Below, piece by piece: positions 1 through 64,000 of a stretch of 64,000 nt of DNA; positions within the stretch are counted from its first letter, which is position 1; each line of letters opens with the position of its first letter. The notes beneath the pieces are model-generated. The model did no database searches, was not told where the DNA came from, and worked only from the letters and a program-made list of their open reading frames with translations. The stretch comes from an uncultured Acidobacteriota bacterium (lineage in GTDB: Bacteria; Acidobacteriota; Thermoanaerobaculia; Gp7-AA8), in NCBI GenBank assembly GCA_963741955.1, contig CAVUKB010000009.1, forward strand, positions 53,165 to 117,164, read 5' to 3'. Made by a program: the position numbers and the translations under genes.

Positions 1-822
1 CTGAATCGGGTAGACCGTCACGTTGCTCTTGTTCAGTGCGTGAACCATCGGCTTGTACCAGATCTCCTCGTTCGCGGGAATGTCGCGGCTGAACGTCGAG
101 ACGTCGCCGATGCCGAGGGTGAAGAGCATCATCGCCTTGCGGGCCTGGATCGGCTGGAGGGCTTTCGAGAGGGTCTCGATCGCATCGTAGATCCGGCCGG
201 CATGCATCATGTCGTTCACGTCGATATTGCGCATGATCGAAAGATCCGCGGCGTTCTTCGGAACCCTGGTCAGACCATCGGCTCCGGTCACTGCTTCGTT
301 CAGTGCCTGTTCGAGCTGCTTCTGATCGGAAGTGAAGTCGCTGTAGATCTTCAGTCGGACGTCGAATCCCGCGATCGCGACTTTGTCCTGTGGAAGAAGA
401 TCGTGCTGAACGAACCTGGCCGCGGCCTGTTTCGCGTTCATCAGATCCGACATGTAGTTCGGTAACTGCGAGGTATCCACCAGCTTGTCGAAGAAGATCA
501 CGAACCAGCGACCTTCCTTCACGTGCTCGACCTTGAAGGCGGCCTGACTCTCCGGCGACGTCAGGAGCCGTCGATCCGTGTAGTAATCGACGGATTGGAT
601 CTTCTGAGGAACGCCGTTCTCTTTCACGATGAAGTCGTCTTTTCCGAGACCGAGGATCTGTTGCCCGGTCCGGTCGGTCACGGTCGCATCGACCAGAACG
701 AGGTTGACGTTCATCTTCTCGTGGTAGGAGGGAACGTTCTCCGCTGGCTTCTGCTGGGCGAAGAGCGGGACCGAAAGAAGGAGGAAGAGGAGGGGGGTGA
801 GGATACGGGGAAGGTACTTCAT
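1..822 (-). CDS. Secreted VWA domain protein (acidobacterial VWFA-related type), 3' end outside the window
   Basis: Not in the ORF track. Manual translation from ATG at 822 (RBS AAAGGA upstream) gives signal peptide MKYLPRILTPLLFLLLSVPLFAQQ, then NVNLVLVDATVTDRTGQQILGLGKDDFIVKENGVPQKI...RWFVIFFD...RKAMMLFTLG. Frame stays open to the window edge. Confidence 0.85.
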   Translation of the reverse strand, partial: MKYLPRILTPLLFLLLSVPLFAQQKPAENVPSYHEKMNVNLVLVDATVTDRTGQQILGLGKDDFIVKENGVPQKIQSVDYYTDRRLLTSPESQAAFKVEHVKEGRWFVIFFDKLVDTSQLPNYMSDLMNAKQAAARFVQHDLLPQDKVAIAGFDVRLKIYSDFTSDQKQLEQALNEAVTGADGLTRVPKNAADLSIMRNIDVNDMMHAGRIYDAIETLSKALQPIQARKAMMLFTLGIGDVSTFSRDIPANEEIWYKPMVHALNKSNVTVYPIQ

Positions 823-979
823 GTCTGTCGTCCTTTCATGTGAGTCACAACCGCGCCATGCCGGGAGATGTTCTCGGGTGCCTCGACGCGTTCTCCACAC
901 TTTCTTGGACGAATGGGACGATGAAAGGAAATGTCACGGAGTCGTGAACGGAGCGGGGATGATTGCGGAGGGAAGAAAG

Positions 980-1056
980 TGGTCGGGGCAAGAGGACTTG
1001 AACCTCCGACCTCACGGTCCCGAACCGTGCGCTCTACCAGGCTGAGCTATGCCCCG
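980..1056 (-). tRNA. tRNA-Pro(CGG)
   Basis: Reverse complement CGGGGCATAGCTCAGCCTGGTAGAGCGCACGGTTCGGGACCGTGAGGTCGGAGGTTCAAGTCCTCTTGCCCCGACCA: cloverleaf, anticodon CGG, encoded CCA. Confidence 0.98.
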
Positions 1057-1246
1057 ACGCTGCAGGTGAGATCGAAATGCGGAAGCAAATCGAACCGGGA
1101 GGCGGATTCTAGGCAATTTTCTGCCGCCGGTCAAACCATTCGAACGGGATCCGCTGCAACGACCGCGATAACCTTCGGGCGGCGGGTGCCATTCCAACCC
1201 GATCGAGCTTCGAAACGCCGGTCGAGAACGCTACAATCCGCAGGCC

Positions 1247-2134
1247 ATGCCGACGAAACGATCCCTCCTCGCTTTCCTCCTCGCAAGCCTGATCGCCGTG
1301 CCTCTCTTCGCCTGGGGCGAGAAAGGCCACTACATCGCCAACGAAGCTGCCACGTACGGTACCCCCGCGGACATGCCGTACTTCTTCCACCAGGCCTACC
1401 CGCAGCTGATCTACATGTCTTACGACCCTGATCGGTGGCGCGGTGCAGGCGAGGCCCTCGACGCGGTGAACCCGCCGAACCACTTTCTCGATTACGAATA
1501 CGTCGAAGGTCTCGACCTGCCGCGTGACCGCTACGACTTCATCGATCTGATGATCCGGACCGGACGCTTCAGGAAGTACTCGATCGGTATCTCGACCACG
1601 GGATTCCTTCCGTGGCGGATCGCGGAGGTCTCGGATCTTCTCGAACAGCAGTGGCGATTCTGGCGAAGACTTCCCGCGGGGATGGAACGCTCGCAGGTCG
1701 AGCAGAACATCATTGCGATCTCCGGAGTCCTCGGGCACTACGTCGCCGATGCTTCAAACCCGGATCACACCACGATCAACTACAACGGCTGGGTCGAGCC
1801 GAACCCGGAACATTTTCCGATCGATTGCGACGCTCACTACCGCTTCGAGTCCGGATTCGTGGCGAACAGTGTCGAAGTGAGCGACGTTCTTCCGAAGCTT
1901 CACCCGCTGGTACCGCGAACCGACTATTTCAAGACCGCGCTCGAGTTGATCCACGAGTCGAACAGTCTGGTCTCCACTCTCTACCGGATCGACCGTGACG
2001 GCGGTTTCGCCTATCCGTACGGTACGAAAGAGGGGAAGGAGTTCGCGGTCTCGCGTCTCGCCTCCGGCGCGTCGGTGATGCGCGATCTCTGGTACTCGTG
2101 CTGGGTCAACTCGGGAAAATCGCGACGGCGCTGA
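1247..2134 (+). CDS. S1/P1 nuclease / zinc phospholipase C fold secreted protein
   Basis: Signal peptide followed by AWGEKGH, then HFLD, GHYVADASNPDH and HYRFES zinc-ligand motifs. Confidence 0.85.
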   Translation: MPTKRSLLAFLLASLIAVPLFAWGEKGHYIANEAATYGTPADMPYFFHQAYPQLIYMSYDPDRWRGAGEALDAVNPPNHFLDYEYVEGLDLPRDRYDFIDLMIRTGRFRKYSIGISTTGFLPWRIAEVSDLLEQQWRFWRRLPAGMERSQVEQNIIAISGVLGHYVADASNPDHTTINYNGWVEPNPEHFPIDCDAHYRFESGFVANSVEVSDVLPKLHPLVPRTDYFKTALELIHESNSLVSTLYRIDRDGGFAYPYGTKEGKEFAVSRLASGASVMRDLWYSCWVNSGKSRRR

Positions 2135-2141
2135 TCGCCAC

Positions 2142-2675
2142 TCATCCCCACAGGACGTCCCTCACACCGGCGAGCCGGTTTGCATAGCGCGCCGCAACGA
2201 AGAGAAGATCCGAGAGCCGGTTCAGGTAGACCAGGGTCGAAGGTGAGACCGCAGCTTCTTCGCCGAGTGCCACGACCAGGCGCTCGGCGCGCCGGCAGAC
2301 GGTCCGCGCGAGGTGGAGATATGCCGCGGTGAGCGAACCTCCCGGCAGAATGAAGTTCTTGAGGGGCTCGAGCTCCGCTTCCATCCGATCGATCGACTCC
2401 TCCAGGGCCGCGATCCGTTCCTCGTCCGGTCCGGGAAACTTCTCACGGGAGGCAGTGGCGGCCAGGTGAGCGCCGACATCGAAAAGATCGCTTTGTATTT
2501 TCTGAAGCTCACCGTCCAGGGGCGCCCCGTCCCACGAAGCACGAGCCACGCCGATCATCGAGTTGAGCTCGTCGACGGTTCCGTACGCGTCGATTCGCGG
2601 ATCGCTCTTCGAGACGCGTCCGCCCCCGATCAGTGACGTCTCGCCTCGATCACCGCCCTTCGTATAGATCTTCAT
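2142..2675 (-). CDS. pduO: ATP:cob(I)alamin adenosyltransferase, PduO type
   Basis: MKIYTKGGDRGETSL, AYGTVDELNS, FILPGG, RTVCRRAER and YLNRLSDLLF motifs. Confidence 0.95.
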   Translation of the reverse strand: MKIYTKGGDRGETSLIGGGRVSKSDPRIDAYGTVDELNSMIGVARASWDGAPLDGELQKIQSDLFDVGAHLAATASREKFPGPDEERIAALEESIDRMEAELEPLKNFILPGGSLTAAYLHLARTVCRRAERLVVALGEEAAVSPSTLVYLNRLSDLLFVAARYANRLAGVRDVLWG

Positions 2676-2702
2676 CGTCGGTCCCTCGCTCGATCATTTC
2701 GC

Positions 2703-2734
2703 AAAACAAAAAGGCGGCAGTGTCTGCCGCCTTT
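2703..2734 (-). terminator. Intrinsic terminator after the RomR-like gene
   Basis: AAAGGCGGCAG-tgt-CTGCCGCCTTT hairpin with an A-run on the left (U-tail on the minus strand). Confidence 0.75.
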
Positions 2735-2754
2735 CGACTTCCATTCGATGGAGG

Positions 2755-4632
2755 CTACTCCCCTTCGAGCTCGCGGATCCGCTCTTTGACGATGATCTCG
2801 GCGAGATCCGGGATCACTTCCCAGGCGATGTTCCGGACCACCTGGTCGCTGAGCTTCTCGACCACTCGTTTCGCGATCCGCTCGATCTGTTCGTCGGTCA
2901 GGTCACTGCCGGCCGGCTGGATCTCCGCGGGCGCAGCGGCCACCGGTGCAGGCGTTGCCACCGGCATCGGCGGGGGAGGCGTTGGATACTCCGGTTCCTG
3001 CCGGTATTCTTCCTGTGCTGCCGGAGGCTCTTCGACCTCGGCGGCCTCGAACGGCGAGAGTGCCGGCTCGGAGGGGAGTTCTTCTTCCGGAGCGCGGGTC
3101 TGTTCCTCTTCGACATCGGGTGCCGCCGCGACTTCGGCTTCGAAGGGCGAAGGCTGCGGAGCTTCCATTGCCGGCGCTTCCGGCTCCTCCTCGGCGGGAG
3201 CTTCTTCGCCGAACGGAGTCTCGGTCGTCTTCAGAGGCGATCCCCATGCCTGTTCCTGTTCGGCCGGAGCTTCCCACGGCGACGCTTCTTCTTCTGCGGC
3301 CGGCGCCGGTTCCGATTCCCAGGGAGAGGCGCTGGCAGGTTCTTCGGCGCCCCAAGGCTGTGGGGACTCGTTTTCGGCTTCTGCTCCAGCCCAGGGTCCG
3401 GCGGGTTCCTTCTCTTCCTCCGGCTGTTCCCACTGGGGGATCGGCTGCTCCTCCGTCTCGTCGGCTGCCGGAGGCATCGAGCCCTGCATCCGCTGGATCT
3501 CGTCGAAGCTCATCATCGGGAATGCGCGTGTCTCGCCTGCAGGGACTTCTTCCGCAGGCTCGGGTTCGTGCATCACGCCAAATGCTTCGCCCGACATCTG
3601 CTGCGAGGCTGGCTGCTCCTCCACACTCTCCGGCGGTTCTTCGAACGGCGACGGTGCGGCGTGTTCGGCAGCGGGCTCGGTTGGGGACTGAGGCGGCTCT
3701 TCCTGTTCGAACGGTGAACCGGCCGAGATCTCGGCTTCGCGCTGCTCCTCTTCCTGCTGGATGCGCTGGAGCTCTTCCGGCGACATCATCTGAAACGCGC
3801 GGGTCTCGCCGCCGTACGCGGGGGGCGCTTCTTCGCCGAAACCTCCCCCTTCGCTTTCGAACTGCGGGGGCTCGGGAGGTTGAGCCTGCCCGGTCTCTTC
3901 CGGTTGTTCCTGCATCGACTGCAGGTCCGAAAGACTCATCTTCTGAAATGTGCGGGTCTCGCCCGAGTAGTCGAAGCCTTCATCGAGAGGCATCTCCTCG
4001 GATGGAGCGGCCGCGGATTCCTGGAAGATCTCGGAGCCATGTTCTTTGAACGGCTCATCGAAGGGAGGCACTGTGTCCTCCCCGGGCTCTTCCGCCGGCT
4101 CGGCCTGCTCGAACGAAGATGGCGCGGGAGGCGTTTCGCGCTCGAACCGAGGCGGCATCTCCGACGGACTCGCGGGTTCGGCGGGAAAGTCCCAGACATT
4201 CTGCTCGGGCTCGGCGGATGCAGTCGCGGCGGGTTCTTCCTCGCGCGACTCGCCTCTCGCTCCGGCCTGCTGGATGAGCTCTTCGACCTTGTGCACCAGG
4301 CTCTGAGACTCGAACGGTTTGGTGACTACGGCATCGCATCCTGCTTTCTCCGCCCGGTCCGGGTCGAAGGGCTCGAACGTGCCGGTCAGAAGGATGACCG
4401 GGATGTTGCGGTATTCGGGATGCGACTTCACGTATTCGCAGAGCTCGTACCCATTCTTCTCGGGCATGATGATGTCCGAGAGGATGATGTCGGGATGGAT
4501 CTCCGACAGCTTCTGGATGGCTCGCGCACCGTTGCTCGTCGCGATCACCTCGTAGTCGCCGTCAGAGAACGTGAGCTCGACGACCTTCTGTATGGTGATG
4601 CTGTCATCAGCTAGAAGAATCTTCTTCGGCAT
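2755..4632 (-). CDS. RomR-like response regulator (receiver, long acidic Pro/Glu-rich linker, conserved C-terminal helix)
   Basis: Start MPKKILLADDS at 4632. Receiver with LLTGTFEPFD and KPFESQ. C-terminus VVRNIAWEVIPDLAEIIVKERIRELE matches the recalled Myxococcus RomR C-terminal motif (IAWEVVPQLAETII). Confidence 0.8.
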   Translation of the reverse strand: MPKKILLADDSITIQKVVELTFSDGDYEVIATSNGARAIQKLSEIHPDIILSDIIMPEKNGYELCEYVKSHPEYRNIPVILLTGTFEPFDPDRAEKAGCDAVVTKPFESQSLVHKVEELIQQAGARGESREEEPAATASAEPEQNVWDFPAEPASPSEMPPRFERETPPAPSSFEQAEPAEEPGEDTVPPFDEPFKEHGSEIFQESAAAPSEEMPLDEGFDYSGETRTFQKMSLSDLQSMQEQPEETGQAQPPEPPQFESEGGGFGEEAPPAYGGETRAFQMMSPEELQRIQQEEEQREAEISAGSPFEQEEPPQSPTEPAAEHAAPSPFEEPPESVEEQPASQQMSGEAFGVMHEPEPAEEVPAGETRAFPMMSFDEIQRMQGSMPPAADETEEQPIPQWEQPEEEKEPAGPWAGAEAENESPQPWGAEEPASASPWESEPAPAAEEEASPWEAPAEQEQAWGSPLKTTETPFGEEAPAEEEPEAPAMEAPQPSPFEAEVAAAPDVEEEQTRAPEEELPSEPALSPFEAAEVEEPPAAQEEYRQEPEYPTPPPPMPVATPAPVAAAPAEIQPAGSDLTDEQIERIAKRVVEKLSDQVVRNIAWEVIPDLAEIIVKERIRELEGE

Positions 4633-4728
4633 CTTATTTTCTCTCTGGGATGTTTGTTGGCAACGTAGCATTGGCGGCTTTCCAAGTCAACGAGACAGGG
4701 GGCAGAAACTGCTATAGTTGAACGGTTT

Positions 4729-5424
4729 ATGAAGGTCCCTCCCCCAGCCGGAGAACTGAAATTTCTCGTTCTCGGCCACCGCGGGAGCCGCCGCCGGGAG
4801 ACCGAGAACACCATCGCCTCACTCGCTCTTGCGCTCGAGGAGGGTGCAGAGGGATTCGAGACGGATCTCCGGCGTCTTTCGGACGGTTCGATCGTGCTGT
4901 TTCACGATGCCGAAGTGGACGGGATCCGAACCGAGCGCTGGACCACCGACGCGCTGCGCGAGCGGATCGGACCGCTCGCTCTCCTCTCCGATCTCGAGCG
5001 GTTTCGCGGGCGTGCACGCATGATTCTCGAGGTCAAGACGTCGGGATTCGAAAAGGAGCTGGTCGAGACGATCCGTGGATGGGAGAACGTGATCGTCTCG
5101 TCGTTCGACCACGCTCTGGTCGGCCGCCTCGCCCGCCGTACCCGCACGTTCGAGCTCGGAGTGATCAACGCGGGCGCTCTGGTCGACCCCGCGGATTACG
5201 TTGCCGGGCTCGGAGCGGAGTGGATGTTTCCGCAGTGGGAGCTCGTCGATCGCGACCTCGTCGTGAAGCTGCACCGGAGGAAACTCGGCGTGATCCCCTG
5301 GACCGCGAATGGTCCGGGCTCGTGGGCGGAGCTGCTCGAAGCCGGCTGTGACGGGGTGATTACCGACACTCCGGCCGAAGCAGTGGCATGGCGACGTGGA
5401 CAATCGGGTGAACTGCTGTGCTAA
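4729..5424 (+). CDS. Glycerophosphodiester phosphodiesterase family protein
   Basis: GHRG, ENT, ETDLR, HD, LEVK, SSFD, WTAN and GVITD motifs. Confidence 0.9.
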   Translation: MKVPPPAGELKFLVLGHRGSRRRETENTIASLALALEEGAEGFETDLRRLSDGSIVLFHDAEVDGIRTERWTTDALRERIGPLALLSDLERFRGRARMILEVKTSGFEKELVETIRGWENVIVSSFDHALVGRLARRTRTFELGVINAGALVDPADYVAGLGAEWMFPQWELVDRDLVVKLHRRKLGVIPWTANGPGSWAELLEAGCDGVITDTPAEAVAWRRGQSGELLC

Positions 5425-5478
5425 ACTTCCCGCGCACAAAGAGATATCCAGAGCGTGGACCTGCGGGGGGAAGCGGAT

Positions 5479-5670
5479 ATGAAAAAGTGGGAGTACAAGA
5501 TCATCAACGTGCGCTCTGAGAACTACTCCATGGATCCGAGACGGGCTGAAGAGCTCAATCGCCTCGGAGACGAGGGGTGGGAGCTGGTCTCGATCACCTC
5601 GATCAATTTCAAGACGGGTGCGACGGACCACATCGGCATGGTCTTCAAGCGGGAGAGAGCAGCGTCCTGA
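5479..5670 (+). CDS. DUF4177-like small protein
   Basis: MKKWEYK...ELNRLGDEGWELVS...VFKRE pattern. Confidence 0.85.
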   Translation: MKKWEYKIINVRSENYSMDPRRAEELNRLGDEGWELVSITSINFKTGATDHIGMVFKRERAAS

Positions 5671-5756
5671 CCTCCCGCGATCCGGCGTCCATTCCCAATT
5701 CCGAATCGATTCTGATATGTTCCGGCTTCCTTTGAGCGCCCTCGAAGGGAGATCCA

Positions 5757-7337
5757 ATGCCATCTCGTCCTTTTCTTCTCCTCGTCGTCATCGACGGTCT
5801 CGGTTGCCGTAAACAGACGAACTGGAACGCGTTCGCCGAGGCGAAGACTCCGGTTTTCGACCGGCTCTTTTCCGAGGAGCCGTGGACCACGCTCGAGGCC
5901 TCCGGCCTCGCGGTCGGACTTCCTCCCGGTCAGATGGGCAACTCCGAGGTGGGACACCTGAACATCGGCGCGGGCCGGATCGTCGATCAGGACATCGTCC
6001 GGATCTCCAAGGCGATCGAGAGGGGGGAGCTGGCGAAGAATCCGGTCCTGGTCGATCTCTTCCGGAGGGTGAAGGAATCGGGATGTGCAGTGCATTTCGC
6101 CGGACTTCTCTCCGAGGGTGGAGTGCACTCTTTGCAGTCGCATCTTCACGGGCTGATCGATGCCGCGATCGCGAACGGGCTGGAGAGCATCGACGGGATG
6201 CCGCGGATATTCATACACGCGATCCTCGACGGCCGCGATACGCCTCCGATGTCGGCGGTGGCGAACCTCTCCCGCCTGAACGAGTTCCTCGAGGACAAAC
6301 CACAGACGGCGCTCTCCACGATCATCGGACGCTATTACGCGATGGATCGCGACAAGCGCTGGGAGCGGATCAACAAGGCGTGGGATCTCTGGACACTCGG
6401 AATCGGGACGGAGAGCTCCGATCCGATCGCATCGGTGGAGCGATTCTACGAAGCGAACATCACCGACGAGTTCATGGAGCCGATTGCAGTCCTCGCTTCC
6501 GACGGCGCTCATCGTGGGAAGATCCGCGACGGTGACGCCGTATTGCTGTTCAATTTTCGCGCGGACCGGATGCGGCAGATCGTGTCTGCATTCCGGGACG
6601 ACGACTTCCAGGGCTTCGAGCGCGAGATCCGGCCGAAGGTCGATCTCGTCTCCATGAACCGCTACCATCAGGACTTCGATTTTCCGGTCATCTTTCCTCC
6701 GCAGAAGATCTCGAACCATCTCGGAGAAGTCTTCGCGGCGCAGGGGATGAAGCAGCTCCGGATCGCGGAGACGGAGAAGTACGCACACGTGACATTCTTT
6801 TTCAACGGCGGCTCGGACACGGTCTCGCCGGGAGAAGAGCGGATCCTCATCCAGTCTCCGAAGGTCGCCACGTACGATCTCCAGCCTGAGATGTCCCTCC
6901 CCGAATTGAGCGCCCGGGTGATCGAAGAGATCGGGAGCCGGAAGTACGACGCCATCGTCATGAACATCGCCAACCCCGACATGGTCGGGCACACCGGAGT
7001 GATGGACGCGACGGTGAAGGCCGTCGCCGCGACGGATGAGGCGATCGGACGAATCCTCGGCGCGGTGGCGGCAGTCGGCGGGATCACTCTGATTACGGCC
7101 GACCACGGCAATTGCGAGCTGATGTACGACCCGGCGACGGGACAGGCGCATACCGCCCACACCACCAATCCGGTTCCGCTGATTCTGATCGATCCGGAAA
7201 AGCGATACCGTTCGCTGGATGCCGGAGGGGCGCTGGAGAACGTCGCCCCAACCATTCTGGACATTCTTTCCATCCCCAAGCCTTCGGAGATGACCGCGGA
7301 ATCCCTCCTCGGCGAAGATGGTTCGCAAGCGAGATGA
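5757..7337 (+). CDS. gpmI: 2,3-bisphosphoglycerate-independent phosphoglycerate mutase
   Basis: VIDGLG, GQMGNSEVGH, GRYYAMDRD, AETEKYAHVTFFFNGG, NPDMVGHTG and TADHGN motifs. Confidence 0.97.
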   Translation: MPSRPFLLLVVIDGLGCRKQTNWNAFAEAKTPVFDRLFSEEPWTTLEASGLAVGLPPGQMGNSEVGHLNIGAGRIVDQDIVRISKAIERGELAKNPVLVDLFRRVKESGCAVHFAGLLSEGGVHSLQSHLHGLIDAAIANGLESIDGMPRIFIHAILDGRDTPPMSAVANLSRLNEFLEDKPQTALSTIIGRYYAMDRDKRWERINKAWDLWTLGIGTESSDPIASVERFYEANITDEFMEPIAVLASDGAHRGKIRDGDAVLLFNFRADRMRQIVSAFRDDDFQGFEREIRPKVDLVSMNRYHQDFDFPVIFPPQKISNHLGEVFAAQGMKQLRIAETEKYAHVTFFFNGGSDTVSPGEERILIQSPKVATYDLQPEMSLPELSARVIEEIGSRKYDAIVMNIANPDMVGHTGVMDATVKAVAATDEAIGRILGAVAAVGGITLITADHGNCELMYDPATGQAHTAHTTNPVPLILIDPEKRYRSLDAGGALENVAPTILDILSIPKPSEMTAESLLGEDGSQAR

Positions 7338-7957
7338 TCGAGACGCTGATCTTCGTGCGCCACGGCGAGACCGTCGACAACCTTCGAGGAGTCGCTCAGG
7401 GATGGAGTGACAGCGATCTCTCGCCGCGCGGTCAGGAGCAGGTGAAACGCCTGGCGCGACGTCTGACCCGCATGGAGCCGACTTCCCTTTACAGCTCGAC
7501 CCTCCCGCGCGCGATCACCACCGCGACCGTAATCGCCGGAGAGATCGCGCTCGATCCGGTGCCGCTGGACGACCTTCGGGAAATGCACTGCGGACGATGG
7601 GAGGGACAATCGTTCGTCGAACTGCGTAACTCGGATGAAGACGCGTACCAGCGCTGGGCCGGGGATCCGGAGGTGGCGTGTCCGGAAGGGGAGTCGTACG
7701 CAGATGTTCTGATCCGGATGAAGCGGGCGCTCCAGACGATCGAAACGCGGGAGAATGGCAACGGGAGACGGCCGGTGATCGTCTCACACGGCACGGCGAT
7801 CCGGATCATCGCGACGGAGCTTCTCGGGATCGACCTCCGCGCGGCGCGGAATCTCGCCCTCGACAATGCGGCGGTCAACGTCTTCGAGCGAAGAGGAGAG
7901 CGCTGGGTGCTGAAGGTATGGAACGACACCACCCACTGTGAGGGAGCAGTCGAATGA
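7334..7957 (+). CDS. Histidine phosphatase family protein
   Basis: True start ATG at 7334 (ATGA overlap with gpmI stop). VRHGET, LREMHCGRWEG, GES and VSHG motifs. Confidence 0.92.
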   Translation: MIETLIFVRHGETVDNLRGVAQGWSDSDLSPRGQEQVKRLARRLTRMEPTSLYSSTLPRAITTATVIAGEIALDPVPLDDLREMHCGRWEGQSFVELRNSDEDAYQRWAGDPEVACPEGESYADVLIRMKRALQTIETRENGNGRRPVIVSHGTAIRIIATELLGIDLRAARNLALDNAAVNVFERRGERWVLKVWNDTTHCEGAVE

Positions 7958-9924
7958 TTCTCGAACGCATCGTCGAAGAGCTCTCCGAGGCGCTGAAGGG
8001 CCGCGTGCTGACACTGTTCGGACACGCAGTGGATCGCGTGGTTCTCCAGACGCCGCCGCGGCTGGAGATGGGAGACCTGGCGACGCCGCTCGCTCTCGAG
8101 CTCGCGCGAGTGCTGAAAAGGGCGCCGCGTCAGATCGCGCAAACCATCATTCAGGAGATGCACCTCCCGGCACTCGTCGCGGAGGTGAGGGTGGAGGGAG
8201 CGGGGTACATCAACTTCCGCTTCGACCGCGGGGGGTTCACCCGCGAGTACATCGGCCGGGTGCTCGAGCCGCCCGTCCCGGCCGGCGAGCGTGTCACCAT
8301 CGAGCACACCAACATCAATCCCAACAAGGCCGCTCACATCGGTCACCTGAGAAACGCGGTGCTCGGTGACACGCTGGTCCGCTCGCTCGACTGGCTGGGG
8401 TACGACGTCGAAGCGCAGAACTACATCGACGACACCGGAGTGCAGGTCGCGGACGTGGTGGTCGGATTCGAGCACCTCCTGGGCGAAGGCGTCGAGCAGG
8501 TGCTGGCGCGCATCGCGGACCGCTCGGAGCGATTCGATTATTTCTGCTGGGACCTCTACTCCCGGATGGCCCGGTATTACGAAGAGCATCCGGAAGGAGT
8601 GGAGTGGCGCCGGGAAACCCTGCACCGCATCGAGAAGCAGGAAGGCGAGACCGCGAAGCTCGCCGCAGTCATCGCCGGTGCGATCGTACGGCACCACATC
8701 GGGACGGCGTTGCGGCTCGGGATCGAATACGACCTTCTGGTCAAAGAAAGCGACATCATCCGTCAGAACTTCTGGGAGCTCGCGTTCGAAAGACTCAAGG
8801 CCGCCGGAGCGGTGATCTACGAGGAGTCGGGGAAGCACGCCGGCTGCTGGGTGATGAAGCTCTCCGAGTCGCCCGAATTCGAAGGCCTGGAGGAGCCCGA
8901 CAAGATTCTGGTCCGCTCCAACGGAACGGTGACTTACGTCGGGAAAGACATCGCCTATCAGCTCTGGAAGTTCGGGCTGATCCCGAGGACATTCGAGTAT
9001 CGTCCGTTCTCGCGTTACCAGGACGGGAGGATTCTCTGGGAGACGACGAGCGAAGGTGACGGCGATCCGGAAGCGCCGCGATTCAGCGGGGCCGATCGGG
9101 TCTTCAACGTGATCGACATCCGGCAGGGATATCTGCAGAAGATCGTCCGTGAAGGAGTCCGGCAGCTGGGTCACGAAACGGCGGCGGAGCGATCGATCCA
9201 CTTCTCGTACGAGATGGTCGCCCTCAGTCCCGCCACCGCGCGGGAGCTCGGCTTCGAGGTCAAAGACGAGGATATGTCGAAGGCCTATCTCGAGATGTCG
9301 GGTCGGAAAGGGCTCGGCGTGAAGGCCGACGATCTTCTCGACCAGCTGGCGCTCAAGGCCGCGGAGGCGGTGCGGGAAGGAGTGGCCGGAGCCGAGGGGG
9401 CGAGTGACGAAGAGATCGCGGAGCTGGCCCGCCAGATCGCGGTCGGAGCGCTCCGTTACTTCATGCTCAAGTACGGTCGGAACAAGGTGATCGCGTTCGA
9501 TTTCCGCGAGGCGCTCAGCTTCGAGGGCGATTCCGGCCCGTATCTGCAGTACTCGACGGTACGTGCGCAGAACATTTTCCGGAAGATGGAGGAGCGCGAC
9601 GTCGATCCGCTTCTCGACCCGCACTCGCTCGACCGGCTGACCATCGGCGGTACGATGCCGGACGAGATCTGGGAGATCGTGCGGATGAGTGCAGAGACGG
9701 GTATGGCGGTTCGGCGCGCGGTCGAATCACTGGAGCTTTCGACCCTCACGCACCACGCTTTCGACCTCGCACAGAAATTCAATTCTTTCTACCACAAGTT
9801 CCCTATACTGAATGAAAAGGACGAGGCCGAACGTCAGCGTCGAGCCGCGTGCGCAGAAATCTTCCGCCAGACGATGCACGGAATTCTCAAGCTGATGGGA
9901 ATCCCGCTTCCCCCGCGGATGTAA
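7954..9924 (+). CDS. argS: Arginine--tRNA ligase
   Basis: EHTNINPNKAAHIGHLRNA (HIGH motif), MSGRKG, GDSGPYLQY, C-terminal PPRM. Confidence 0.97.
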   Translation: MILERIVEELSEALKGRVLTLFGHAVDRVVLQTPPRLEMGDLATPLALELARVLKRAPRQIAQTIIQEMHLPALVAEVRVEGAGYINFRFDRGGFTREYIGRVLEPPVPAGERVTIEHTNINPNKAAHIGHLRNAVLGDTLVRSLDWLGYDVEAQNYIDDTGVQVADVVVGFEHLLGEGVEQVLARIADRSERFDYFCWDLYSRMARYYEEHPEGVEWRRETLHRIEKQEGETAKLAAVIAGAIVRHHIGTALRLGIEYDLLVKESDIIRQNFWELAFERLKAAGAVIYEESGKHAGCWVMKLSESPEFEGLEEPDKILVRSNGTVTYVGKDIAYQLWKFGLIPRTFEYRPFSRYQDGRILWETTSEGDGDPEAPRFSGADRVFNVIDIRQGYLQKIVREGVRQLGHETAAERSIHFSYEMVALSPATARELGFEVKDEDMSKAYLEMSGRKGLGVKADDLLDQLALKAAEAVREGVAGAEGASDEEIAELARQIAVGALRYFMLKYGRNKVIAFDFREALSFEGDSGPYLQYSTVRAQNIFRKMEERDVDPLLDPHSLDRLTIGGTMPDEIWEIVRMSAETGMAVRRAVESLELSTLTHHAFDLAQKFNSFYHKFPILNEKDEAERQRRAACAEIFRQTMHGILKLMGIPLPPRM

Positions 9925-9935
9925 GAGGACTTCCG

Positions 9936-10103
9936 ATGGAACTGACCTGGCAGGATTACGCGATACGCGCACTTGTGCTCGCCTGTGGTGCGGTTGCCGC
10001 AGGGATCTTCATCTTGAAAGGTGAAGGGCAGACGCTCATCGCGCTGGCGATCGGCGGCTCATTTGGAGCCGGCCTGCTCGCCCGCTTCGGCCACCAGGGC
10101 TGA
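9936..10103 (+). CDS. Small two-TM membrane protein (55 aa)
   Basis: GAGGA RBS and two hydrophobic segments: MELTWQDYAIRALVLACGAVAAGIFIL...LIALAIGGSFGAGLLARF. Confidence 0.6.
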   Translation: MELTWQDYAIRALVLACGAVAAGIFILKGEGQTLIALAIGGSFGAGLLARFGHQG

Positions 10104-10142
10104 CTCTTCCGTTCTGACCGCGGCCTTTCCCGGAACCGTGAA

Positions 10143-10415
10143 TCAGTCGCCCGTGTCGCCCGTCTCGCCAGAGCTCTCGACCTCGCCGCCTGCAGCCGTT
10201 CCGCCGCCTTCGATGCGTGTCACGTTCTCGGCGTGAAGACCTTTGGGTCCTTCCTTGAGCTCGTACTCGACCGGATCTCCTTCTTTCAGTGTGCGGTATC
10301 CCGCCTGGTTCACGATCGCGGTGTGATGGACGAACACGTCTTCGCCCGTGTTCCGCTTGATGAAGCCATAGCCTTTCTCATTGTTGAACCATTTCACGAT
10401 GCCAATCTCGCCCAT
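10143..10415 (-). CDS. Cold-shock protein
   Basis: GIVKWFNNEKGYGFI, DVFVHHTAI and GPKGLHAENV motifs. Confidence 0.95.
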   Translation of the reverse strand: MGEIGIVKWFNNEKGYGFIKRNTGEDVFVHHTAIVNQAGYRTLKEGDPVEYELKEGPKGLHAENVTRIEGGGTAAGGEVESSGETGDTGD

Positions 10416-10506
10416 ACTGACTGCTCCCTCGCCTCTGAGGTTGCAAGCTCCTTGCCCCTGAGGCCTGTTTCGACGCGACGTGATGCGGGTGGGCGATTGC
10501 GCATGA

Positions 10507-11391
10507 TCACCAGATCAGCGCCCTGTTCTGACCGATTCTCCTGAAGCCGAGCGATTCGTACAGCGCGATGGCCGCGGCGTTGAAGTCGTTGACGAAGAGC
10601 GTGACGCTCTTTCCCTCCCGAAGGATGTGGCCGCTGATCTCCGACATCCCGAGCCGGGCCAGCCCCCGGCGGCGCCAGGCGGGCGCCGTCCATACACCCA
10701 TGAGCTGGATGGTCGCCGGAGTCACCGCGGAGAGCTCGCACTTGAACACCAGTTGCCGCTCCCGGAACATGATCAGAGAGCGTCGCCTCCAGACCAGCTC
10801 ACGGACCCGCTCGCGGTATCCGAACGCGTCGCGCTCCATCGGGTCGATGCCGACTTCCTCCCGGTGCATCGCGGCGCAGGCCGGCACGAGAATCTCGAGG
10901 TCGCGAAGCTCGGAGAAGCGGAGCTGGTGAAGATCGGGGAGGCTTTCGGGGTCGCGATCGAGCACGTAAACCGGTTGCGAGAGCCGCAACACGGTCGGAG
11001 GGTCGTAGTGCGCCCGGACGAAGTCCCACAGGATCTCGACCAGATCGGCCTCCGAGATGATTGCCCGGAGCGGAAGGTGACGGGTGATGATCTTCTCCCC
11101 GACCACCCGGATCCCGGACGCGAGCAGCTCGGGATCGACCTCACGGTTCGCGGCCATCACCACGTTCGAGCCGAGTGCAGCGACGACCAGAGGGACGCCG
11201 TCGTAGGAGACCTGCAACATGTCGCCGGCCCCGGCGACGCCCTCGTCCAGGACACGTGAGATCAGGTACGCGTTGATCAGAGGGTTCTGCTCGAGGAACG
11301 AAAGGAGGTCCGAGCGATCGGATTCACGCAGACTCCGGATCGACCAGAAGCCGGACGCAGGTAAGGTCACCATCTTCTCTCTCCGGGACAA
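10507..11391 (-). CDS. GNAT family acetyltransferase (DUF4081-GNAT type)
   Basis: GVWTAPAWRRRGLA acetyl-CoA motif and LFVNDFNAAAIALYESLGF. Confidence 0.85.
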   Translation of the reverse strand: MSRREKMVTLPASGFWSIRSLRESDRSDLLSFLEQNPLINAYLISRVLDEGVAGAGDMLQVSYDGVPLVVAALGSNVVMAANREVDPELLASGIRVVGEKIITRHLPLRAIISEADLVEILWDFVRAHYDPPTVLRLSQPVYVLDRDPESLPDLHQLRFSELRDLEILVPACAAMHREEVGIDPMERDAFGYRERVRELVWRRRSLIMFRERQLVFKCELSAVTPATIQLMGVWTAPAWRRRGLARLGMSEISGHILREGKSVTLFVNDFNAAAIALYESLGFRRIGQNRALIW

Positions 11392-11482
11392 TCCGAGTGC
11401 ATACCAGATACCCGCCCCGACTGCAAGAGAGTCGGATCAACGAGGCCCGTTCGTCTTCCTCCTCCCGCCGTCGCGGGCGCCG

Positions 11483-12253
11483 TCACCGATCCAGAAGAGT
11501 GGCCGCGGTTCGATCGACGATCACCTCCACGTCATCGTGACGTTGAAGCGCGGAGCCGGGAAAATCGGATGTGATCTCACCCGACGCGAGACGCGCCACA
11601 GCGGGCGCTTTTCCTTCTCCGGACGCCAGGAGGACGATCCTCCGTGATTCGAGGATCGTTCCGATCCCCATGGTGATCGCTCTCGACGGGACTTCCTCCG
11701 GGCTGCCGAAGAAAGGAGCGTTGGCGGCACGGGTGGAGTCGGTCAGTGTGACTACGCGCGTGCGGGAGTGGTGAGAAGCTCCCGGCTCGTTGAATCCGAT
11801 GTGGCCGTTCCGGCCGAGCCCGAGAAACGTCAACCAGAGCGCTCCGGCGTCGGCGATCGCTCTTTCGTAGCGATGGCACTCGATCTCCAGGACTTGCTCC
11901 ATGGTCAGCTCCGGCTGCATCCGGAGAATCCGGCTTCCCGTTCCGTCCGGGATGTGAATCTTCGAAGGGGTCAGGTCTACATGATCGAACAGATGCTCTT
12001 TCATGTAGGTGCAGTAACTCCCCGGGTGGGACGGTGGAATCCCGACGTACTCGTCCAGATTGAAAGTGCTCGCCCGCTCGAACGCGTGAGACTCCCGTCC
12101 GCAGCGCTCGACGACCCGGCGGTACATTCCGATCGGAGTACTCCCGGTCGGGAGCCCCAGGACGATGTCGGGGCTCTCGGAGAGCGCATCGAGAAGACGT
12201 GCAGCGGCGAGGGACGACAGGCTTTCGTAGTCCGGAACGACGGTCCATCTCAC
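11483..12253 (-). CDS. nagB: Glucosamine-6-phosphate deaminase
   Basis: GTG start overlapping the nagA stop. LGLPTGSTP, FNLDEY, GLGRNGHIGFNEPG and AITMGIGTI motifs. Confidence 0.95.
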   Translation of the reverse strand: MRWTVVPDYESLSSLAAARLLDALSESPDIVLGLPTGSTPIGMYRRVVERCGRESHAFERASTFNLDEYVGIPPSHPGSYCTYMKEHLFDHVDLTPSKIHIPDGTGSRILRMQPELTMEQVLEIECHRYERAIADAGALWLTFLGLGRNGHIGFNEPGASHHSRTRVVTLTDSTRAANAPFFGSPEEVPSRAITMGIGTILESRRIVLLASGEGKAPAVARLASGEITSDFPGSALQRHDDVEVIVDRTAATLLDR

Positions 12254-13380
12254 GGTTCGGTTTCCACTCCTTTCAGGAACACGCGCCGGATCTCGAGATC
12301 CGCACCGGTGACCAGAAGATCCGCGTCGAGACCGGGCGCGAGCCGCCCTTTGCGCGCGGAGATTCCGAGTACCCGCGCGGGAACGGTCGAAGCGGCACGG
12401 ATCGCCATTTCCGGAGTGACGCCTGCGAGCGAGACCATGTTGCGTACCGCTTCGCCCATGGTCAGTACGCTTCCGGCGAGCGTTCCGTCGGCCAGGCGTG
12501 CCCCCCCGTCGCGCACCGTGACTTCGTGCTGGTAGAGCTGGTACCTGCCGTCCGGCATCCCGCACGCCCGCATCGCGTCCGTTACGAGAACCGCCCGCTC
12601 ACCGAGAGCGTTCATGGCTGCTCTGAGTACGGCGGGATGGACGTGTTTACCATCGGCGATCAGTTCTGCCGTCGCATGTTCGGATGCGAGTGCTGCTCCG
12701 ACAGGCCCCGGTTCTCGATGGTGGAGCGGCGGCATGGCGTTGAACAGATGGGTGAAGTGCCGGGCTCCGTCCTCGAGAGCCTCGACCGCGATCTCCCACG
12801 TCGCAGCGGTATGGCCGATCGAGAAGAGAACCCGTTCACGAAAACGCCGGATGAGCTCCGGCACTCCGGCGATCTCGGGCGCAACCGTCATCAGGACGGG
12901 AAGCTCTCCGGCGGTATCGAGCCACTCCTTCATCTCCTCCGGATCGGCGGCGCGGAGAGAGTCCCGATCCTGCGCGCCCGCTTTTGCTTCGTTCACGTAC
13001 GGGCCTTCGAAATGGATCGCGACGATCTCCGCCCCTTCGGACACGCGATCGCTGCTCTGACGGATCGTCTCGACGGCGTTGCGGACGTGCTCGCGGGAGC
13101 CGGAGAGCGTCGTTGCGGCGAGTGCCGTCGTCCCGCGGCCGGCGTGGAAGCGGAGGATCTCGCGATTCGTTCCCGGTTCGGCATCCATGAAATCCGCGCC
13201 GGCGCCGCCGTGGACGTGCAGATCGATCAGGCCGGGAAGAATCCAGCCGTCGCCCGTATCGAGATCGGCCGTTCCGCCGGCGGAGATCGACGCGATCTTC
13301 CCCTCGTCGACGGTGATGACGACGCCGTCGTGGAACCCGTCATCGAGCAGCGCGCGGCCGCGGATGCTGAATCGTTTCAC
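12250..13380 (-). CDS. nagA: N-acetylglucosamine-6-phosphate deacetylase
   Basis: PGLIDLHVHG, HFEGP, THLFNAM, DGKHVHP and LAGS motifs. Confidence 0.95.
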   Translation of the reverse strand: MKRFSIRGRALLDDGFHDGVVITVDEGKIASISAGGTADLDTGDGWILPGLIDLHVHGGAGADFMDAEPGTNREILRFHAGRGTTALAATTLSGSREHVRNAVETIRQSSDRVSEGAEIVAIHFEGPYVNEAKAGAQDRDSLRAADPEEMKEWLDTAGELPVLMTVAPEIAGVPELIRRFRERVLFSIGHTAATWEIAVEALEDGARHFTHLFNAMPPLHHREPGPVGAALASEHATAELIADGKHVHPAVLRAAMNALGERAVLVTDAMRACGMPDGRYQLYQHEVTVRDGGARLADGTLAGSVLTMGEAVRNMVSLAGVTPEMAIRAASTVPARVLGISARKGRLAPGLDADLLVTGADLEIRRVFLKGVETEP

Positions 13381-13599
13381 AGGCTAACCTCTACTCGCAC
13401 GCCCGGCTCTTCGACCGGAATGTCGCTCGTTTCGTCCCTTCCCGTCCATGATTCTGTCAGTGACTCATCGGGGATTTGTCGGGGGACTCGTCGGGCGAAC
13501 TGTACGCCGAAACGCACCCGTCCGCTCGCTTTTGGAGGCTCTTTCGAGCGAGGGGAATTCCTCATCGATGCCGCGACGAGCCTGGCCGGTCGGTCCCGC

Positions 13600-14472
13600 T
13601 CAATCCTCGAGGACTTCCCGGAGCCTCCCTCCATGCTTTTCGAGGAGCTCTTCCGCGTCGCGATCGGACACGCCGAGGCGGGCGATGACGATGGCCCGGC
13701 GCACGTTCCCGGCGCTCGCTTCGAGTGCTTTCGCCGCGAGGTCCGGAGTGAGGTTCGCGGCCAGCTCCACCATTTTCGATGCCCGGCGGCGGAGCTTTGC
13801 GTTGGTCGCGGGCATGTCCACCATCAGGTTCGAGTAGACGTGGCCGAGACGGACCATCACTGCCGTCGAGATGGTATTGAGAACCAACTTCTGCGCGGTC
13901 CCGCTCTTCATCCGGCTCGAGCCCATGATCACCTCGGGGCCGGTCTCGATCACGATCGGGATATCGCACTCGCGCACCAGCGGAGTATTCGGTGTGGAGG
14001 TGATCCCGACGGTCAGAGCGCCGTTCATGTTCGCCCGGCGGATCGCGGCGACCGTGAACGGAGTGGTTCCGGACGCCGCGACGCCGATCACCGAGTCGGA
14101 TGCGTCCACTTTCTTCGTCACTTCTGCGATCGCTGCAGCTTCGTCGTCCTCGGCTCCCTCCACTGCCCGGAAGAACGCGTCTCGTCCTCCGGCCATGATC
14201 ACCTGAACGAGGTCGGCGGAGATCCCATAGGTGGGAGGGATCTCGGCGGCGTCCAACATCGCGATCCTGCCGCTGGTGCCCGCGCCGGCGTAGAACAGCT
14301 TCCCCCCCGACTTCATCCGCTCCGCGATCTCGTCGATCGCTCGAGCGATCCTGCGCCTCTCTGACGCGACTGCAGCCGGCACGCGCGCGTCTTCAGCCTG
14401 GATCAGGTCGACGATCTCCGGGGTCGGGAGACGGTCGATATCGAGAGATGTCTCCAGGCGATTGTTGCTCAT
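13600..14472 (-). CDS. murQ: N-acetylmuramic acid 6-phosphate etherase
   Basis: YAGAGTSGRIAMLDAAEIPPTYG, GPEVIMGSSRMKSGTAQKLVLN and NLMVD motifs. Confidence 0.95.
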   Translation of the reverse strand: MSNNRLETSLDIDRLPTPEIVDLIQAEDARVPAAVASERRRIARAIDEIAERMKSGGKLFYAGAGTSGRIAMLDAAEIPPTYGISADLVQVIMAGGRDAFFRAVEGAEDDEAAAIAEVTKKVDASDSVIGVAASGTTPFTVAAIRRANMNGALTVGITSTPNTPLVRECDIPIVIETGPEVIMGSSRMKSGTAQKLVLNTISTAVMVRLGHVYSNLMVDMPATNAKLRRRASKMVELAANLTPDLAAKALEASAGNVRRAIVIARLGVSDRDAEELLEKHGGRLREVLED

Positions 14473-14579
14473 CAGCTCCTTTCCTCCGGGGAGGCATTCT
14501 ATCGGTGATCCGGTGCGGGCCGAAGGAAGCCCTCACCGCAGATCCGGTCGATCGGTGACCATCTGCCGCAAAGGCGGGA

Positions 14580-15683
14580 TCAGAACGGCGACCAGCGGCG
14601 CCACCACGCCTGGGGCTCGACGGCCGCTGCCGCGACGGCGGGAATCTTCGCCACCGGCTGACCGTGGAGCCGGACGAATGCCCATCCGACCTGCTGACCC
14701 TTCTTGATCGGGGCCGTCGCTGATGTTCCGGCTACTTCGACCGACACTTCCTTTTCGCCTCTTTTCACGAGCACCCGCACCGTCTTTCCGGCGACCACCG
14801 GCACGTTCGCCTGTTTCCCTTTCGCGATCGGGACGCTCTTCGCCAGGTCCTGCCCCTTCTTCACGGGTTCGATCATCGCGTACCGCGCGAAGCCGAGGCT
14901 GAGCAGCTCGGCGGCGCTGGCGAAGTTGTCCCGTTTCCTCTTCGAGCCCATCACGACCACGACCAGGTCCATGTTGCCGCGCTGGGCGGAACCGGTGACG
15001 CAGAATCCCGCCTTTGCGTGGTATCCGGTCTTGATTCCGTTCGCCCCGGGATACATGGAGAGGAGATGATTCGGGTTCGTCATGCCGAACTTCCCGTCGC
15101 GGAACGGCATCTGCTGGACGGCTGCGAATTTTCGCAATTCAGGATGCTTCATCACCTCGATCCCGGTGATCGCGAGATCGTACGGCGACATCACGTCGTC
15201 CGGACCTCCTCGCTCCGGGAGGCCGTGGGGTGAGTAGAAGTGGCTGTCTTTCAGTCCGAGCTGCTTCGCCTTCTCGTTCATCAGGACCACGAACGCCTGC
15301 TCGGTTCCGGCGACCCTCTCCGCGAGGGCCTCGGCGGCGTCGTTGGCCGAGTGGATCATCGTCGCTGCGACGAGATCACGAACCGGGAAGACTTCGCCCT
15401 GTTTGAGGTAGACCTGGGAGCCGCCCATCTTGCTCGCATGCGCCGAGACGGTGACTGGCGTATCCCACGTGATCAGACCGTTGTTGATCGCATCCATGAC
15501 CACGAGGAGAGTGACCATCTTGGTCATGGAAGCGGACGGGAGTGCCTCGTGCGGATTCTTCTGATAAAGGATCGTCCGGGTGGAGGGTTCCATCAGGATC
15601 GCAGCGTCGTAGAGGTTTTCCTGCTGCGCCATCGCGGTGGTCGCGATGAGAATCAGAACGATGGCGATCGACAAACGTTTCAT
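14580..15683 (-). CDS. D-alanyl-D-alanine carboxypeptidase (PBP5/DacA family)
   Basis: Signal peptide MKRLSIAIVLIL. ASMTK (SxxK), SANDA (SxN) and KTG motifs. Confidence 0.93.
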   Translation of the reverse strand: MKRLSIAIVLILIATTAMAQQENLYDAAILMEPSTRTILYQKNPHEALPSASMTKMVTLLVVMDAINNGLITWDTPVTVSAHASKMGGSQVYLKQGEVFPVRDLVAATMIHSANDAAEALAERVAGTEQAFVVLMNEKAKQLGLKDSHFYSPHGLPERGGPDDVMSPYDLAITGIEVMKHPELRKFAAVQQMPFRDGKFGMTNPNHLLSMYPGANGIKTGYHAKAGFCVTGSAQRGNMDLVVVVMGSKRKRDNFASAAELLSLGFARYAMIEPVKKGQDLAKSVPIAKGKQANVPVVAGKTVRVLVKRGEKEVSVEVAGTSATAPIKKGQQVGWAFVRLHGQPVAKIPAVAAAAVEPQAWWRRWSPF

Positions 15684-15804
15684 TGCACACTCCTTGCGTC
15701 GCTCCGGCTGCACGCGTCATACCATTGGGCTCGCCCGCGGATGCGTTCGTTTCTCTATCACGAATCGGGCCCGCTTCGAGTTCTTCGCGGTGTGCAGGTA
15801 GCCC

Positions 15805-16021
15805 CAATGGCCCGACCTTAAGCAAGATCCGCGTGTCAGCCGGGAGTCGGCGCGAGCTTGCTGGGCAGCGAAGGATCCCCTCTCCGCGGGGCGCCACGGC
15901 TCCCGCCGTGGCCGCGCAGATCGCCTTCAGAACGGAACGAGACGATACCTGCGGCAGATGCGCAGTAACTCCGCGCATCTGCTCTGTCAAACCCACAGCG
16001 CCCCCTAAGTTCGGCCCATTG
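15805..16021. mobile_element. 217-bp MITE with IS4-family terminal inverted repeats
   Basis: Left end CAATGGCCCGACCTTAAG (15805-15822); right end reverse complement CAATGGGCCGAACTTAGG (16004-16021). Flanking near-perfect 10-bp direct repeat CAGGTAGCCC / CACGTAGCCC. Ends match the IS4 end at 61992-62009. Confidence 0.85.
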
Positions 16022-16028
16022 CACGTAG

Positions 16029-16088
16029 CCCGCATTTCTCACACCATCTTTGCCTCCTCGCGAGGAGACGGTGTGAGAGAAATGCGGG
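16029..16088. repeat. Long imperfect palindrome / hairpin
   Basis: CCCGCATTTCTCACACC ... GGTGTGAGAGAAATGCGGG inverted repeat right of the MITE. Confidence 0.6.
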
Positions 16089-16126
16089 TTGGGTAGAGAT
16101 GGGGAGGGTGGAGCGCGAAGGCCAGC

Positions 16127-16435
16127 TCAATCGTTCGATTTTCCGGAGGTGCTCTTCTTCTTCCGGGAACGATTGCGGTTTCGAGTTCGAGGAATCGAGC
16201 TGATCACGGTCCAGTCGTTCTTGTTGATCACCACCGGTTCCTTGGCGGGCCACAGTTCGACCGGCACGTAGTAGTAACCGTCGCCGAGAATGCGTGCCTT
16301 CACGGTCAGATCGCGCATGCTCTTGCAGAGGCCCGGTTTGCCACGGACGGCCCTCCGTTCTACGACCGTCCCCGTCTTTTCACCGACACCCTGAAACACC
16401 GAAATCTCGCAGCAAAGTGAATTGACCAGACTCAT
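16127..16435 (-). CDS. Hypothetical protein with basic C-terminus
   Basis: GGGAG RBS before MSLVNSLCCEI; plausible composition; no recognised motif. Confidence 0.55.
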   Translation of the reverse strand: MSLVNSLCCEISVFQGVGEKTGTVVERRAVRGKPGLCKSMRDLTVKARILGDGYYYVPVELWPAKEPVVINKNDWTVISSIPRTRNRNRSRKKKSTSGKSND

Positions 16436-16573
16436 CGTGAACTCCCTGGCAGACAAGGGAGTGCAAGAACTGCTCCGATCGGTGTCAGGTCACGCGGGGT
16501 CAGGCCTGCCGAGTCCGGTGGAAGGCGAAGAATCGCAGGCTCTCAGGCTCGGGGAAATCTCGTGGCAAACGAA

Positions 16574-17005
16574 TCAGCTGACCGCGACCAGCCGGTGGCC
16601 GAAGTCCTGGTACGAGACCTCGGGCTCTTCCTCGGGTGAGAGGTCGAAATGGACCTTCAGGTAGAACTCGACGTCCTGCTTCTCGAGGAAATAGAGGATC
16701 CGCCCTTCACGCGAGAGGATGGCGCTGAGGTATGCGCTTCCGTCCCGCTGAATGAAGAGGACGTCGCCGCGGAACAGAAGAGGAAGCTTTGACAGGAACT
16801 CGAGAAAGCGGCGTGAGCTGCCGGAACGGTCGAAGACGACCCGCTCGATATCCTTACCGAGCTCGTTGATTCCCGCTTCCAGCGCTTCGGGGAGGATTCT
16901 GATGTTGTCCACCGGAATGATGTGCTGGCTGAGGGCCAGGCGAATCCAGTCACGGCTGGGGTTCTTTCCTGCGTGAACCAGAGTGATGCGACCATGTTCC
17001 GACAT
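16574..17005 (-). CDS. Hypothetical alpha/beta protein
   Basis: GGAGGA RBS and protein-like composition (MSEHGRITLVH...IERVVFDRS...GDVLFIQRDG). Confidence 0.7.
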   Translation of the reverse strand: MSEHGRITLVHAGKNPSRDWIRLALSQHIIPVDNIRILPEALEAGINELGKDIERVVFDRSGSSRRFLEFLSKLPLLFRGDVLFIQRDGSAYLSAILSREGRILYFLEKQDVEFYLKVHFDLSPEEEPEVSYQDFGHRLVAVS

Positions 17006-17501
17006 TTCACGATCCTCCGTGGCGTGAGTCCAGCGGGGCGGGAAAAAAATACACGGGATCCGCGCGCGGCTGCGCAGATTCCCGGGGTCGTGTTTCGCGC
17101 GTCACCGAACGGCCTTTTCCCGGCGCCAGAGAGCCGGTTTCGCTCGTGTTCTCCCCCGGCGGATTGAGGGAGATCGTGCCCATTCACCGTGACGACTGGC
17201 CGATCACGAAAAGTGCGCCGCTCCACTTCGGTGGCGGAGCGTCGGGGGCGGGCGCGGATCATGGTGACGATGCGCTCCGCTTCTGCCGGAGGCATCGTCT
17301 CATTGCGTGCAAACACGATCATCGCGGCAGATCGGAGGATCTGCACCCCCTTCGCAGCGGTTTCGCGGTTCCGCCTCTGCGAGCGTGAGGATGCGCTTCC
17401 TTTCTGCCGAACGTCGGATGGTTGTCGTGTCACGAGGGCGTCAACCCATGGGGTGCGGATCCCGCAGGGCGGGATCCGCCGCGATGATCGGGTCGAAGCC
17501 C

Positions 17502-17900
17502 ATGAAGACGGAACTCGTGGAGACGCGCGACTCTGCGCTGCACCGGGAGGACGTGACCCGCTCGAGCCGGTCGGTCGAGCAGCAGCCCGATGTCACCGAT
17601 CCGGGCGCTCTCCACTCCGACCTGGTGATGATCCCGGCGCCGGGGCATACTCGCGGTCACGTGGTCTGTCTCTACGAAGGAAAGCTCCTCTTCCCCGGAG
17701 ATCACCTCGCCTCGGGTTCCTCGCGCGGGGCGGCGGTACGCATTCAGGAATGCGTGCGGGTAGTCGTGAGAGCGGCAGCCGGAGTCGACGCAGCCTCCGT
17801 CGTTTCCGCTTCGAGTGGGTGCTGCCGGGGGACGGACATCCGTATTGCGCCGGAGGTGATGGAGCGGAGCCCGCGCGATGCGTCCGCTGGCTGCGATCGA
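17502..17900 (+). pseudogene. Degraded metallo-beta-lactamase-fold hydrolase fragment
   Basis: DLVMIPAPGHTRGHVVCLYEGKLLFPGDHLA, then frameshifted AFRNACG(stop) and FRFEWVLPGDGH. Motifs are split across frames with stops. Confidence 0.7.
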
Positions 17901-18019
17901 ACGGAGACGAAGGTTGTCCGCCGAGTGTTGGCCGTTGTAGATTGCATCGACCCCGGCCGTTCGCGCACGCTCCGGCATTGGACGGCGGCAGATCGAGAAT
18001 CGCCGACCGCAACTTCGAC

Positions 18020-18718
18020 ATGAAGAACTCCAGCGTGGAACCAGCTCCCGTCGCGTCCGGACGCCGATTCTTCTGGATCGTGTTTCTCCTCTTCGTCGCG
18101 GGCCTCGCCGCGTGGTTCTCTCCGCTGCGGCAGTTCGTCGATCCGAAAAGCATCGCGGGGTGGCTCCGGGCCGCCGGCGGAAACTGGTGGACGCCGCTCG
18201 TCTTCATCGTTCTCTATTCGGTTTTCGACATCTTTCTCATTCCGGCGACGATTCTTTCACTCACCGCAGGCGTCGTGTGGGGATGGTTGGAAGGAGGACT
18301 CTGGGTGCTCCTCGCGTCGAGCATCGGCTCGCTCTTCCCGTATCTGATCGGGCGGTCCGGAGCACCGTGGATCACCGCGCGCCTGGAGCGGATCTCGGGA
18401 GGTGTTTACGAGAAACTCCAGCATGAGGGGTTCATCACCCTTCTCCTCCTGCGGCTGGTTCCGATCTTTCCGTACAACGTACTGAACTACGCGGCCGGAC
18501 TCGCAGGAATCCGCCCGCGCGACTACATCCTGGCGACGTTTCTCGGAACCATTCCCGGCATTTTCATCTTCACCTACCTCGCCGACTCGATCGCTGCAGG
18601 TGTGGTCAGCCCGCGCGAAGCGTTCGTCCGCATCCTCCTTGCAGGGGCTCTGCTCGGAGGCGTGGCAATCATCGGCAGGCTGTTCGCGGGGCGGGTGCGC
18701 AGCAGGCTCGAGCAGTGA
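18020..18718 (+). CDS. TVP38/TMEM64 (DedA superfamily) membrane protein
   Basis: Start MKNSS at 18020. Multiple TM segments and LLRLVPIFPYNVLNYAAGL...DYILATFLGTIPG. Confidence 0.9.
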   Translation: MKNSSVEPAPVASGRRFFWIVFLLFVAGLAAWFSPLRQFVDPKSIAGWLRAAGGNWWTPLVFIVLYSVFDIFLIPATILSLTAGVVWGWLEGGLWVLLASSIGSLFPYLIGRSGAPWITARLERISGGVYEKLQHEGFITLLLLRLVPIFPYNVLNYAAGLAGIRPRDYILATFLGTIPGIFIFTYLADSIAAGVVSPREAFVRILLAGALLGGVAIIGRLFAGRVRSRLEQ

Positions 18719-18823
18719 TGAACGATTCGAGAATCCCGCGACGCGCCGATCTGTCATATCCTTGATCTTCGAATCTCTTCCGGCCGCCCGCGGCAGAGGT
18801 GGCCCCGATCGATGGAGGTAACC

Positions 18824-19990
18824 ATGAAGAACCCACTGCTGGATCTCGTCCGAGTCGGACAGAGCGTCTGGTATGACCAGATGCAGCGGTCGCTGATCAC
18901 GTCCGGAAGTCTCCGGAAAATGATCGATGAAGACGGACTGCGCGGACTGACGTCGAATCCGACGATCTTCGACAAGGCCATCGCAGGAAGCAGCGACTAC
19001 GACGAACAGCTTCGAACGCTCGCGCGCGAAGGTCGTGACGCGGATGAGATCTATGAAGCGATCGTCACCCGCGACATCGGCGACGCAGCGGACATTTTCC
19101 GGCCGGTGTACGACCGTACCGGCGGAACGGACGGCTTCGTGAGTCTCGAAGTCCGCCCCGGGAAGGCGAACGACACCCAGGCGACGATCGACGAAGTGGA
19201 GCACTTCTGGAAGAAGCTCTCCCGTCCCAACCTGATGATGAAGATCCCGGCCACCCCGGAGGGTCTGCCGGCGATCGAGGAGTCGATCGCGCGCGGCTAC
19301 AACGTCAACATCACTCTCATCTTCGCCCGCGACGTCTACCGTCAGGTGATCGAAGCGTATCTCCGCGGTCTCGAACGCCGCCTCGCGGCGCGCCAGCCGA
19401 TCGGAAGAGTCGCGTCGGTGGCCAGCTTCTTCGTCAGCCGGATCGATTCGAAAGTCGACAAGCGACTGGAGAAGAAGATCGAGACGGCGAGCGGAAAGCA
19501 AAAAGAGGAACTGTCGGCTCTCCTCGGCCGGATCGCGATCGCGAACGCGAAACTCGCGTACCAGACCTTCAAGGAAGTCTTCGGCAGCGATCGGTTCGCG
19601 CGTCTGCGCGAGCACGGAGCGCGGGTCCAGCGGCCGCTCTGGGCCTCCACGAGCACGAAAAATCCGGCCTACTCCGACGTGATGTACGTCCACGAGCTGA
19701 TCGGACCCGACACGGTGAACACCGTTCCTCCGGCCACCCTCGACGCTTTCCGCGACCACGGCGTGGTGCGGGAGACTCTCGACGACGACGTCGACGGAGC
19801 ACGCCAGGTTCTGGAAGGCCTGGAGGCGGCGGGCATCAGTCTCGACGAGGTCACCACGGAGCTGACCCGCGAGGGGGTCGGGTCTTTCACGGAGTCGTTC
19901 GACTCGCTGATGTCCACCATCGAGGAGCGCCGGGCGCGCTTCGCGGGAGCCGAAGTCGCAGCCGGGAGTACGGGGACGAAAAACCGATGA
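18824..19990 (+). CDS. tal: Transaldolase
   Basis: GQSVWYD, GLTSNPTIF, VSLEV, KIPAT, NITLIF, ASFFVSRID and RPLWAST motifs; GGAGG RBS. Confidence 0.96.
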   Translation: MKNPLLDLVRVGQSVWYDQMQRSLITSGSLRKMIDEDGLRGLTSNPTIFDKAIAGSSDYDEQLRTLAREGRDADEIYEAIVTRDIGDAADIFRPVYDRTGGTDGFVSLEVRPGKANDTQATIDEVEHFWKKLSRPNLMMKIPATPEGLPAIEESIARGYNVNITLIFARDVYRQVIEAYLRGLERRLAARQPIGRVASVASFFVSRIDSKVDKRLEKKIETASGKQKEELSALLGRIAIANAKLAYQTFKEVFGSDRFARLREHGARVQRPLWASTSTKNPAYSDVMYVHELIGPDTVNTVPPATLDAFRDHGVVRETLDDDVDGARQVLEGLEAAGISLDEVTTELTREGVGSFTESFDSLMSTIEERRARFAGAEVAAGSTGTKNR

Positions 19991-21660
19991 GTGTCGAAGT
20001 CGCGCGGGAGCGCATCGAGCGTGAGGAGTGGATCGGACGCATCTGGAAGAAGGATGCGACGGTCTGGAAAAGCGAGCCTGAACACCGGGACGTGATCTCG
20101 AACGCACTCGGGTGGCTCGATGTGGTTCCGGTGATGCTCGGCCGGCTCGACGAGCTGACCTCGTTCGCCGCCGAGGCGCGCAGCTCGTTCGATCATGTGG
20201 TGGTGTTGGGGATGGGAGGCTCGAGCCTCTGCGCGGAGGTCTTCCGCACCGCCTTCGGTCCCCGCGACGGATGGCCGTTGCTTCACGTTCTCGATTCGAC
20301 CGTTCCTGCAGCGGTCCGCGGGCTCGAAGCGGGACTCGACCTCGAGCGCACTCTGTTCGTCGTCGTGTCGAAATCGGGCACCACCACCGAGCCGCAGATG
20401 TTCTATCGCTACTTCTTCGATCGTCTCCGCTCGACGCGCGGGGATCGAGCCGGGGAGAACTTCGTCGCCATCACCGATCCGGGGACGAAACTCGAAGAAG
20501 AGGCGGAGCGCGATCATTTTCGCCGGACCTTTCTCAACTTCACCGATATCGGAGGCCGCTATTCGGTCCTCTCCTATTTCGGGATGGTTCCTGCCGCGAT
20601 TTCGGGAGTGGACGTGAAGTCGATCCTCGACTCCGCGGCCAGCGCTCGGGTGAGCTGCCAGCATTCACGATTGGAGGCGAACCCCGGTGCGGCGCTCGGG
20701 GCGTGGATGGCCGGCAACGCGCAGGAAGGGCGTGACAAGCTCACCATCGTCACCGGCCCCACTCTCGGCTCGCTCGGTCTCTGGATCGAGCAGCTGATCG
20801 CCGAAAGTACCGGGAAGGAAGGCCACGGAATTCTTCCGATCGCTACCGAGCCGATCGAGGGAGCCGATCAGTACGGGAAGGACCGTGCGTTCGCCTTCGT
20901 GCGGCTGGCGGACGAGAAGGAAGGAGATCTTCCCGAGCGGATTGCTGAGATCGAAAAGGAGGGCCACCCGGTGTTGCGGCGATCGCTCGGTTCGCTGGCG
21001 GAGCTCGGAGCGGAGTTCTTCACCTGGGAATTCGCCACAGCCGTTGCCGGCGCCGTTCTCGGCATCGACGCGTTCGATCAGCCGAACGTTCAGGAGTCGA
21101 AGGACCGGACCCGGAAGCTGCTCGCCGAGTTCGATCAGACGGGAGCACTCGCCCAGCCTCCGCTCGTCGCAGAGGGGAGAGGAATCCGCATCCAGAGCGA
21201 GCGGAAGCCACCCGCCGCCGGGACCAGCGTGACGGACGCCCTGCATCAGTTCATCGAACAGTCGGGCGAAGGCGATTTCGTGGCGTTCATGGAGTACATC
21301 GCCGAATCGGCGGAGCGGGACGCGATCATCGCTTCGATGCGCCGGGACGTGATGCGCTGCCGCAAGCTCGCCACGACGTCGGGCTATGGCCCGCGCTTCC
21401 TTCATTCGACCGGTCAGTTCCACAAGGGAGGGCCGAACGAAGGGGTGTTCATTCAGCTCACCTCGGATGACGAGGAGCTGCCGATTCCGGGCGAAAAGTT
21501 CGGCTTCGCGGTGCTCAAAGAGGCGCAGGCGCTGGGCGACTTCGCCGCGCTGGTCGCTCACGGAAGACGCGCGATCCGGGTGCATCTGGGCGGCGACGCG
21601 ACCGCCGGCCTGAAGACGTTCGCGCATCTTCTCGGCCAGGCCGTCGCGTCGAACCGCTGA
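19987..21660 (+). CDS. pgi: Glucose-6-phosphate isomerase (type usually fused to Tal)
   Basis: GMGGSSL, SKSGTTTE, GGRYSVLS, EQLIAESTGKEG, FDQPNVQESK and YGPRFLHSTGQFHKGG motifs. Confidence 0.93.
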   Translation: MSVEVARERIEREEWIGRIWKKDATVWKSEPEHRDVISNALGWLDVVPVMLGRLDELTSFAAEARSSFDHVVVLGMGGSSLCAEVFRTAFGPRDGWPLLHVLDSTVPAAVRGLEAGLDLERTLFVVVSKSGTTTEPQMFYRYFFDRLRSTRGDRAGENFVAITDPGTKLEEEAERDHFRRTFLNFTDIGGRYSVLSYFGMVPAAISGVDVKSILDSAASARVSCQHSRLEANPGAALGAWMAGNAQEGRDKLTIVTGPTLGSLGLWIEQLIAESTGKEGHGILPIATEPIEGADQYGKDRAFAFVRLADEKEGDLPERIAEIEKEGHPVLRRSLGSLAELGAEFFTWEFATAVAGAVLGIDAFDQPNVQESKDRTRKLLAEFDQTGALAQPPLVAEGRGIRIQSERKPPAAGTSVTDALHQFIEQSGEGDFVAFMEYIAESAERDAIIASMRRDVMRCRKLATTSGYGPRFLHSTGQFHKGGPNEGVFIQLTSDDEELPIPGEKFGFAVLKEAQALGDFAALVAHGRRAIRVHLGGDATAGLKTFAHLLGQAVASNR

Positions 21661-21710
21661 TCCACGCGCCGCTCATCGGCGCAAAGAGAAGACCGACAGG
21701 AGGAAAATCG

Positions 21711-23156
21711 ATGCCGGAGACGAATCAGCCCCAGGCGCGCTTCGGAATGATCGGACTCGGAGTGATGGGTGCGAACCTCGCCCTGAACGTGCACGATCAC
21801 GGATTCCCGGTTGCGGTGTGGAATCTCGAGAGCGAGTGGGTCGACCGCTTCATCGCCGAGCATGGGAGTGGCGGCGGATTCACCGGCACCACGACCTTCG
21901 AGGAATTCGTCGCTGCGCTCGAGCGCCCCCGCCGGATCATGATGATGATCAAAGCGGGATCGCCGGTCGATCAGACCATCGCGAAGATCGCACCGCTGCT
22001 CGACGAAGGCGACGTTCTCGTCGACGGCGGCAACTCCTGGTTTCGCGACACCCAGCTCCGCGAGGCCGCGCTGCGCCCGAAGAAGATCCACTTCGTCGGA
22101 TGCGGCGTTTCGGGAGGCGAGGAAGGTGCTCGCCGCGGACCTTCGATGATGCCCGGAGGATCGGTGAGCTCGTGGCAGAGCCTCGCTCCGGTGTTCGAGG
22201 CGATCGCCGCGAAGACCGAGTCCGGTCCCTGCGTGACTCACGTCGGCCCGGACGGAGCGGGACACTTCGTGAAGATGGTCCACAACGGGATCGAATACGG
22301 TGACATGCAGTTGATCGCCGAGATGTACGACCTTCTGCGGAACGCGCTGGGAGCGGATGCGGGGAGGCTCGCCGAGATTTTCGCAGAGTGGAACCAGGGA
22401 CCTCTCGAGTCGTTTCTGATCGAGATCACTGCCCGGATTTTCCGCGCGACCGATCCCGAGACGGGGAGACCGCTGGTCGACCTGGTTCTCGACCGCGCCG
22501 GGCAGAAGGGGACCGGAAAGTGGACCGCGCAGGTCGCGCTCGACCTCGCGGTGCCGGTTCCGACCATCGCTGCAGCGATCGACGCGCGGGTCCTCTCGAG
22601 CATGAAGGACGAGCGCGTCGCAGCGAGCCGGATGCTGCAGGGACCGCGGCGCGACGGCTCGATCCCGCCGGCAGAACAGATCATCGCGGACGCCCACAAC
22701 GCCCTCTTCGGTGCGAAGATCTGCACGTACGCCCAGGGCATGGCACTGATTGCCGCCGGTTCGCGGGAGTACTCATGGGGCGTTTCGCTCCGGGAGATGG
22801 CGAGAATCTGGAAGGGCGGCTGCATCATCCGGGCGAAATTTCTCGATTCGATCATGCGCGCCTACGAACGCGATCCGGAACTGCCGAACCTCCTCGTCGA
22901 CCGCGATTTCACCGGCGTTCTTCAGCAGACCCAGGCCGGATGGCGGCGTACTCTCGGGCTGGCTCAGACGCTCGGAATTCCGATGCCCGCCCTTTCGGCG
23001 AGTCTCGCGTACTTCGACAGCTACCGCACGGCGAAGCTCCCGCAGAACCTCACTCAGGCCCAGCGCGACTACTTTGGAGCGCACACCTACGAGCGCGCCG
23101 ATCATCCGGAGCGGGGATTCGTGCATACGGAGTGGTCGGACCTGATCGGGAAGTGA
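21711..23156 (+). CDS. gnd: NADP-dependent 6-phosphogluconate dehydrogenase
   Basis: GLGVMG, DGGNS, GVSGGEEGA, HFVKMVHNGIEYGDMQLI and QAQRDYFGAHTY motifs. Confidence 0.97.
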   Translation: MPETNQPQARFGMIGLGVMGANLALNVHDHGFPVAVWNLESEWVDRFIAEHGSGGGFTGTTTFEEFVAALERPRRIMMMIKAGSPVDQTIAKIAPLLDEGDVLVDGGNSWFRDTQLREAALRPKKIHFVGCGVSGGEEGARRGPSMMPGGSVSSWQSLAPVFEAIAAKTESGPCVTHVGPDGAGHFVKMVHNGIEYGDMQLIAEMYDLLRNALGADAGRLAEIFAEWNQGPLESFLIEITARIFRATDPETGRPLVDLVLDRAGQKGTGKWTAQVALDLAVPVPTIAAAIDARVLSSMKDERVAASRMLQGPRRDGSIPPAEQIIADAHNALFGAKICTYAQGMALIAAGSREYSWGVSLREMARIWKGGCIIRAKFLDSIMRAYERDPELPNLLVDRDFTGVLQQTQAGWRRTLGLAQTLGIPMPALSASLAYFDSYRTAKLPQNLTQAQRDYFGAHTYERADHPERGFVHTEWSDLIGK

Positions 23157-23225
23157 GATGGACGAAATCGACTGAGTGGATGGCGAGCGCGGATCGCAGG
23201 GAATGAAGGCGCCCATCTTCCTCCC

Positions 23226-23632
23226 TCTCGTCTCCCGCCTCTCGTCTCTCGTCTCTCGTCTCTCGTCTCTCGCCTCCCGCCTCTCGTCTCTCGTCTCTCG
23301 TCTCTCGCCTCTCGTCTCTCGCCCCTCGTCTCTCGTCTCTCGCCCCTCGTCTCCCGTCCCGAGCCCCGAGCCCCGAGCCCCGAGCCTCGCGTCTCCCGCG
23401 TCTCCCGCCTCTCGCCTCTCGTCTCTCGTCTCTCGCCTCTCGTCTCTCGCCCCGAGCCCCGCGCCTCGAGCCTCGCGTCTCCCGCGTCTCCCGCCTCTCG
23501 CCTCTCGCCTCTCGTCTCTCGCCTCTCGTCTCTCGCCCCGAGCCCCGAGCCTCGAGCCTCGAGCCTCGCGTCTTCCGTCCCTCGTCTCTCGCCTCTCGCC
23601 TCTCGCCTCTCGCCTCTCGCCTCTCGCGTCTC
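23226..23632. repeat. Degenerate heptamer tandem repeat array (TCTCGTC / TCTCGCC / CCCGAGC units)
   Basis: About 400 bp of near-continuous 7-nt units, strongly pyrimidine-biased on the plus strand. Confidence 0.92.
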
Positions 23633-23646
23633 CCATCACCCCTCGA

Positions 23647-23662
23647 TGTGACCGAAGTCATA
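23647..23662 (+). promoter_or_regulatory. Crp/Fnr box upstream of the radical SAM gene
   Basis: TGTGA-ccgaag-TCATA, with a TCACC half-site 22 bp upstream. Confidence 0.7.
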
Positions 23663-23694
23663 CCGCGGCGCTTCCCCTCGGGGTTTCATGAGCC

Positions 23695-24942
23695 ATGATG
23701 AACGGAGTGGAGCTCGAGATCGAGCTGTTCTGTCGCGGGATGCGGATCGATGCTTCCTGCCACGTCGACGAAGATGGCCGGCGGATCGCGCGAACCCGCG
23801 CCGGCCTCGGGTCGGGCCTCGAGATCGTGATCCCCACCCGCCGGAAGAAGATCTGGCTGAACGTCCCGGTGACCGAATGGTTCGCCGAAGACTCTCCGTT
23901 CCTCCTGGTCCGGAGCGACGGCGGAGGCTATCTCGTCCGTGACGGTCGCGACGGGACGGAGTACCCGGTGGAGATCCCTCGCGAGCCGGTCTGGTATTCG
24001 CGACGCACCTCGTCGGGAGTGGAGATGTGCCGGGTGGGCGTGCTGCAGGGAAACTATCTCGGCGTTTACGTACTCTCGAGCTGCATGTACTGGAACCTCT
24101 CCACCTCGGAGGCGTGCAAGTTCTGCACGACCGGGAAGAACGTCGGCGCGAACGAGGAATCGAGAAAGCGGCTCTCGGACGTGATCGAGACCGCGAAGGC
24201 GGCGCGCGCCGAATCGGGATCGGTCTTCACGCATCTGAACACCGGCTACCACTTCGAAGAGGACGATCGGAAATCGGCAGTACACGGGTTGAATCAGTGT
24301 CTTCCGTACGTGGAAGCGATCCGGCGGGAAGTCGGAGGATTCATCGGGGTGCAGGCGATGCCGGTGCCGCGACGGATGTACGAGGACTACGACCGGCTGA
24401 TCGACGCGGGAACGGATCACTTCTCGTTCTGCTACGAGTTCGAGGACGAAGAGGCGTTCGCACGCCTCTGTCCGGGGAAGGCCCGCACGCACGGCCAGCG
24501 CTCGTTCTTCGAAGCGATGGACTACACCGCAGGAAAGCTCGGAAAAGGGCGGGTCTCGGGAGAGATCATTGCCGGGCTGGAACCGATCGAAGCGACCATG
24601 CGCGGGATCGACCGGATCGTCGGAGCGGGAGCATTTCCGACCGTCTGCATCTTCCGGCCGACCGCCGGAAGCGAGCTCGAGCACACGCCGCCTCCCGATC
24701 CGGGGGCGATGAAGGAGGTCTTCGCGCACCTGCATGAAGCGTGTCGCGATGCGGGGATTCCGGTCGGCGTTCTCCCGATCGAGGTCTCTCTGGTGGTCCA
24801 GCCGGAAGAGACGATCGACCTGGTGGAACCGAACCTCAAGTCGGCGTTCTACGACTGGAAGAACGGAGTTCTGCGCACGCTGGCACGCCCGTACGTCTCC
24901 TGGAAGATGCGACCCCGAGCGATCTCCGGAACCGCGGCCTGA
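23695..24942 (+). CDS. Radical SAM protein with non-canonical CX10CX2C motif
   Basis: CMYWNLSTSEACKFC, later SGEIIAGLE and FRP motifs. Resembles MSMEG_0568-like/biotin-synthase-related radical SAM proteins. Confidence 0.85.
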   Translation: MMNGVELEIELFCRGMRIDASCHVDEDGRRIARTRAGLGSGLEIVIPTRRKKIWLNVPVTEWFAEDSPFLLVRSDGGGYLVRDGRDGTEYPVEIPREPVWYSRRTSSGVEMCRVGVLQGNYLGVYVLSSCMYWNLSTSEACKFCTTGKNVGANEESRKRLSDVIETAKAARAESGSVFTHLNTGYHFEEDDRKSAVHGLNQCLPYVEAIRREVGGFIGVQAMPVPRRMYEDYDRLIDAGTDHFSFCYEFEDEEAFARLCPGKARTHGQRSFFEAMDYTAGKLGKGRVSGEIIAGLEPIEATMRGIDRIVGAGAFPTVCIFRPTAGSELEHTPPPDPGAMKEVFAHLHEACRDAGIPVGVLPIEVSLVVQPEETIDLVEPNLKSAFYDWKNGVLRTLARPYVSWKMRPRAISGTAA

Positions 24943-25048
24943 GCCTCTCCGCTGCCGATCGCCGAGCCCGAGAATGGAATCGGAAACGAGCCTGTTCTCA
25001 CGGGCGGACGGTAGTGCTAGTATCTGACCGCTTAAGGAACGCTCGGCC

Positions 25049-25768
25049 ATGCACGCTCCCTACAATCTCGAAATCACCGACAGCTGTTCGAAGTGCCGGC
25101 TGCGGGCAGAGAAGATTTTCTGCCAGCTTTCGCCGACGGCCCTCGAAGCGCTCGAAGCACTCAAGTTCACGAGCGTTTATCCGGCGGGCTCTCTCCTGTT
25201 CGTGCAGGGTCAGGCTCCTCGCGGGATCTTCATTCTGTGCAGCGGGCGGGTGAAGGTATCGACCTGCTCGAACGACGGAAAAACGCTGATTCTGAAAATC
25301 GCGAACGAAGGTGATGTTCTCGGCCTCAGCTCCGCGATTCTGGAACGCCCGTACGAAGTTTCGGCCGAGACGGTCGAACCCTCACAGGTCAACTTCGTCA
25401 AGCGTGAGGATTTTCTCCGCTTTCTCTCCGAATACGGTGATGCATGTCTCCACGCCGCGCAGCAGCTCAGCGAGAGCTACCATTCCGCGCAGAAGGAGAT
25501 TCGCTCGCTGGGCCTGTCGCAGTCGGCGTCCGAAAAGCTCGCCCGTCTTCTTCTCGAGTGGGCGGACGGCGGCACCTCTCGCCCCGAAGGCGACATTCGC
25601 GTGAAGCTGTTCCTCACCCACGAGGAGATCGCGCAGATGATCGGCAGCTCGCGCGAAACGGTGACCCGCCTGCTGAGTGACTTCAAGAAGCGCGACATCA
25701 TTCAGATCAAGGGCTCCACGCTCCTGATCCGGGATCGCGATCAGCTCGAAGAAATGCTCAACAGCTGA
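25049..25768 (+). CDS. Crp/Fnr family regulator with N-terminal Cys cluster
   Basis: CSKCRLRAEKIFC N-terminus, cNMP-binding fold, HTH LTHEEIAQMIGSSRETVTRLLSDF. Confidence 0.93.
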   Translation: MHAPYNLEITDSCSKCRLRAEKIFCQLSPTALEALEALKFTSVYPAGSLLFVQGQAPRGIFILCSGRVKVSTCSNDGKTLILKIANEGDVLGLSSAILERPYEVSAETVEPSQVNFVKREDFLRFLSEYGDACLHAAQQLSESYHSAQKEIRSLGLSQSASEKLARLLLEWADGGTSRPEGDIRVKLFLTHEEIAQMIGSSRETVTRLLSDFKKRDIIQIKGSTLLIRDRDQLEEMLNS

Positions 25769-25795
25769 GAGGATGCTCGCACGAGCAGACGCACG

Positions 25796-25828
25796 ACGCC
25801 GCGCAACCCAGCGCGGCGTTTTCGTTTC
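25796..25828 (+). terminator. Intrinsic terminator
   Basis: ACGCCGCGC-aaccca-GCGCGGCGT followed by TTTCGTTT. Confidence 0.7.
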
Positions 25829-25879
25829 TATATAGCCGTTTATCTCGATCGCTCCTGTGTCGCGCATCGCGATTCCGCG

Positions 25880-25944
25880 TGAGGCAGGAGTCACGCTCCG
25901 CTGTATCAGTTGTCACAGCGGCTGCAGAGTGGGCTCCGTAAGCT
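25880..25944 (+). promoter_or_regulatory. Tandem Crp/Fnr boxes with -10 element
   Basis: TGAGG-caggag-TCACG (25880) and TGTAT-cagttg-TCACA (25902), 22 bp apart. -10 TAAGCT at 25939 puts the proximal box at -41.5. Confidence 0.65.
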
Positions 25945-25966
25945 TCGCGCAGTGGTCGAGAAAGCC

Positions 25967-26422
25967 ATGGAACCCCTGACTTGCATCATCCGAAACGCTC
26001 TCTCCGAGCCTTCAGATCAGACGCTCGCGACGCTTGATTCGCTCAAGAAGACGCACGTCTATCAACCGGGAGACCGGCTGTTCACGGAAGGCGAACAACC
26101 TCGTGCGGTCTACGTCGTCTGCAGCGGATCGGTGCGCCTCTTCCTTTCGTCCGGCCAGGGCCGCATGCTCGACCTGCGTACCACTGAAGCCGGCGAGATC
26201 CTCGGTCTGACGTCGGTACTCGCGGACCGTCCCTACGACATGACTGCGGAAGTCGTGGAGCCTTCGAAGATCGGGATCATCGATCGGGAAGAGATTCTCT
26301 CCTTCTTCAGCTCTCAGAACGACGTCGGCATCCGTATTCTCGAGATCCTCAGCAAGGACGTCCACAACTGCTACGAGCTGGTGCGCAGTTTCAGCGAAAA
26401 GGGCCACCGTCACCGCATGTGA
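25967..26422 (+). CDS. Stand-alone cNMP-binding domain protein (Crp-like, no HTH)
   Basis: LFTEGEQPRAVYVVCSGSVRL and GEILGLTSVLADRPYDMTAE; ends before any HTH. Paralogous to the upstream Crp/Fnr sensor domain. Confidence 0.85.
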   Translation: MEPLTCIIRNALSEPSDQTLATLDSLKKTHVYQPGDRLFTEGEQPRAVYVVCSGSVRLFLSSGQGRMLDLRTTEAGEILGLTSVLADRPYDMTAEVVEPSKIGIIDREEILSFFSSQNDVGIRILEILSKDVHNCYELVRSFSEKGHRHRM

Positions 26423-26482
26423 CCCGAGTCACAGCGGGGGGTGACTCGCTTCCTTCGACGCTCCGGGAGAGAGTTCTACGAT
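26418..26482 (+). promoter_or_regulatory. Tandem Crp/Fnr boxes with -10 element (cytochrome c promoter)
   Basis: Perfect TGTGA-cccgag-TCACA (26418-26433), GGTGA-ctcgct-TCCTT (26440-26455), -10 TACGAT (26477-26482). Confidence 0.75.
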
Positions 26483-26558
26483 TCGATCATCGTCGCGGTG
26501 GCGGCCACCGCGGATGGAACAGCAGGCAACTTCAGAGAGATCGCAGGAGCACACACCA

Positions 26559-26900
26559 ATGGAAAAGCACACCAAAGACTGGATCGGAATCGCAATCGGA
26601 AGCCTCGCGCTCGTCGCTTTCATCTTCGTGGCCCGTCCGGCCCATGCGGCGGACAATGGCGCAACGATGTTCAAGGCGAAGTGCGTGGCCTGCCACGGCG
26701 CGGACGGCAGCGGCCAGACCGTGATGGGAAAGAAGTTCGGGATCAAGGATCTCGGATCGGCAGAGGTGCAGAAGCTCACCGATCAGCAGCTGTTCGACAT
26801 CATCTCGAAAGGCCAGAACAAAATGCCGTCCTACAGCGGCAAGATCACCGATGAAGAGATCAAGAGCCTCGTCACCTTCATCAGGACCCTCAAGAAATAA
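26559..26900 (+). CDS. Monoheme class I cytochrome c
   Basis: Signal peptide ending AHA, CVACH heme motif, KMP distal Met ligand, AGGAG RBS. Confidence 0.93.
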   Translation: MEKHTKDWIGIAIGSLALVAFIFVARPAHAADNGATMFKAKCVACHGADGSGQTVMGKKFGIKDLGSAEVQKLTDQQLFDIISKGQNKMPSYSGKITDEEIKSLVTFIRTLKK

Positions 26901-26924
26901 CTCTTCCGCGATATCCTTCTCGCT

Positions 26925-26960
26925 GAACGAGAGGCCCTCGCGGGCCTCTCGTTCTTTTTT
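26925..26960 (+). terminator. Intrinsic terminator
   Basis: GAACGAGAGGCCC-tcgc-GGGCCTCTCGTTC followed by TTTTTT. Confidence 0.85.
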
Positions 26961-27011
26961 CGGCCACCGGACTGGCGAGCGGCGATTCGAGCCGGCCCCC
27001 GACCCCCTCCG

Positions 27012-27077
27012 GGTGACCCCAGTCACACACGCCGGGTGACCCCTCTCATCGTTGATCCTGCGGCATTCCATTACTCT
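27012..27077 (+). promoter_or_regulatory. Tandem Crp/Fnr boxes with -10 element (cbcL-like promoter)
   Basis: GGTGA-ccccag-TCACA (27012), GGTGA-cccctc-TCATC (27035), -10 TACTCT (27072-27077). Confidence 0.7.
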
Positions 27078-27167
27078 CCGCGACAGGAGGGCCGAGTCTC
27101 CCGATCCTCGACTGTCTCCATCTCCATGCACGAGATTCCCTACCGAGTCGAACCCGCGGAGGCCCCA

Positions 27168-29150
27168 ATGCGCCGAATCACATCTGTCCTGGCGACGGTC
27201 GTCATGATCGCCCTGAGCGGCAGTGTTCTTGCCCAGACTCTGAGCAATGACGACTGCCTCCAGTGTCACCAGGACAACTCGCTCACCAAAGAAGTCAACG
27301 GCAAAGCCGTCAGCGTGCACGTCGATCCTTCCCGCTTCAACGGATCCGTGCACGGAGTCCTCGGCTGCACCGACTGTCACTCGGATATCACGGACTACCC
27401 GCATCCCGAAAAGGTGGCGAAAGTCGATTGCGCCAACTGTCATCCCGACTCGGTGGCGACGTACGAGAAGAGCGTGCACTTCGTTGCCATCGAGAAGGGT
27501 GACCAGAAGGCTGCGACCTGCTCGAGCTGTCATGGGGCCGCGCACGAGATCCTTCCTTCCAGCGATCCCGGCTCGCGCGTCTATCGGACCAACCTTCCGG
27601 AGACATGCGGCAGCTGCCACGGCGTGAAGTTCGTCATGGAAGGCTCGGGCTTCAGCGTGCAGCCGTTCTTCTCCTACCGCGAATCGGTTCACGGTCGCGC
27701 GGTGGCGAAAGGCTCGATGGCCGCGGCGATCTGTACCGACTGCCACGGTGGTCACGACATCCTTCCTCCCAACGACCCGAAATCGTCGATCTTCAAATTC
27801 AATGTCCCGACCACCTGCGGCAAATGCCACGAGCACATCTCGCAGGAGTACCTTGCGAGCGTCCACGGGAAAGCGGTGGCACGGGGCAACTGGCAGGCGC
27901 CGGTCTGCACCGACTGTCACGGCATTCACGCCATCAAGAACCCGGTCGATCCGGCTTCCTCGGTCACGGCGAAGGCGGTGGCCCGGACCACGTGCGCGCA
28001 ATGCCATTCGGGCGTTCGTCTGAGCCAGGAGTACGGCCTTCCCGGCAAGCGTGTCAGCACATACGAAGCGAGCTACCACGGCCTGGCCAACCAGCTCGGC
28101 TACACCGTGGCGGCGAACTGCGCGAGTTGCCACGGCATCCACAACATTCTTCCTTCTTCCGATCCGAAGTCCACCATCAACAAGGCCAATCTCACGAAGA
28201 CGTGCGGAAGCTGCCACCCCGGTGCGAACCAGAAGTTCGTCGAAGGAACCATCCACATCGAGGCCCCTGGAGCGACCGACGTCGGCTCCGTCGCGGTGAA
28301 GTGGATCCGGTACTTCTATCTCTGGATGATCGCCCTGGTCATCGGCGGAATGGTGCTGCACAACCTGATCCTCTGGATCAGCAAGATGCGCGCGATGCGC
28401 AGGAACACCGAGCGGACGGTCGTCCGGATGAACCGCACTCAGCGCATCCAGCACTTCCTCCTCCTCACCAGCTTCATCATCCTCGTCTTCACCGGGTTTG
28501 CGCTCGCCTATCCCGAGTCGTGGGTTGCGTGGCTTCTCGGATCGAGCGAACCGCTTCGCAGGAATCTGCATCGCGTCGCCGGAACTCTGATGATCGTGGT
28601 CGGCCTCTACCACGTCGGATACATGATCATGACTCGGGAAGGACGGAAGGGAATCCGGGACTTCCTCCCGAATCTCCAGGACCTTCGCGACGTCGTGGCC
28701 GTGCTGATGTACTACCTCGGCTTTTCGAAGAACCGTCCCCAGTTCGGCCGGTTCAACTACGCCGAGAAGGCTGAGTACTGGGCGCTGATCTGGGGCACCA
28801 TCGTGATGGCAGCGACCGGCCTGATGATGTGGTACAAAGTCATCGTCGGGAACCTGATCCCGCGCTGGTGGATCGACATCGCGACGGCGGTCCACTTCTA
28901 CGAGGCCATCCTCGCCACGCTGGCGATCGTGGTCTGGCATTTCTATCAGGTGATCTTCGACCCCGAGGTCTACCCCATGAATTGGGCCTGGTTCGATGGT
29001 CGCATGTCGCGAGAGCACTTTCAGCACGAGCATGGGCGCGCCTGGAAAGAGATGGAAGAAGAGAGAGTCGCAGAGGAAGAAGGACGGCAAGCCTCCGGTA
29101 CTCTGACGACGAAGCACGGAGGCGGCGAAGAGCCGATCGCTCCGAAGTGA
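27168..29150 (+). CDS. CbcL-like inner-membrane cytochrome (11 CxxCH hemes + FdnI/HydC-type cytochrome b domain)
   Basis: Signal peptide MRRITSVLA. 11 CxxCH motifs counted. C-terminal TM domain with QRIQH, LHRVAG, GRFNYAEKAEYWALIWG and VHFYEAILATLAIVVWHFY. Confidence 0.88.
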   Translation: MRRITSVLATVVMIALSGSVLAQTLSNDDCLQCHQDNSLTKEVNGKAVSVHVDPSRFNGSVHGVLGCTDCHSDITDYPHPEKVAKVDCANCHPDSVATYEKSVHFVAIEKGDQKAATCSSCHGAAHEILPSSDPGSRVYRTNLPETCGSCHGVKFVMEGSGFSVQPFFSYRESVHGRAVAKGSMAAAICTDCHGGHDILPPNDPKSSIFKFNVPTTCGKCHEHISQEYLASVHGKAVARGNWQAPVCTDCHGIHAIKNPVDPASSVTAKAVARTTCAQCHSGVRLSQEYGLPGKRVSTYEASYHGLANQLGYTVAANCASCHGIHNILPSSDPKSTINKANLTKTCGSCHPGANQKFVEGTIHIEAPGATDVGSVAVKWIRYFYLWMIALVIGGMVLHNLILWISKMRAMRRNTERTVVRMNRTQRIQHFLLLTSFIILVFTGFALAYPESWVAWLLGSSEPLRRNLHRVAGTLMIVVGLYHVGYMIMTREGRKGIRDFLPNLQDLRDVVAVLMYYLGFSKNRPQFGRFNYAEKAEYWALIWGTIVMAATGLMMWYKVIVGNLIPRWWIDIATAVHFYEAILATLAIVVWHFYQVIFDPEVYPMNWAWFDGRMSREHFQHEHGRAWKEMEEERVAEEEGRQASGTLTTKHGGGEEPIAPK

Positions 29151-29240
29151 GATGCATCCTGGCAGGGGTGTATCTGTCGTAGTGGCCGAACAGGGAGGGC
29201 GGATTCCGTCCCGAGACGATACTCGAGCAGGAGTTTTTTG

Positions 29241-30752
29241 ATGGCAGAGAAGCAGACGAACGGCAGTCTCATTCGTAACCCGATCAGTCTGATCGGACTA
29301 CTCATCGCGCTGGTCAGCCTCGCGAATATCCTCTTTCTGGTCTACGTAGAAGTCAGCGGCATCGAATCGAAGCCGTACATCGGCGTCCTGGCTTACATGG
29401 TCATGCCGGGAGTGATGGGCTTCGGTCTCGTCGTCGTCCTCGCGGGGATGCTCTGGGAAAGACGGAGACGGCACCATCTCGCTCCCGGCGAAGTGACCCG
29501 TTTCCCGAGGCTCGACCTGAATGACCCGCGGACCCGCCGGAACGTCTTCCTCTCCGTCGCCGGCGCCGCGATCTTCATCTTCATCAGCACCATGGGCAGC
29601 TATCAGGCGTACGAATACACCGATTCGGTGAAATTCTGCGGTCAGCTCTGCCACGGAGTGATGAATCCCGAATACACGGCTTATCTTCAGTCGCCGCACG
29701 CGCGCGTCGCCTGCGTCGAATGCCACGTCGGCCCGGGCGCGGGGTGGTACGTCCGCTCGAAGCTCTCCGGCGCGTACCAGGTCTACGCGACCGTCCTCAA
29801 CAAATTCCCGCGGCCGATCCCGACTCCGGTCGAGAATCTCCGTCCCGCTCAGCAGACGTGCGAGCAGTGCCACTGGCCGGAGAAGTTCTGGGGCGCGCAG
29901 CTGAAGGTCTTCAACCACTTCGGCTACGATGAGCAGAACACTCCGCGCGAAGTGCAGCTCCTGATCAAGACCGGCGGCGGAAGCCCGACCGGTGGCCTCA
30001 CCGCCGGTATCCACTGGCACATGAACATCGCCAACGAGATCACCTACGTCGCGACCGATGCTCAGCGGCAGACGATTCCGTGGGTTCAGCTCCGGGACCG
30101 GAAAACCGGAAAGACCGTCGTCTACGTGGCGAAGGATTCGGAAGTCAAGCCCGAACAGCTCGCGCAGATGCCGAAGCGCGTGATGGACTGCATCGACTGC
30201 CACAACCGCCCCACGCACATCTACGTCCCTCCCGACCAGTCGGTCGACCGGGCCATGCTCGCAGGGCGGATCGCCCCCGATCTTCCGTTCATCAAACAGC
30301 AGGTGGTCGACGCACTGAGCGCGTCATACAACACCACCCCCGAGGCGGTTCAGTCGATCGCGAAGAAGATGAACGACTACTACCAGACCACGTATCCTCA
30401 GATCTACGGTTCGAAGAAGGCCGAGATCGACCGCGCGGTCGCCACCACTCAGGACATCTTCCAGAAGACCATCTTCCCGGAAATGAAAGTGGACTGGAAG
30501 GTTCATCCGAACAACGTGGGTCATCTCTATTACAAGGGGTGCTTCCGCTGCCACGACGACCAGCACGTGAGCTCGGATGGAAAGGTCATCACCAAGGCAT
30601 GCAACTCGTGCCATACCGTGCTCGAGCAGCGGGAGAAGGACGTCCTCATGGTCCAGGAGCCGTCCAAGCCCTTCGAGCACCCGGTCGACCTCGGAGACCT
30701 GACCGACTACGTCTGTGCCGACTGCCACACCGGCGGCGGCTCACCCGGATGA
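29241..30752 (+). CDS. ImcH-like NapC/NirT-family heptaheme cytochrome c
   Basis: Three N-terminal TM helices. CGQLCH plus six CxxCH (CVECH, CEQCH, CIDCH, CFRCH, CNSCH, CADCH). NapC signature MNPEYTAYLQSPHARVACVECHVG. Confidence 0.88.
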   Translation: MAEKQTNGSLIRNPISLIGLLIALVSLANILFLVYVEVSGIESKPYIGVLAYMVMPGVMGFGLVVVLAGMLWERRRRHHLAPGEVTRFPRLDLNDPRTRRNVFLSVAGAAIFIFISTMGSYQAYEYTDSVKFCGQLCHGVMNPEYTAYLQSPHARVACVECHVGPGAGWYVRSKLSGAYQVYATVLNKFPRPIPTPVENLRPAQQTCEQCHWPEKFWGAQLKVFNHFGYDEQNTPREVQLLIKTGGGSPTGGLTAGIHWHMNIANEITYVATDAQRQTIPWVQLRDRKTGKTVVYVAKDSEVKPEQLAQMPKRVMDCIDCHNRPTHIYVPPDQSVDRAMLAGRIAPDLPFIKQQVVDALSASYNTTPEAVQSIAKKMNDYYQTTYPQIYGSKKAEIDRAVATTQDIFQKTIFPEMKVDWKVHPNNVGHLYYKGCFRCHDDQHVSSDGKVITKACNSCHTVLEQREKDVLMVQEPSKPFEHPVDLGDLTDYVCADCHTGGGSPG

Positions 30753-30760
30753 GGAAAGCA

Positions 30761-30833
30761 TCGAGGATCTACGATCTAGAATCTAGGATCTGAAAAGCAT
30801 CTAGGATCTGGGATCTAGGATCGAGGATCTGAA
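30761..30833. repeat. Short heptamer tandem repeat (TCTAGGA consensus)
   Basis: tcgagga tctacga tctagaa tctagga tctgaaa agca tctagga tctggga tctagga tcgagga tctgaa. Confidence 0.85.
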
Positions 30834-31111
30834 CGGCATCGATGATTTGAGATCAGACGTCCCGGCGTGATGGTTCAGCACGGGCCTCCTTCGGGAGGCC
30901 CGTTCGGTCCGGGGGTGCGGATCCTCCGATCCGCCGCGAGGATCGGGTTGTACGCGAGGAAAGCGGCGGATGAAGGGCGAGCGCGGAGCGTCGGTCCCGC
31001 AACCGCGCCGGATGCAGACGCTGCTTCGCTTCTGCCACCGGCATCGTCTCGGTCCGCTCGGAACGCGATTCGCGCGGCGCTCCCCACGGGCGCGGAGATT
31101 GCCGGCCGGTT

Positions 31112-31176
31112 GTTTCCGTTCGTCACTCGGAGCGGTGACGCACGTCATAGGGAAACTCCCAAGCCCCCTCTATAAC
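31112..31176 (+). promoter_or_regulatory. Crp/Fnr class II promoter of the candidate ncRNA
   Basis: GGTGA-cgcacg-TCATA (31134-31149), a TCACT half-site 22 bp upstream, -10 TATAAC (31171-31176). Box centre is -41.5 from predicted +1 at 31183. Confidence 0.65.
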
Positions 31177-31182
31177 TGTTTT

Positions 31183-31652
31183 CGGAACGCGAGTTCTTTG
31201 AATTTTGATCTGATTTCAGGTTTGGAGGGCTGGACCTCTCGGATGCCTGCACCCACGGTCGGATGACGAATCGTTCTCTCGATCATGGTGGCGCTCCTGC
31301 TCGTACTCTCCATCCGCCGGATCTCACGCCGTCGAAGCGCAGCATCAGCCCGGTTTACTCGGAGATGCCTCCTCCTTTCTGCGAGGCTGATGCGACGCTC
31401 GGTGGAATGCCGTTCACGATGGTTCGATCCGGTTTGTTCGTCGCGTTCCTGCCGCGACGGACCAAGCAAGTCGCCCTGCTTGTGATGACGACTCTCGGTC
31501 ACCTTGCCACCTTTCGTGCTCTGAAAAGGACCATGGTTCCGGTCAACGAGCTCGCGGCGCCACTCGTCCTTCGACAGCAGGTATTCGAATCCAGCCCTCC
31601 GATTTACCTCCTTTTCTCTCGAGCCGCGCGGCCCTTCGCGCGGCTTTTTTTT
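31183..31652 (+). ncRNA. Candidate structured ncRNA (~470 nt)
   Basis: Closing helix GGAGGGCTGGA (31224-31234) / TCCAGCCCTCC (31590-31600) plus TCGGATGCCTGC / GCAGGTATTCGA. Internal hairpins, upstream promoter, downstream terminator, no convincing ORF. Confidence 0.55.
31622..31652 (+). terminator. Strong intrinsic terminator
   Basis: AGCCGCGCG-gccctt-CGCGCGGCT followed by a T-run to 31652. Confidence 0.88.
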
Positions 31653-31725
31653 GTCCGCCGGACAGCCGCTCACCCCTCCTTCTCTCCGAAGGCGCCGGAA
31701 TGTCTCTTACCGGTGCCGGAACTCG

Positions 31726-31790
31726 TGTGATTGGAGTCACATCGGCACTTGACCGGAGTCATAACTGCGGCGGACGAGCGGTCCTATAGT
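31726..31790 (+). promoter_or_regulatory. Tandem Crp/Fnr boxes with -10 element (PFOR promoter)
   Basis: Perfect TGTGA-ttggag-TCACA (31726-31741), CTTGA-ccggag-TCATA (31748-31763), -10 TATAGT (31785-31790). Proximal box at -41.5. Confidence 0.8.
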
Positions 31791-31816
31791 GCGAATCAGA
31801 GCGGAAAGGAATCCAA

Positions 31817-35518
<3,702 letters not shown>

Positions 35519-35548
35519 ACATCGCCCCTTCCTGCTCGCTGCACCGGG

Positions 35549-35578
35549 ACCGGCGCCTGAAAGGGCGCCGGTTTTTTT
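35549..35578 (+). terminator. Intrinsic terminator after PFOR
   Basis: ACCGGCGCC-tgaaag-GGCGCCGGT followed by a T-run. Confidence 0.88.
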
Positions 35579-36285
35579 CGCGGGGTGTGAAGGCGGCGGA
35601 GTCCCGGAGGAACCGCCGTATCCGAGGAGCGCCGGCTTCCAGCCGGCTGCGGTCAGGCCTCCGCGCCTGACCGGGGAGCTCGAGACACGGACGGCCGCAG
35701 ATTTCCTGAATGATCGACTGCTTCATGGCCATTCGCACACAAGAGATTCCGGCGCGCACCATGGACATCCGCGTCGTCACCGTTCAATATTCGCTCGGTG
35801 TCACGAGGCTCCGTCTACTCCCACTCGTGTTCGACCGGATCCTCGACGAGAGCGAGATCTTGGCGTAAGTCCCAGTGCCGTGGGCACGGTTGACAATTGC
35901 CCCAGGTCGCATCGGAAGCGCGGCTCCCGCCCATCGCCGCGCGAGGTGAGGTAGAAGAGAGCGCCGGGGGGGAACTCGAGGCGACGCGGTTGCGACAAGG
36001 TCCGAGGATACCTCGGTGTTCGCGAGATACTGAGAGTCCTACTTTTCGTAGAATCCATCCGACCACGAACGCCTGCGGGAGGCCGTCCGGTAAGCCAGCA
36101 GCCGGTGTCGTACAGTGTCGCGCGGCAAGCGATCCGGCGAAGTAGACTTAGGACCGAGGGTCGAGAGGAAGGTCTGACCGAAGCTTGGGTTCCGTCCGCG
36201 TTCGAGGACTTCACCGGTTCGGCAGAGTAGCGCCGCTATTTTGTCGAGAGGGTAGGGAAAAGGCGGTCTCAGACACTCCTCTAAC

Positions 36286-36693
36286 ATGACGCCACAAACA
36301 CTACGCCGAATTGCCCGAAAATACCTTCTCGACTGCTTTCGTCATGGGACCGCCGTTCGCGCCTCCGAGCTGGCCTCGCAGATCGGAACCTCGCCGTCGC
36401 AGCTCAGTCGATTGTTCGCAATGTCTGGGCTCGGAGCTCCTTCCGCTTACCTGAAGGGCCATCAGCGACGGCGGGCGTTCGCGCTCGTTCACAGGACGAC
36501 GCTCCCTGCGCACATCGTCGCACTCCGAAGCGGCTTTGGGACTCCCCGGACCTTCCAGCGAGTCAGGGAAGCGTACCGAAAATCGTGTGGCGGTTGCGAT
36601 GCGGGTTGTCAAGAAATGTCGCTCGACAGGTGCTGGTGTGGCTTGATAAAGTCCGCGCCCAAATTCGACCTGTCTTCACAAAGACGTCGTTGA
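36286..36693 (+). CDS. Stand-alone AraC-type HTH protein (C-terminus possibly frameshifted)
   Basis: ASELASQIGTSPSQLSRLF...PSAYLK...TTLPAHIVALRSGFGTPRTFQR double-HTH pattern; no effector domain. Confidence 0.65.
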   Translation: MTPQTLRRIARKYLLDCFRHGTAVRASELASQIGTSPSQLSRLFAMSGLGAPSAYLKGHQRRRAFALVHRTTLPAHIVALRSGFGTPRTFQRVREAYRKSCGGCDAGCQEMSLDRCWCGLIKSAPKFDLSSQRRR

Positions 36694-36742
36694 TCCCGAT
36701 CTCGCAGATCTCGATTTCACGATCGTGCCAAGGAGAGAACCA

Positions 36743-37366
36743 ATGCGCCGTTTCGCGCTCATCCCGACGATCTTCTTCATACTCCTGACTCCTTCGATGG
36801 CCTCGGCGGTCGGAATCGAGTTCTCCGATTCGGATCTGATCGTCACCGGGGTCACTCCCGGCGGCTCCGTCAGCGTCTTCGGAGAGGAAAGTGAGCCGAA
36901 GACCTACTGGACGAACTTCGTCCGGAAAGACGAGTTCCTCTCCGACGCCGACGCCGACGGAGTCGTTCGGCTGGAGGGAGTCGTCCTTCCGAAGTCGGTC
37001 TGGGTTGCCGTCGACCTGACGACCGGGGACTACGCGGTCGCATCACCTCCGGGATTTCCGCTGCAGCGATTCGATCTTCCAGGGAACGCGCTCGAACAGG
37101 GTGCTCCAGGTCAGTTCAACAAGCTCCGAAAGGAAATCAACTTCGCCGAGATCTTCTGGTGCCGCCCAGGGGTTGGAGCATGGAAGGCGACGGCCGGGGA
37201 CGACGGCGAGACGGACGAAGACGGCGCAGCCGACGGCAAAATCGAAATCTCGCCCGCGGGGTTCACGGGCCCGAGTCCGGCCCCTCAGCACTTCCAGCGC
37301 GGTGACGTGATCGCTCTCATACACCCCTACACTCTCCAGGTCTTCGTGACGAAGGTGGGACGATGA
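36743..37366 (+). CDS. Secreted beta-rich hypothetical protein, translationally coupled to rhs
   Basis: AAGGAG RBS, signal peptide MRRFALIPTIFFILLTPSMASA, ATGA overlap with the rhs start. Confidence 0.8.
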   Translation: MRRFALIPTIFFILLTPSMASAVGIEFSDSDLIVTGVTPGGSVSVFGEESEPKTYWTNFVRKDEFLSDADADGVVRLEGVVLPKSVWVAVDLTTGDYAVASPPGFPLQRFDLPGNALEQGAPGQFNKLRKEINFAEIFWCRPGVGAWKATAGDDGETDEDGAADGKIEISPAGFTGPSPAPQHFQRGDVIALIHPYTLQVFVTKVGR

Positions 37367-40300
37367 AGAAGTCGAGCCTCCTCCTCCTCGCGCTCCTCGC
37401 ATTCGCCGTGGCGCTGCACGCGCAACAACATCCCAACGTGCAACAGGGGTTCAAGGCGAACAACGCGTTCTCCAGCTTCGGTCCCGACAGCGTCAACGAA
37501 TTCAACGGGAATCTCGTGATCACGATCCCGATCGGTCAGTCGTATCCCCTGTCGGAGAACTTCAGTTACGCGATCACTCTGACCTACAATTCGAACGTCT
37601 GGGATTTCGTGACTCGCGATTACACGTACACGCAGGCGCTCCCCTGCGTTCGCTGCAACGCGGGGTTCGGCTGGCTCGTGAGTCTCGGGCGCATCGTGAA
37701 GCCGGGAGACGTGTTGAACAACACGAACGGCTGGCACCTCATCGATCCAAGCGGCGCGTGGCACGAATTCAAGTACGGGACTCTTCATGGCGAGGCTGCA
37801 TCGGGAAGCCTTTGGTACACTAGAGATTCGACCTACATGCGCATGGATGCCTCGAGCGTCACGAACGACGTCGAAATGCCCGACGGGACGATCGAGCACT
37901 ACGACGAAAATGCCCGGCTCTCGGAGATTCGGGATCGTAGCGGGAATTGGGTTCGAATCGCCTACGACAACACCGACATCACCATGGCGACGCTCTGGAC
38001 GATCACCGACTCGGCCGGCAGAACGCATTACGTTCATTTCGAACTTGAGCCGTGGGAGACTTCCGGCTGGAAGTACATGGTGAGCGAGATCGACCTCGCC
38101 GGACCCCGGAACTCTCGCGCGAAATATCCTTTTGCGTACCAGGCCACCGGCGGATATGTTGCGCGCCACCGCGATGACAACGATCCGTTGACTTCAGCGA
38201 ACATTCAGGTTCCCTACCTGGCGCAAGTGTCTCTTCCGGAGTCGAGCGCGGGAAGCTATCGCTTCTCATATCTTGGAAGCAACGGCGGCAATCTGGTCTG
38301 CACCCCCGACGTCGCGGCGTGCACCGCGGAGACGCCGTACTGCACGACCGAAGGCCAGACCGGCTGCCGTCTCAACGCGCCCTACCACGACCCCGAGGGA
38401 TCGATTCGAACGATGACACTACCCACAGGAGGGTCGCTCGAGTACACGTACGAGATGTACACGTTCGGCGGAGACGAGCCAGGGAACATCACCCATCCCG
38501 ACGGAGTCGGCTGGCGAATTGCCCGTGACGCTGCCGGACAGGAGATCGGACGCTGGCGGTATTCGCAGGCCCTGACCGGTCACGCCTCGGGAGGTCTGTT
38601 CATTCCTACACAATCACTGACCACGGTCACCGATCCGCAGGGAAACGAGCAGCTGTACTACTTCTGCGCGAAGCAGGGCGACTACGGGATGCCCTACACG
38701 CCCGACATCCCGGACGGCGAAGGACGGTATCTCTCGACGGAAGCGAAGACGTGTGATACGTGCCCGCCGAAGAGACAAACCTTCGTCCGGTACGAATCGG
38801 ACAGTGCAACGTACAATCATTCTCTCGCCGACGAAAAGACGATTTACAAAGACGACCCCGCGAACTGCACGACGAACTGCCGTTACTCGAGCGTTTCCCA
38901 GTCGCGCAACGACGGGTTCGGCCACTACCGGCAGACGACGACCGGCGGCAACTTCGCCGGAAATAACATCGTGACCAAGGTCACCGACTACAACCCGGGA
39001 TCACCGGACTACGCGTGGAATCAGGTGTTCACCAAACCCGCCGACTCGACACCCTGGATCGTGGGGACCTTCGACCGGACGACCGTCAGCGACGGTACGC
39101 ACACCCTGCGAAGAGACTTCTGTTTCGACGCGAACGGACTCCTGTCCCGGGTTCGGAACGTGAAAGACACTTCGCTCAACCCTGGAACTTCGGCGAACGA
39201 CACCCTCGTTCTCACCCTGCGCGACGCGCTCGGCAACCCGGCGACGATCCAGTTCTTCGGAGGCGACAACACGCCCATGTGGAGTGGAGACGCCTGCACG
39301 GGATCGTCGCTCGGAGAATCGCAGGAGTACGAGACCTGGCAGTACGGCGTGTTGAAACGCGTCGAGCTGGTCGACCGCTTCACCCAGTCCGCCACCGGAG
39401 TCTACCCTGTCGATCGCGACATCGATCCGAGCACGGGTCTCGTCCTAGTCTCCCGCGACGTCGCGGGCGTGAAGACGGAGTTCGGGTACGACGCCCTCGG
39501 CCGCGTCACGTTCATCCACCCCCGCGACGACGGCTGGACGAAAATCACCTACACCGCCGCCTCGGGAACGACCCTCGCCCGGGTCACCACCGCGACATAC
39601 GCGAACGGCGCAACGAGCGGGACCGTCCTCTCTCAATCCTGGAAGGAGTACGATCCGTTCGGCCGTCTACTGCGCGAGAGCTGGCCGGTTCCGAACAACA
39701 GCTGGTGGACCACGCGCACGTACGCGATGAATGCATCGGGCTGGGTGACGAGCGTCACCGAGGCCAATCCAGGCGCGAGCGGCAGCTCGTTGACGACCTA
39801 CGGGAACTTCGACATGTTCGGCCGGCCGGGAACCGTGACGCCGCCTGACGGCGCGGCCCACAACGTCTCGTTCACCTACGCCGGGATCAGCTCGGTCGTC
39901 GCGACGCGGACGATTGCCACCACGCGCAGCAGTGTCGGCACGATTCTCGAGTACCCGGCGGCGACCACCACCTGGTTCGACCGCTTCGGGCGCATCGCCC
40001 AGGTGACGGAGCCCTCCGGAACCGCCGGGTCCAACGTGACCACGACGTACGGCTACGACGTCGGGGGTCACCTCGCGTCCGTCTGCATAAACTCCGGCGG
40101 TTGCCAGACCCGCACGTTCTACTACGACGGGCGAGGGGACCTGATCAACGAGACCGAGCCCGAGCTCGGCCCCTCCGGGTTCGGGATGACGGCGTTCCTC
40201 TCGTACGATGCCCGGGGAAATCCCAGCCGGAGCATCACCGGCTCGTCCGGCGGTCCCTTCGATCTCTGGACCAGCTACGACGGGCTCGGACGGGTCTCGC

Positions 40301-42366
40301 AGATCCGCGAGACCCGCTATACGAAGTTCGATTCAAACGGAAACGTCGTGACCTGCACGATATCTCCGTACACCGGCTGCGCTCAGCGCGTCCTCGAGGA
40401 GTTCCGCTACCGCGACACGAACGATTTCAATGACCCGACGAACGCGCGGAAGGGGAAGCTCTGGCAGTCAGTCCGGCACAACTACCTCGACGCGTGGCAG
40501 CTCGACGACCCGGTGACCCAGACGTTCGAGTACCGCGGTGACCAGGGGCGACCCTCCTACCGAAAGACGGAGACGCCGTACGAATCCTTCAGCCAGAGCT
40601 TCGCCTGGAACGACCTCGGCCAGCCGGTCTCCGTGGATTACCCCCGCTGCCTCCACGCCGGCTGCTCGGGCCGCGATGCGGCACGGAGCGTACCGCTCAC
40701 CTACGAGTCGGGTTATCTGAAGAGCGTCGGGGGCTGGGCCAGCTCGATCACGTATCATTGGAACGGACTCCCGTACTACGTGACGCACCAGAACGGCGTG
40801 CAGTGGAAAGAAGACCGCCGTCCGGATGGAATGCCGATGCCTTACCAGATCACCACGATCGGCGGGATCCCCTCGGGGTCGAACTACTCGAGCGGCGTCT
40901 ACGCCTTCGATGGAGCGGGCGACATCAAGTCCATCGGGTCGGACCACTTCCTCTACGACAAGGTGGGGCGGCTCACCGAGTCGACGGCGGCGCAGTTCGC
41001 GCCGGGCGTCACCAAACAATATGCGTACGATCCGTTCGGGAACCTCGTCACCACCACGACGAAGCAGAGCGGGCATGCGGACGAGGTCTTCTCGACTCCG
41101 GTGTCCGGGAAGACGAACCATCTGTCGGGCGCGAGCTACGACGCGGCGGGAAACCAGCTCGGGTGGATCACGCGCTCGATGAAATACGACGCGTTCGGGC
41201 AGGTGGTGCAACTGCTCGACACGTACATGAATCAGGCGTACATCTACACGGCGGAGGGGGAGCGGCTCGCGACGTACGACGCGATGACGAACCGGACGAG
41301 CTGGAAGATCCGGGACCTCGGCGGGCGGGTGCTGCGGGAGTTCCTGAACGCACCGGTGAACGGGGTCGCGAACTGGAGCTGGAAGGAGGACTGGATCTGG
41401 CGCGGCTCGGTTCTGCTCGGGGCGGCGACCCCGCAGGGGAACCGGCATTTCGACGTCGACCACCTCGGGTCGGTGCGTCTGATCACCGACGACGCGAAGA
41501 ACGTCCTCTCCCGTCACCAGTACTGGGCGTACGGCGAGGAGGCGACGTCCGGCAGCCAGGACGCGGAGGTGATGAAGTTCGCGGGCCAGGAGCGGGATTT
41601 CGGAACATACTATCCGGACGGCATCGACTACATGCACGCGCGATACTATGACGACCGGCTCTCGCGCTTCACCACGATGGACCCGCTCGGCGGCAGCCCT
41701 GGCGCTCCGCAGAGCTGGAACCGGTACGGGTACGTGCTGGGCAGCCCGGTGACCCTGGTGGATCCGTACGGGTGGGCACCGGCGGAAGGTAGCAACGTTG
41801 TCGATCAGAACGGCGATGAGTGTCCCGATGGCTCGATCGGCCAATGCTGGACGGTGAACGGGAGTGAAAATAACCCGTCCTACCAGGGCAGCTTCTGGTG
41901 GGATCGCTGGACGGATCACGGCATCTTCCAGTCGGGCTTGGGAAGAAGCTTCGAAGCGGGCTTTCGAAGATACAGCCTGCGTGTGGACGCCCGCCGAGGC
42001 GACGAGCTCGCGATGGCAATGCTCGGAATGCAGCCGCAGGGTCTCGACGAAGACTATGCTACGGAATATCTGCTCGTCGCGCCGCTCATTGGTTACCTTC
42101 AAAACGTCGCGGTTTCAGAAACGGTCTCCGTTACGCGGTGGGGTCGCGGCGGCTTGGAGTCCGGAGACTGGGTCATGCAGGGTCCGCGAACTCCTTGGAA
42201 CTACTTTCGTAGTGTCAAGTGGCAGCCAGGGCTGGGTAACGAGTTTGCCGGATATGGGACTGGTGAGACGTTCACCGTGCCCGCGTCCACTATACGGTGG
42301 CCATCGGGCTCGGGGCTGGATGGCTTGTGGAAGGGTTTATTCGGACAACGCATCTATTGGCCATAA
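37363..42366 (+). CDS. Rhs/YD-repeat polymorphic toxin with Sec signal peptide (1667 aa)
   Basis: Signal peptide MKKSSLLLLALLAFAVALHA, YD repeats, core DHLGSVR...FAGQERD...YMHARYY...SWNRYGYVLGSPVTLVDPYG, and a ~195-aa C-terminal extension. Confidence 0.95.
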   Translation: MKKSSLLLLALLAFAVALHAQQHPNVQQGFKANNAFSSFGPDSVNEFNGNLVITIPIGQSYPLSENFSYAITLTYNSNVWDFVTRDYTYTQALPCVRCNAGFGWLVSLGRIVKPGDVLNNTNGWHLIDPSGAWHEFKYGTLHGEAASGSLWYTRDSTYMRMDASSVTNDVEMPDGTIEHYDENARLSEIRDRSGNWVRIAYDNTDITMATLWTITDSAGRTHYVHFELEPWETSGWKYMVSEIDLAGPRNSRAKYPFAYQATGGYVARHRDDNDPLTSANIQVPYLAQVSLPESSAGSYRFSYLGSNGGNLVCTPDVAACTAETPYCTTEGQTGCRLNAPYHDPEGSIRTMTLPTGGSLEYTYEMYTFGGDEPGNITHPDGVGWRIARDAAGQEIGRWRYSQALTGHASGGLFIPTQSLTTVTDPQGNEQLYYFCAKQGDYGMPYTPDIPDGEGRYLSTEAKTCDTCPPKRQTFVRYESDSATYNHSLADEKTIYKDDPANCTTNCRYSSVSQSRNDGFGHYRQTTTGGNFAGNNIVTKVTDYNPGSPDYAWNQVFTKPADSTPWIVGTFDRTTVSDGTHTLRRDFCFDANGLLSRVRNVKDTSLNPGTSANDTLVLTLRDALGNPATIQFFGGDNTPMWSGDACTGSSLGESQEYETWQYGVLKRVELVDRFTQSATGVYPVDRDIDPSTGLVLVSRDVAGVKTEFGYDALGRVTFIHPRDDGWTKITYTAASGTTLARVTTATYANGATSGTVLSQSWKEYDPFGRLLRESWPVPNNSWWTTRTYAMNASGWVTSVTEANPGASGSSLTTYGNFDMFGRPGTVTPPDGAAHNVSFTYAGISSVVATRTIATTRSSVGTILEYPAATTTWFDRFGRIAQVTEPSGTAGSNVTTTYGYDVGGHLASVCINSGGCQTRTFYYDGRGDLINETEPELGPSGFGMTAFLSYDARGNPSRSITGSSGGPFDLWTSYDGLGRVSQIRETRYTKFDSNGNVVTCTISPYTGCAQRVLEEFRYRDTNDFNDPTNARKGKLWQSVRHNYLDAWQLDDPVTQTFEYRGDQGRPSYRKTETPYESFSQSFAWNDLGQPVSVDYPRCLHAGCSGRDAARSVPLTYESGYLKSVGGWASSITYHWNGLPYYVTHQNGVQWKEDRRPDGMPMPYQITTIGGIPSGSNYSSGVYAFDGAGDIKSIGSDHFLYDKVGRLTESTAAQFAPGVTKQYAYDPFGNLVTTTTKQSGHADEVFSTPVSGKTNHLSGASYDAAGNQLGWITRSMKYDAFGQVVQLLDTYMNQAYIYTAEGERLATYDAMTNRTSWKIRDLGGRVLREFLNAPVNGVANWSWKEDWIWRGSVLLGAATPQGNRHFDVDHLGSVRLITDDAKNVLSRHQYWAYGEEATSGSQDAEVMKFAGQERDFGTYYPDGIDYMHARYYDDRLSRFTTMDPLGGSPGAPQSWNRYGYVLGSPVTLVDPYGWAPAEGSNVVDQNGDECPDGSIGQCWTVNGSENNPSYQGSFWWDRWTDHGIFQSGLGRSFEAGFRRYSLRVDARRGDELAMAMLGMQPQGLDEDYATEYLLVAPLIGYLQNVAVSETVSVTRWGRGGLESGDWVMQGPRTPWNYFRSVKWQPGLGNEFAGYGTGETFTVPASTIRWPSGSGLDGLWKGLFGQRIYWP

Positions 42367-42460
42367 TTGGGGAGACGAAGCTCGCGAATGGCCTGAGTCT
42401 CCGTCCCGACAATGTGGTGCGGGTCGGCTTGGGTCTGCGGACTACAGAGGGAGAGTAAAG

Positions 42461-42958
42461 GTGACAAAGTTGACAAACGAAATACGGCCGTACGATTTGC
42501 CGATCTGGCGGCGATCGTTTCGCGCTGAATCGCCAGATGGCCGTCATAGTGCAGTAATCGATCCAGCATTGGAGATCTCCATGGGTAATCCAACCTCTGG
42601 CATTCTGTGCCTTTCGGCCGATCTCCATCTTGAAAGATGTAATCCAAGTTTCCGGTGGTCCGACGATTCCCGCTTCTTGGCCGTGCCGCAATTCCAAACG
42701 GGGTTTCTGGGTGCCTTACGCCGGCAGCGTCTTCTCGTGATCGATGTAGTTGAACGGAGGGTCTACGCCTCGAGACTCCAAGCATCTTACTTCCAGCCGG
42801 AAGTCTTTCGCGCGGGAGATCTACTTGTCACGATAGATCCAGCGCGCCGAGGCCCGCGTCAGGTGAGGTGGCGAGTTCCGGAGGATTTGAAAACATCTTT
42901 TTCATATCTGCCTGCGCGGTGGGCGAGGGTGACTCCTGGATTCGAAACCGAAACTTAG
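42461..42958 (+). CDS. Putative immunity protein for the main Rhs toxin
   Basis: GTG start with GAGGGAG RBS directly downstream of rhs; SPDGRH...EISMGNPTSG...FRWSDDSRFLAVP beta-rich pattern. Confidence 0.7.
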   Translation: MTKLTNEIRPYDLPIWRRSFRAESPDGRHSAVIDPALEISMGNPTSGILCLSADLHLERCNPSFRWSDDSRFLAVPQFQTGFLGALRRQRLLVIDVVERRVYASRLQASYFQPEVFRAGDLLVTIDPARRGPRQVRWRVPEDLKTSFSYLPARWARVTPGFETET

Positions 42959-42979
42959 AGTTGCAGGCTATCGGAATAG

Positions 42980-44400
42980 TCGACGCCGCAGGGGAGGTGG
43001 AATCCATCGGGTCGGACCACTTCCTCTACGACAAGGTGGGACGGCTCACCGAGTCGACCGCGGCGCAGTTCGCGCCGGGCATCACGAAGCAATATGCGTA
43101 CGATCCGTTCGGGAACCTCGTCACCACCACGACGAAGCAGAGCGGGCATGCGGACGAGGTCTTCTCGACTCCGGTGTCCGGGAAGACGAACCATCTGTCG
43201 GGCGCGAGCTACGACGCGGCGGGGAACCAGCTGGGGTGGATCACGCGTTCGATGAAATACGACGCGTTCGGGCAGGTGGTGCAACTGCTCGACACGTACA
43301 TGAATCAGGCGTACATCTACACGGCGGAGGGGGAGCGGCTCGCGACGTACGACGCGATGACCGACCGGACGAGCTGGAGGATTCGGGACCTCGGCGGGCG
43401 GGTGCTGCGGGAGTTCCTGAACGCGCCGGTGAACGGGGTCGCGAACTGGAGCTGGAAGGAGGACTGGATCTGGCGGGGCTCGGTGCTCCTCGGGGCGGCG
43501 ACCCCGCAGGGGAACCGGCATTTCGACGTCGACCACCTCGGGTCGGTGCGTCTGATCACCGACGACGCGAAGAACGTCCTCTCCCGTCACCAGTACTGGG
43601 CGTACGGCGAAGAAGCGACCTCAGGGTCGCAAGATGCGGAAGTGATGAAGTTCGCGGGCCAGGAGCGGGATTTCGGAACATACTATCCGGACGGCATCGA
43701 CTACATGCACGCGCGATACTACGACGACCGGCTCTCGCGCTTCACCACGATGGACCCGCTCGACGGCAGCCCTGGCGCTCCGCAGAGTTGGAACCGGTAC
43801 GGGTACGTGCTGGGAAGTCCGGTGACGCTGGTTGATCCGTACGGGCTCGCGCCGGCAACGGGGAGCAAAGTCGTCGATCAGAACGGCAACGAATGTCCGG
43901 ACGGGGCAGTCGACCCTTGTTGGACAGTCGAGGGGAACAACAATCCTTTCTACCGGGGCACGTTCTTCTGGGATCGGGGATGGGAACACAGCATCTTCAG
44001 CTCAACGCTTCGATGGTATGTCGGGCGGCATGTGAAAGGACTTGCCGAACACCACAGACAAGAGCAGCTCTACGCGGAAAACTGGGTCGACGCTCAGGGC
44101 AGAGACGCCGTCACCGCATGTAATGCCGGAGTTCAGGAAGCCTGCGCACATGTTCAAGTACTTACCGGAGTAGTCTGGATCGGGGGGCCGTTCGATCCAG
44201 ACCAGGCAGCTGTGGTTGACCTCGCGAAAGCCGCGGAGCGGATGGGCGTAGGCAGCGAAGAATCTCAAACACTACTCCAATGGGCCCGTGAGTACGGAAT
44301 CAAGGCCCTTGACCACACAGCCCCAGAGGACGCGGCGCACTGGATCAATGGACCGCACATCCACATCGGCCCGGTGAATCACATCCCGGTGATGCCATGA
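42980..44400 (+). pseudogene. Orphan Rhs cassette 1 (core fragment + His-rich toxin tip)
   Basis: Near-identical copy of the main core 3' end, no credible start; tip ends HWINGPHIHIGPVNHIPVMP. Confidence 0.85.
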
Positions 44401-44924
44401 GGAAAATCAGAGAAGGTTGGCTTCTCGTACGGAGATATCGACTGACGCGCGAGCCAGTACCCCCGTTGACTCAGGAGCAAGCGAACAACTACCGCGGGTT
44501 CGACGGTTACCCTTGGCCCCAGGACACCGGCATCGCTCGGACCGATGGATTAGCTGATCCGACCGCATACGACGCGATTAGATCCAGCAAGAGCGAGAGT
44601 GACGATTTGGTGTATCTCTGCATCGGGGCTGAGCCGGGTCCGATAAGCGCAGCTGGCGGGATGCGATTTCTCGGCTTTGATTTCGGGTACTTCGCGAATG
44701 AGTATAGTCACTTCTCGTCGGTTTTGTCTGAGGTTGCGTTCGGTTCAATCTCTGAAATGACGCGGTTTGCCGCGCGTTTGAACCAGTCGCTGCTCCTCGA
44801 AACGCTCGCGGACGTGACCGAGTTGCGCCGACTCAGAGAATCACTCGGAACACGTAGAGGCCTGGAAACGATCGGGCCGGCTGAGGCGTTGAGTATCATC
44901 GCGATGTTCGAGCGGCAGGCATGA
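44397..44924 (+). CDS. Putative immunity protein (cassette 1)
   Basis: ATGA overlap with the toxin stop; 175 aa; FLGFDFG motif. Confidence 0.75.
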   Translation: MRKIREGWLLVRRYRLTREPVPPLTQEQANNYRGFDGYPWPQDTGIARTDGLADPTAYDAIRSSKSESDDLVYLCIGAEPGPISAAGGMRFLGFDFGYFANEYSHFSSVLSEVAFGSISEMTRFAARLNQSLLLETLADVTELRRLRESLGTRRGLETIGPAEALSIIAMFERQA

Positions 44925-44945
44925 ATTACACATGCTGAGCGAGGC

Positions 44946-45562
44946 GAATGGCGTGCAGTGGAAAGAAGACCGCCGTCCGGATGGAATGCCGATGCCTTAC
45001 CAGATCACCACGATCGGCGGGATCCCCCGGCCAATGCTGGACGGTGAACGTGAGTGAAAATAACCCGTCCTACCGGGGGACGTTCGAGTGGGATCGAGGG
45101 TTCGATCACGCAGCTTTTCGTTCCGGATCGAAACGTGCGCCTGAACCACGCACGAAGCCGTTGAGAATTCGCAGCGTTGGCTTGGGAATCAACGTGAGCG
45201 GGATCGCGATGTACGGAGGAGAGTCCAGCATATTCTGGGGTCACTCGCTGAAATTCGGCGGCCGCGACGACAACGTGATCGGTGTGACAGGAGGACTTGG
45301 TGGCGGCTTGAACGTCGGCGCGGGAGGATTTTTTGTCCTTGGTTTTGATGATGCCGGAACAACGTTCAGAGGCTGGAGCGCCACTGTCGCCGTCGCAACT
45401 CCGGTACTCTCGATGAATCTCATGTTCAACGAAGCGGGTGATCTGAGCGCAGTATCGTTCGGCGAGGGGAGCGGCATTACGCGTTTCGGGCAGGCGAGCA
45501 TTAATTCAGAGCACACAGCGATATTGACGAACGGGGATGTATGGGATGCATTGGGATGGTGA
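44946..45562 (+). pseudogene. Orphan Rhs cassette 2 (internally deleted core + Gly-rich tip)
   Basis: About 80 bp matching main 40790-40872 joined directly to sequence matching 41838 onward; tip ends EHTAILTNGDVWDALGW. Confidence 0.8.
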
Positions 45563-45602
45563 ATGCAAGCCGAGAAGGAACACGGGGCCCAAACGCGAAG
45601 GT

Positions 45603-45878
45603 ATGGTCGTGAGTCTGAGATATCGTTTCTACATGATAGTCGCCTCATACCTCCTGACCTCAGGCGGTATCACGGCTTTGGGCGTTTGGATCGGTTCATG
45701 GATTGTTCCACTGCTGTTCCTCGGCTTTGCAGTGCATGCTTACCTCCTTCATCGAATAAGGTGTCCCAGGTGCGGGAAGTTACTGCTCTTGAATCCTCTG
45801 ACCACGGACAAAGAAGGACCATGGGTCTATACCGCCCTTGTCCCCAGGCGATGCTCTCGATGCGGATACCAATACTAA
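45603..45878 (+). CDS. Putative immunity protein: 2 TM + zinc ribbon
   Basis: Two hydrophobic helices, then IRCPRCGK...CSRCG. Confidence 0.75.
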   Translation: MVVSLRYRFYMIVASYLLTSGGITALGVWIGSWIVPLLFLGFAVHAYLLHRIRCPRCGKLLLLNPLTTDKEGPWVYTALVPRRCSRCGYQY

Positions 45879-45923
45879 CGAGAAGAGCCTTTCGAGCGCC
45901 GCTCGTTGGGGACGGCGTGCAGG

Positions 45924-47672
45924 CCGTACGAATCCTTCAGCCAGAGCTTCGCCTGGAACGATCTCGGCCAGCCGGCCTCCGTCGATTGCCCCCGCTGCCT
46001 CCACGCCGGCTGCTCGGGCCGCGACGCGGCACGGAGCGTACCGCTCACCTACGAGTCGGGTTATCTGAAGAGCGTCGGGGGCTGGGCCAGCTCGATCACG
46101 TATCATTGGAACGGACTCCCGTACTACGTGACGCACCAGAACGGCGTGCAGTGGAAAGAAGACCGCCGTCCGGATGGAATGCCGATGCCTTACCAGATCA
46201 CCACGATCGGCGGGATCCCCTCGGGGTCGAACTACTCGAGCGGCGTCTACGCCTTCGATGGAGCGGGCGACATCAAGTCCATCGGGTCGGACCACTTCCT
46301 CTACGACAAGGTGGGGCGGCTCACCGAGTCGACGGCGGCGCAGTTCGCGCCGGGCATCACAAAGCAGTACGCATACGATCCGTTCGGAAATCTGGTCACC
46401 ACCACGACGAAGCAGAGCGGGCATGCGGACGAGGTCTTCTCGACTCCGGTGTCCGGGAAGACGAACCATCTGTCAGGCGCGAGCTACGACGCGGCGGGAA
46501 ACCAGCTGGGGTGGATCACGCGCTCGATGAAATACGACGCGTTCGGGCAGGTGGTGCAACTGCTCGACACGTACATGAATCAGGCGTACATCTACACGGC
46601 GGAGGGGGAGCGGCTCGCGACGTACGACGCGATGACGAACCGGACGAGCTGGAAGATCCGGGACCTCGGCGGGCGGGTGCTGCGGGAGTTCCTGAACGCA
46701 CCGGTGAACGGGGTCGCGAACTGGAGCTGGAAGGAGGACTGGATCTGGCGCGGCTCGGTGCTCCTCGGCGCGGCGACCCTGCAGGGGAACCGGCACTTCG
46801 ACGTCGACCACCTCGGGTCGGTGCGTCTGATCACCGACGACGCGAAGAACGTCCTCTCCCGTCACCAGTACTGGGCGTACGGCGAGGAGGCGACGTCCGG
46901 CAGCCAGGACTCGGAGGTGATGAAGTTCGCGGGCCAGGAGCGGGATTTCGGAACATACTATCCGGACGGCATCGACTACATGCACGCGCGATACTATGAC
47001 GACCGGCTCTCGCGCTTCACCACCATGGACCCGCTCGGCGGCAGCCCTGGCGCTCCGCAGAGCTGGAACCGGTACGGGTACGTGCTGGGCAGCCCGGTGA
47101 CCCTGGTGGATCCGTACGGGTGGGCACCGGCGCCGGGGCAGCTGTTTGCTCGCGGGGAAGATGACCCTGAAGAGCCACTAAATCCCTTCGAGCCGAATTG
47201 GAATCCGTGGGATCGGCCGGAACAGCTCATACTACGCCCAGGCCGCCGCTTTCTGAACCTCGAGAACCCAGTCACGGATATGACAGTTCGAGAGCACTGG
47301 ACGGCAGGCTTTCACGGGCTGGAAGCTTTCGTTGATGGCGTCATTCCTTTTGCTGATCCGATAGAACAATCGGGAGGGTATGACGGATCTGACTCCGGTA
47401 TGGTAGCAGCACAGTGGTCAGGTGTGCCCACTCAGCAAGTGCTATCTCTGGTCATCGGAGGCCAGCTGATTAGGGTCTTGCAACTCGGTAAGGCCAGCGT
47501 CCTCTTCCGGCCGTTGGGCGGCTACTTGAATGACAATAACGTTCTTCGGGTAGGATGGGGATATCAGAATGTGCGCAATGGCGGTTATGAGGTGTTTCGG
47601 ATCGTAATCGGTCAGAAGAAGCCTCTCGAAAACGTAATCCTTCAAGCGCTTCGGCATATCGATTTTTGGTGA
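45924..47672 (+). pseudogene. Orphan Rhs cassette 3 (longest core fragment + toxin tip)
   Basis: Copy of the main core from ~40576; tip ends LRVGWG...VFRIVIG...RHIDFW. Confidence 0.85.
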
Positions 47673-48001
47673 GTACTATGTGGCTGGTAGCTATCTTTGT
47701 GCTCATTTGTATTGTGGCTGCGATTATCCCGGTCGTGAGGCCCCGGTCGAGGTTCCAGTCGATGACACGCCAGGAAACGGCGGAACTCCTTGATCGGCTC
47801 GTTGGTGGCACCATGGCTGGCGACGAGCTAGATGACTTCCTCAGTGTCCGACTGGACGACCCGCACTTGGACGAGGTCCGAAGGCAGCTGTGGTCTATCC
47901 ATATGACCTGTCCACCTCCAGGCGGAGTTGGGTTCACGAACGCGGAGGGATTCAAGCGGATAGCCGCGCTTGCGAACACGTTGAAAAGCGACCATGAATA
48001 A
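47669..48001 (+). CDS. Putative immunity protein with N-terminal TM (cassette 3)
   Basis: GTGA overlap with the toxin stop; hydrophobic N-terminus, then DELDDFLSVRLDDPHLDEVR. Confidence 0.75.
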   Translation: MSTMWLVAIFVLICIVAAIIPVVRPRSRFQSMTRQETAELLDRLVGGTMAGDELDDFLSVRLDDPHLDEVRRQLWSIHMTCPPPGGVGFTNAEGFKRIAALANTLKSDHE

Positions 48002-48048
48002 TGGACCCGATTCACCGGGACAGATGCTGTACTGGAAAAGGTCTGGAT

Positions 48049-49205
48049 ACCGGACGAGCTGGAAGATCCGGGACCTCGGCGGGCGGGTGCTGCGGGAGTT
48101 CCTGAACGCACCGGTGAACGGGGTCGCGAACTGGAGCTGGAAAGAGGACTGGATCTGGCGCGGCTCGGTTCTGCTCGGCGCGGCGACCCTGCAGGGGAAC
48201 CGGCACTTCGACGTCGACCACCTCGGGTCGGTGCGTCTGATCACCGACGACGCGAAGAACGTCCTCTCCCGGCACCAGTACTGGGCGTACGGCGAAGAAG
48301 GGACCTCAGGGTCGCAGGATGCGGAGGTGATGAAGTTCGCGGGCCAGGAGCGGGACTTCGGGACGTACTATCCGGACGGCGTGGACTACATGCACGCCCG
48401 CTATTACGACAATCGCCTGTCGCGGTTCACCACCATGGACCCGCTCGGCGGCTCACCTGGCGCACCCCAGAGCTGGAACCGCTACGGGTACGTGCTGGGC
48501 AGTCCGGTGACGCTGGTTGATCCGTACGGGTGGGCACCGGGTGGCGACAGCGGTGGCTCGTCGGCGACAACCGGTGACGACGGCTGTACAATGGAGAACG
48601 GCATCTTTCAATGCGGATCCGAGGTGAACGGCAGCGATCCGGGCGACGATCCCTGGACCGGTGATTGGGGCTTCCTCACCGATGCATGGCAAACCGCAGG
48701 GCAGATGATCGCCGCCGGTCGCGGAATTGCTCGCGAAGGCAAACAGGTGATCTGCAAGGCAGTACCGTCCGGGAGAACCACGGGTGCGTCAGGAGGCGTT
48801 GGGGCCATTGGGAGCGGCGTCGCGGGGGGCGAAATCGTAATGAACTACGACTCCGGACAGGTTAGCGCTTTTACGTTCGGAGGGCTTCAACTCGGCTGGA
48901 ATGGCGTCGCCTCCGCTCAAGCCTATACTGGAGTCGTGTCAGGCCTACGGCCGGACAATGCCAACTACTCCGGGATTTTTGTCGGAGGGTACGGCTCGGC
49001 GGCTGTTGGCATCTTCGGAGCGTCATCCACTGATCATTCCGTCAAAACAGGGGGTGCAAGCTTGGGAGCGTCACTGATTGAGTCGCCGACGTTTGGTGTG
49101 AACGTTACGCAGTATTCGAGCCCGTTGCAAATCGGTCGTTACTGGCCGTTCGCGTTGAGTCCGGTTGACGCGGGACTCCTCGTTACGAGGCAACTATGCA
49201 AGTAG
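48049..49205 (+). pseudogene. Orphan Rhs cassette 4 (core fragment + Gly-rich tip)
   Basis: Core copy from RTSWKIRDL; tip GGEIVMNYDSGQVSAF...RQLCK. Confidence 0.85.
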
Positions 49206-49492
49206 CAGGGGTCTGGATAACTGCTGCCGATGTGATCTTCCTTTGCGTTGCGATGAGCGGAGCATTTCTCGCGAACATCTTCTTGACGATGATGATCGGA
49301 GAAATCAATCGGAAACGTGACGATGGCAATCTGGTCTCATACTTCGGATTTACACTCCCGAAGCTCGTGAGAATCTGGCAGGCCTACCGCGATTACTACC
49401 CAAATGGGCGACTGCACCTGTACGCAGCGCTTTCTACGGTATCTATGTTTGCGGGAGTGTTTGGTATGCTCATGTCGCTCGGAATTTTTTAG
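49196..49492 (+). CDS. Two-TM immunity protein (MxGExNR...YPxG family)
   Basis: Overlaps the toxin stop; NIFLTMMIGEINRKRDD...YRDYYPNGRLH. Confidence 0.8.
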   Translation: MQVAGVWITAADVIFLCVAMSGAFLANIFLTMMIGEINRKRDDGNLVSYFGFTLPKLVRIWQAYRDYYPNGRLHLYAALSTVSMFAGVFGMLMSLGIF

Positions 49493-49756
49493 CGATCTGC
49501 AGGATCTGTGCGCGCGCTCGAGAGTATCTCGTGTTTTGCGAAAAGCCGACCGTTCGTCCTCTGAGAGTCAGGGGCGAGCGCGGAGCCCAGTTCAGGATCT
49601 TCCAAGCGCGACTCCAGCAGCTGCCGCCGTACGATGTGGTGCGTTGACTGGAGCCAAGAAATGAAGAGGTGACAGTGGTGAGGGAAGCCTTGACCCGCTT
49701 CTTCCAAAAGGGACTTCGGGACATGGCTGCCATGAGTGAAACCGAGCTCGAGGGGA

Positions 49757-51413
49757 CGGAATGCCGATGCCTTACCAGATCACCACGATCGGAGCGATCC
49801 CCTCGGGGTCGAACTTCTCGAGCGGGATCTATGCGTTCGACGGCGCGGGGGACGTGAAGTCCATCGGGTCGGACTACTTCCTCTACGACAAGATGGGGCG
49901 GCTCACCGAGTCGACGGCGACGCAGTTCGCGCCGGGGATCACCAAGCAATATGCATACGACCCGTTCGGGAACCTCGTCACCACCACGACAAAGCAGAGC
50001 GGGCATGCGGACGAGGTCCTCTCGACCCCGGTGTCCGGGAAGACGAACCATCTGTCAGGCGCGAGCTACGACGCGGCGGGAAACCAGCTGGGGTGGATCA
50101 CCCGCTCGATGACGTACGACGCGTTCGGGAAGGTCGTCCAGCTGCAGGACACGTACGTCAATCAGGCGTACCTCTACACGGCCGAGGGCGAGCGGCTCGC
50201 GACGTACGACGCGATGACGAACCGGACGAGCTGGAAGATCCGGGACCTCGGCGGGCGGGTGCTGCGGGAGTTCCTGAACGCACCGGTGAACGGGGTCGCG
50301 AACTGGAGCTGGAAAGAGGACTGGATCTGGCGCGGCTCGGTTCTGCTCGGGGCGGCGACCCCGCAGGGGAACCGGCATTTCGACGTCGACCACCTCGGGT
50401 CGGTGCGTCTGATCACCGACGACGCGAAGAACGTCCTCTCCCGTCACCAGTACTGGGCGTACGGCGAAGAAGCGACCTCAGGGTCGCAAGATGCGGAAGT
50501 GATGAAGTTCGCGGGCCAGGAGCGCGACTTCGGGACGTACAACCCGGATGGTGTGGACTACATGCACGCCCGCTATTACGACAATCGGCTGTCGCGGTTC
50601 ACGACGATGGACCCGCTCGGCGGCAGCCCTGGCGCTCCGCAGAGCTGGAACCGGTACGGGTACGTGCTGGGCAGCCCGGTGACGCTGGTGGATCCGTACG
50701 GGTGGGCACCGGGTGGCGACAGCGGTGGCTCGTCGGCGACAACCGGTGACGACGGCTGTACAATGGAGAACGGCATCTTTCAATGCGGATCCGAGGTGAA
50801 CGGCAGCGATCCGGGCGACGATCCCTGGACCGGTGATTGGGGCTTCCTCACCGATGCATGGCAAACCGGAGGGCAGATGATCGCCGCCGGTCGCGGAATT
50901 GCTCGCGAAGGCAAACAGGTGATCTGCAAGGCAGTACCGTCCGGGAGGTCGATCGGTGTATCAAATTTCTTCGGCTTCGTTGGGAGTGGTGGCGGCGGCG
51001 GAGAGATTGTCATGAACTACGACTCGGGCCAGATCAGCGCGTTTGGATTCGGCGGCGTCCAAGGTGGATGGAACGGTGCCGTATCTGGATCGATATACAC
51101 AGGCCTGATCTACGGTCTTAACGGGTCGAATTTGAACTACAGCAAGGGTTTTACTGGAGCGTCGGCGTCAATTACCCGATACGGTGGCTTCGTGCAACAT
51201 TCGAGCGGTGGCTTGACGAATGGATGGCGTGGGCTTCGCCCGAACGGCAATGTCGTCGCCGTTGGCGGAAGCGTCGGTGGATCCCTGTCGCTTATCACGT
51301 TCGGTGGTTCGGTTACGCAATATAGTGATCCCATCCAACTTGGCCGCTACTGGTTACTCGCCTCGTCGCCCGTTGATGCGGTGATGTTCGCCGAGAGGCA
51401 GCTATGCAGATAG
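49757..51413 (+). pseudogene. Orphan Rhs cassette 5 (slightly diverged core + Gly-rich tip paralogous to cassette 4)
   Basis: Core with substitutions (DYF, KMG, MTYDAFGKVVQLQD); tip ends RQLCR. Confidence 0.85.
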
Positions 51414-51691
51414 GAGTCGTTTGCCTGATTCTCTCAGTATCCGTGGCCGCGAGTGCCGCAATCCTCGGCAATATCTTCGGCACCATCATGGTTGGCGAGC
51501 TCAACCGACAACGAGACGATCAAGACCAAATGTCCTATTTCGGCTATTATCCGCAGAAGGTCACCCGCATTTTTCGCGAGTATCGAAAGCTATATCCGGA
51601 CGGTCGGTACGACAGGTACACGTACATCTGTTTCGCGCTCACGTCACTCGGAATTGTTGCGGCGTTCATATCTTTATTTTACATTGCGTGA
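51404..51691 (+). CDS. Two-TM immunity protein (same family as 49196)
   Basis: NIFGTIMVGELNRQRDD...FREYRKLYPDGRY. Confidence 0.8.
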   Translation: MQIGVVCLILSVSVAASAAILGNIFGTIMVGELNRQRDDQDQMSYFGYYPQKVTRIFREYRKLYPDGRYDRYTYICFALTSLGIVAAFISLFYIA

Positions 51692-52087
51692 CGGAAGATC
51701 AGGAAGATCGGGGCCAGCCTTCGATTCTCGGTTGCAGATGTAAGCGACTCTGTAGTTAGCGACACGGTGACTTTGCCTCTGAACGGAGAAAGCGGCGTGA
51801 CGTGTGTCGCTTCTCGGTCGATTCGTCAGATGCTCGATCGAATGCGACGGAGTGGGCTGGTGTTCATGGCGATCGGAACGGACTACGGCCTCCGTCGCGT
51901 GGCGAAACCTGGACCGGGCGTCACTTGGAACGAGGCTCCGCCAGGGCGAATCGTGAAGTCAGTGGTCAGTTTTCAGGGAGGTCGCGCTCGCCTCAGAACG
52001 GCGGCGGGCCGGGTGAGTCGCGGATGATGTCCGGGGGCGGGAGCATCGGCTAGATTGGCTGCTCTACGCAGGAAGGCAGGCGTGCCG

Positions 52088-52378
52088 ATGAGCGCGAGAG
52101 TCATCGTTGGAGTCATTCTTTTCAGTTTCGTCGTGTCTGGATTAGTTCTTTCAAACATATTTCTCCTGATGATGATCGGGGAAATCAATCGTGAAAGAAA
52201 GGATGACAAGCCGATTTTGTATTTCGGATCGACATTCCCGAAAATGCTTCTGATTTTCAGGGAATACAAGCGATCGTATCCGGCTGGAAAGCTGCACATA
52301 TACTCGTTGGTCGCGTTCGCAATTGCTCTTGTTGCTTTGATCGGAGTCGGTTTGTGTGTCGGTATCTGGACCCTCTGA
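52088..52378 (+). CDS. Orphan two-TM immunity protein
   Basis: NIFLLMMIGEINRERKDD...FREYKRSYPAGKLH. Confidence 0.8.
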   Translation: MSARVIVGVILFSFVVSGLVLSNIFLLMMIGEINRERKDDKPILYFGSTFPKMLLIFREYKRSYPAGKLHIYSLVAFAIALVALIGVGLCVGIWTL

Positions 52379-52387
52379 GGTGCGCCG

Positions 52388-52675
52388 ATGGATGCGGTAG
52401 TTATCGTCGGAATCGTTACATCTTGCCTCGCGTTGTCGTTGATATTGCTAGCAAACATTGTTCTCGTCATGATGATCGGCGAAATCAATCGCGCGCGGGA
52501 ACAGGGCAAGCTCGTGCCTTGCACCGTCTTCCCACTTCCTAAGATGTTACGGATACTTGGAGAATACAAGCGGCTATACCCGGCGGGAGAGCTGCTTGTG
52601 TACGCACTCGCTGCTGCCGCATTGGCTCTAATAGGGCTCATAAGCCTTGCTGTATGGCTTCGGAGCCTGGCCTAG
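52388..52675 (+). CDS. Orphan two-TM immunity protein
   Basis: NIVLVMMIGEINRAREQG...GEYKRLYPAGELL. Confidence 0.8.
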   Translation: MDAVVIVGIVTSCLALSLILLANIVLVMMIGEINRAREQGKLVPCTVFPLPKMLRILGEYKRLYPAGELLVYALAAAALALIGLISLAVWLRSLA

Positions 52676-52702
52676 GTGCGTATCGAGCGAAACCTCTACG
52701 AA

Positions 52703-53749
52703 CTCACCGAGTCGACCGCGGCGCAGTTCGCGCCGGGCATCACCAAACAATATGCGTACGATCCGTTCGGGAACCTCGTCACCACCACGACGAAGCAGAG
52801 CGGGCATGGGGACGAGGTCTTCTCGACTCCGGTGTCCGGGAAGACGAACCATCTGTCGGGCGCGAGCTACGACGCGGCGGGAAACCAGCTCGGGTGGATC
52901 ACGCGCTCGATGAAATACGACGCGTTCGGGCAGGTGGTGCAACTGCTCGACACGTACACGAATCAGGCGTACATCTACACGGCGGAGGGGGAGCGGCTCG
53001 CGACGTACGACGCGATGACCGACCGGACGAGCTGGAAGATCCGCGACCTCGGCGGGCGGGTGCTGCGGGAGTTCCTGAACGCACCGGTGAACGGGGTCGC
53101 GAACTGGAGCTGGAAGGAGGACTGGATCTGGCGCGGCTCGGTGCTCCTCGGCGCGGCGACCCTGCAGGGGAACCGGCACTTCGACGTCGACCACCTCGGG
53201 TCGGTGCGTCTGATCACCGACGACGCGAAGAACGTCCTCTCCCGTCACCAGTACTGGGCGTACGGCGAGGAGGCGACGTCCGGCAGCCAGGACTCGGAGG
53301 TGATGAAGTTCGCGGGCCAGGAGCGCGACTTCGGGACGTACTATCCGGACGGCTTGGACTACATGCACGCCCGCTATTACGACAATCGCCTGTCGCGGTT
53401 CACGACCATGGACCCGCTCGGCGGCTCACCTGGCGCACCCCAGAGCTGGAACCGCTACGGGTACGTGCTGGGCAGTCCGGTGACGCTGGTGGATCCGTAC
53501 GGGTGGGCACCGGCGAGCGGATCGAGCGGAGGCTCTTCGAACGGAAATCCGGAGGACTGTCGCGAGGATGGGCACGGGAACGTGATCTGCGGTGGAGAAA
53601 TTACCGTTACTGCCAATAACCCGTTCTACCGGGGAACGTTCTTCTGGGATCGGGGATGGGAACACAGCATCTTCAGAGCAAAAGGTAGAGGGAATGTAGG
53701 GAAGTATGTCAGATGCTCGATCGAATGCGACGTAGTGGGCAGGTGTTGA
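52703..53749 (+). pseudogene. Orphan Rhs cassette 6 (tip truncated at the duplication junction)
   Basis: Core plus linker to WEHSIF, then a switch into unrelated sequence at 53677. Confidence 0.75.
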
Positions 53750-53965
53750 TGGAGATCGGAACGGATACGGCCTCCGTCGCGTGGCGAAACCTGGACCGGG
53801 CGTCACTTGGAACGAGGCTCCGCCAGGGCGAATCGTGAGTCATGATCAGTTTTCGGGAGATCGCGCCGTCTCAGAGCGGCGGCGGGCCGGGTGAGTCGCG
53901 GATGATGTCCGGGGGCGGGAGCATCGGCTAGATTGGCTGCTCTACGCAGGAAGGCAGGCGTGCCG

Positions 53966-54256
53966 ATGAGCGCGAGAGTCATCGTTGGAGTCATTCTTTT
54001 CAGTTTCGTCGTGTCTGGATTAGTTCTTTCAAACATATTTCTCCTGATGATGATCGGGGAAATCAATCGTGAAAGAAAGGATGACAAGCCGATTTTGTAT
54101 TTCGGATCGACATTCCCGAAAATGCTTCTGATTTTCAGGGAATACAAGCGATCGTATCCGGCTGGAAAGCTGCACATATACTCGTTGGTCGCGTTCGCAA
54201 TTGCTCTTGTTGCTTTGATCGGAGTCGGTTTGTGTGTCGGTATCTGGACCCTCTGA
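53966..54256 (+). CDS. Orphan two-TM immunity protein (duplicate of 52088)
   Basis: Translation identical to 52088-52378. Confidence 0.75.
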   Translation: MSARVIVGVILFSFVVSGLVLSNIFLLMMIGEINRERKDDKPILYFGSTFPKMLLIFREYKRSYPAGKLHIYSLVAFAIALVALIGVGLCVGIWTL

Positions 54257-54265
54257 GGTGCGCCG

Positions 54266-54553
54266 ATGGATGCGGTAGTTATCGTCGGAATCGTTACATC
54301 TTGCCTCGCGTTGTCGTTGATATTGCTAGCAAACATTGTTCTCGTCATGATGATCGGCGAAATCAATCGCGCGCGGGAACAGGGCAAGCTCGTGCCTTGC
54401 ACCGTCTTCCCACTTCCTAAGATGTTACGGATACTTGGAGAATACAAGCGGCTATACCCGGCGGGAGAGCTGCTTGTGTACGCACTCGCTGCTGCCGCAT
54501 TGGCTCTAATAGGGCTCATAAGCCTTGCTGTATGGCTTCGGAGCCTGGCCTAG
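54266..54553 (+). CDS. Orphan two-TM immunity protein (duplicate of 52388)
   Basis: Translation identical to 52388-52675. Confidence 0.75.
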   Translation: MDAVVIVGIVTSCLALSLILLANIVLVMMIGEINRAREQGKLVPCTVFPLPKMLRILGEYKRLYPAGELLVYALAAAALALIGLISLAVWLRSLA

Positions 54554-54580
54554 GTGCGTATCGAGCGAAACCTCTACGAA

Positions 54581-55981
54581 CTCACCGAGTCGACCGCGGC
54601 GCAGTTCGCGCCGGGCATCACCAAACAATATGCGTACGATCCGTTCGGGAACCTCGTCACCACCACGACGAAGCAGAGCGGGCATGGGGACGAGGTCTTC
54701 TCGACTCCGGTGTCCGGGAAGACGAACCATCTGTCGGGCGCGAGCTACGACGCGGCGGGAAACCAGCTCGGGTGGATCACGCGCTCGATGAAATACGACG
54801 CGTTCGGGCAGGTGGTGCAACTGCTCGACACGTACACGAATCAGGCGTACATCTACACGGCGGAGGGGGAGCGGCTCGCGACGTACGACGCGATGACCGA
54901 CCGGACGAGCTGGAAGATCCGCGACCTCGGCGGGCGGGTGCTGCGGGAGTTCCTGAACGCACCGGTGAACGGGGTCGCGAACTGGAGCTGGAAGGAGGAC
55001 TGGATCTGGCGCGGCTCGGTGCTCCTCGGCGCGGCGACCCTGCAGGGGAACCGGCACTTCGACGTCGACCACCTCGGGTCGGTGCGTCTGATCACCGACG
55101 ACGCGAAGAACGTCCTCTCCCGTCACCAGTACTGGGCGTACGGCGAGGAGGCGACGTCCGGCAGCCAGGACTCGGAGGTGATGAAGTTCGCGGGCCAGGA
55201 GCGCGACTTCGGGACGTACTATCCGGACGGCTTGGACTACATGCACGCCCGCTATTACGACAATCGCCTGTCGCGGTTCACGACCATGGACCCGCTCGGC
55301 GGCTCACCTGGCGCACCCCAGAGCTGGAACCGCTACGGGTACGTGCTGGGAAGTCCGGTGACGCTGGTGGATCCGTACGGGTGGGCACCGGCGAGCGGAT
55401 CGAGCGGAGGCTCTTCGAACGGAAATCCGGAGGACTGTCGCGAGGATGGGCACGGGAACGTGATCTGCGGTGGAGAAATTACCGTTACTGCCAATAACCC
55501 GTTCTACCGGGGCACGTTCTTCTGGGATCGGGGATGGGAACACAGCATCTTCAGCTCAACGCTTCGATGGTATGTCGGGCGGCATGTGAAAGGACTTGTC
55601 GAACACCACAGACAAGAGCAGCTCTACGCGGAAAACTGGGTCGATTCCCAAGGCCGAGACGCCGTTAACGCTTGTGGGGCTGGCGTTCACGAGGCGTGCG
55701 CGCATGTTGAGATTCTTGGCGGAACGCTGATTATCGGTACACCGGGCGCGACCGTCCTCAGAACCGAGGCAGCGAACTTGGCTGAGCAGCTTACTCTCGA
55801 GGAAGCCCAGGCCGGCGCAGGCCGGCGTATCATGCAGGGAGGGATCAAGGATCCACAGTACCCTGAGAGCGAATGGGCCAAGATGCACCACTCACAGGAT
55901 TCGTTAAGATACGGGACGATCGTCGTTCACTACTGGATGAATCTGGTCACGGGCGCCATAGAAGGGTTTAAATTCAAGTGA
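54581..55981 (+). pseudogene. Orphan Rhs cassette 7 (core + shared pre-toxin block + putative nuclease tip)
   Basis: Tip NLAEQLTLEEAQAGAG...DPQYP...WAKMHH...VHYWMNLVTGAIEGFKFK. Confidence 0.85.
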
Positions 55982-56475
55982 TATTACGAGAAACTCACTC
56001 GATCGGTCTCCGAGTCATGGTATCCATGAATACGCTGGATTTGTTATCCGACGACGATGTAGAGCAACTGGCCACGAGGTTACTGTTGGACGGATTCGAT
56101 TCTTACAATCTCAGAATCTTGGCCAGTGGTGAGGGATCCGTGACGACCGAAGGAGCGCGCACAACCCTAGCCCGGGTATTTGACGAGATCGGCGAACCGA
56201 GAGTCGACTCGGTGGAGGCCGCGAGGACATACGCTCGTTGGGTCGCGGAGGGAATCGTCAACGGTGAAGTCGAACCATATAGGGGAGCACGAGAGATTTG
56301 GAAGGTCGCACAGAAGGTTGGTCTGGAGAGATTGACGGAACTGCACCCGTTCATATACGCGGCCGCCGAGTACGAGGACCGGCCTGAGGATCGACCCTTT
56401 TTCCAGGACGCGATCAAGCGCGAAGCATCCGGCTTGCTTGATCGTCAAAGCCCTGCGGTCGAGGGCGAACGGTGA
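55978..56475 (+). CDS. Putative immunity protein (cassette 7)
   Basis: GTGA overlap with the toxin stop; helical acidic protein LLLDGFDSYNLRILA...IVNGEVEPYRGAREIW. Confidence 0.75.
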   Translation: MILRETHSIGLRVMVSMNTLDLLSDDDVEQLATRLLLDGFDSYNLRILASGEGSVTTEGARTTLARVFDEIGEPRVDSVEAARTYARWVAEGIVNGEVEPYRGAREIWKVAQKVGLERLTELHPFIYAAAEYEDRPEDRPFFQDAIKREASGLLDRQSPAVEGER

Positions 56476-56534
56476 AGTCACACTGCGACTATTCACTTGA
56501 GCGGCCGTTCACGATGTTGGGAGCGAGAATAGGG

Positions 56535-57973
56535 AGGTGAAGTCCATCGGGTCGGACCACTTCCTCTACGACAAGGTGGGACGGCTCACCGAGTCGACCG
56601 CGGCGCAGTTCGCGCCGGGCATCACAAAGCAGTACGCATACGATCCGTTCGGAAATCTGGTCACCACCACGACGAAGCAGAGCGGGCATGCAGACGAGGT
56701 CTTCTCGACTCCGGTGTCCGGGAAGACGAACCATCTGTCGGGCGCGAGCTACGACGCGGCGGGAAACCAGCTCGGGTGGATCACGCGTTCGATGAAATAC
56801 GACGCGTTCGGGCAGGTGGTGCAACTGCTCGACACGTACGTGAATCAGGCGTACATCTACACCGCGGAGGGGGAGCGGCTCGCGACGTACGACGCGATGA
56901 CGAACCGGACGAGCTGGAAGATCCGGGACCTCGGCGGGCGGGTGCTGCGGGAGTTCCTGAACGCACCGGTGAACGGGGTCGCGAACTGGAGCTGGAAGGA
57001 GGACTGGATCTGGCGCGGCTCGGTGCTGCTCGGCGCGGCGACCCCGCAGGGGAACCGGCATTTCGACGTCGACCACCTCGGGTCGGTGCGTCTGATCACC
57101 GACGACGCGAAGAACGTCCTCTCCCGTCACCAGTACTGGGCGTACGGGGAGGAGGCGAGCTCGGGGTCGCAGGACGCGGAGGTGATGAAGTTCGCGGGCC
57201 AGGAGCGGGATTTCGGGACATACTATCCGGACGGCATCGACTACATGCACGCCCGCTACTACGACAACCGCCTCTCGCGGTTCACGACGATGGACCCGCT
57301 CGGCGGCAGCCCTGGCGCTCCGCAGAGCTGGAACCGCTACGGGTACGTGCTGGGAAGTCCGGTGACGCTGGTGGATCCGTACGGGTGGGCACCGGCGAGC
57401 GGATCGAGCGGAGGCTCTTCGAACGGAAATCCGGAGGACTGTCGCGAGGATGGGCACGGGAACGTGATCTGCGGTGGAGAAATTACCGTTACTGCCAATA
57501 ACCCGTTCTACCGCGGAACGTTCTTCTGGGATCGGGGATGGGAACACAGCATCTTCAGCTCAACGCTTCGATGGTATGTCGGGCGGCATGTGAAAGGACT
57601 TGCCGAACACCACAGACAAGAGCAGCTCTACGCGGAAAACTGGGTCGACGCTCAGGGCAGAGACGCCGTCACCGCATGTAATGCCGGAGTTCAGGAAGCC
57701 TGCGCACATGTTCAAGTACTTGGTGGAGCATTGGTCATCTCGTTCGGGCATGGCGCCCCTCACCTCGCCGGTACTGAATTGGAAGGTGAAGCAGCAATGG
57801 TGGAGACGGCGATTGAAAACCGCATCCGAGCAGAACTGGCCGGCGGAGGCGTCGCGACCGGATACTTCCGCGGACGAATGGAAATTCTCGGCCGAGTTGT
57901 TGAATATCGGGCGTACACGCTCGCGAATGGTGCGATCCACGTCGGGACGTACTTTATGCCTTTCCTCCCATAA
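56535..57973 (+). pseudogene. Orphan Rhs cassette 8 (core + shared pre-toxin block + putative BECR-fold RNase tip)
   Basis: Tip SFGHGAPHLAGT...VEYRAYTLANGAIHVGTYF. Confidence 0.85.
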
Positions 57974-57994
57974 ACCCTACTCGAAGAGGAACGA

Positions 57995-58363
57995 ATGCGC
58001 AAAACCACGAAAAGCGAGTCTCAGTTGATGGAACGGTTGCTATCCATCGATTTTCCAGGTTGTACCGAACTGCGCCAACAACTCGAGCGCGCATCCGTCG
58101 AAGAAATCGATGAGAATGGCAGTCTCCGGTTTCATATATTCGGCCAATTCTCGCCGGCTCCGGTACTCGAGTCGGTTCCCGTGTCGGCCGAGGCTCTCGA
58201 TAGCGACGGAATGCTGGTGGCCGCGCTCGTCCACGTGCGTGCGGGGAGGTTGTGGGAATTGGAACTCTATCGAGCAGATGGTGAGCGACTTACGCATGTT
58301 CCGACCGCAGAACATTTCACTCCCTTCGCGCCGCAGTCCCACTCAAACAAACCGGTTTGCTAA
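57995..58363 (+). CDS. Putative immunity protein (DUF6984-like)
   Basis: LLSIDFPGCTELRQQL...GSLRF...PVSAEALDSDG...LVHVRAGRLWELELYRADG pattern; GAGGA RBS. Confidence 0.75.
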   Translation: MRKTTKSESQLMERLLSIDFPGCTELRQQLERASVEEIDENGSLRFHIFGQFSPAPVLESVPVSAEALDSDGMLVAALVHVRAGRLWELELYRADGERLTHVPTAEHFTPFAPQSHSNKPVC

Positions 58364-58485
58364 CGGGAACAGTTCTGTAAATCCACAAACGGAGGAGATA
58401 ATTAATAGGCGCGGGAGTCGTGAAGGCTTGGGCTGGGCGGCCCGGTCTCCACAGCCGGCGCATGGGCCAGCTCCGTCTCGTGTCG

Positions 58486-60812
58486 ATGAAGTTCGCGGGC
58501 CAGGAGCGGGATTTCGGGACGTACAACCCGGATGGTGTGGACTACATGCACGCCCGCTACTACGACAACCGCCTCTCGCGCTTCACGACGATGGACCCGC
58601 TCGGCGGCAGCCCTGGGGCACCCCAGAGCTGAAACCGCTACGGGTACGTGCTGGGAAGTCCGGTGACGCTGGTGGATCCGTACGGGCTCAAAGACAGGTT
58701 ACCGACGGGGACAGGTGGATCCGACGACTGCGGCTCGATCGAAAAGCCCTGCAACATCGACGTGGTCGCGCCCGAACCTGGCCCGGGTGCACTGCTCGAT
58801 GACGCTGAAATCATGCGCGTGATGAACGGGTTCAAGGGTCTTAAAGGTGTGTAGGTGGGTGTTGTGGAGGTGAGGAGGGAGGCTGTTTTGAGGAGCAGTG
58901 GTGTTGGAAGGTTGGAGCGAAGTGTGGAAGTGGAACGCGAGGGGGTTTTGCGTTCCCATTGCGCGTGGGAAGGATCTGAAGGAGCGAAAGTGCTGCTGTG
59001 GAGAGGTGAAGATCGAAGCAGCGATAGCAGGTTGGAATCGGCGAACGTGCTGCATTTGTAGTTGTAGTGATGAAACCAAGACAGGGGAGGACAGGCACGG
59101 TGCGCTGACGACATTGTTCCGGAAGTTGCTAAATGGCAAACGTAACGGTTGCGGGGTTGGTTGAAGCTCGGAGTCTCTATCTGACGTGAGTCCAACGTGG
59201 AGACGTCCGCGGTGCGGAGGGTGCGGGGGTTGCTGAGCTTCAGGAACGGTGATGAAGCATCGCGAATGGCGTCATCTCGGCCTCTGGGGATGCCGGGTGA
59301 TGCTGGGGCGGATCTGCGCGGGTGCGTTGCGCCGCTGCGGGGTGCGAACGGCCGCGGTTCCGTGGGCACGGCCTGGTTCGATGTTCACGCGCGTTGAAGA
59401 CGAGCTTGCCTGGTTTCTGCAGCGATCAATCAAACCGCGGTCTCGGCGTACTTCAAGGTCAGCTGGCTCACGGCCGGACGGATCGCCGCTCGAGTGGTTG
59501 CCGAAAAACGCGACCCGAACGCGCTCGAGAATCTGACCGGATCGGCATCGACGAGATCTGCTGGGGGCGGCCGAAGAAGTTCATGACCGTGGTCACGAAC
59601 CACGAGACCGGGCAGATGATCTGGGCGGCGAAGGGTAAAAGTGCAGAGGTTCTCGACGGGCTGTTCGATCTGCTCGGCCCCGAGCGCTGCGCGCGAATCC
59701 GTCTGGTGAGCATCGACATGAGCGCGGCCTTCGAGAAAGCTGTTCGCGACCGACTGCCGAACGCCGAGGTCGTTTTCGATCGGTTCCACGTGGTCCAACT
59801 CCTCGGGAATGCGATCGATCAGGTGAGGCGGGACGAGATGCGAAAGGCCACCGGCGAGGAGCGCTCCGCTCTCAAATCCACTGGGTTCGTCCTCCTGAAG
59901 AACCCCTGGAACCTGCGTGATGCCGAGGAGGCGAAACTCTCGGAGCTCGCGCGGATGAATCACACCCTCTTTCGCAGTTACCTGGTCAAGGAATCCTTTC
60001 AGGACATCTATGACTCCTCGTCCGTCCGCCAAGCTGATCGACGGTTCAAGCGCTGGTATCAGTCCGCGGTTCATAGCCGCATTCAACCCCTCGTTCGCTT
60101 CGCGCGAACCGTCGCGGCGAAATGGCCTGGCATCCGCCGTTACTTCGAGTATCGACTCACGAATGCAGTTGCTGAAGGCTGCAACAACAAGATCCGAATG
60201 CTCAGTCACCGCGCTTTCGGCTTTCACACCGCGGAAGCTCTGATCGCAATGGCGTTCCTCTGTACGTCAGCAATCGCATTCCATCTCTCGGCTATGAACG
60301 CTAACATGAGGAGATCCGAAAACGGAGGTCATGCCGTCTGGTCGAGTTTCATGCCGCGAGAGACTTCAATTCGTGCGGCTGACCCGTCGCGGACGGGTCC
60401 CGGATGGAGGCATGGCTGGTTCACAGGCATGGGCTACAGTGGAACTGCGGTAGCAGGAGGAGGGGGGGGAGGAGTAGGTGTATTCTGGGCGCATACTCTG
60501 ACGTCGAATGGGCCTCAGGATAACGTCCTGGGGACAACGGTTTCGTTCGGAGGGGGCGTGAATCTCGGAGAGGGGCCGTATCTCCTCTTTGGCCGCGGAA
60601 CCGCGGACGCGATGGGTGGGATGAGCGGTTCGTTCAATGCGAACTTGCTGCTGTTTTCGTTTTCTGTCATGACTTCCAACGGCTCTCCATTTGCGGTGGC
60701 AATCGGCCCCGGGCGGAATTCGAAGATTCCCCTCCCGATGTTCAGTACGCATTTCGAACACGCGGAGATTCTTACGAATGGAGATGTTTGGAGGTTTCTT
60801 GGCCTCAAATAG
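58486..60812 (+). pseudogene. Orphan Rhs cassette 9 (short core with nonsense codon; tip interrupted by ISL3)
   Basis: MKFAGQERD... with W-to-TGA at 58630. The tip resumes after ~60318 and ends EHAEILTNGDVWRFLGLK, homologous to the cassette 2 tip. Confidence 0.75.
59045..60317 (+). mobile_element. ISL3 family element, transposase frameshifted in its 5' part; left boundary uncertain
   Basis: RIGIDE, VSIDMSAAFEKAV, VFDRFHVVQ and LTNAVAEGCNNKIR...AFGFH motifs. Frameshifted N-terminal zinc finger and VPWARPGS. Right end GGAGATCC at 60317. Confidence 0.85.
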
Positions 60813-60825
60813 GAGTCGCGAGACG

Positions 60826-61137
60826 GTGAGCATTCTGCGCCGATCCTACTGTTCGCCTCGTTCGCGGGCACTGAGCCTGATTCTCGCGTGGTACATCGGC
60901 GCGGTCGCTCTGAGCGCGGCCGCCCTCGCCGTTTCGCGGTGGATTTTCGTGGCTATTGGAATCTACGGCTTGATATTGAATATAGCCGCATTCTCGATAA
61001 GATGTCCCCGCTGCGGGAAGAGAATATTTGTTCGCACCGCGCGGCAGCATACTTCGCCCTTTCAAATCTACACATGGCCCCCATTGGAATGCGACCAGTG
61101 CGGAGCGGACCTGCGTCGTTGCCGTCGGGCATCATAG
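60826..61137 (+). CDS. Putative immunity protein: 2 TM + zinc ribbon (paralog of 45603)
   Basis: Two TM helices, then IRCPRCGK...CDQCG. Confidence 0.75.
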   Translation: MSILRRSYCSPRSRALSLILAWYIGAVALSAAALAVSRWIFVAIGIYGLILNIAAFSIRCPRCGKRIFVRTARQHTSPFQIYTWPPLECDQCGADLRRCRRAS

Positions 61138-61289
61138 TGAATACAGCAATCGGCCCCCGCTTGCGTTCGCGTTTTGACCGGGATCATTTGGGCCGGCACT
61201 GTGGGCTCATGGCTTGAACTGTGGGGTCAGGGCTTCGTCTATCGGTCCTCACCCCCCCCTAACTCTTTGTCACGGCGGTACTTCGGCGC

Positions 61290-62009
61290 CTATTCGCACG
61301 ATTCTCGAGTTTCCGGCAGATGGTTCGCCACACGGTCCGCAAGGCAGATCATTCCTCGCTTCAGATATCCGATCACCCGCTGCGCGATCGTCACCTCTCC
61401 CACCCCGTATGCGTCCATCACCGCCCCGAACAATACGTGCGTTCCATTCTCCAGGAGCGATACGAATCGAATCCGCGGATAGGCAGTCTTCCCACGCGAA
61501 CTGCCCGGTCGCCCGAACGCTCGCTCATTCTCGTCGGAATCGGCCACTTCGACTGAACTTCCGTCCATGCTCACAACTCGCCAGGTTCGATAGAACGCAC
61601 CCGGCGATTTTCGAGCTGCTATCGGCCCGACCAGATCGCGATACAACCGCTCGAGCACTTCGAATCCAAGCCGCTTCCGCGCCTTGGTGATCGCGGTATC
61701 TGTGCTCAGCTCCACATCCGTCGGCCACACCCATCGACTCTTCTCCAGCAACCGACGCAGCACTTCACGGCATCCCACGCTCGCGAACAACCCCAGCGCG
61801 ATCACGTAGTACACCATCAGTGTCGCCGGAAGCTTTCGAACCCTCTTGCTCTGCCGCCCCAGCTCCTCGAGGATCGCTTCCACCTTCTTCGCCGGAAACG
61901 CTTCGTCGAATACCTCCAACCGCACCTCCGAAGCTCGATATTCGGTTCGCCCCATCACTCCCGCCCTCCCTCTTCCTATGGTGCCACACCCCTTAAGTTC
62001 GGGCCATTG
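61290..62009 (-). mobile_element. Truncated IS4 family element (left IR + transposase N-terminal half)
   Basis: IR CAATGGCCCGAACTTAAG (62009-61992). RKLPA...VYYVIALGLF, AITKARKRLG, VSMDGS, LENGTH and LADR motifs, then abrupt loss of homology. Confidence 0.88.
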
Positions 62010-62114
62010 GAGCTAAGTGCCAGTCGATTTGAAGATTGCATCGAATTACAGGAGCAGAGATACGAGGGTGTGACCCCACTCCTTCCTCGCCGGCGCAGGT
62101 TGGGCGGCGGAGCG

Positions 62115-63095
62115 TCAGGGCGAGGGCGGCGGGCGCTTGCCCGAGGATTGCGCGATCGAGGTCACGATCCTGTCGATCGCTTCTTCGAGCGTTCCCCGTC
62201 CATCGAGGTAGGGAAGCCAGACCTTCTCGACCGCGTCGCGATACATCGGCCATGCGCGCGTGAAGAGATCGACGGACGAGGGAACGAAGCCGGCGTTCCC
62301 CCGCTCGACGAACAGGCGTCGCGTCAGCTCGCTCGACGTGGCGAAGATAATGGCGTGCCACAGGTCGTGCGGAGGACGGATGCCCAGACGCTCGGCCGTG
62401 CCGTTGATCGCCTCGGCCACAGTCCCCCGGTTCGGACCCACCACCGCATGAGAGCTCTCGTGCAGGAGCATCTCCAGCGCGCGCAGTCCCTGGTAGCCCT
62501 CGTCACGACAGGACATGGTGGTGATCCATCCTCCCGAAAGGCCCTGGAACGTGTATGCGCCGTACGGACCCGCAGCCGGCGTGACGTAGACGAGCACCCG
62601 CGCCGGCCACGGCGTGCGATAAACGGCCTCGTGCTCGTGAATCAGCCGCGGTCCTTCTGCGGCTGCCATGGCCGATGCGTAAGCGATGAAGAAGCGATTG
62701 GCCTTCTCGTCCGCCGGCCATTCGTGGATCCGGTAGACGGGAGCGGCGCGGGTGAGAGCTTCGGCCAATGGCGAGTCGATCAGCGGCTCCCGGGCATCGT
62801 CGGCGAGCTGGGTAATGGCGTCGCTCGTCGTCTCCATGCTCCTGGCAAAGGTCATGTCGCCGTTTCCCGGGGCGGCCGCGCGGTATGCGGCCACGGACTG
62901 GTTCCACGCCGCCTGCTCCTCCGGCGACCATCCGTTGAGATCGCGGGGCTGTGCTCTCGTGGCATCGTCGATCAGCCTCTGATGAAGGCTCATCCAGAAG
63001 CTGTCATGGAATTCCCAGATGGAGGCTCGCACGACTTCACTGGCGCGTGCGTGGAACGAGAGGGCGAGCAGCAACGCAACCGCGGCGATTCGCAT
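62115..63095 (-). CDS. Secreted protein with HExxH motif (putative zinc metallopeptidase)
   Basis: Signal peptide MRIAAVALLLALSFHARA; EMLLHESSH and downstream WHAIIF. Confidence 0.7.
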   Translation of the reverse strand: MRIAAVALLLALSFHARASEVVRASIWEFHDSFWMSLHQRLIDDATRAQPRDLNGWSPEEQAAWNQSVAAYRAAAPGNGDMTFARSMETTSDAITQLADDAREPLIDSPLAEALTRAAPVYRIHEWPADEKANRFFIAYASAMAAAEGPRLIHEHEAVYRTPWPARVLVYVTPAAGPYGAYTFQGLSGGWITTMSCRDEGYQGLRALEMLLHESSHAVVGPNRGTVAEAINGTAERLGIRPPHDLWHAIIFATSSELTRRLFVERGNAGFVPSSVDLFTRAWPMYRDAVEKVWLPYLDGRGTLEEAIDRIVTSIAQSSGKRPPPSP

Positions 63096-63564
63096 CCGAC
63101 GATTCTACGTTTTGGACCACGATGTGGACCGCCGGCGGTGCAACGAAAGGGTGAAAAGCGCGCCGGATCCTCGAGGAGCGCGGCCGTCGGGCAACGCCTT
63201 TACCTCAACGGCTGATCGTGCCAGTGCTCCGGGCGAGGCACCGGTATAGGGCTGACCATTAGCAGGCGTTGCCAACAGGGGCGGGCGAAGCTGTGCCGCG
63301 TTTCGCGGCTGCGATCGGTGCGTTCCCGTTCGGATGAGTTTCTGATTCAGCAGTCCCGTCGTCTCGGTGAAGCGATATCGGATCAGCTCGTCCGCACCAG
63401 CCACGAATCAGGATCAAGGCATCGGAAGAGTTGATCGACGTCACCCCTGACGCACTCGGCGCCCCGGAAACGGAGCGGTCGAGCGAGAGCGTGTCCAGGG
63501 AAAGGGCACAGAAACTGTGGCTCACCGGCTCACTCAGAAGATCGCGCCAGGCGGGGAGCTGGGA

Positions 63565-63831
63565 TCAGGAGTCTTCTCCGGACCCGGCTCCGCCCTCGAG
63601 GCGTGCACGCACTGCTGCGACTATCTTCCGACCCGAGGGTAGAACGCCAAGGACTGCGGCCAACCCCCCATCGACGACGACATCGCCGTCCACGAGGATC
63701 TTGTACTCGCCGTATCGACCGTGCTGCTGGTCCACCTCCGTCTTCAGCTCTCGCCGCAGCCTTGCCGCCACACGGACGGCATGAAGACCAGACACTCAGA
63801 ATGCGCAGTAGCGGACCACGATCCTGGCCAT
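63565..63831 (-). CDS. Rdx-family (SelW/SelT-like) selenoprotein, CxxU
   Basis: AAAGGAGG RBS and ATG at 63831. MARIVVRYCAF-TGA-VSGLHAVRVAARL...GRYGEYKILVDG in frame. SECIS-like hairpin right after the UGA. Confidence 0.8.
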
Positions 63832-63937
63832 TCGAGCCTCCTTTCGTGCATGGCGCTCGAGGTTGCTGCCCCGTGAACCCCCCGGACAATCAGGACAGGT
63901 CTCGAGATCTCGGAACCACTTTACTCCCGAAAGAGAG

Positions 63938-63996
63938 TGACGGGAAGATCAGGGCCTGACGGGAAGATCAGGGCCAGGCCTTCGGAAGCTCAGGGC
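63938..63996 (+). repeat. 19-bp direct repeat at the window edge
   Basis: TGACGGGAAGATCAGGGCC x2 plus degenerate CGGAAGCTCAGGGCC. Confidence 0.7.
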
Positions 63997-64000
63997 CAGG

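Follow-up and report, generated by a model that had tools for sequence, protein, structure and literature searches.

What, if anything, is encoded between the ImcH-like cytochrome gene and the PFOR gene of the window, that is, of the whole 64,000-nt stretch of DNA from an uncultured soil acidobacterium analysed here? Our analysis indicates that positions 31183-31652 of the plus strand are probably a new, clade-restricted regulatory RNA gene of about 470 nt. Judged by sequence comparison, it looks like a previously undescribed non-coding RNA gene that shares a regulatory box with the adjacent anaerobic-metabolism genes, and we moderately favour reading it as an independent, structured RNA gene of this length with an activator-dependent promoter of class II type and an intrinsic terminator. 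The genes and signals on which this reading draws are as follows.

25049-25768, plus strand: Crp/Fnr-family regulator gene, candidate activator of the box (Pfam cNMP_binding, HTH_Crp_2 and Crp)
25910-26422, 3' of the regulator gene: gene for a protein with a cNMP-binding domain only
31114-31125, plus strand: second, degenerate site that retains just GTCA, 22 bp upstream of the main box
31134-31149, plus strand: Crp/Fnr-type box GGTGA-N6-TCATA, read directly in the sequence
31136-31147, plus strand: palindromic core TGACGCACGTCA of this box, centre 31141.5
31171-31176, plus strand: -10 hexamer TATAAC, predicted start near 31183
31621-31652, plus strand: intrinsic terminator, with an 11-bp stem (31621-31646) and a T8 run ending at 31652
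31728-31739 and 31750-31761, plus strand: tandem boxes of PFOR, read in the sequence
31785-31790, plus strand: -10 hexamer TATAGT of PFOR
31817-35518, plus strand: PFOR gene, downstream of its own boxes and -10

Five homologous copies of the element were found, in 3 of 124 family genomes (class Thermoanaerobaculia) and on one metagenome contig. The copies compared are those of the window, G024, G042a, G042b and MG38; four are complete and G042a is cut off at the contig start. Genome G042 carries the element at both of its PFOR loci. In all five copies the element sits between the ImcH-like cytochrome gene and the PFOR gene, and synteny comparison showed that the order crp, (cyt c), cbcL-like, imcH-like, RNA, PFOR is maintained. 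Immediately 5' of the element, the window has about 250 nt of additional non-coding DNA that is rich in GC. The regulator gene lies about 6 kb upstream of the RNA element, and its translation displays an N-terminal C13-x2-C16-x8-C25 pattern, which we take to resemble the cluster ligands of E. coli FNR, together with the recognition helix RETVTR. At the loci L015, L017 and L022, the pair formed by the regulator gene and the cNMP-domain gene stands immediately upstream of PFOR.

With a start predicted near 31183 from the TATAAC hexamer, the centre of the box falls at -41.5. The original prediction had named this box, hexamer and centre as well as the terminator ending at 31652, and all of them agree with the sequence base for base. 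Its further claim of a class II Crp/Fnr promoter gains comparative support from the same box geometry at PFOR, the enrichment of the N4 spacing and the presence of a regulator gene. Counted from the centre of the box to the first -10 base, the spacing is 29.5 in the RNA promoter of the window; the corresponding promoters of G024 and G042b, and the PFOR promoters of all three, give 29.5-30.5. These copies represent three lineages. In all complete copies a TGAC-N4-GTCA-type box and a TAnnnT-type -10 are separated by a constant spacing, the hexamer of the window having C as its last base; the box is a perfect palindrome at the corresponding place in G024 and half-degenerate in G042b and MG38 (TGTTGGGAGTCA). 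Genome-wide, TGAC-N4-GTCA occurs at 126 sites versus 35-41 for other spacings (an approximately threefold enrichment), and six boxes fall within 8 kb (23649, 26420, 27014, 31136, 31728 and 31750), with the same box type upstream of the PFOR and cytochrome genes. Among 30 family PFOR loci, 22 have a box no more than 300 nt upstream of PFOR and 9 have a pair of boxes 22 bp apart. A program scan of the five copies found no sigma-70 -35/-10 pair at the element promoters, as expected for Crp/Fnr class II promoters. The box near -41.5, the spaced -10, the regulator gene and the reuse of the box thus all point to a putative Crp/Fnr-type class II promoter, to which the regulator is assigned as a candidate by proximity and helix type only.

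At the other end of the element, the program scan returned one terminator-like site versus 1.2 expected in shuffled sequence, so that the count alone is not special. An intrinsic terminator is nevertheless present on the plus strand at the homologous place in all five copies, and the gene upstream of the RNA carries a terminator of its own in G042b and MG38.

The transcription unit had been described as lacking a convincing open reading frame, and our data bear this out, including for the frames at 31263-31730 and 31170-31673. Pfam gave no match for four frames (31170-31673 on the minus strand; 31263-31730, 30867-31175 and 30970-31266 on the plus strand), and the GC3 of the two large ones is 0.63-0.64 versus 0.786 +/- 0.042 for 2038 long genes of the same genome. 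Weak cross-matches between copies are spread over three plus and two minus frames, none of them dominant, and the most conserved part of the element, the core described below, is read in different frames by the long plus-strand frames of the window and G024. The segment 31183-31652 therefore appears to have neither a coding signature nor a frame kept between relatives, and is not regarded here as protein-coding.

Comparison with known RNA families was likewise negative. Rfam 15 returned only a tRNA (983-1056) for the whole window, and a search of 30780-31830 at E values up to 10 gave ten matches, all below their gathering thresholds. The best of them, ncS54, scored 22.3 bits against a threshold of 43, and the seven that reach approximately 31650 on the plus strand all include the terminator. 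No membership was found in any Rfam family, including 6S, RNase P, tmRNA, SRP, FnrS, CsrB/RsmZ, Acido-1, Acido-Lenti-1 and the riboswitches; the hallmarks of RNase P, tmRNA, SRP and 6S are absent, as had been predicted.

The distribution of the element is narrow. BLAST matched the window element in 2 of 41 relatives and the G042b element in 3 of the 124 family genomes. When the collected loci without L001, L003 and L005 were searched by nhmmer with a four-sequence profile, the known copies were recovered together with L035 (E 0.014), a chance locus. An exact 21-mer scan yielded four stretches on genome contigs, of which three are real and one, in an Armatimonadetes record, is due to chance, and two on metagenome contigs, one real (L038) and one chance. 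A covariance model of the core, R1, had matches at E<=0.1 in 5 of the 124 family genomes, two of which lie inside coding regions and are chance matches; scores of 69.8-95.3 bits were confined to the known copies. In a class sample of 151 genomes, R1 matched the window genome (G000) and none of the 150 others. The element is single-copy in its own genome.

Such restriction would suit a non-functional spacer, transcribed or not, left by a lost gene or by a duplicated PFOR promoter, and so would the 132-139-aa cNMP-domain gene that occupies the same place in other genera and the extra GC-rich DNA just upstream of the element in the window. Descent from that cNMP-domain gene was considered and rejected, the element having no similarity to its protein (tblastn best E 0.19). 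The element nevertheless evolves more slowly than the synonymous sites of PFOR: its identity versus that at PFOR fourfold sites is 0.95 versus 0.74 between G042b and MG38, 0.95 versus 0.67 between G024 and G042a, and 0.82 versus 0.51 between G024 and G042b. Together with its single-copy state and with helices that survive sequence change, as detailed next, this conservation makes a functionless spacer very unlikely.

The predicted secondary structure contains the following elements.

31183-31212, plus strand: 5' terminal hairpin of the MFE fold, beginning at the predicted start
31218-31234, plus strand: 5' strand of helix P1, AGGUUUGGAGGGCUGGA, pairing with 31590-31609 in the MFE fold
31239-31250, plus strand: 5' strand of helix P2, forming 12 bp with 31577-31588, including two G-U pairs
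31342-31350 and 31385-31393, plus strand: hairpin GCATCAGCC/GGCTGATGC, carrying a pyrimidine block, local fold z -3.1
31436-31462, plus strand: GC hairpin TCGTCGCG/CGCGACGG with loop TTCCTGC (UUCCUGC), seen in the sequence and the MFE fold
31577-31609, plus strand: 3' strands of P2 (31577-31588) and P1 (31590-31602, with an extension at 31606-31609)

The MFE of 31183-31652 is -203.4 kcal/mol versus -166.5 +/- 5.6 for 100 dinucleotide shuffles (z -6.64), none of which folds as well, and the fold includes both of the long-range pairings predicted from the sequence, 31224-31234 with 31590-31600 and 31239-31250 with 31577-31588. The first of these is exact, 31224-31234 (GGAGGGCTGGA) being the reverse complement of 31590-31600, and the pairing of the ends is conserved with a compensatory change. 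The two internal hairpins and the TTCCTGC loop are also present as claimed.

Comparison of the copies suggests that helices may persist as their sequences change. The sequence of the P1 5' strand is kept in 4/4 complete copies, the fifth, G042a, being cut off at the contig start, and in G024 a C-to-U change in P1 is matched by a G-to-A change on the opposite strand. At the place of P2, G024 (in its centroid fold) and G042b have a 12-bp helix built from different sequence, and in both a hairpin of unrelated sequence starts at the predicted +1; in this 5' hairpin helix (helix 1), both sides have changed in 5 of 6 pairs (alignment A4). Over the whole of A4, both-side changes affect 34 of 115 pairs, as against 14.6 +/- 2.8 in shuffles (0/500 with as many) and 5-13 in slid controls, a count based on three independent lineages and on a structure predicted from the same alignment. 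A4, made with MAFFT, misaligns the 3' P1 strand of the window; a profile-based realignment improved P1 and left the interior of the window copy unimproved. The inner architecture of the window differs from that of its relatives, and the sequence of the GC hairpin at 31436-31462 is not conserved among them. P1, P2, the 5' hairpin and the terminator appear to be kept in all complete copies despite differing sequences, in three lineages only.

The alternative put forward with the original prediction, a CsrB-like RNA rich in GGA on the minus strand, fared poorly. The minus strand does fold better than its shuffles (z -4.23 in the window, -2.31 and -4.26 in the other two lineages), but the plus strand outfolds it in every lineage (-6.64, -3.18 and -5.07), and promoters and terminators lie on the plus strand in every copy. 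GGA occurs 12 times on the minus versus 10 times on the plus strand in 470 nt, and CsrA (PF02599) was not found in the element's own genome, which is 99.1% complete. We regard the probability of this alternative as negligible.

Within the scaffold, four segments deserve attention.

31366-31377, plus strand: invariant pyrimidine block UGCCUCCUCCUU, within the hairpin 31342-31393
31368-31380, plus strand: first anti-Shine-Dalgarno-like motif CCTCCTCCTTTCT, read in the sequence
31484-31525, plus strand: invariant core GAUGACGACUnUCGGUnnCCnUGCnACCUUUCGUGCUCUnAA, about 40 nt with weak local structure
31606-31617, plus strand: second 16S-tail-like motif ACCTCCTTTTCT (ACCUCCUUUUCU), read in the sequence

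Recurrent anti-Shine-Dalgarno-like motifs had been proposed for this RNA, and the proposal stands in part. Both motifs are present and the first is invariant, but the second is absent from G024, G042a, G042b and MG38 and thus belongs to the window genome only, and the sequence of the hairpin with the TTCCTGC loop is not conserved. The pyrimidine block is invariant in 4/4 complete copies. Bases 31371-31380 (CCUCCUUUCU) are identical to 10 nt of the 3' tail of the genome's own 16S rRNA, as are 9 nt of the second motif; in the relatives, the CCUCCUU part of the first is taken up in base pairs (unpaired probability 0-0.3). The core has 40 invariant columns over five copies in the 79-column alignment A6 and a local fold z of -0.7 to +0.7, and it is the only part of the window element matched by BLAST in another genus.

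The conservation of the core could reflect a small protein beginning at its ATG at 31485 (MTTLGHLATFRALK... in the window; MTTVGFPATFRALKTMIANLGSAAG in G024 and G042a). The ATG is kept in all five copies, the 3-nt insertion of the window is in frame, and 3 of the 7 substitutions between the window and G024 within the first 16 codons fall at third positions. This last proportion is, however, the share expected by chance, no Shine-Dalgarno sequence precedes the ATG, and conservation stops after about 17 codons. The stop is not conserved either: the product would have 25 aa in G024 and G042a, whereas in the window and G042b the frame stays open across the terminator. We consider such a protein highly improbable.

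If the independent RNA gene that we favour is real, transcription would start at the class II type promoter, whose TGAC-N4-GTCA box is probably bound by the Crp/Fnr regulator encoded 6 kb upstream, and would stop at the intrinsic terminator; the same regulator would also serve the PFOR and CbcL/ImcH-like cytochrome genes of the cluster. The RNA would then be a scaffold of 5' hairpin, closing helix P1, helix P2 and inner hairpins, in which sequences drift and helices stay, and which displays two invariant segments, UGCCUCCUCCUU and the weakly structured core of about 40 nt. We tentatively suggest, as a possibility rather than an expectation, that these pyrimidine-rich segments act in trans by pairing with mRNAs at ribosome-binding regions rich in purines, and do so without Hfq; Hfq (PF17209) was not found in the 99.1% complete genome G000, the control search being positive in 5 of 14 genomes. 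Such pairing would adjust translation once the regulator turns on the PFOR/cytochrome programme.

The target search yielded no target conserved across the copies and no consistent signal for the genes of the cluster. Complements of the core with up to two mismatches occur at 28 sites in G000 versus 42 for the reversed control and are thus not enriched. The start region of the cytochrome c gene has a GAGCAC-type complement in the window and, over 11 nt, in MG38; G024 differs at this site, and at the G042b locus no such gene was found. A 12-nt perfect complement at the hisB/hisH junction was rejected as chance, as it encodes the conserved STKG and about 0.65 such matches are expected per genome. 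Apart from the RNA itself, the complement of UGCCUCCUCCUU is matched exactly at one site and with one mismatch at 32; several of these have an ATG a few bases further on, like any Shine-Dalgarno-like word, and they were set aside as unspecific.

One candidate target is PFOR itself, whose ribosome-binding region ranks 58 of 3759 for predicted pairing with the core in the window. This pairing is suggestive there but is not conserved, the fractions of background at least as good being 0.056, 0.53, 0.12, 0.64 and 0.68, and it was rejected as a general mechanism. It could also be taken as a sign that the element acts in cis on PFOR expression, either as a long leader or attenuator or as an upstream unit that tunes PFOR by read-through and termination. 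In 5/5 copies, including both G042 loci, PFOR follows the element directly and is read in the same direction, and the element's terminator stands 20-100 nt ahead of the PFOR boxes. Against this, every copy has separate PFOR boxes and a PFOR -10, spaced as at a class II promoter, 3' of the RNA terminator; a promoter between the element and the gene is not what a riboswitch or cis-leader would show. Furthermore, no conserved anti-terminator alternative was seen on reading the sequences, and most PFOR genes of the family lack the element, which is present in 3/124 genomes. A role in cis is accordingly unlikely.

Alternatively, the RNA may be a decoy or scaffold that binds a protein or the ribosome through the invariant core instead of pairing with mRNAs. 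A core that is invariant yet locally unstructured, segments identical to the 16S 3' tail, the lack of any enriched or conserved complementary target and a scaffold larger than is typical of base-pairing sRNAs would all be compatible with this. There are, however, no repeated binding motifs, and CsrA and Hfq were not found; we hold a decoy to be rather unlikely, if worth considering. A further reading, which we think quite improbable, would make the RNA a large scaffold that mimics the ribosome's anti-Shine-Dalgarno tail and is induced by the regulator, with CCUCCUUUCU, a second copy ACCUCCUUU in this genome and the core beside them. Such a mimic would vie with 30S subunits for Shine-Dalgarno sequences, or else act on a factor associated with the ribosome by binding it, and, if it existed, would mean global reprogramming of translation at the switch to PFOR/cytochrome-based anaerobic metabolism.

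Our preferred reading, an independent regulatory RNA gene, has several partial parallels. FnrS is about 120 nt long and Hfq-dependent, whereas the RNA described here has about 470 nt and a multi-helix scaffold. In E. coli, FnrS is an FNR-activated small RNA (PMC8595263, PMC10993149, PMC11572966). FnrS shares with our element a non-coding RNA gene whose class II position is occupied by a box of the Crp/Fnr family, co-regulation with anaerobic metabolism genes (here based on boxes) and an intrinsic terminator at the end. The two match neither in sequence nor by Rfam; in addition, the genome studied here yielded no Hfq gene, and the box of our element is CRP-like, GTGAC-N4-GTCAC, not TTGAT-N4-ATCAA. 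RoxS/RsaE of Firmicutes are sRNAs with C-rich regions that act in redox and central metabolism (PMC6158497, PMC8216469, PMC5419742). The proposed pyrimidine-rich pairing with Shine-Dalgarno regions, the lack of a known RNA hub protein and the redox link are similar; there is no homology, our RNA is about four times longer, and its pyrimidine block is mostly base-paired in the relatives. RNAIII of Staphylococcus aureus, of about 500 nt, is also a large multi-hairpin RNA with pyrimidine-rich motifs, which are thought to occlude ribosome-binding sites. Our element is not homologous to RNAIII, contains no toxin ORF and does not stand in a context of quorum sensing, and its anti-Shine-Dalgarno loops are not a repeated, conserved feature. 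Finally, MmgR/suhB (RF00519), an alpha-proteobacterial sRNA with a CCUCCUCCC motif, was among the best sub-threshold Rfam matches (31590-31659; 20.8 bits versus a gathering score of 41), a match driven by the terminator. Both have a CCUCC-type motif followed by a terminator, but phylum and size differ.

A literature search found no studied regulatory RNA for Thermoanaerobaculia. The context of the element is unusually complete, with a promoter box, a nearby candidate regulator, PFOR and cytochrome genes as partners in co-regulation, and enough homologues to show selection. The CbcL/ImcH-like quinol-oxidising cytochromes are of the kind used for extracellular electron transfer. If real, the RNA would mean that in soil Acidobacteriota the switch between respiratory and fermentative electron flow is also controlled post-transcriptionally, and it would reveal how regulatory RNAs of large size function in bacteria in which searches find neither Hfq nor CsrA.

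A gap of 1 kb separates a NapC/NirT-type multihaem cytochrome gene from the gene for pyruvate:ferredoxin oxidoreductase (PFOR), and the candidate non-coding RNA lies within it. Every feature of the original prediction was found in its place by direct reading of the sequence, including both hairpins and both pyrimidine motifs, and the principal features of the locus are as follows (plus-strand terminator; flanking genes named from Pfam).

29238-30752, 'ImcH-like' NapC/NirT-type multihaem cytochrome gene
31134-31149, box GGTGA-N6-TCATA, centre 31141.5
31171-31176, -10 hexamer TATAAC
31183-31652 (+), candidate RNA
31224-31234 with 31590-31600, long-range pairing, 11 bp, perfect
31239-31250 with 31577-31588, long-range pairing, 12 bp including two G-U pairs
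ending 31652 (+), terminator with T8 run (sequence reading and terminator scan)
31728-31739 and 31750-31761, boxes of the PFOR promoter
31785-31790, TATAGT hexamer of the PFOR promoter
31817-35518, PFOR gene

Downstream of the ImcH-like gene, short repeats containing GGATC (~30800-30835) follow the stop codon, and ~30873-30905 forms a hairpin lacking a U tract. The next ~250 nt upstream of 31112 are non-coding and GC-rich (GC up to 0.715 per 200-nt window); this stretch is missing from relatives, and the spacer from upstream terminator to box is shorter there, ~55-75 nt in genome G042 (copy G042b) and metagenome contig L038.

A BLAST search of 41 relatives with the element returned one 52-nt match, in G024, a genome of another genus of the same family, where it likewise lies directly upstream of PFOR. 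Further searches brought the total to five copies, namely the window, G024, two in G042 (one, G042a, truncated by the contig start) and L038. The element is thus present in 3 of 124 family genomes and 3 of 40 genera, and a covariance model of its conserved core matched no further genome in a 151-genome sample of the class. The window, G024 and L038 share one gene order: Crp/Fnr regulator, cytochrome c, CbcL-like, ImcH-like, RNA, PFOR. The G042 locus follows it too, except that no cytochrome c gene was detected. G042 carries two RNA-plus-PFOR loci, G042:C22 (L004/L036) and G042:C68 (L033). Its short-contig RNA is 95% identical to the G024 RNA and only 80% to the second G042 copy, a pattern suggestive of transfer, of an ancient duplication, or of a contig from a different organism having been binned with G042. 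The G024 PFOR frame (L002, ~1764-3050) turns to arginine-rich nonsense past about residue 205, suggesting a frameshift in the assembly or the gene.

Selection was gauged by setting element identity against identity at the 4-fold degenerate sites of the PFOR gene next to it. Identity was 0.95 (465 columns) versus 0.74 (n = 255) between G042b and L038, 0.95 (240 columns) versus 0.67 (n = 109) between G024 and G042a, and 0.82 versus 0.51 between G024 and G042b. The window against the others gave 0.70-0.72 of aligned columns versus 0.46-0.52, a weak comparison because gapped alignment inflates identity. Judged by these alignments, the element is slower-evolving than silent sites overall.

Intrinsic terminators were found on the plus strand at the homologous place in all five copies, and the cytochrome gene has a separate terminator of its own in G042b and L038, so the RNA unit is bracketed. 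Folding favours the plus over the minus strand in all lineages. The window RNA reached -203.4 kcal/mol against -166.5 +/- 5.6 for shuffled sequences (z -6.64; reverse strand, z -4.23), with both long-range pairings present in the minimum free energy structure. In every homologue a hairpin is predicted to start at the predicted +1, the sequences being unrelated; it is followed by helix P1, in which UUGGAGGGYUGG pairs with CCARCCCUCCR, and then by a predicted 12-bp helix, P2, whose sequence is wholly different among the three lineages. The proposed pairing of the RNA ends therefore recurs in relatives, and in P1 it does so with a compensatory change, a C-G pair becoming U-A in G024, with the matching A on the 3' strand of G042a. 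RNAalifold predicted 115 pairs from four sequences representing three lineages only, of which 34 changed on both sides, versus 14.6 +/- 2.8 in shuffled controls (34 reached in 0 of 500) and 5-13 with partners slid; this count is favourable but not independent, as the tested structure derives from the same alignment, in which MAFFT misplaces the 3' P1 strand of the window sequence. The interior of the window RNA is unlike that of its relatives, for example in lacking the 3'-side hairpin between P2 and P1.

At gathering thresholds, the only Rfam match in the whole window was a tRNA outside the element, in line with the noted lack of RNase P, tmRNA, SRP and 6S hallmarks. A permissive scan of 30780-31830 gave ten matches, all far below threshold, seven of which extend to ~31650 on the plus strand and take in the terminator. 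In keeping with the original prediction, the region does not look coding: none of four ORFs tested has a Pfam family, the two large ORFs (31170-31673, minus; 31263-31730, plus) have GC3 of 0.63 and 0.64 against 0.786 +/- 0.042 across 2038 long genes from this genome, and the frame in which the long plus-strand ORF crosses the conserved core is not the same in G024 as in the window. Weak peptide similarity among homologues is spread over three plus and two minus frames, none dominant. The RNA is outside every known family. That it is not in print is based on Rfam 15 and the main texts of two structured-RNA surveys: PFOR, nifJ and Acidobacteria are all absent from the 2017 main text, the 2010 main text does not mention ferredoxin oxidoreductase, and the Acidobacteria motifs given there, Acido-1 and Acido-Lenti-1 (both in Rfam), do not match the element. 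A literature search on small RNAs in Thermoanaerobaculia found nothing relevant. FnrS and RoxS are at most alike in logic to the window RNA, and RNAIII at most in size.

Two blocks are invariant amid changing surroundings, UGCCUCCUCCUU (31366-31377) and a ~40-nt core (31484-31525). The upstream pairing partner of UGCCUCCUCCUU differs in each lineage, and its CCUCCUU part is predicted to be mostly paired in relatives. Across the five copies, 40 of 79 aligned columns of the core and flanks are invariant, and the core has no stable local fold (z -0.7 to +0.7). An invariant, weakly structured segment in a variable scaffold looks like a binding site for another molecule. The 16S rRNA of this genome ends in ...GGAUCACCUCCUUUCUAAGG; therefore 31371-31380 repeats 10 nt and 31606-31614 repeats 9 nt of the anti-Shine-Dalgarno tail. 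Both of the anti-Shine-Dalgarno-like motifs first described are thus present in the window, but the second (from 31606) is absent from all relatives. That the RNA serves as a protein or ribosome decoy is a live alternative here.

The neighbourhood holds further genes and GTGAC-N4-GTCAC-type boxes.

23649 (12 nt), box ahead of a gene of unknown family (23695-24942)
25049-25768, Crp/Fnr-family regulator gene; three N-terminal cysteines (C-x2-C-x8-C), helix RETVTR
25910-26422, next gene, encoding a protein whose sole domain is cNMP-binding
26420 (12 nt), box ahead of cytochrome c (26514-26900; ATG at 26560 the likelier start)
27014 (12 nt), box ahead of the CbcL-like cytochrome b/multihaem gene (27036-29150)

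Counting those of the RNA and PFOR, there are six boxes in 8 kb. We take the RETVTR helix to be of CRP type, fitting GTGA-type half-sites. The RNA's box is a perfect palindrome in G024 (TGACCGCAGTCA), with a second palindrome 22 bp upstream, and its left half is degenerate in G042b and L038 (TGTTGGGAGTCA). A TAnnnT-type hexamer starts 29.5-30.5 nt past the box centre in three lineages, and this spacing recurs in the PFOR promoters 3' of the RNA terminator. Among 30 PFOR loci of the family, 22 have a box no more than 300 nt ahead of the extrapolated PFOR start, 9 have paired boxes 22 bp apart, and a looser listing finds a box anywhere in the locus in 27; by this count the box is a whole-family feature. 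TGAC-N4-GTCA occurs at 126 sites in the window's genome, versus 39, 35 and 41 for spacings N3, N5 and N6 and 30-87 for permuted half-sites. Outside this neighbourhood, boxes are also found in the genome ahead of two further multihaem cytochromes, several PAS kinases, a GGDEF regulator, a Fur-family gene and others. Four copies of GGTGATCGGGGTCAG within ~240 nt (G000:C5:341469-341713, non-coding by rough gene calls) are a short tandem-like repeat matching the box pattern by coincidence. Box, spacing, enrichment and the nearby regulator gene together give the proposed Crp/Fnr class II promoter good sequence support; oxygen would be a putative signal. In three further genera (L015, L017, L022) PFOR is immediately preceded by the regulator and cNMP-domain genes; in this clade, it appears, the cytochrome genes and the RNA came to lie between regulator and PFOR.

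Target searches found no conserved target, and the Pfam domains of Hfq and CsrA were not found in the window's genome (99.1% complete). A 12-nt perfect complement of the core at G000:C10:251187-251198 runs across the stop codon of hisB and the Shine-Dalgarno region of hisH. This stretch codes for a conserved STKG, and 20 nt downstream eleven nt of GACGACTCTCG from the RNA are repeated; chance would yield ~0.65 such 12-mers. Action in cis at PFOR is, like the decoy, a live rival. Our preferred guess is that the invariant pyrimidine-rich segments would pair in trans with ribosome-binding regions, without Hfq. On balance, and with moderate confidence, we favour a structured non-coding RNA gene that is independent, under selection and would share Crp/Fnr-type control with PFOR and the cytochromes.
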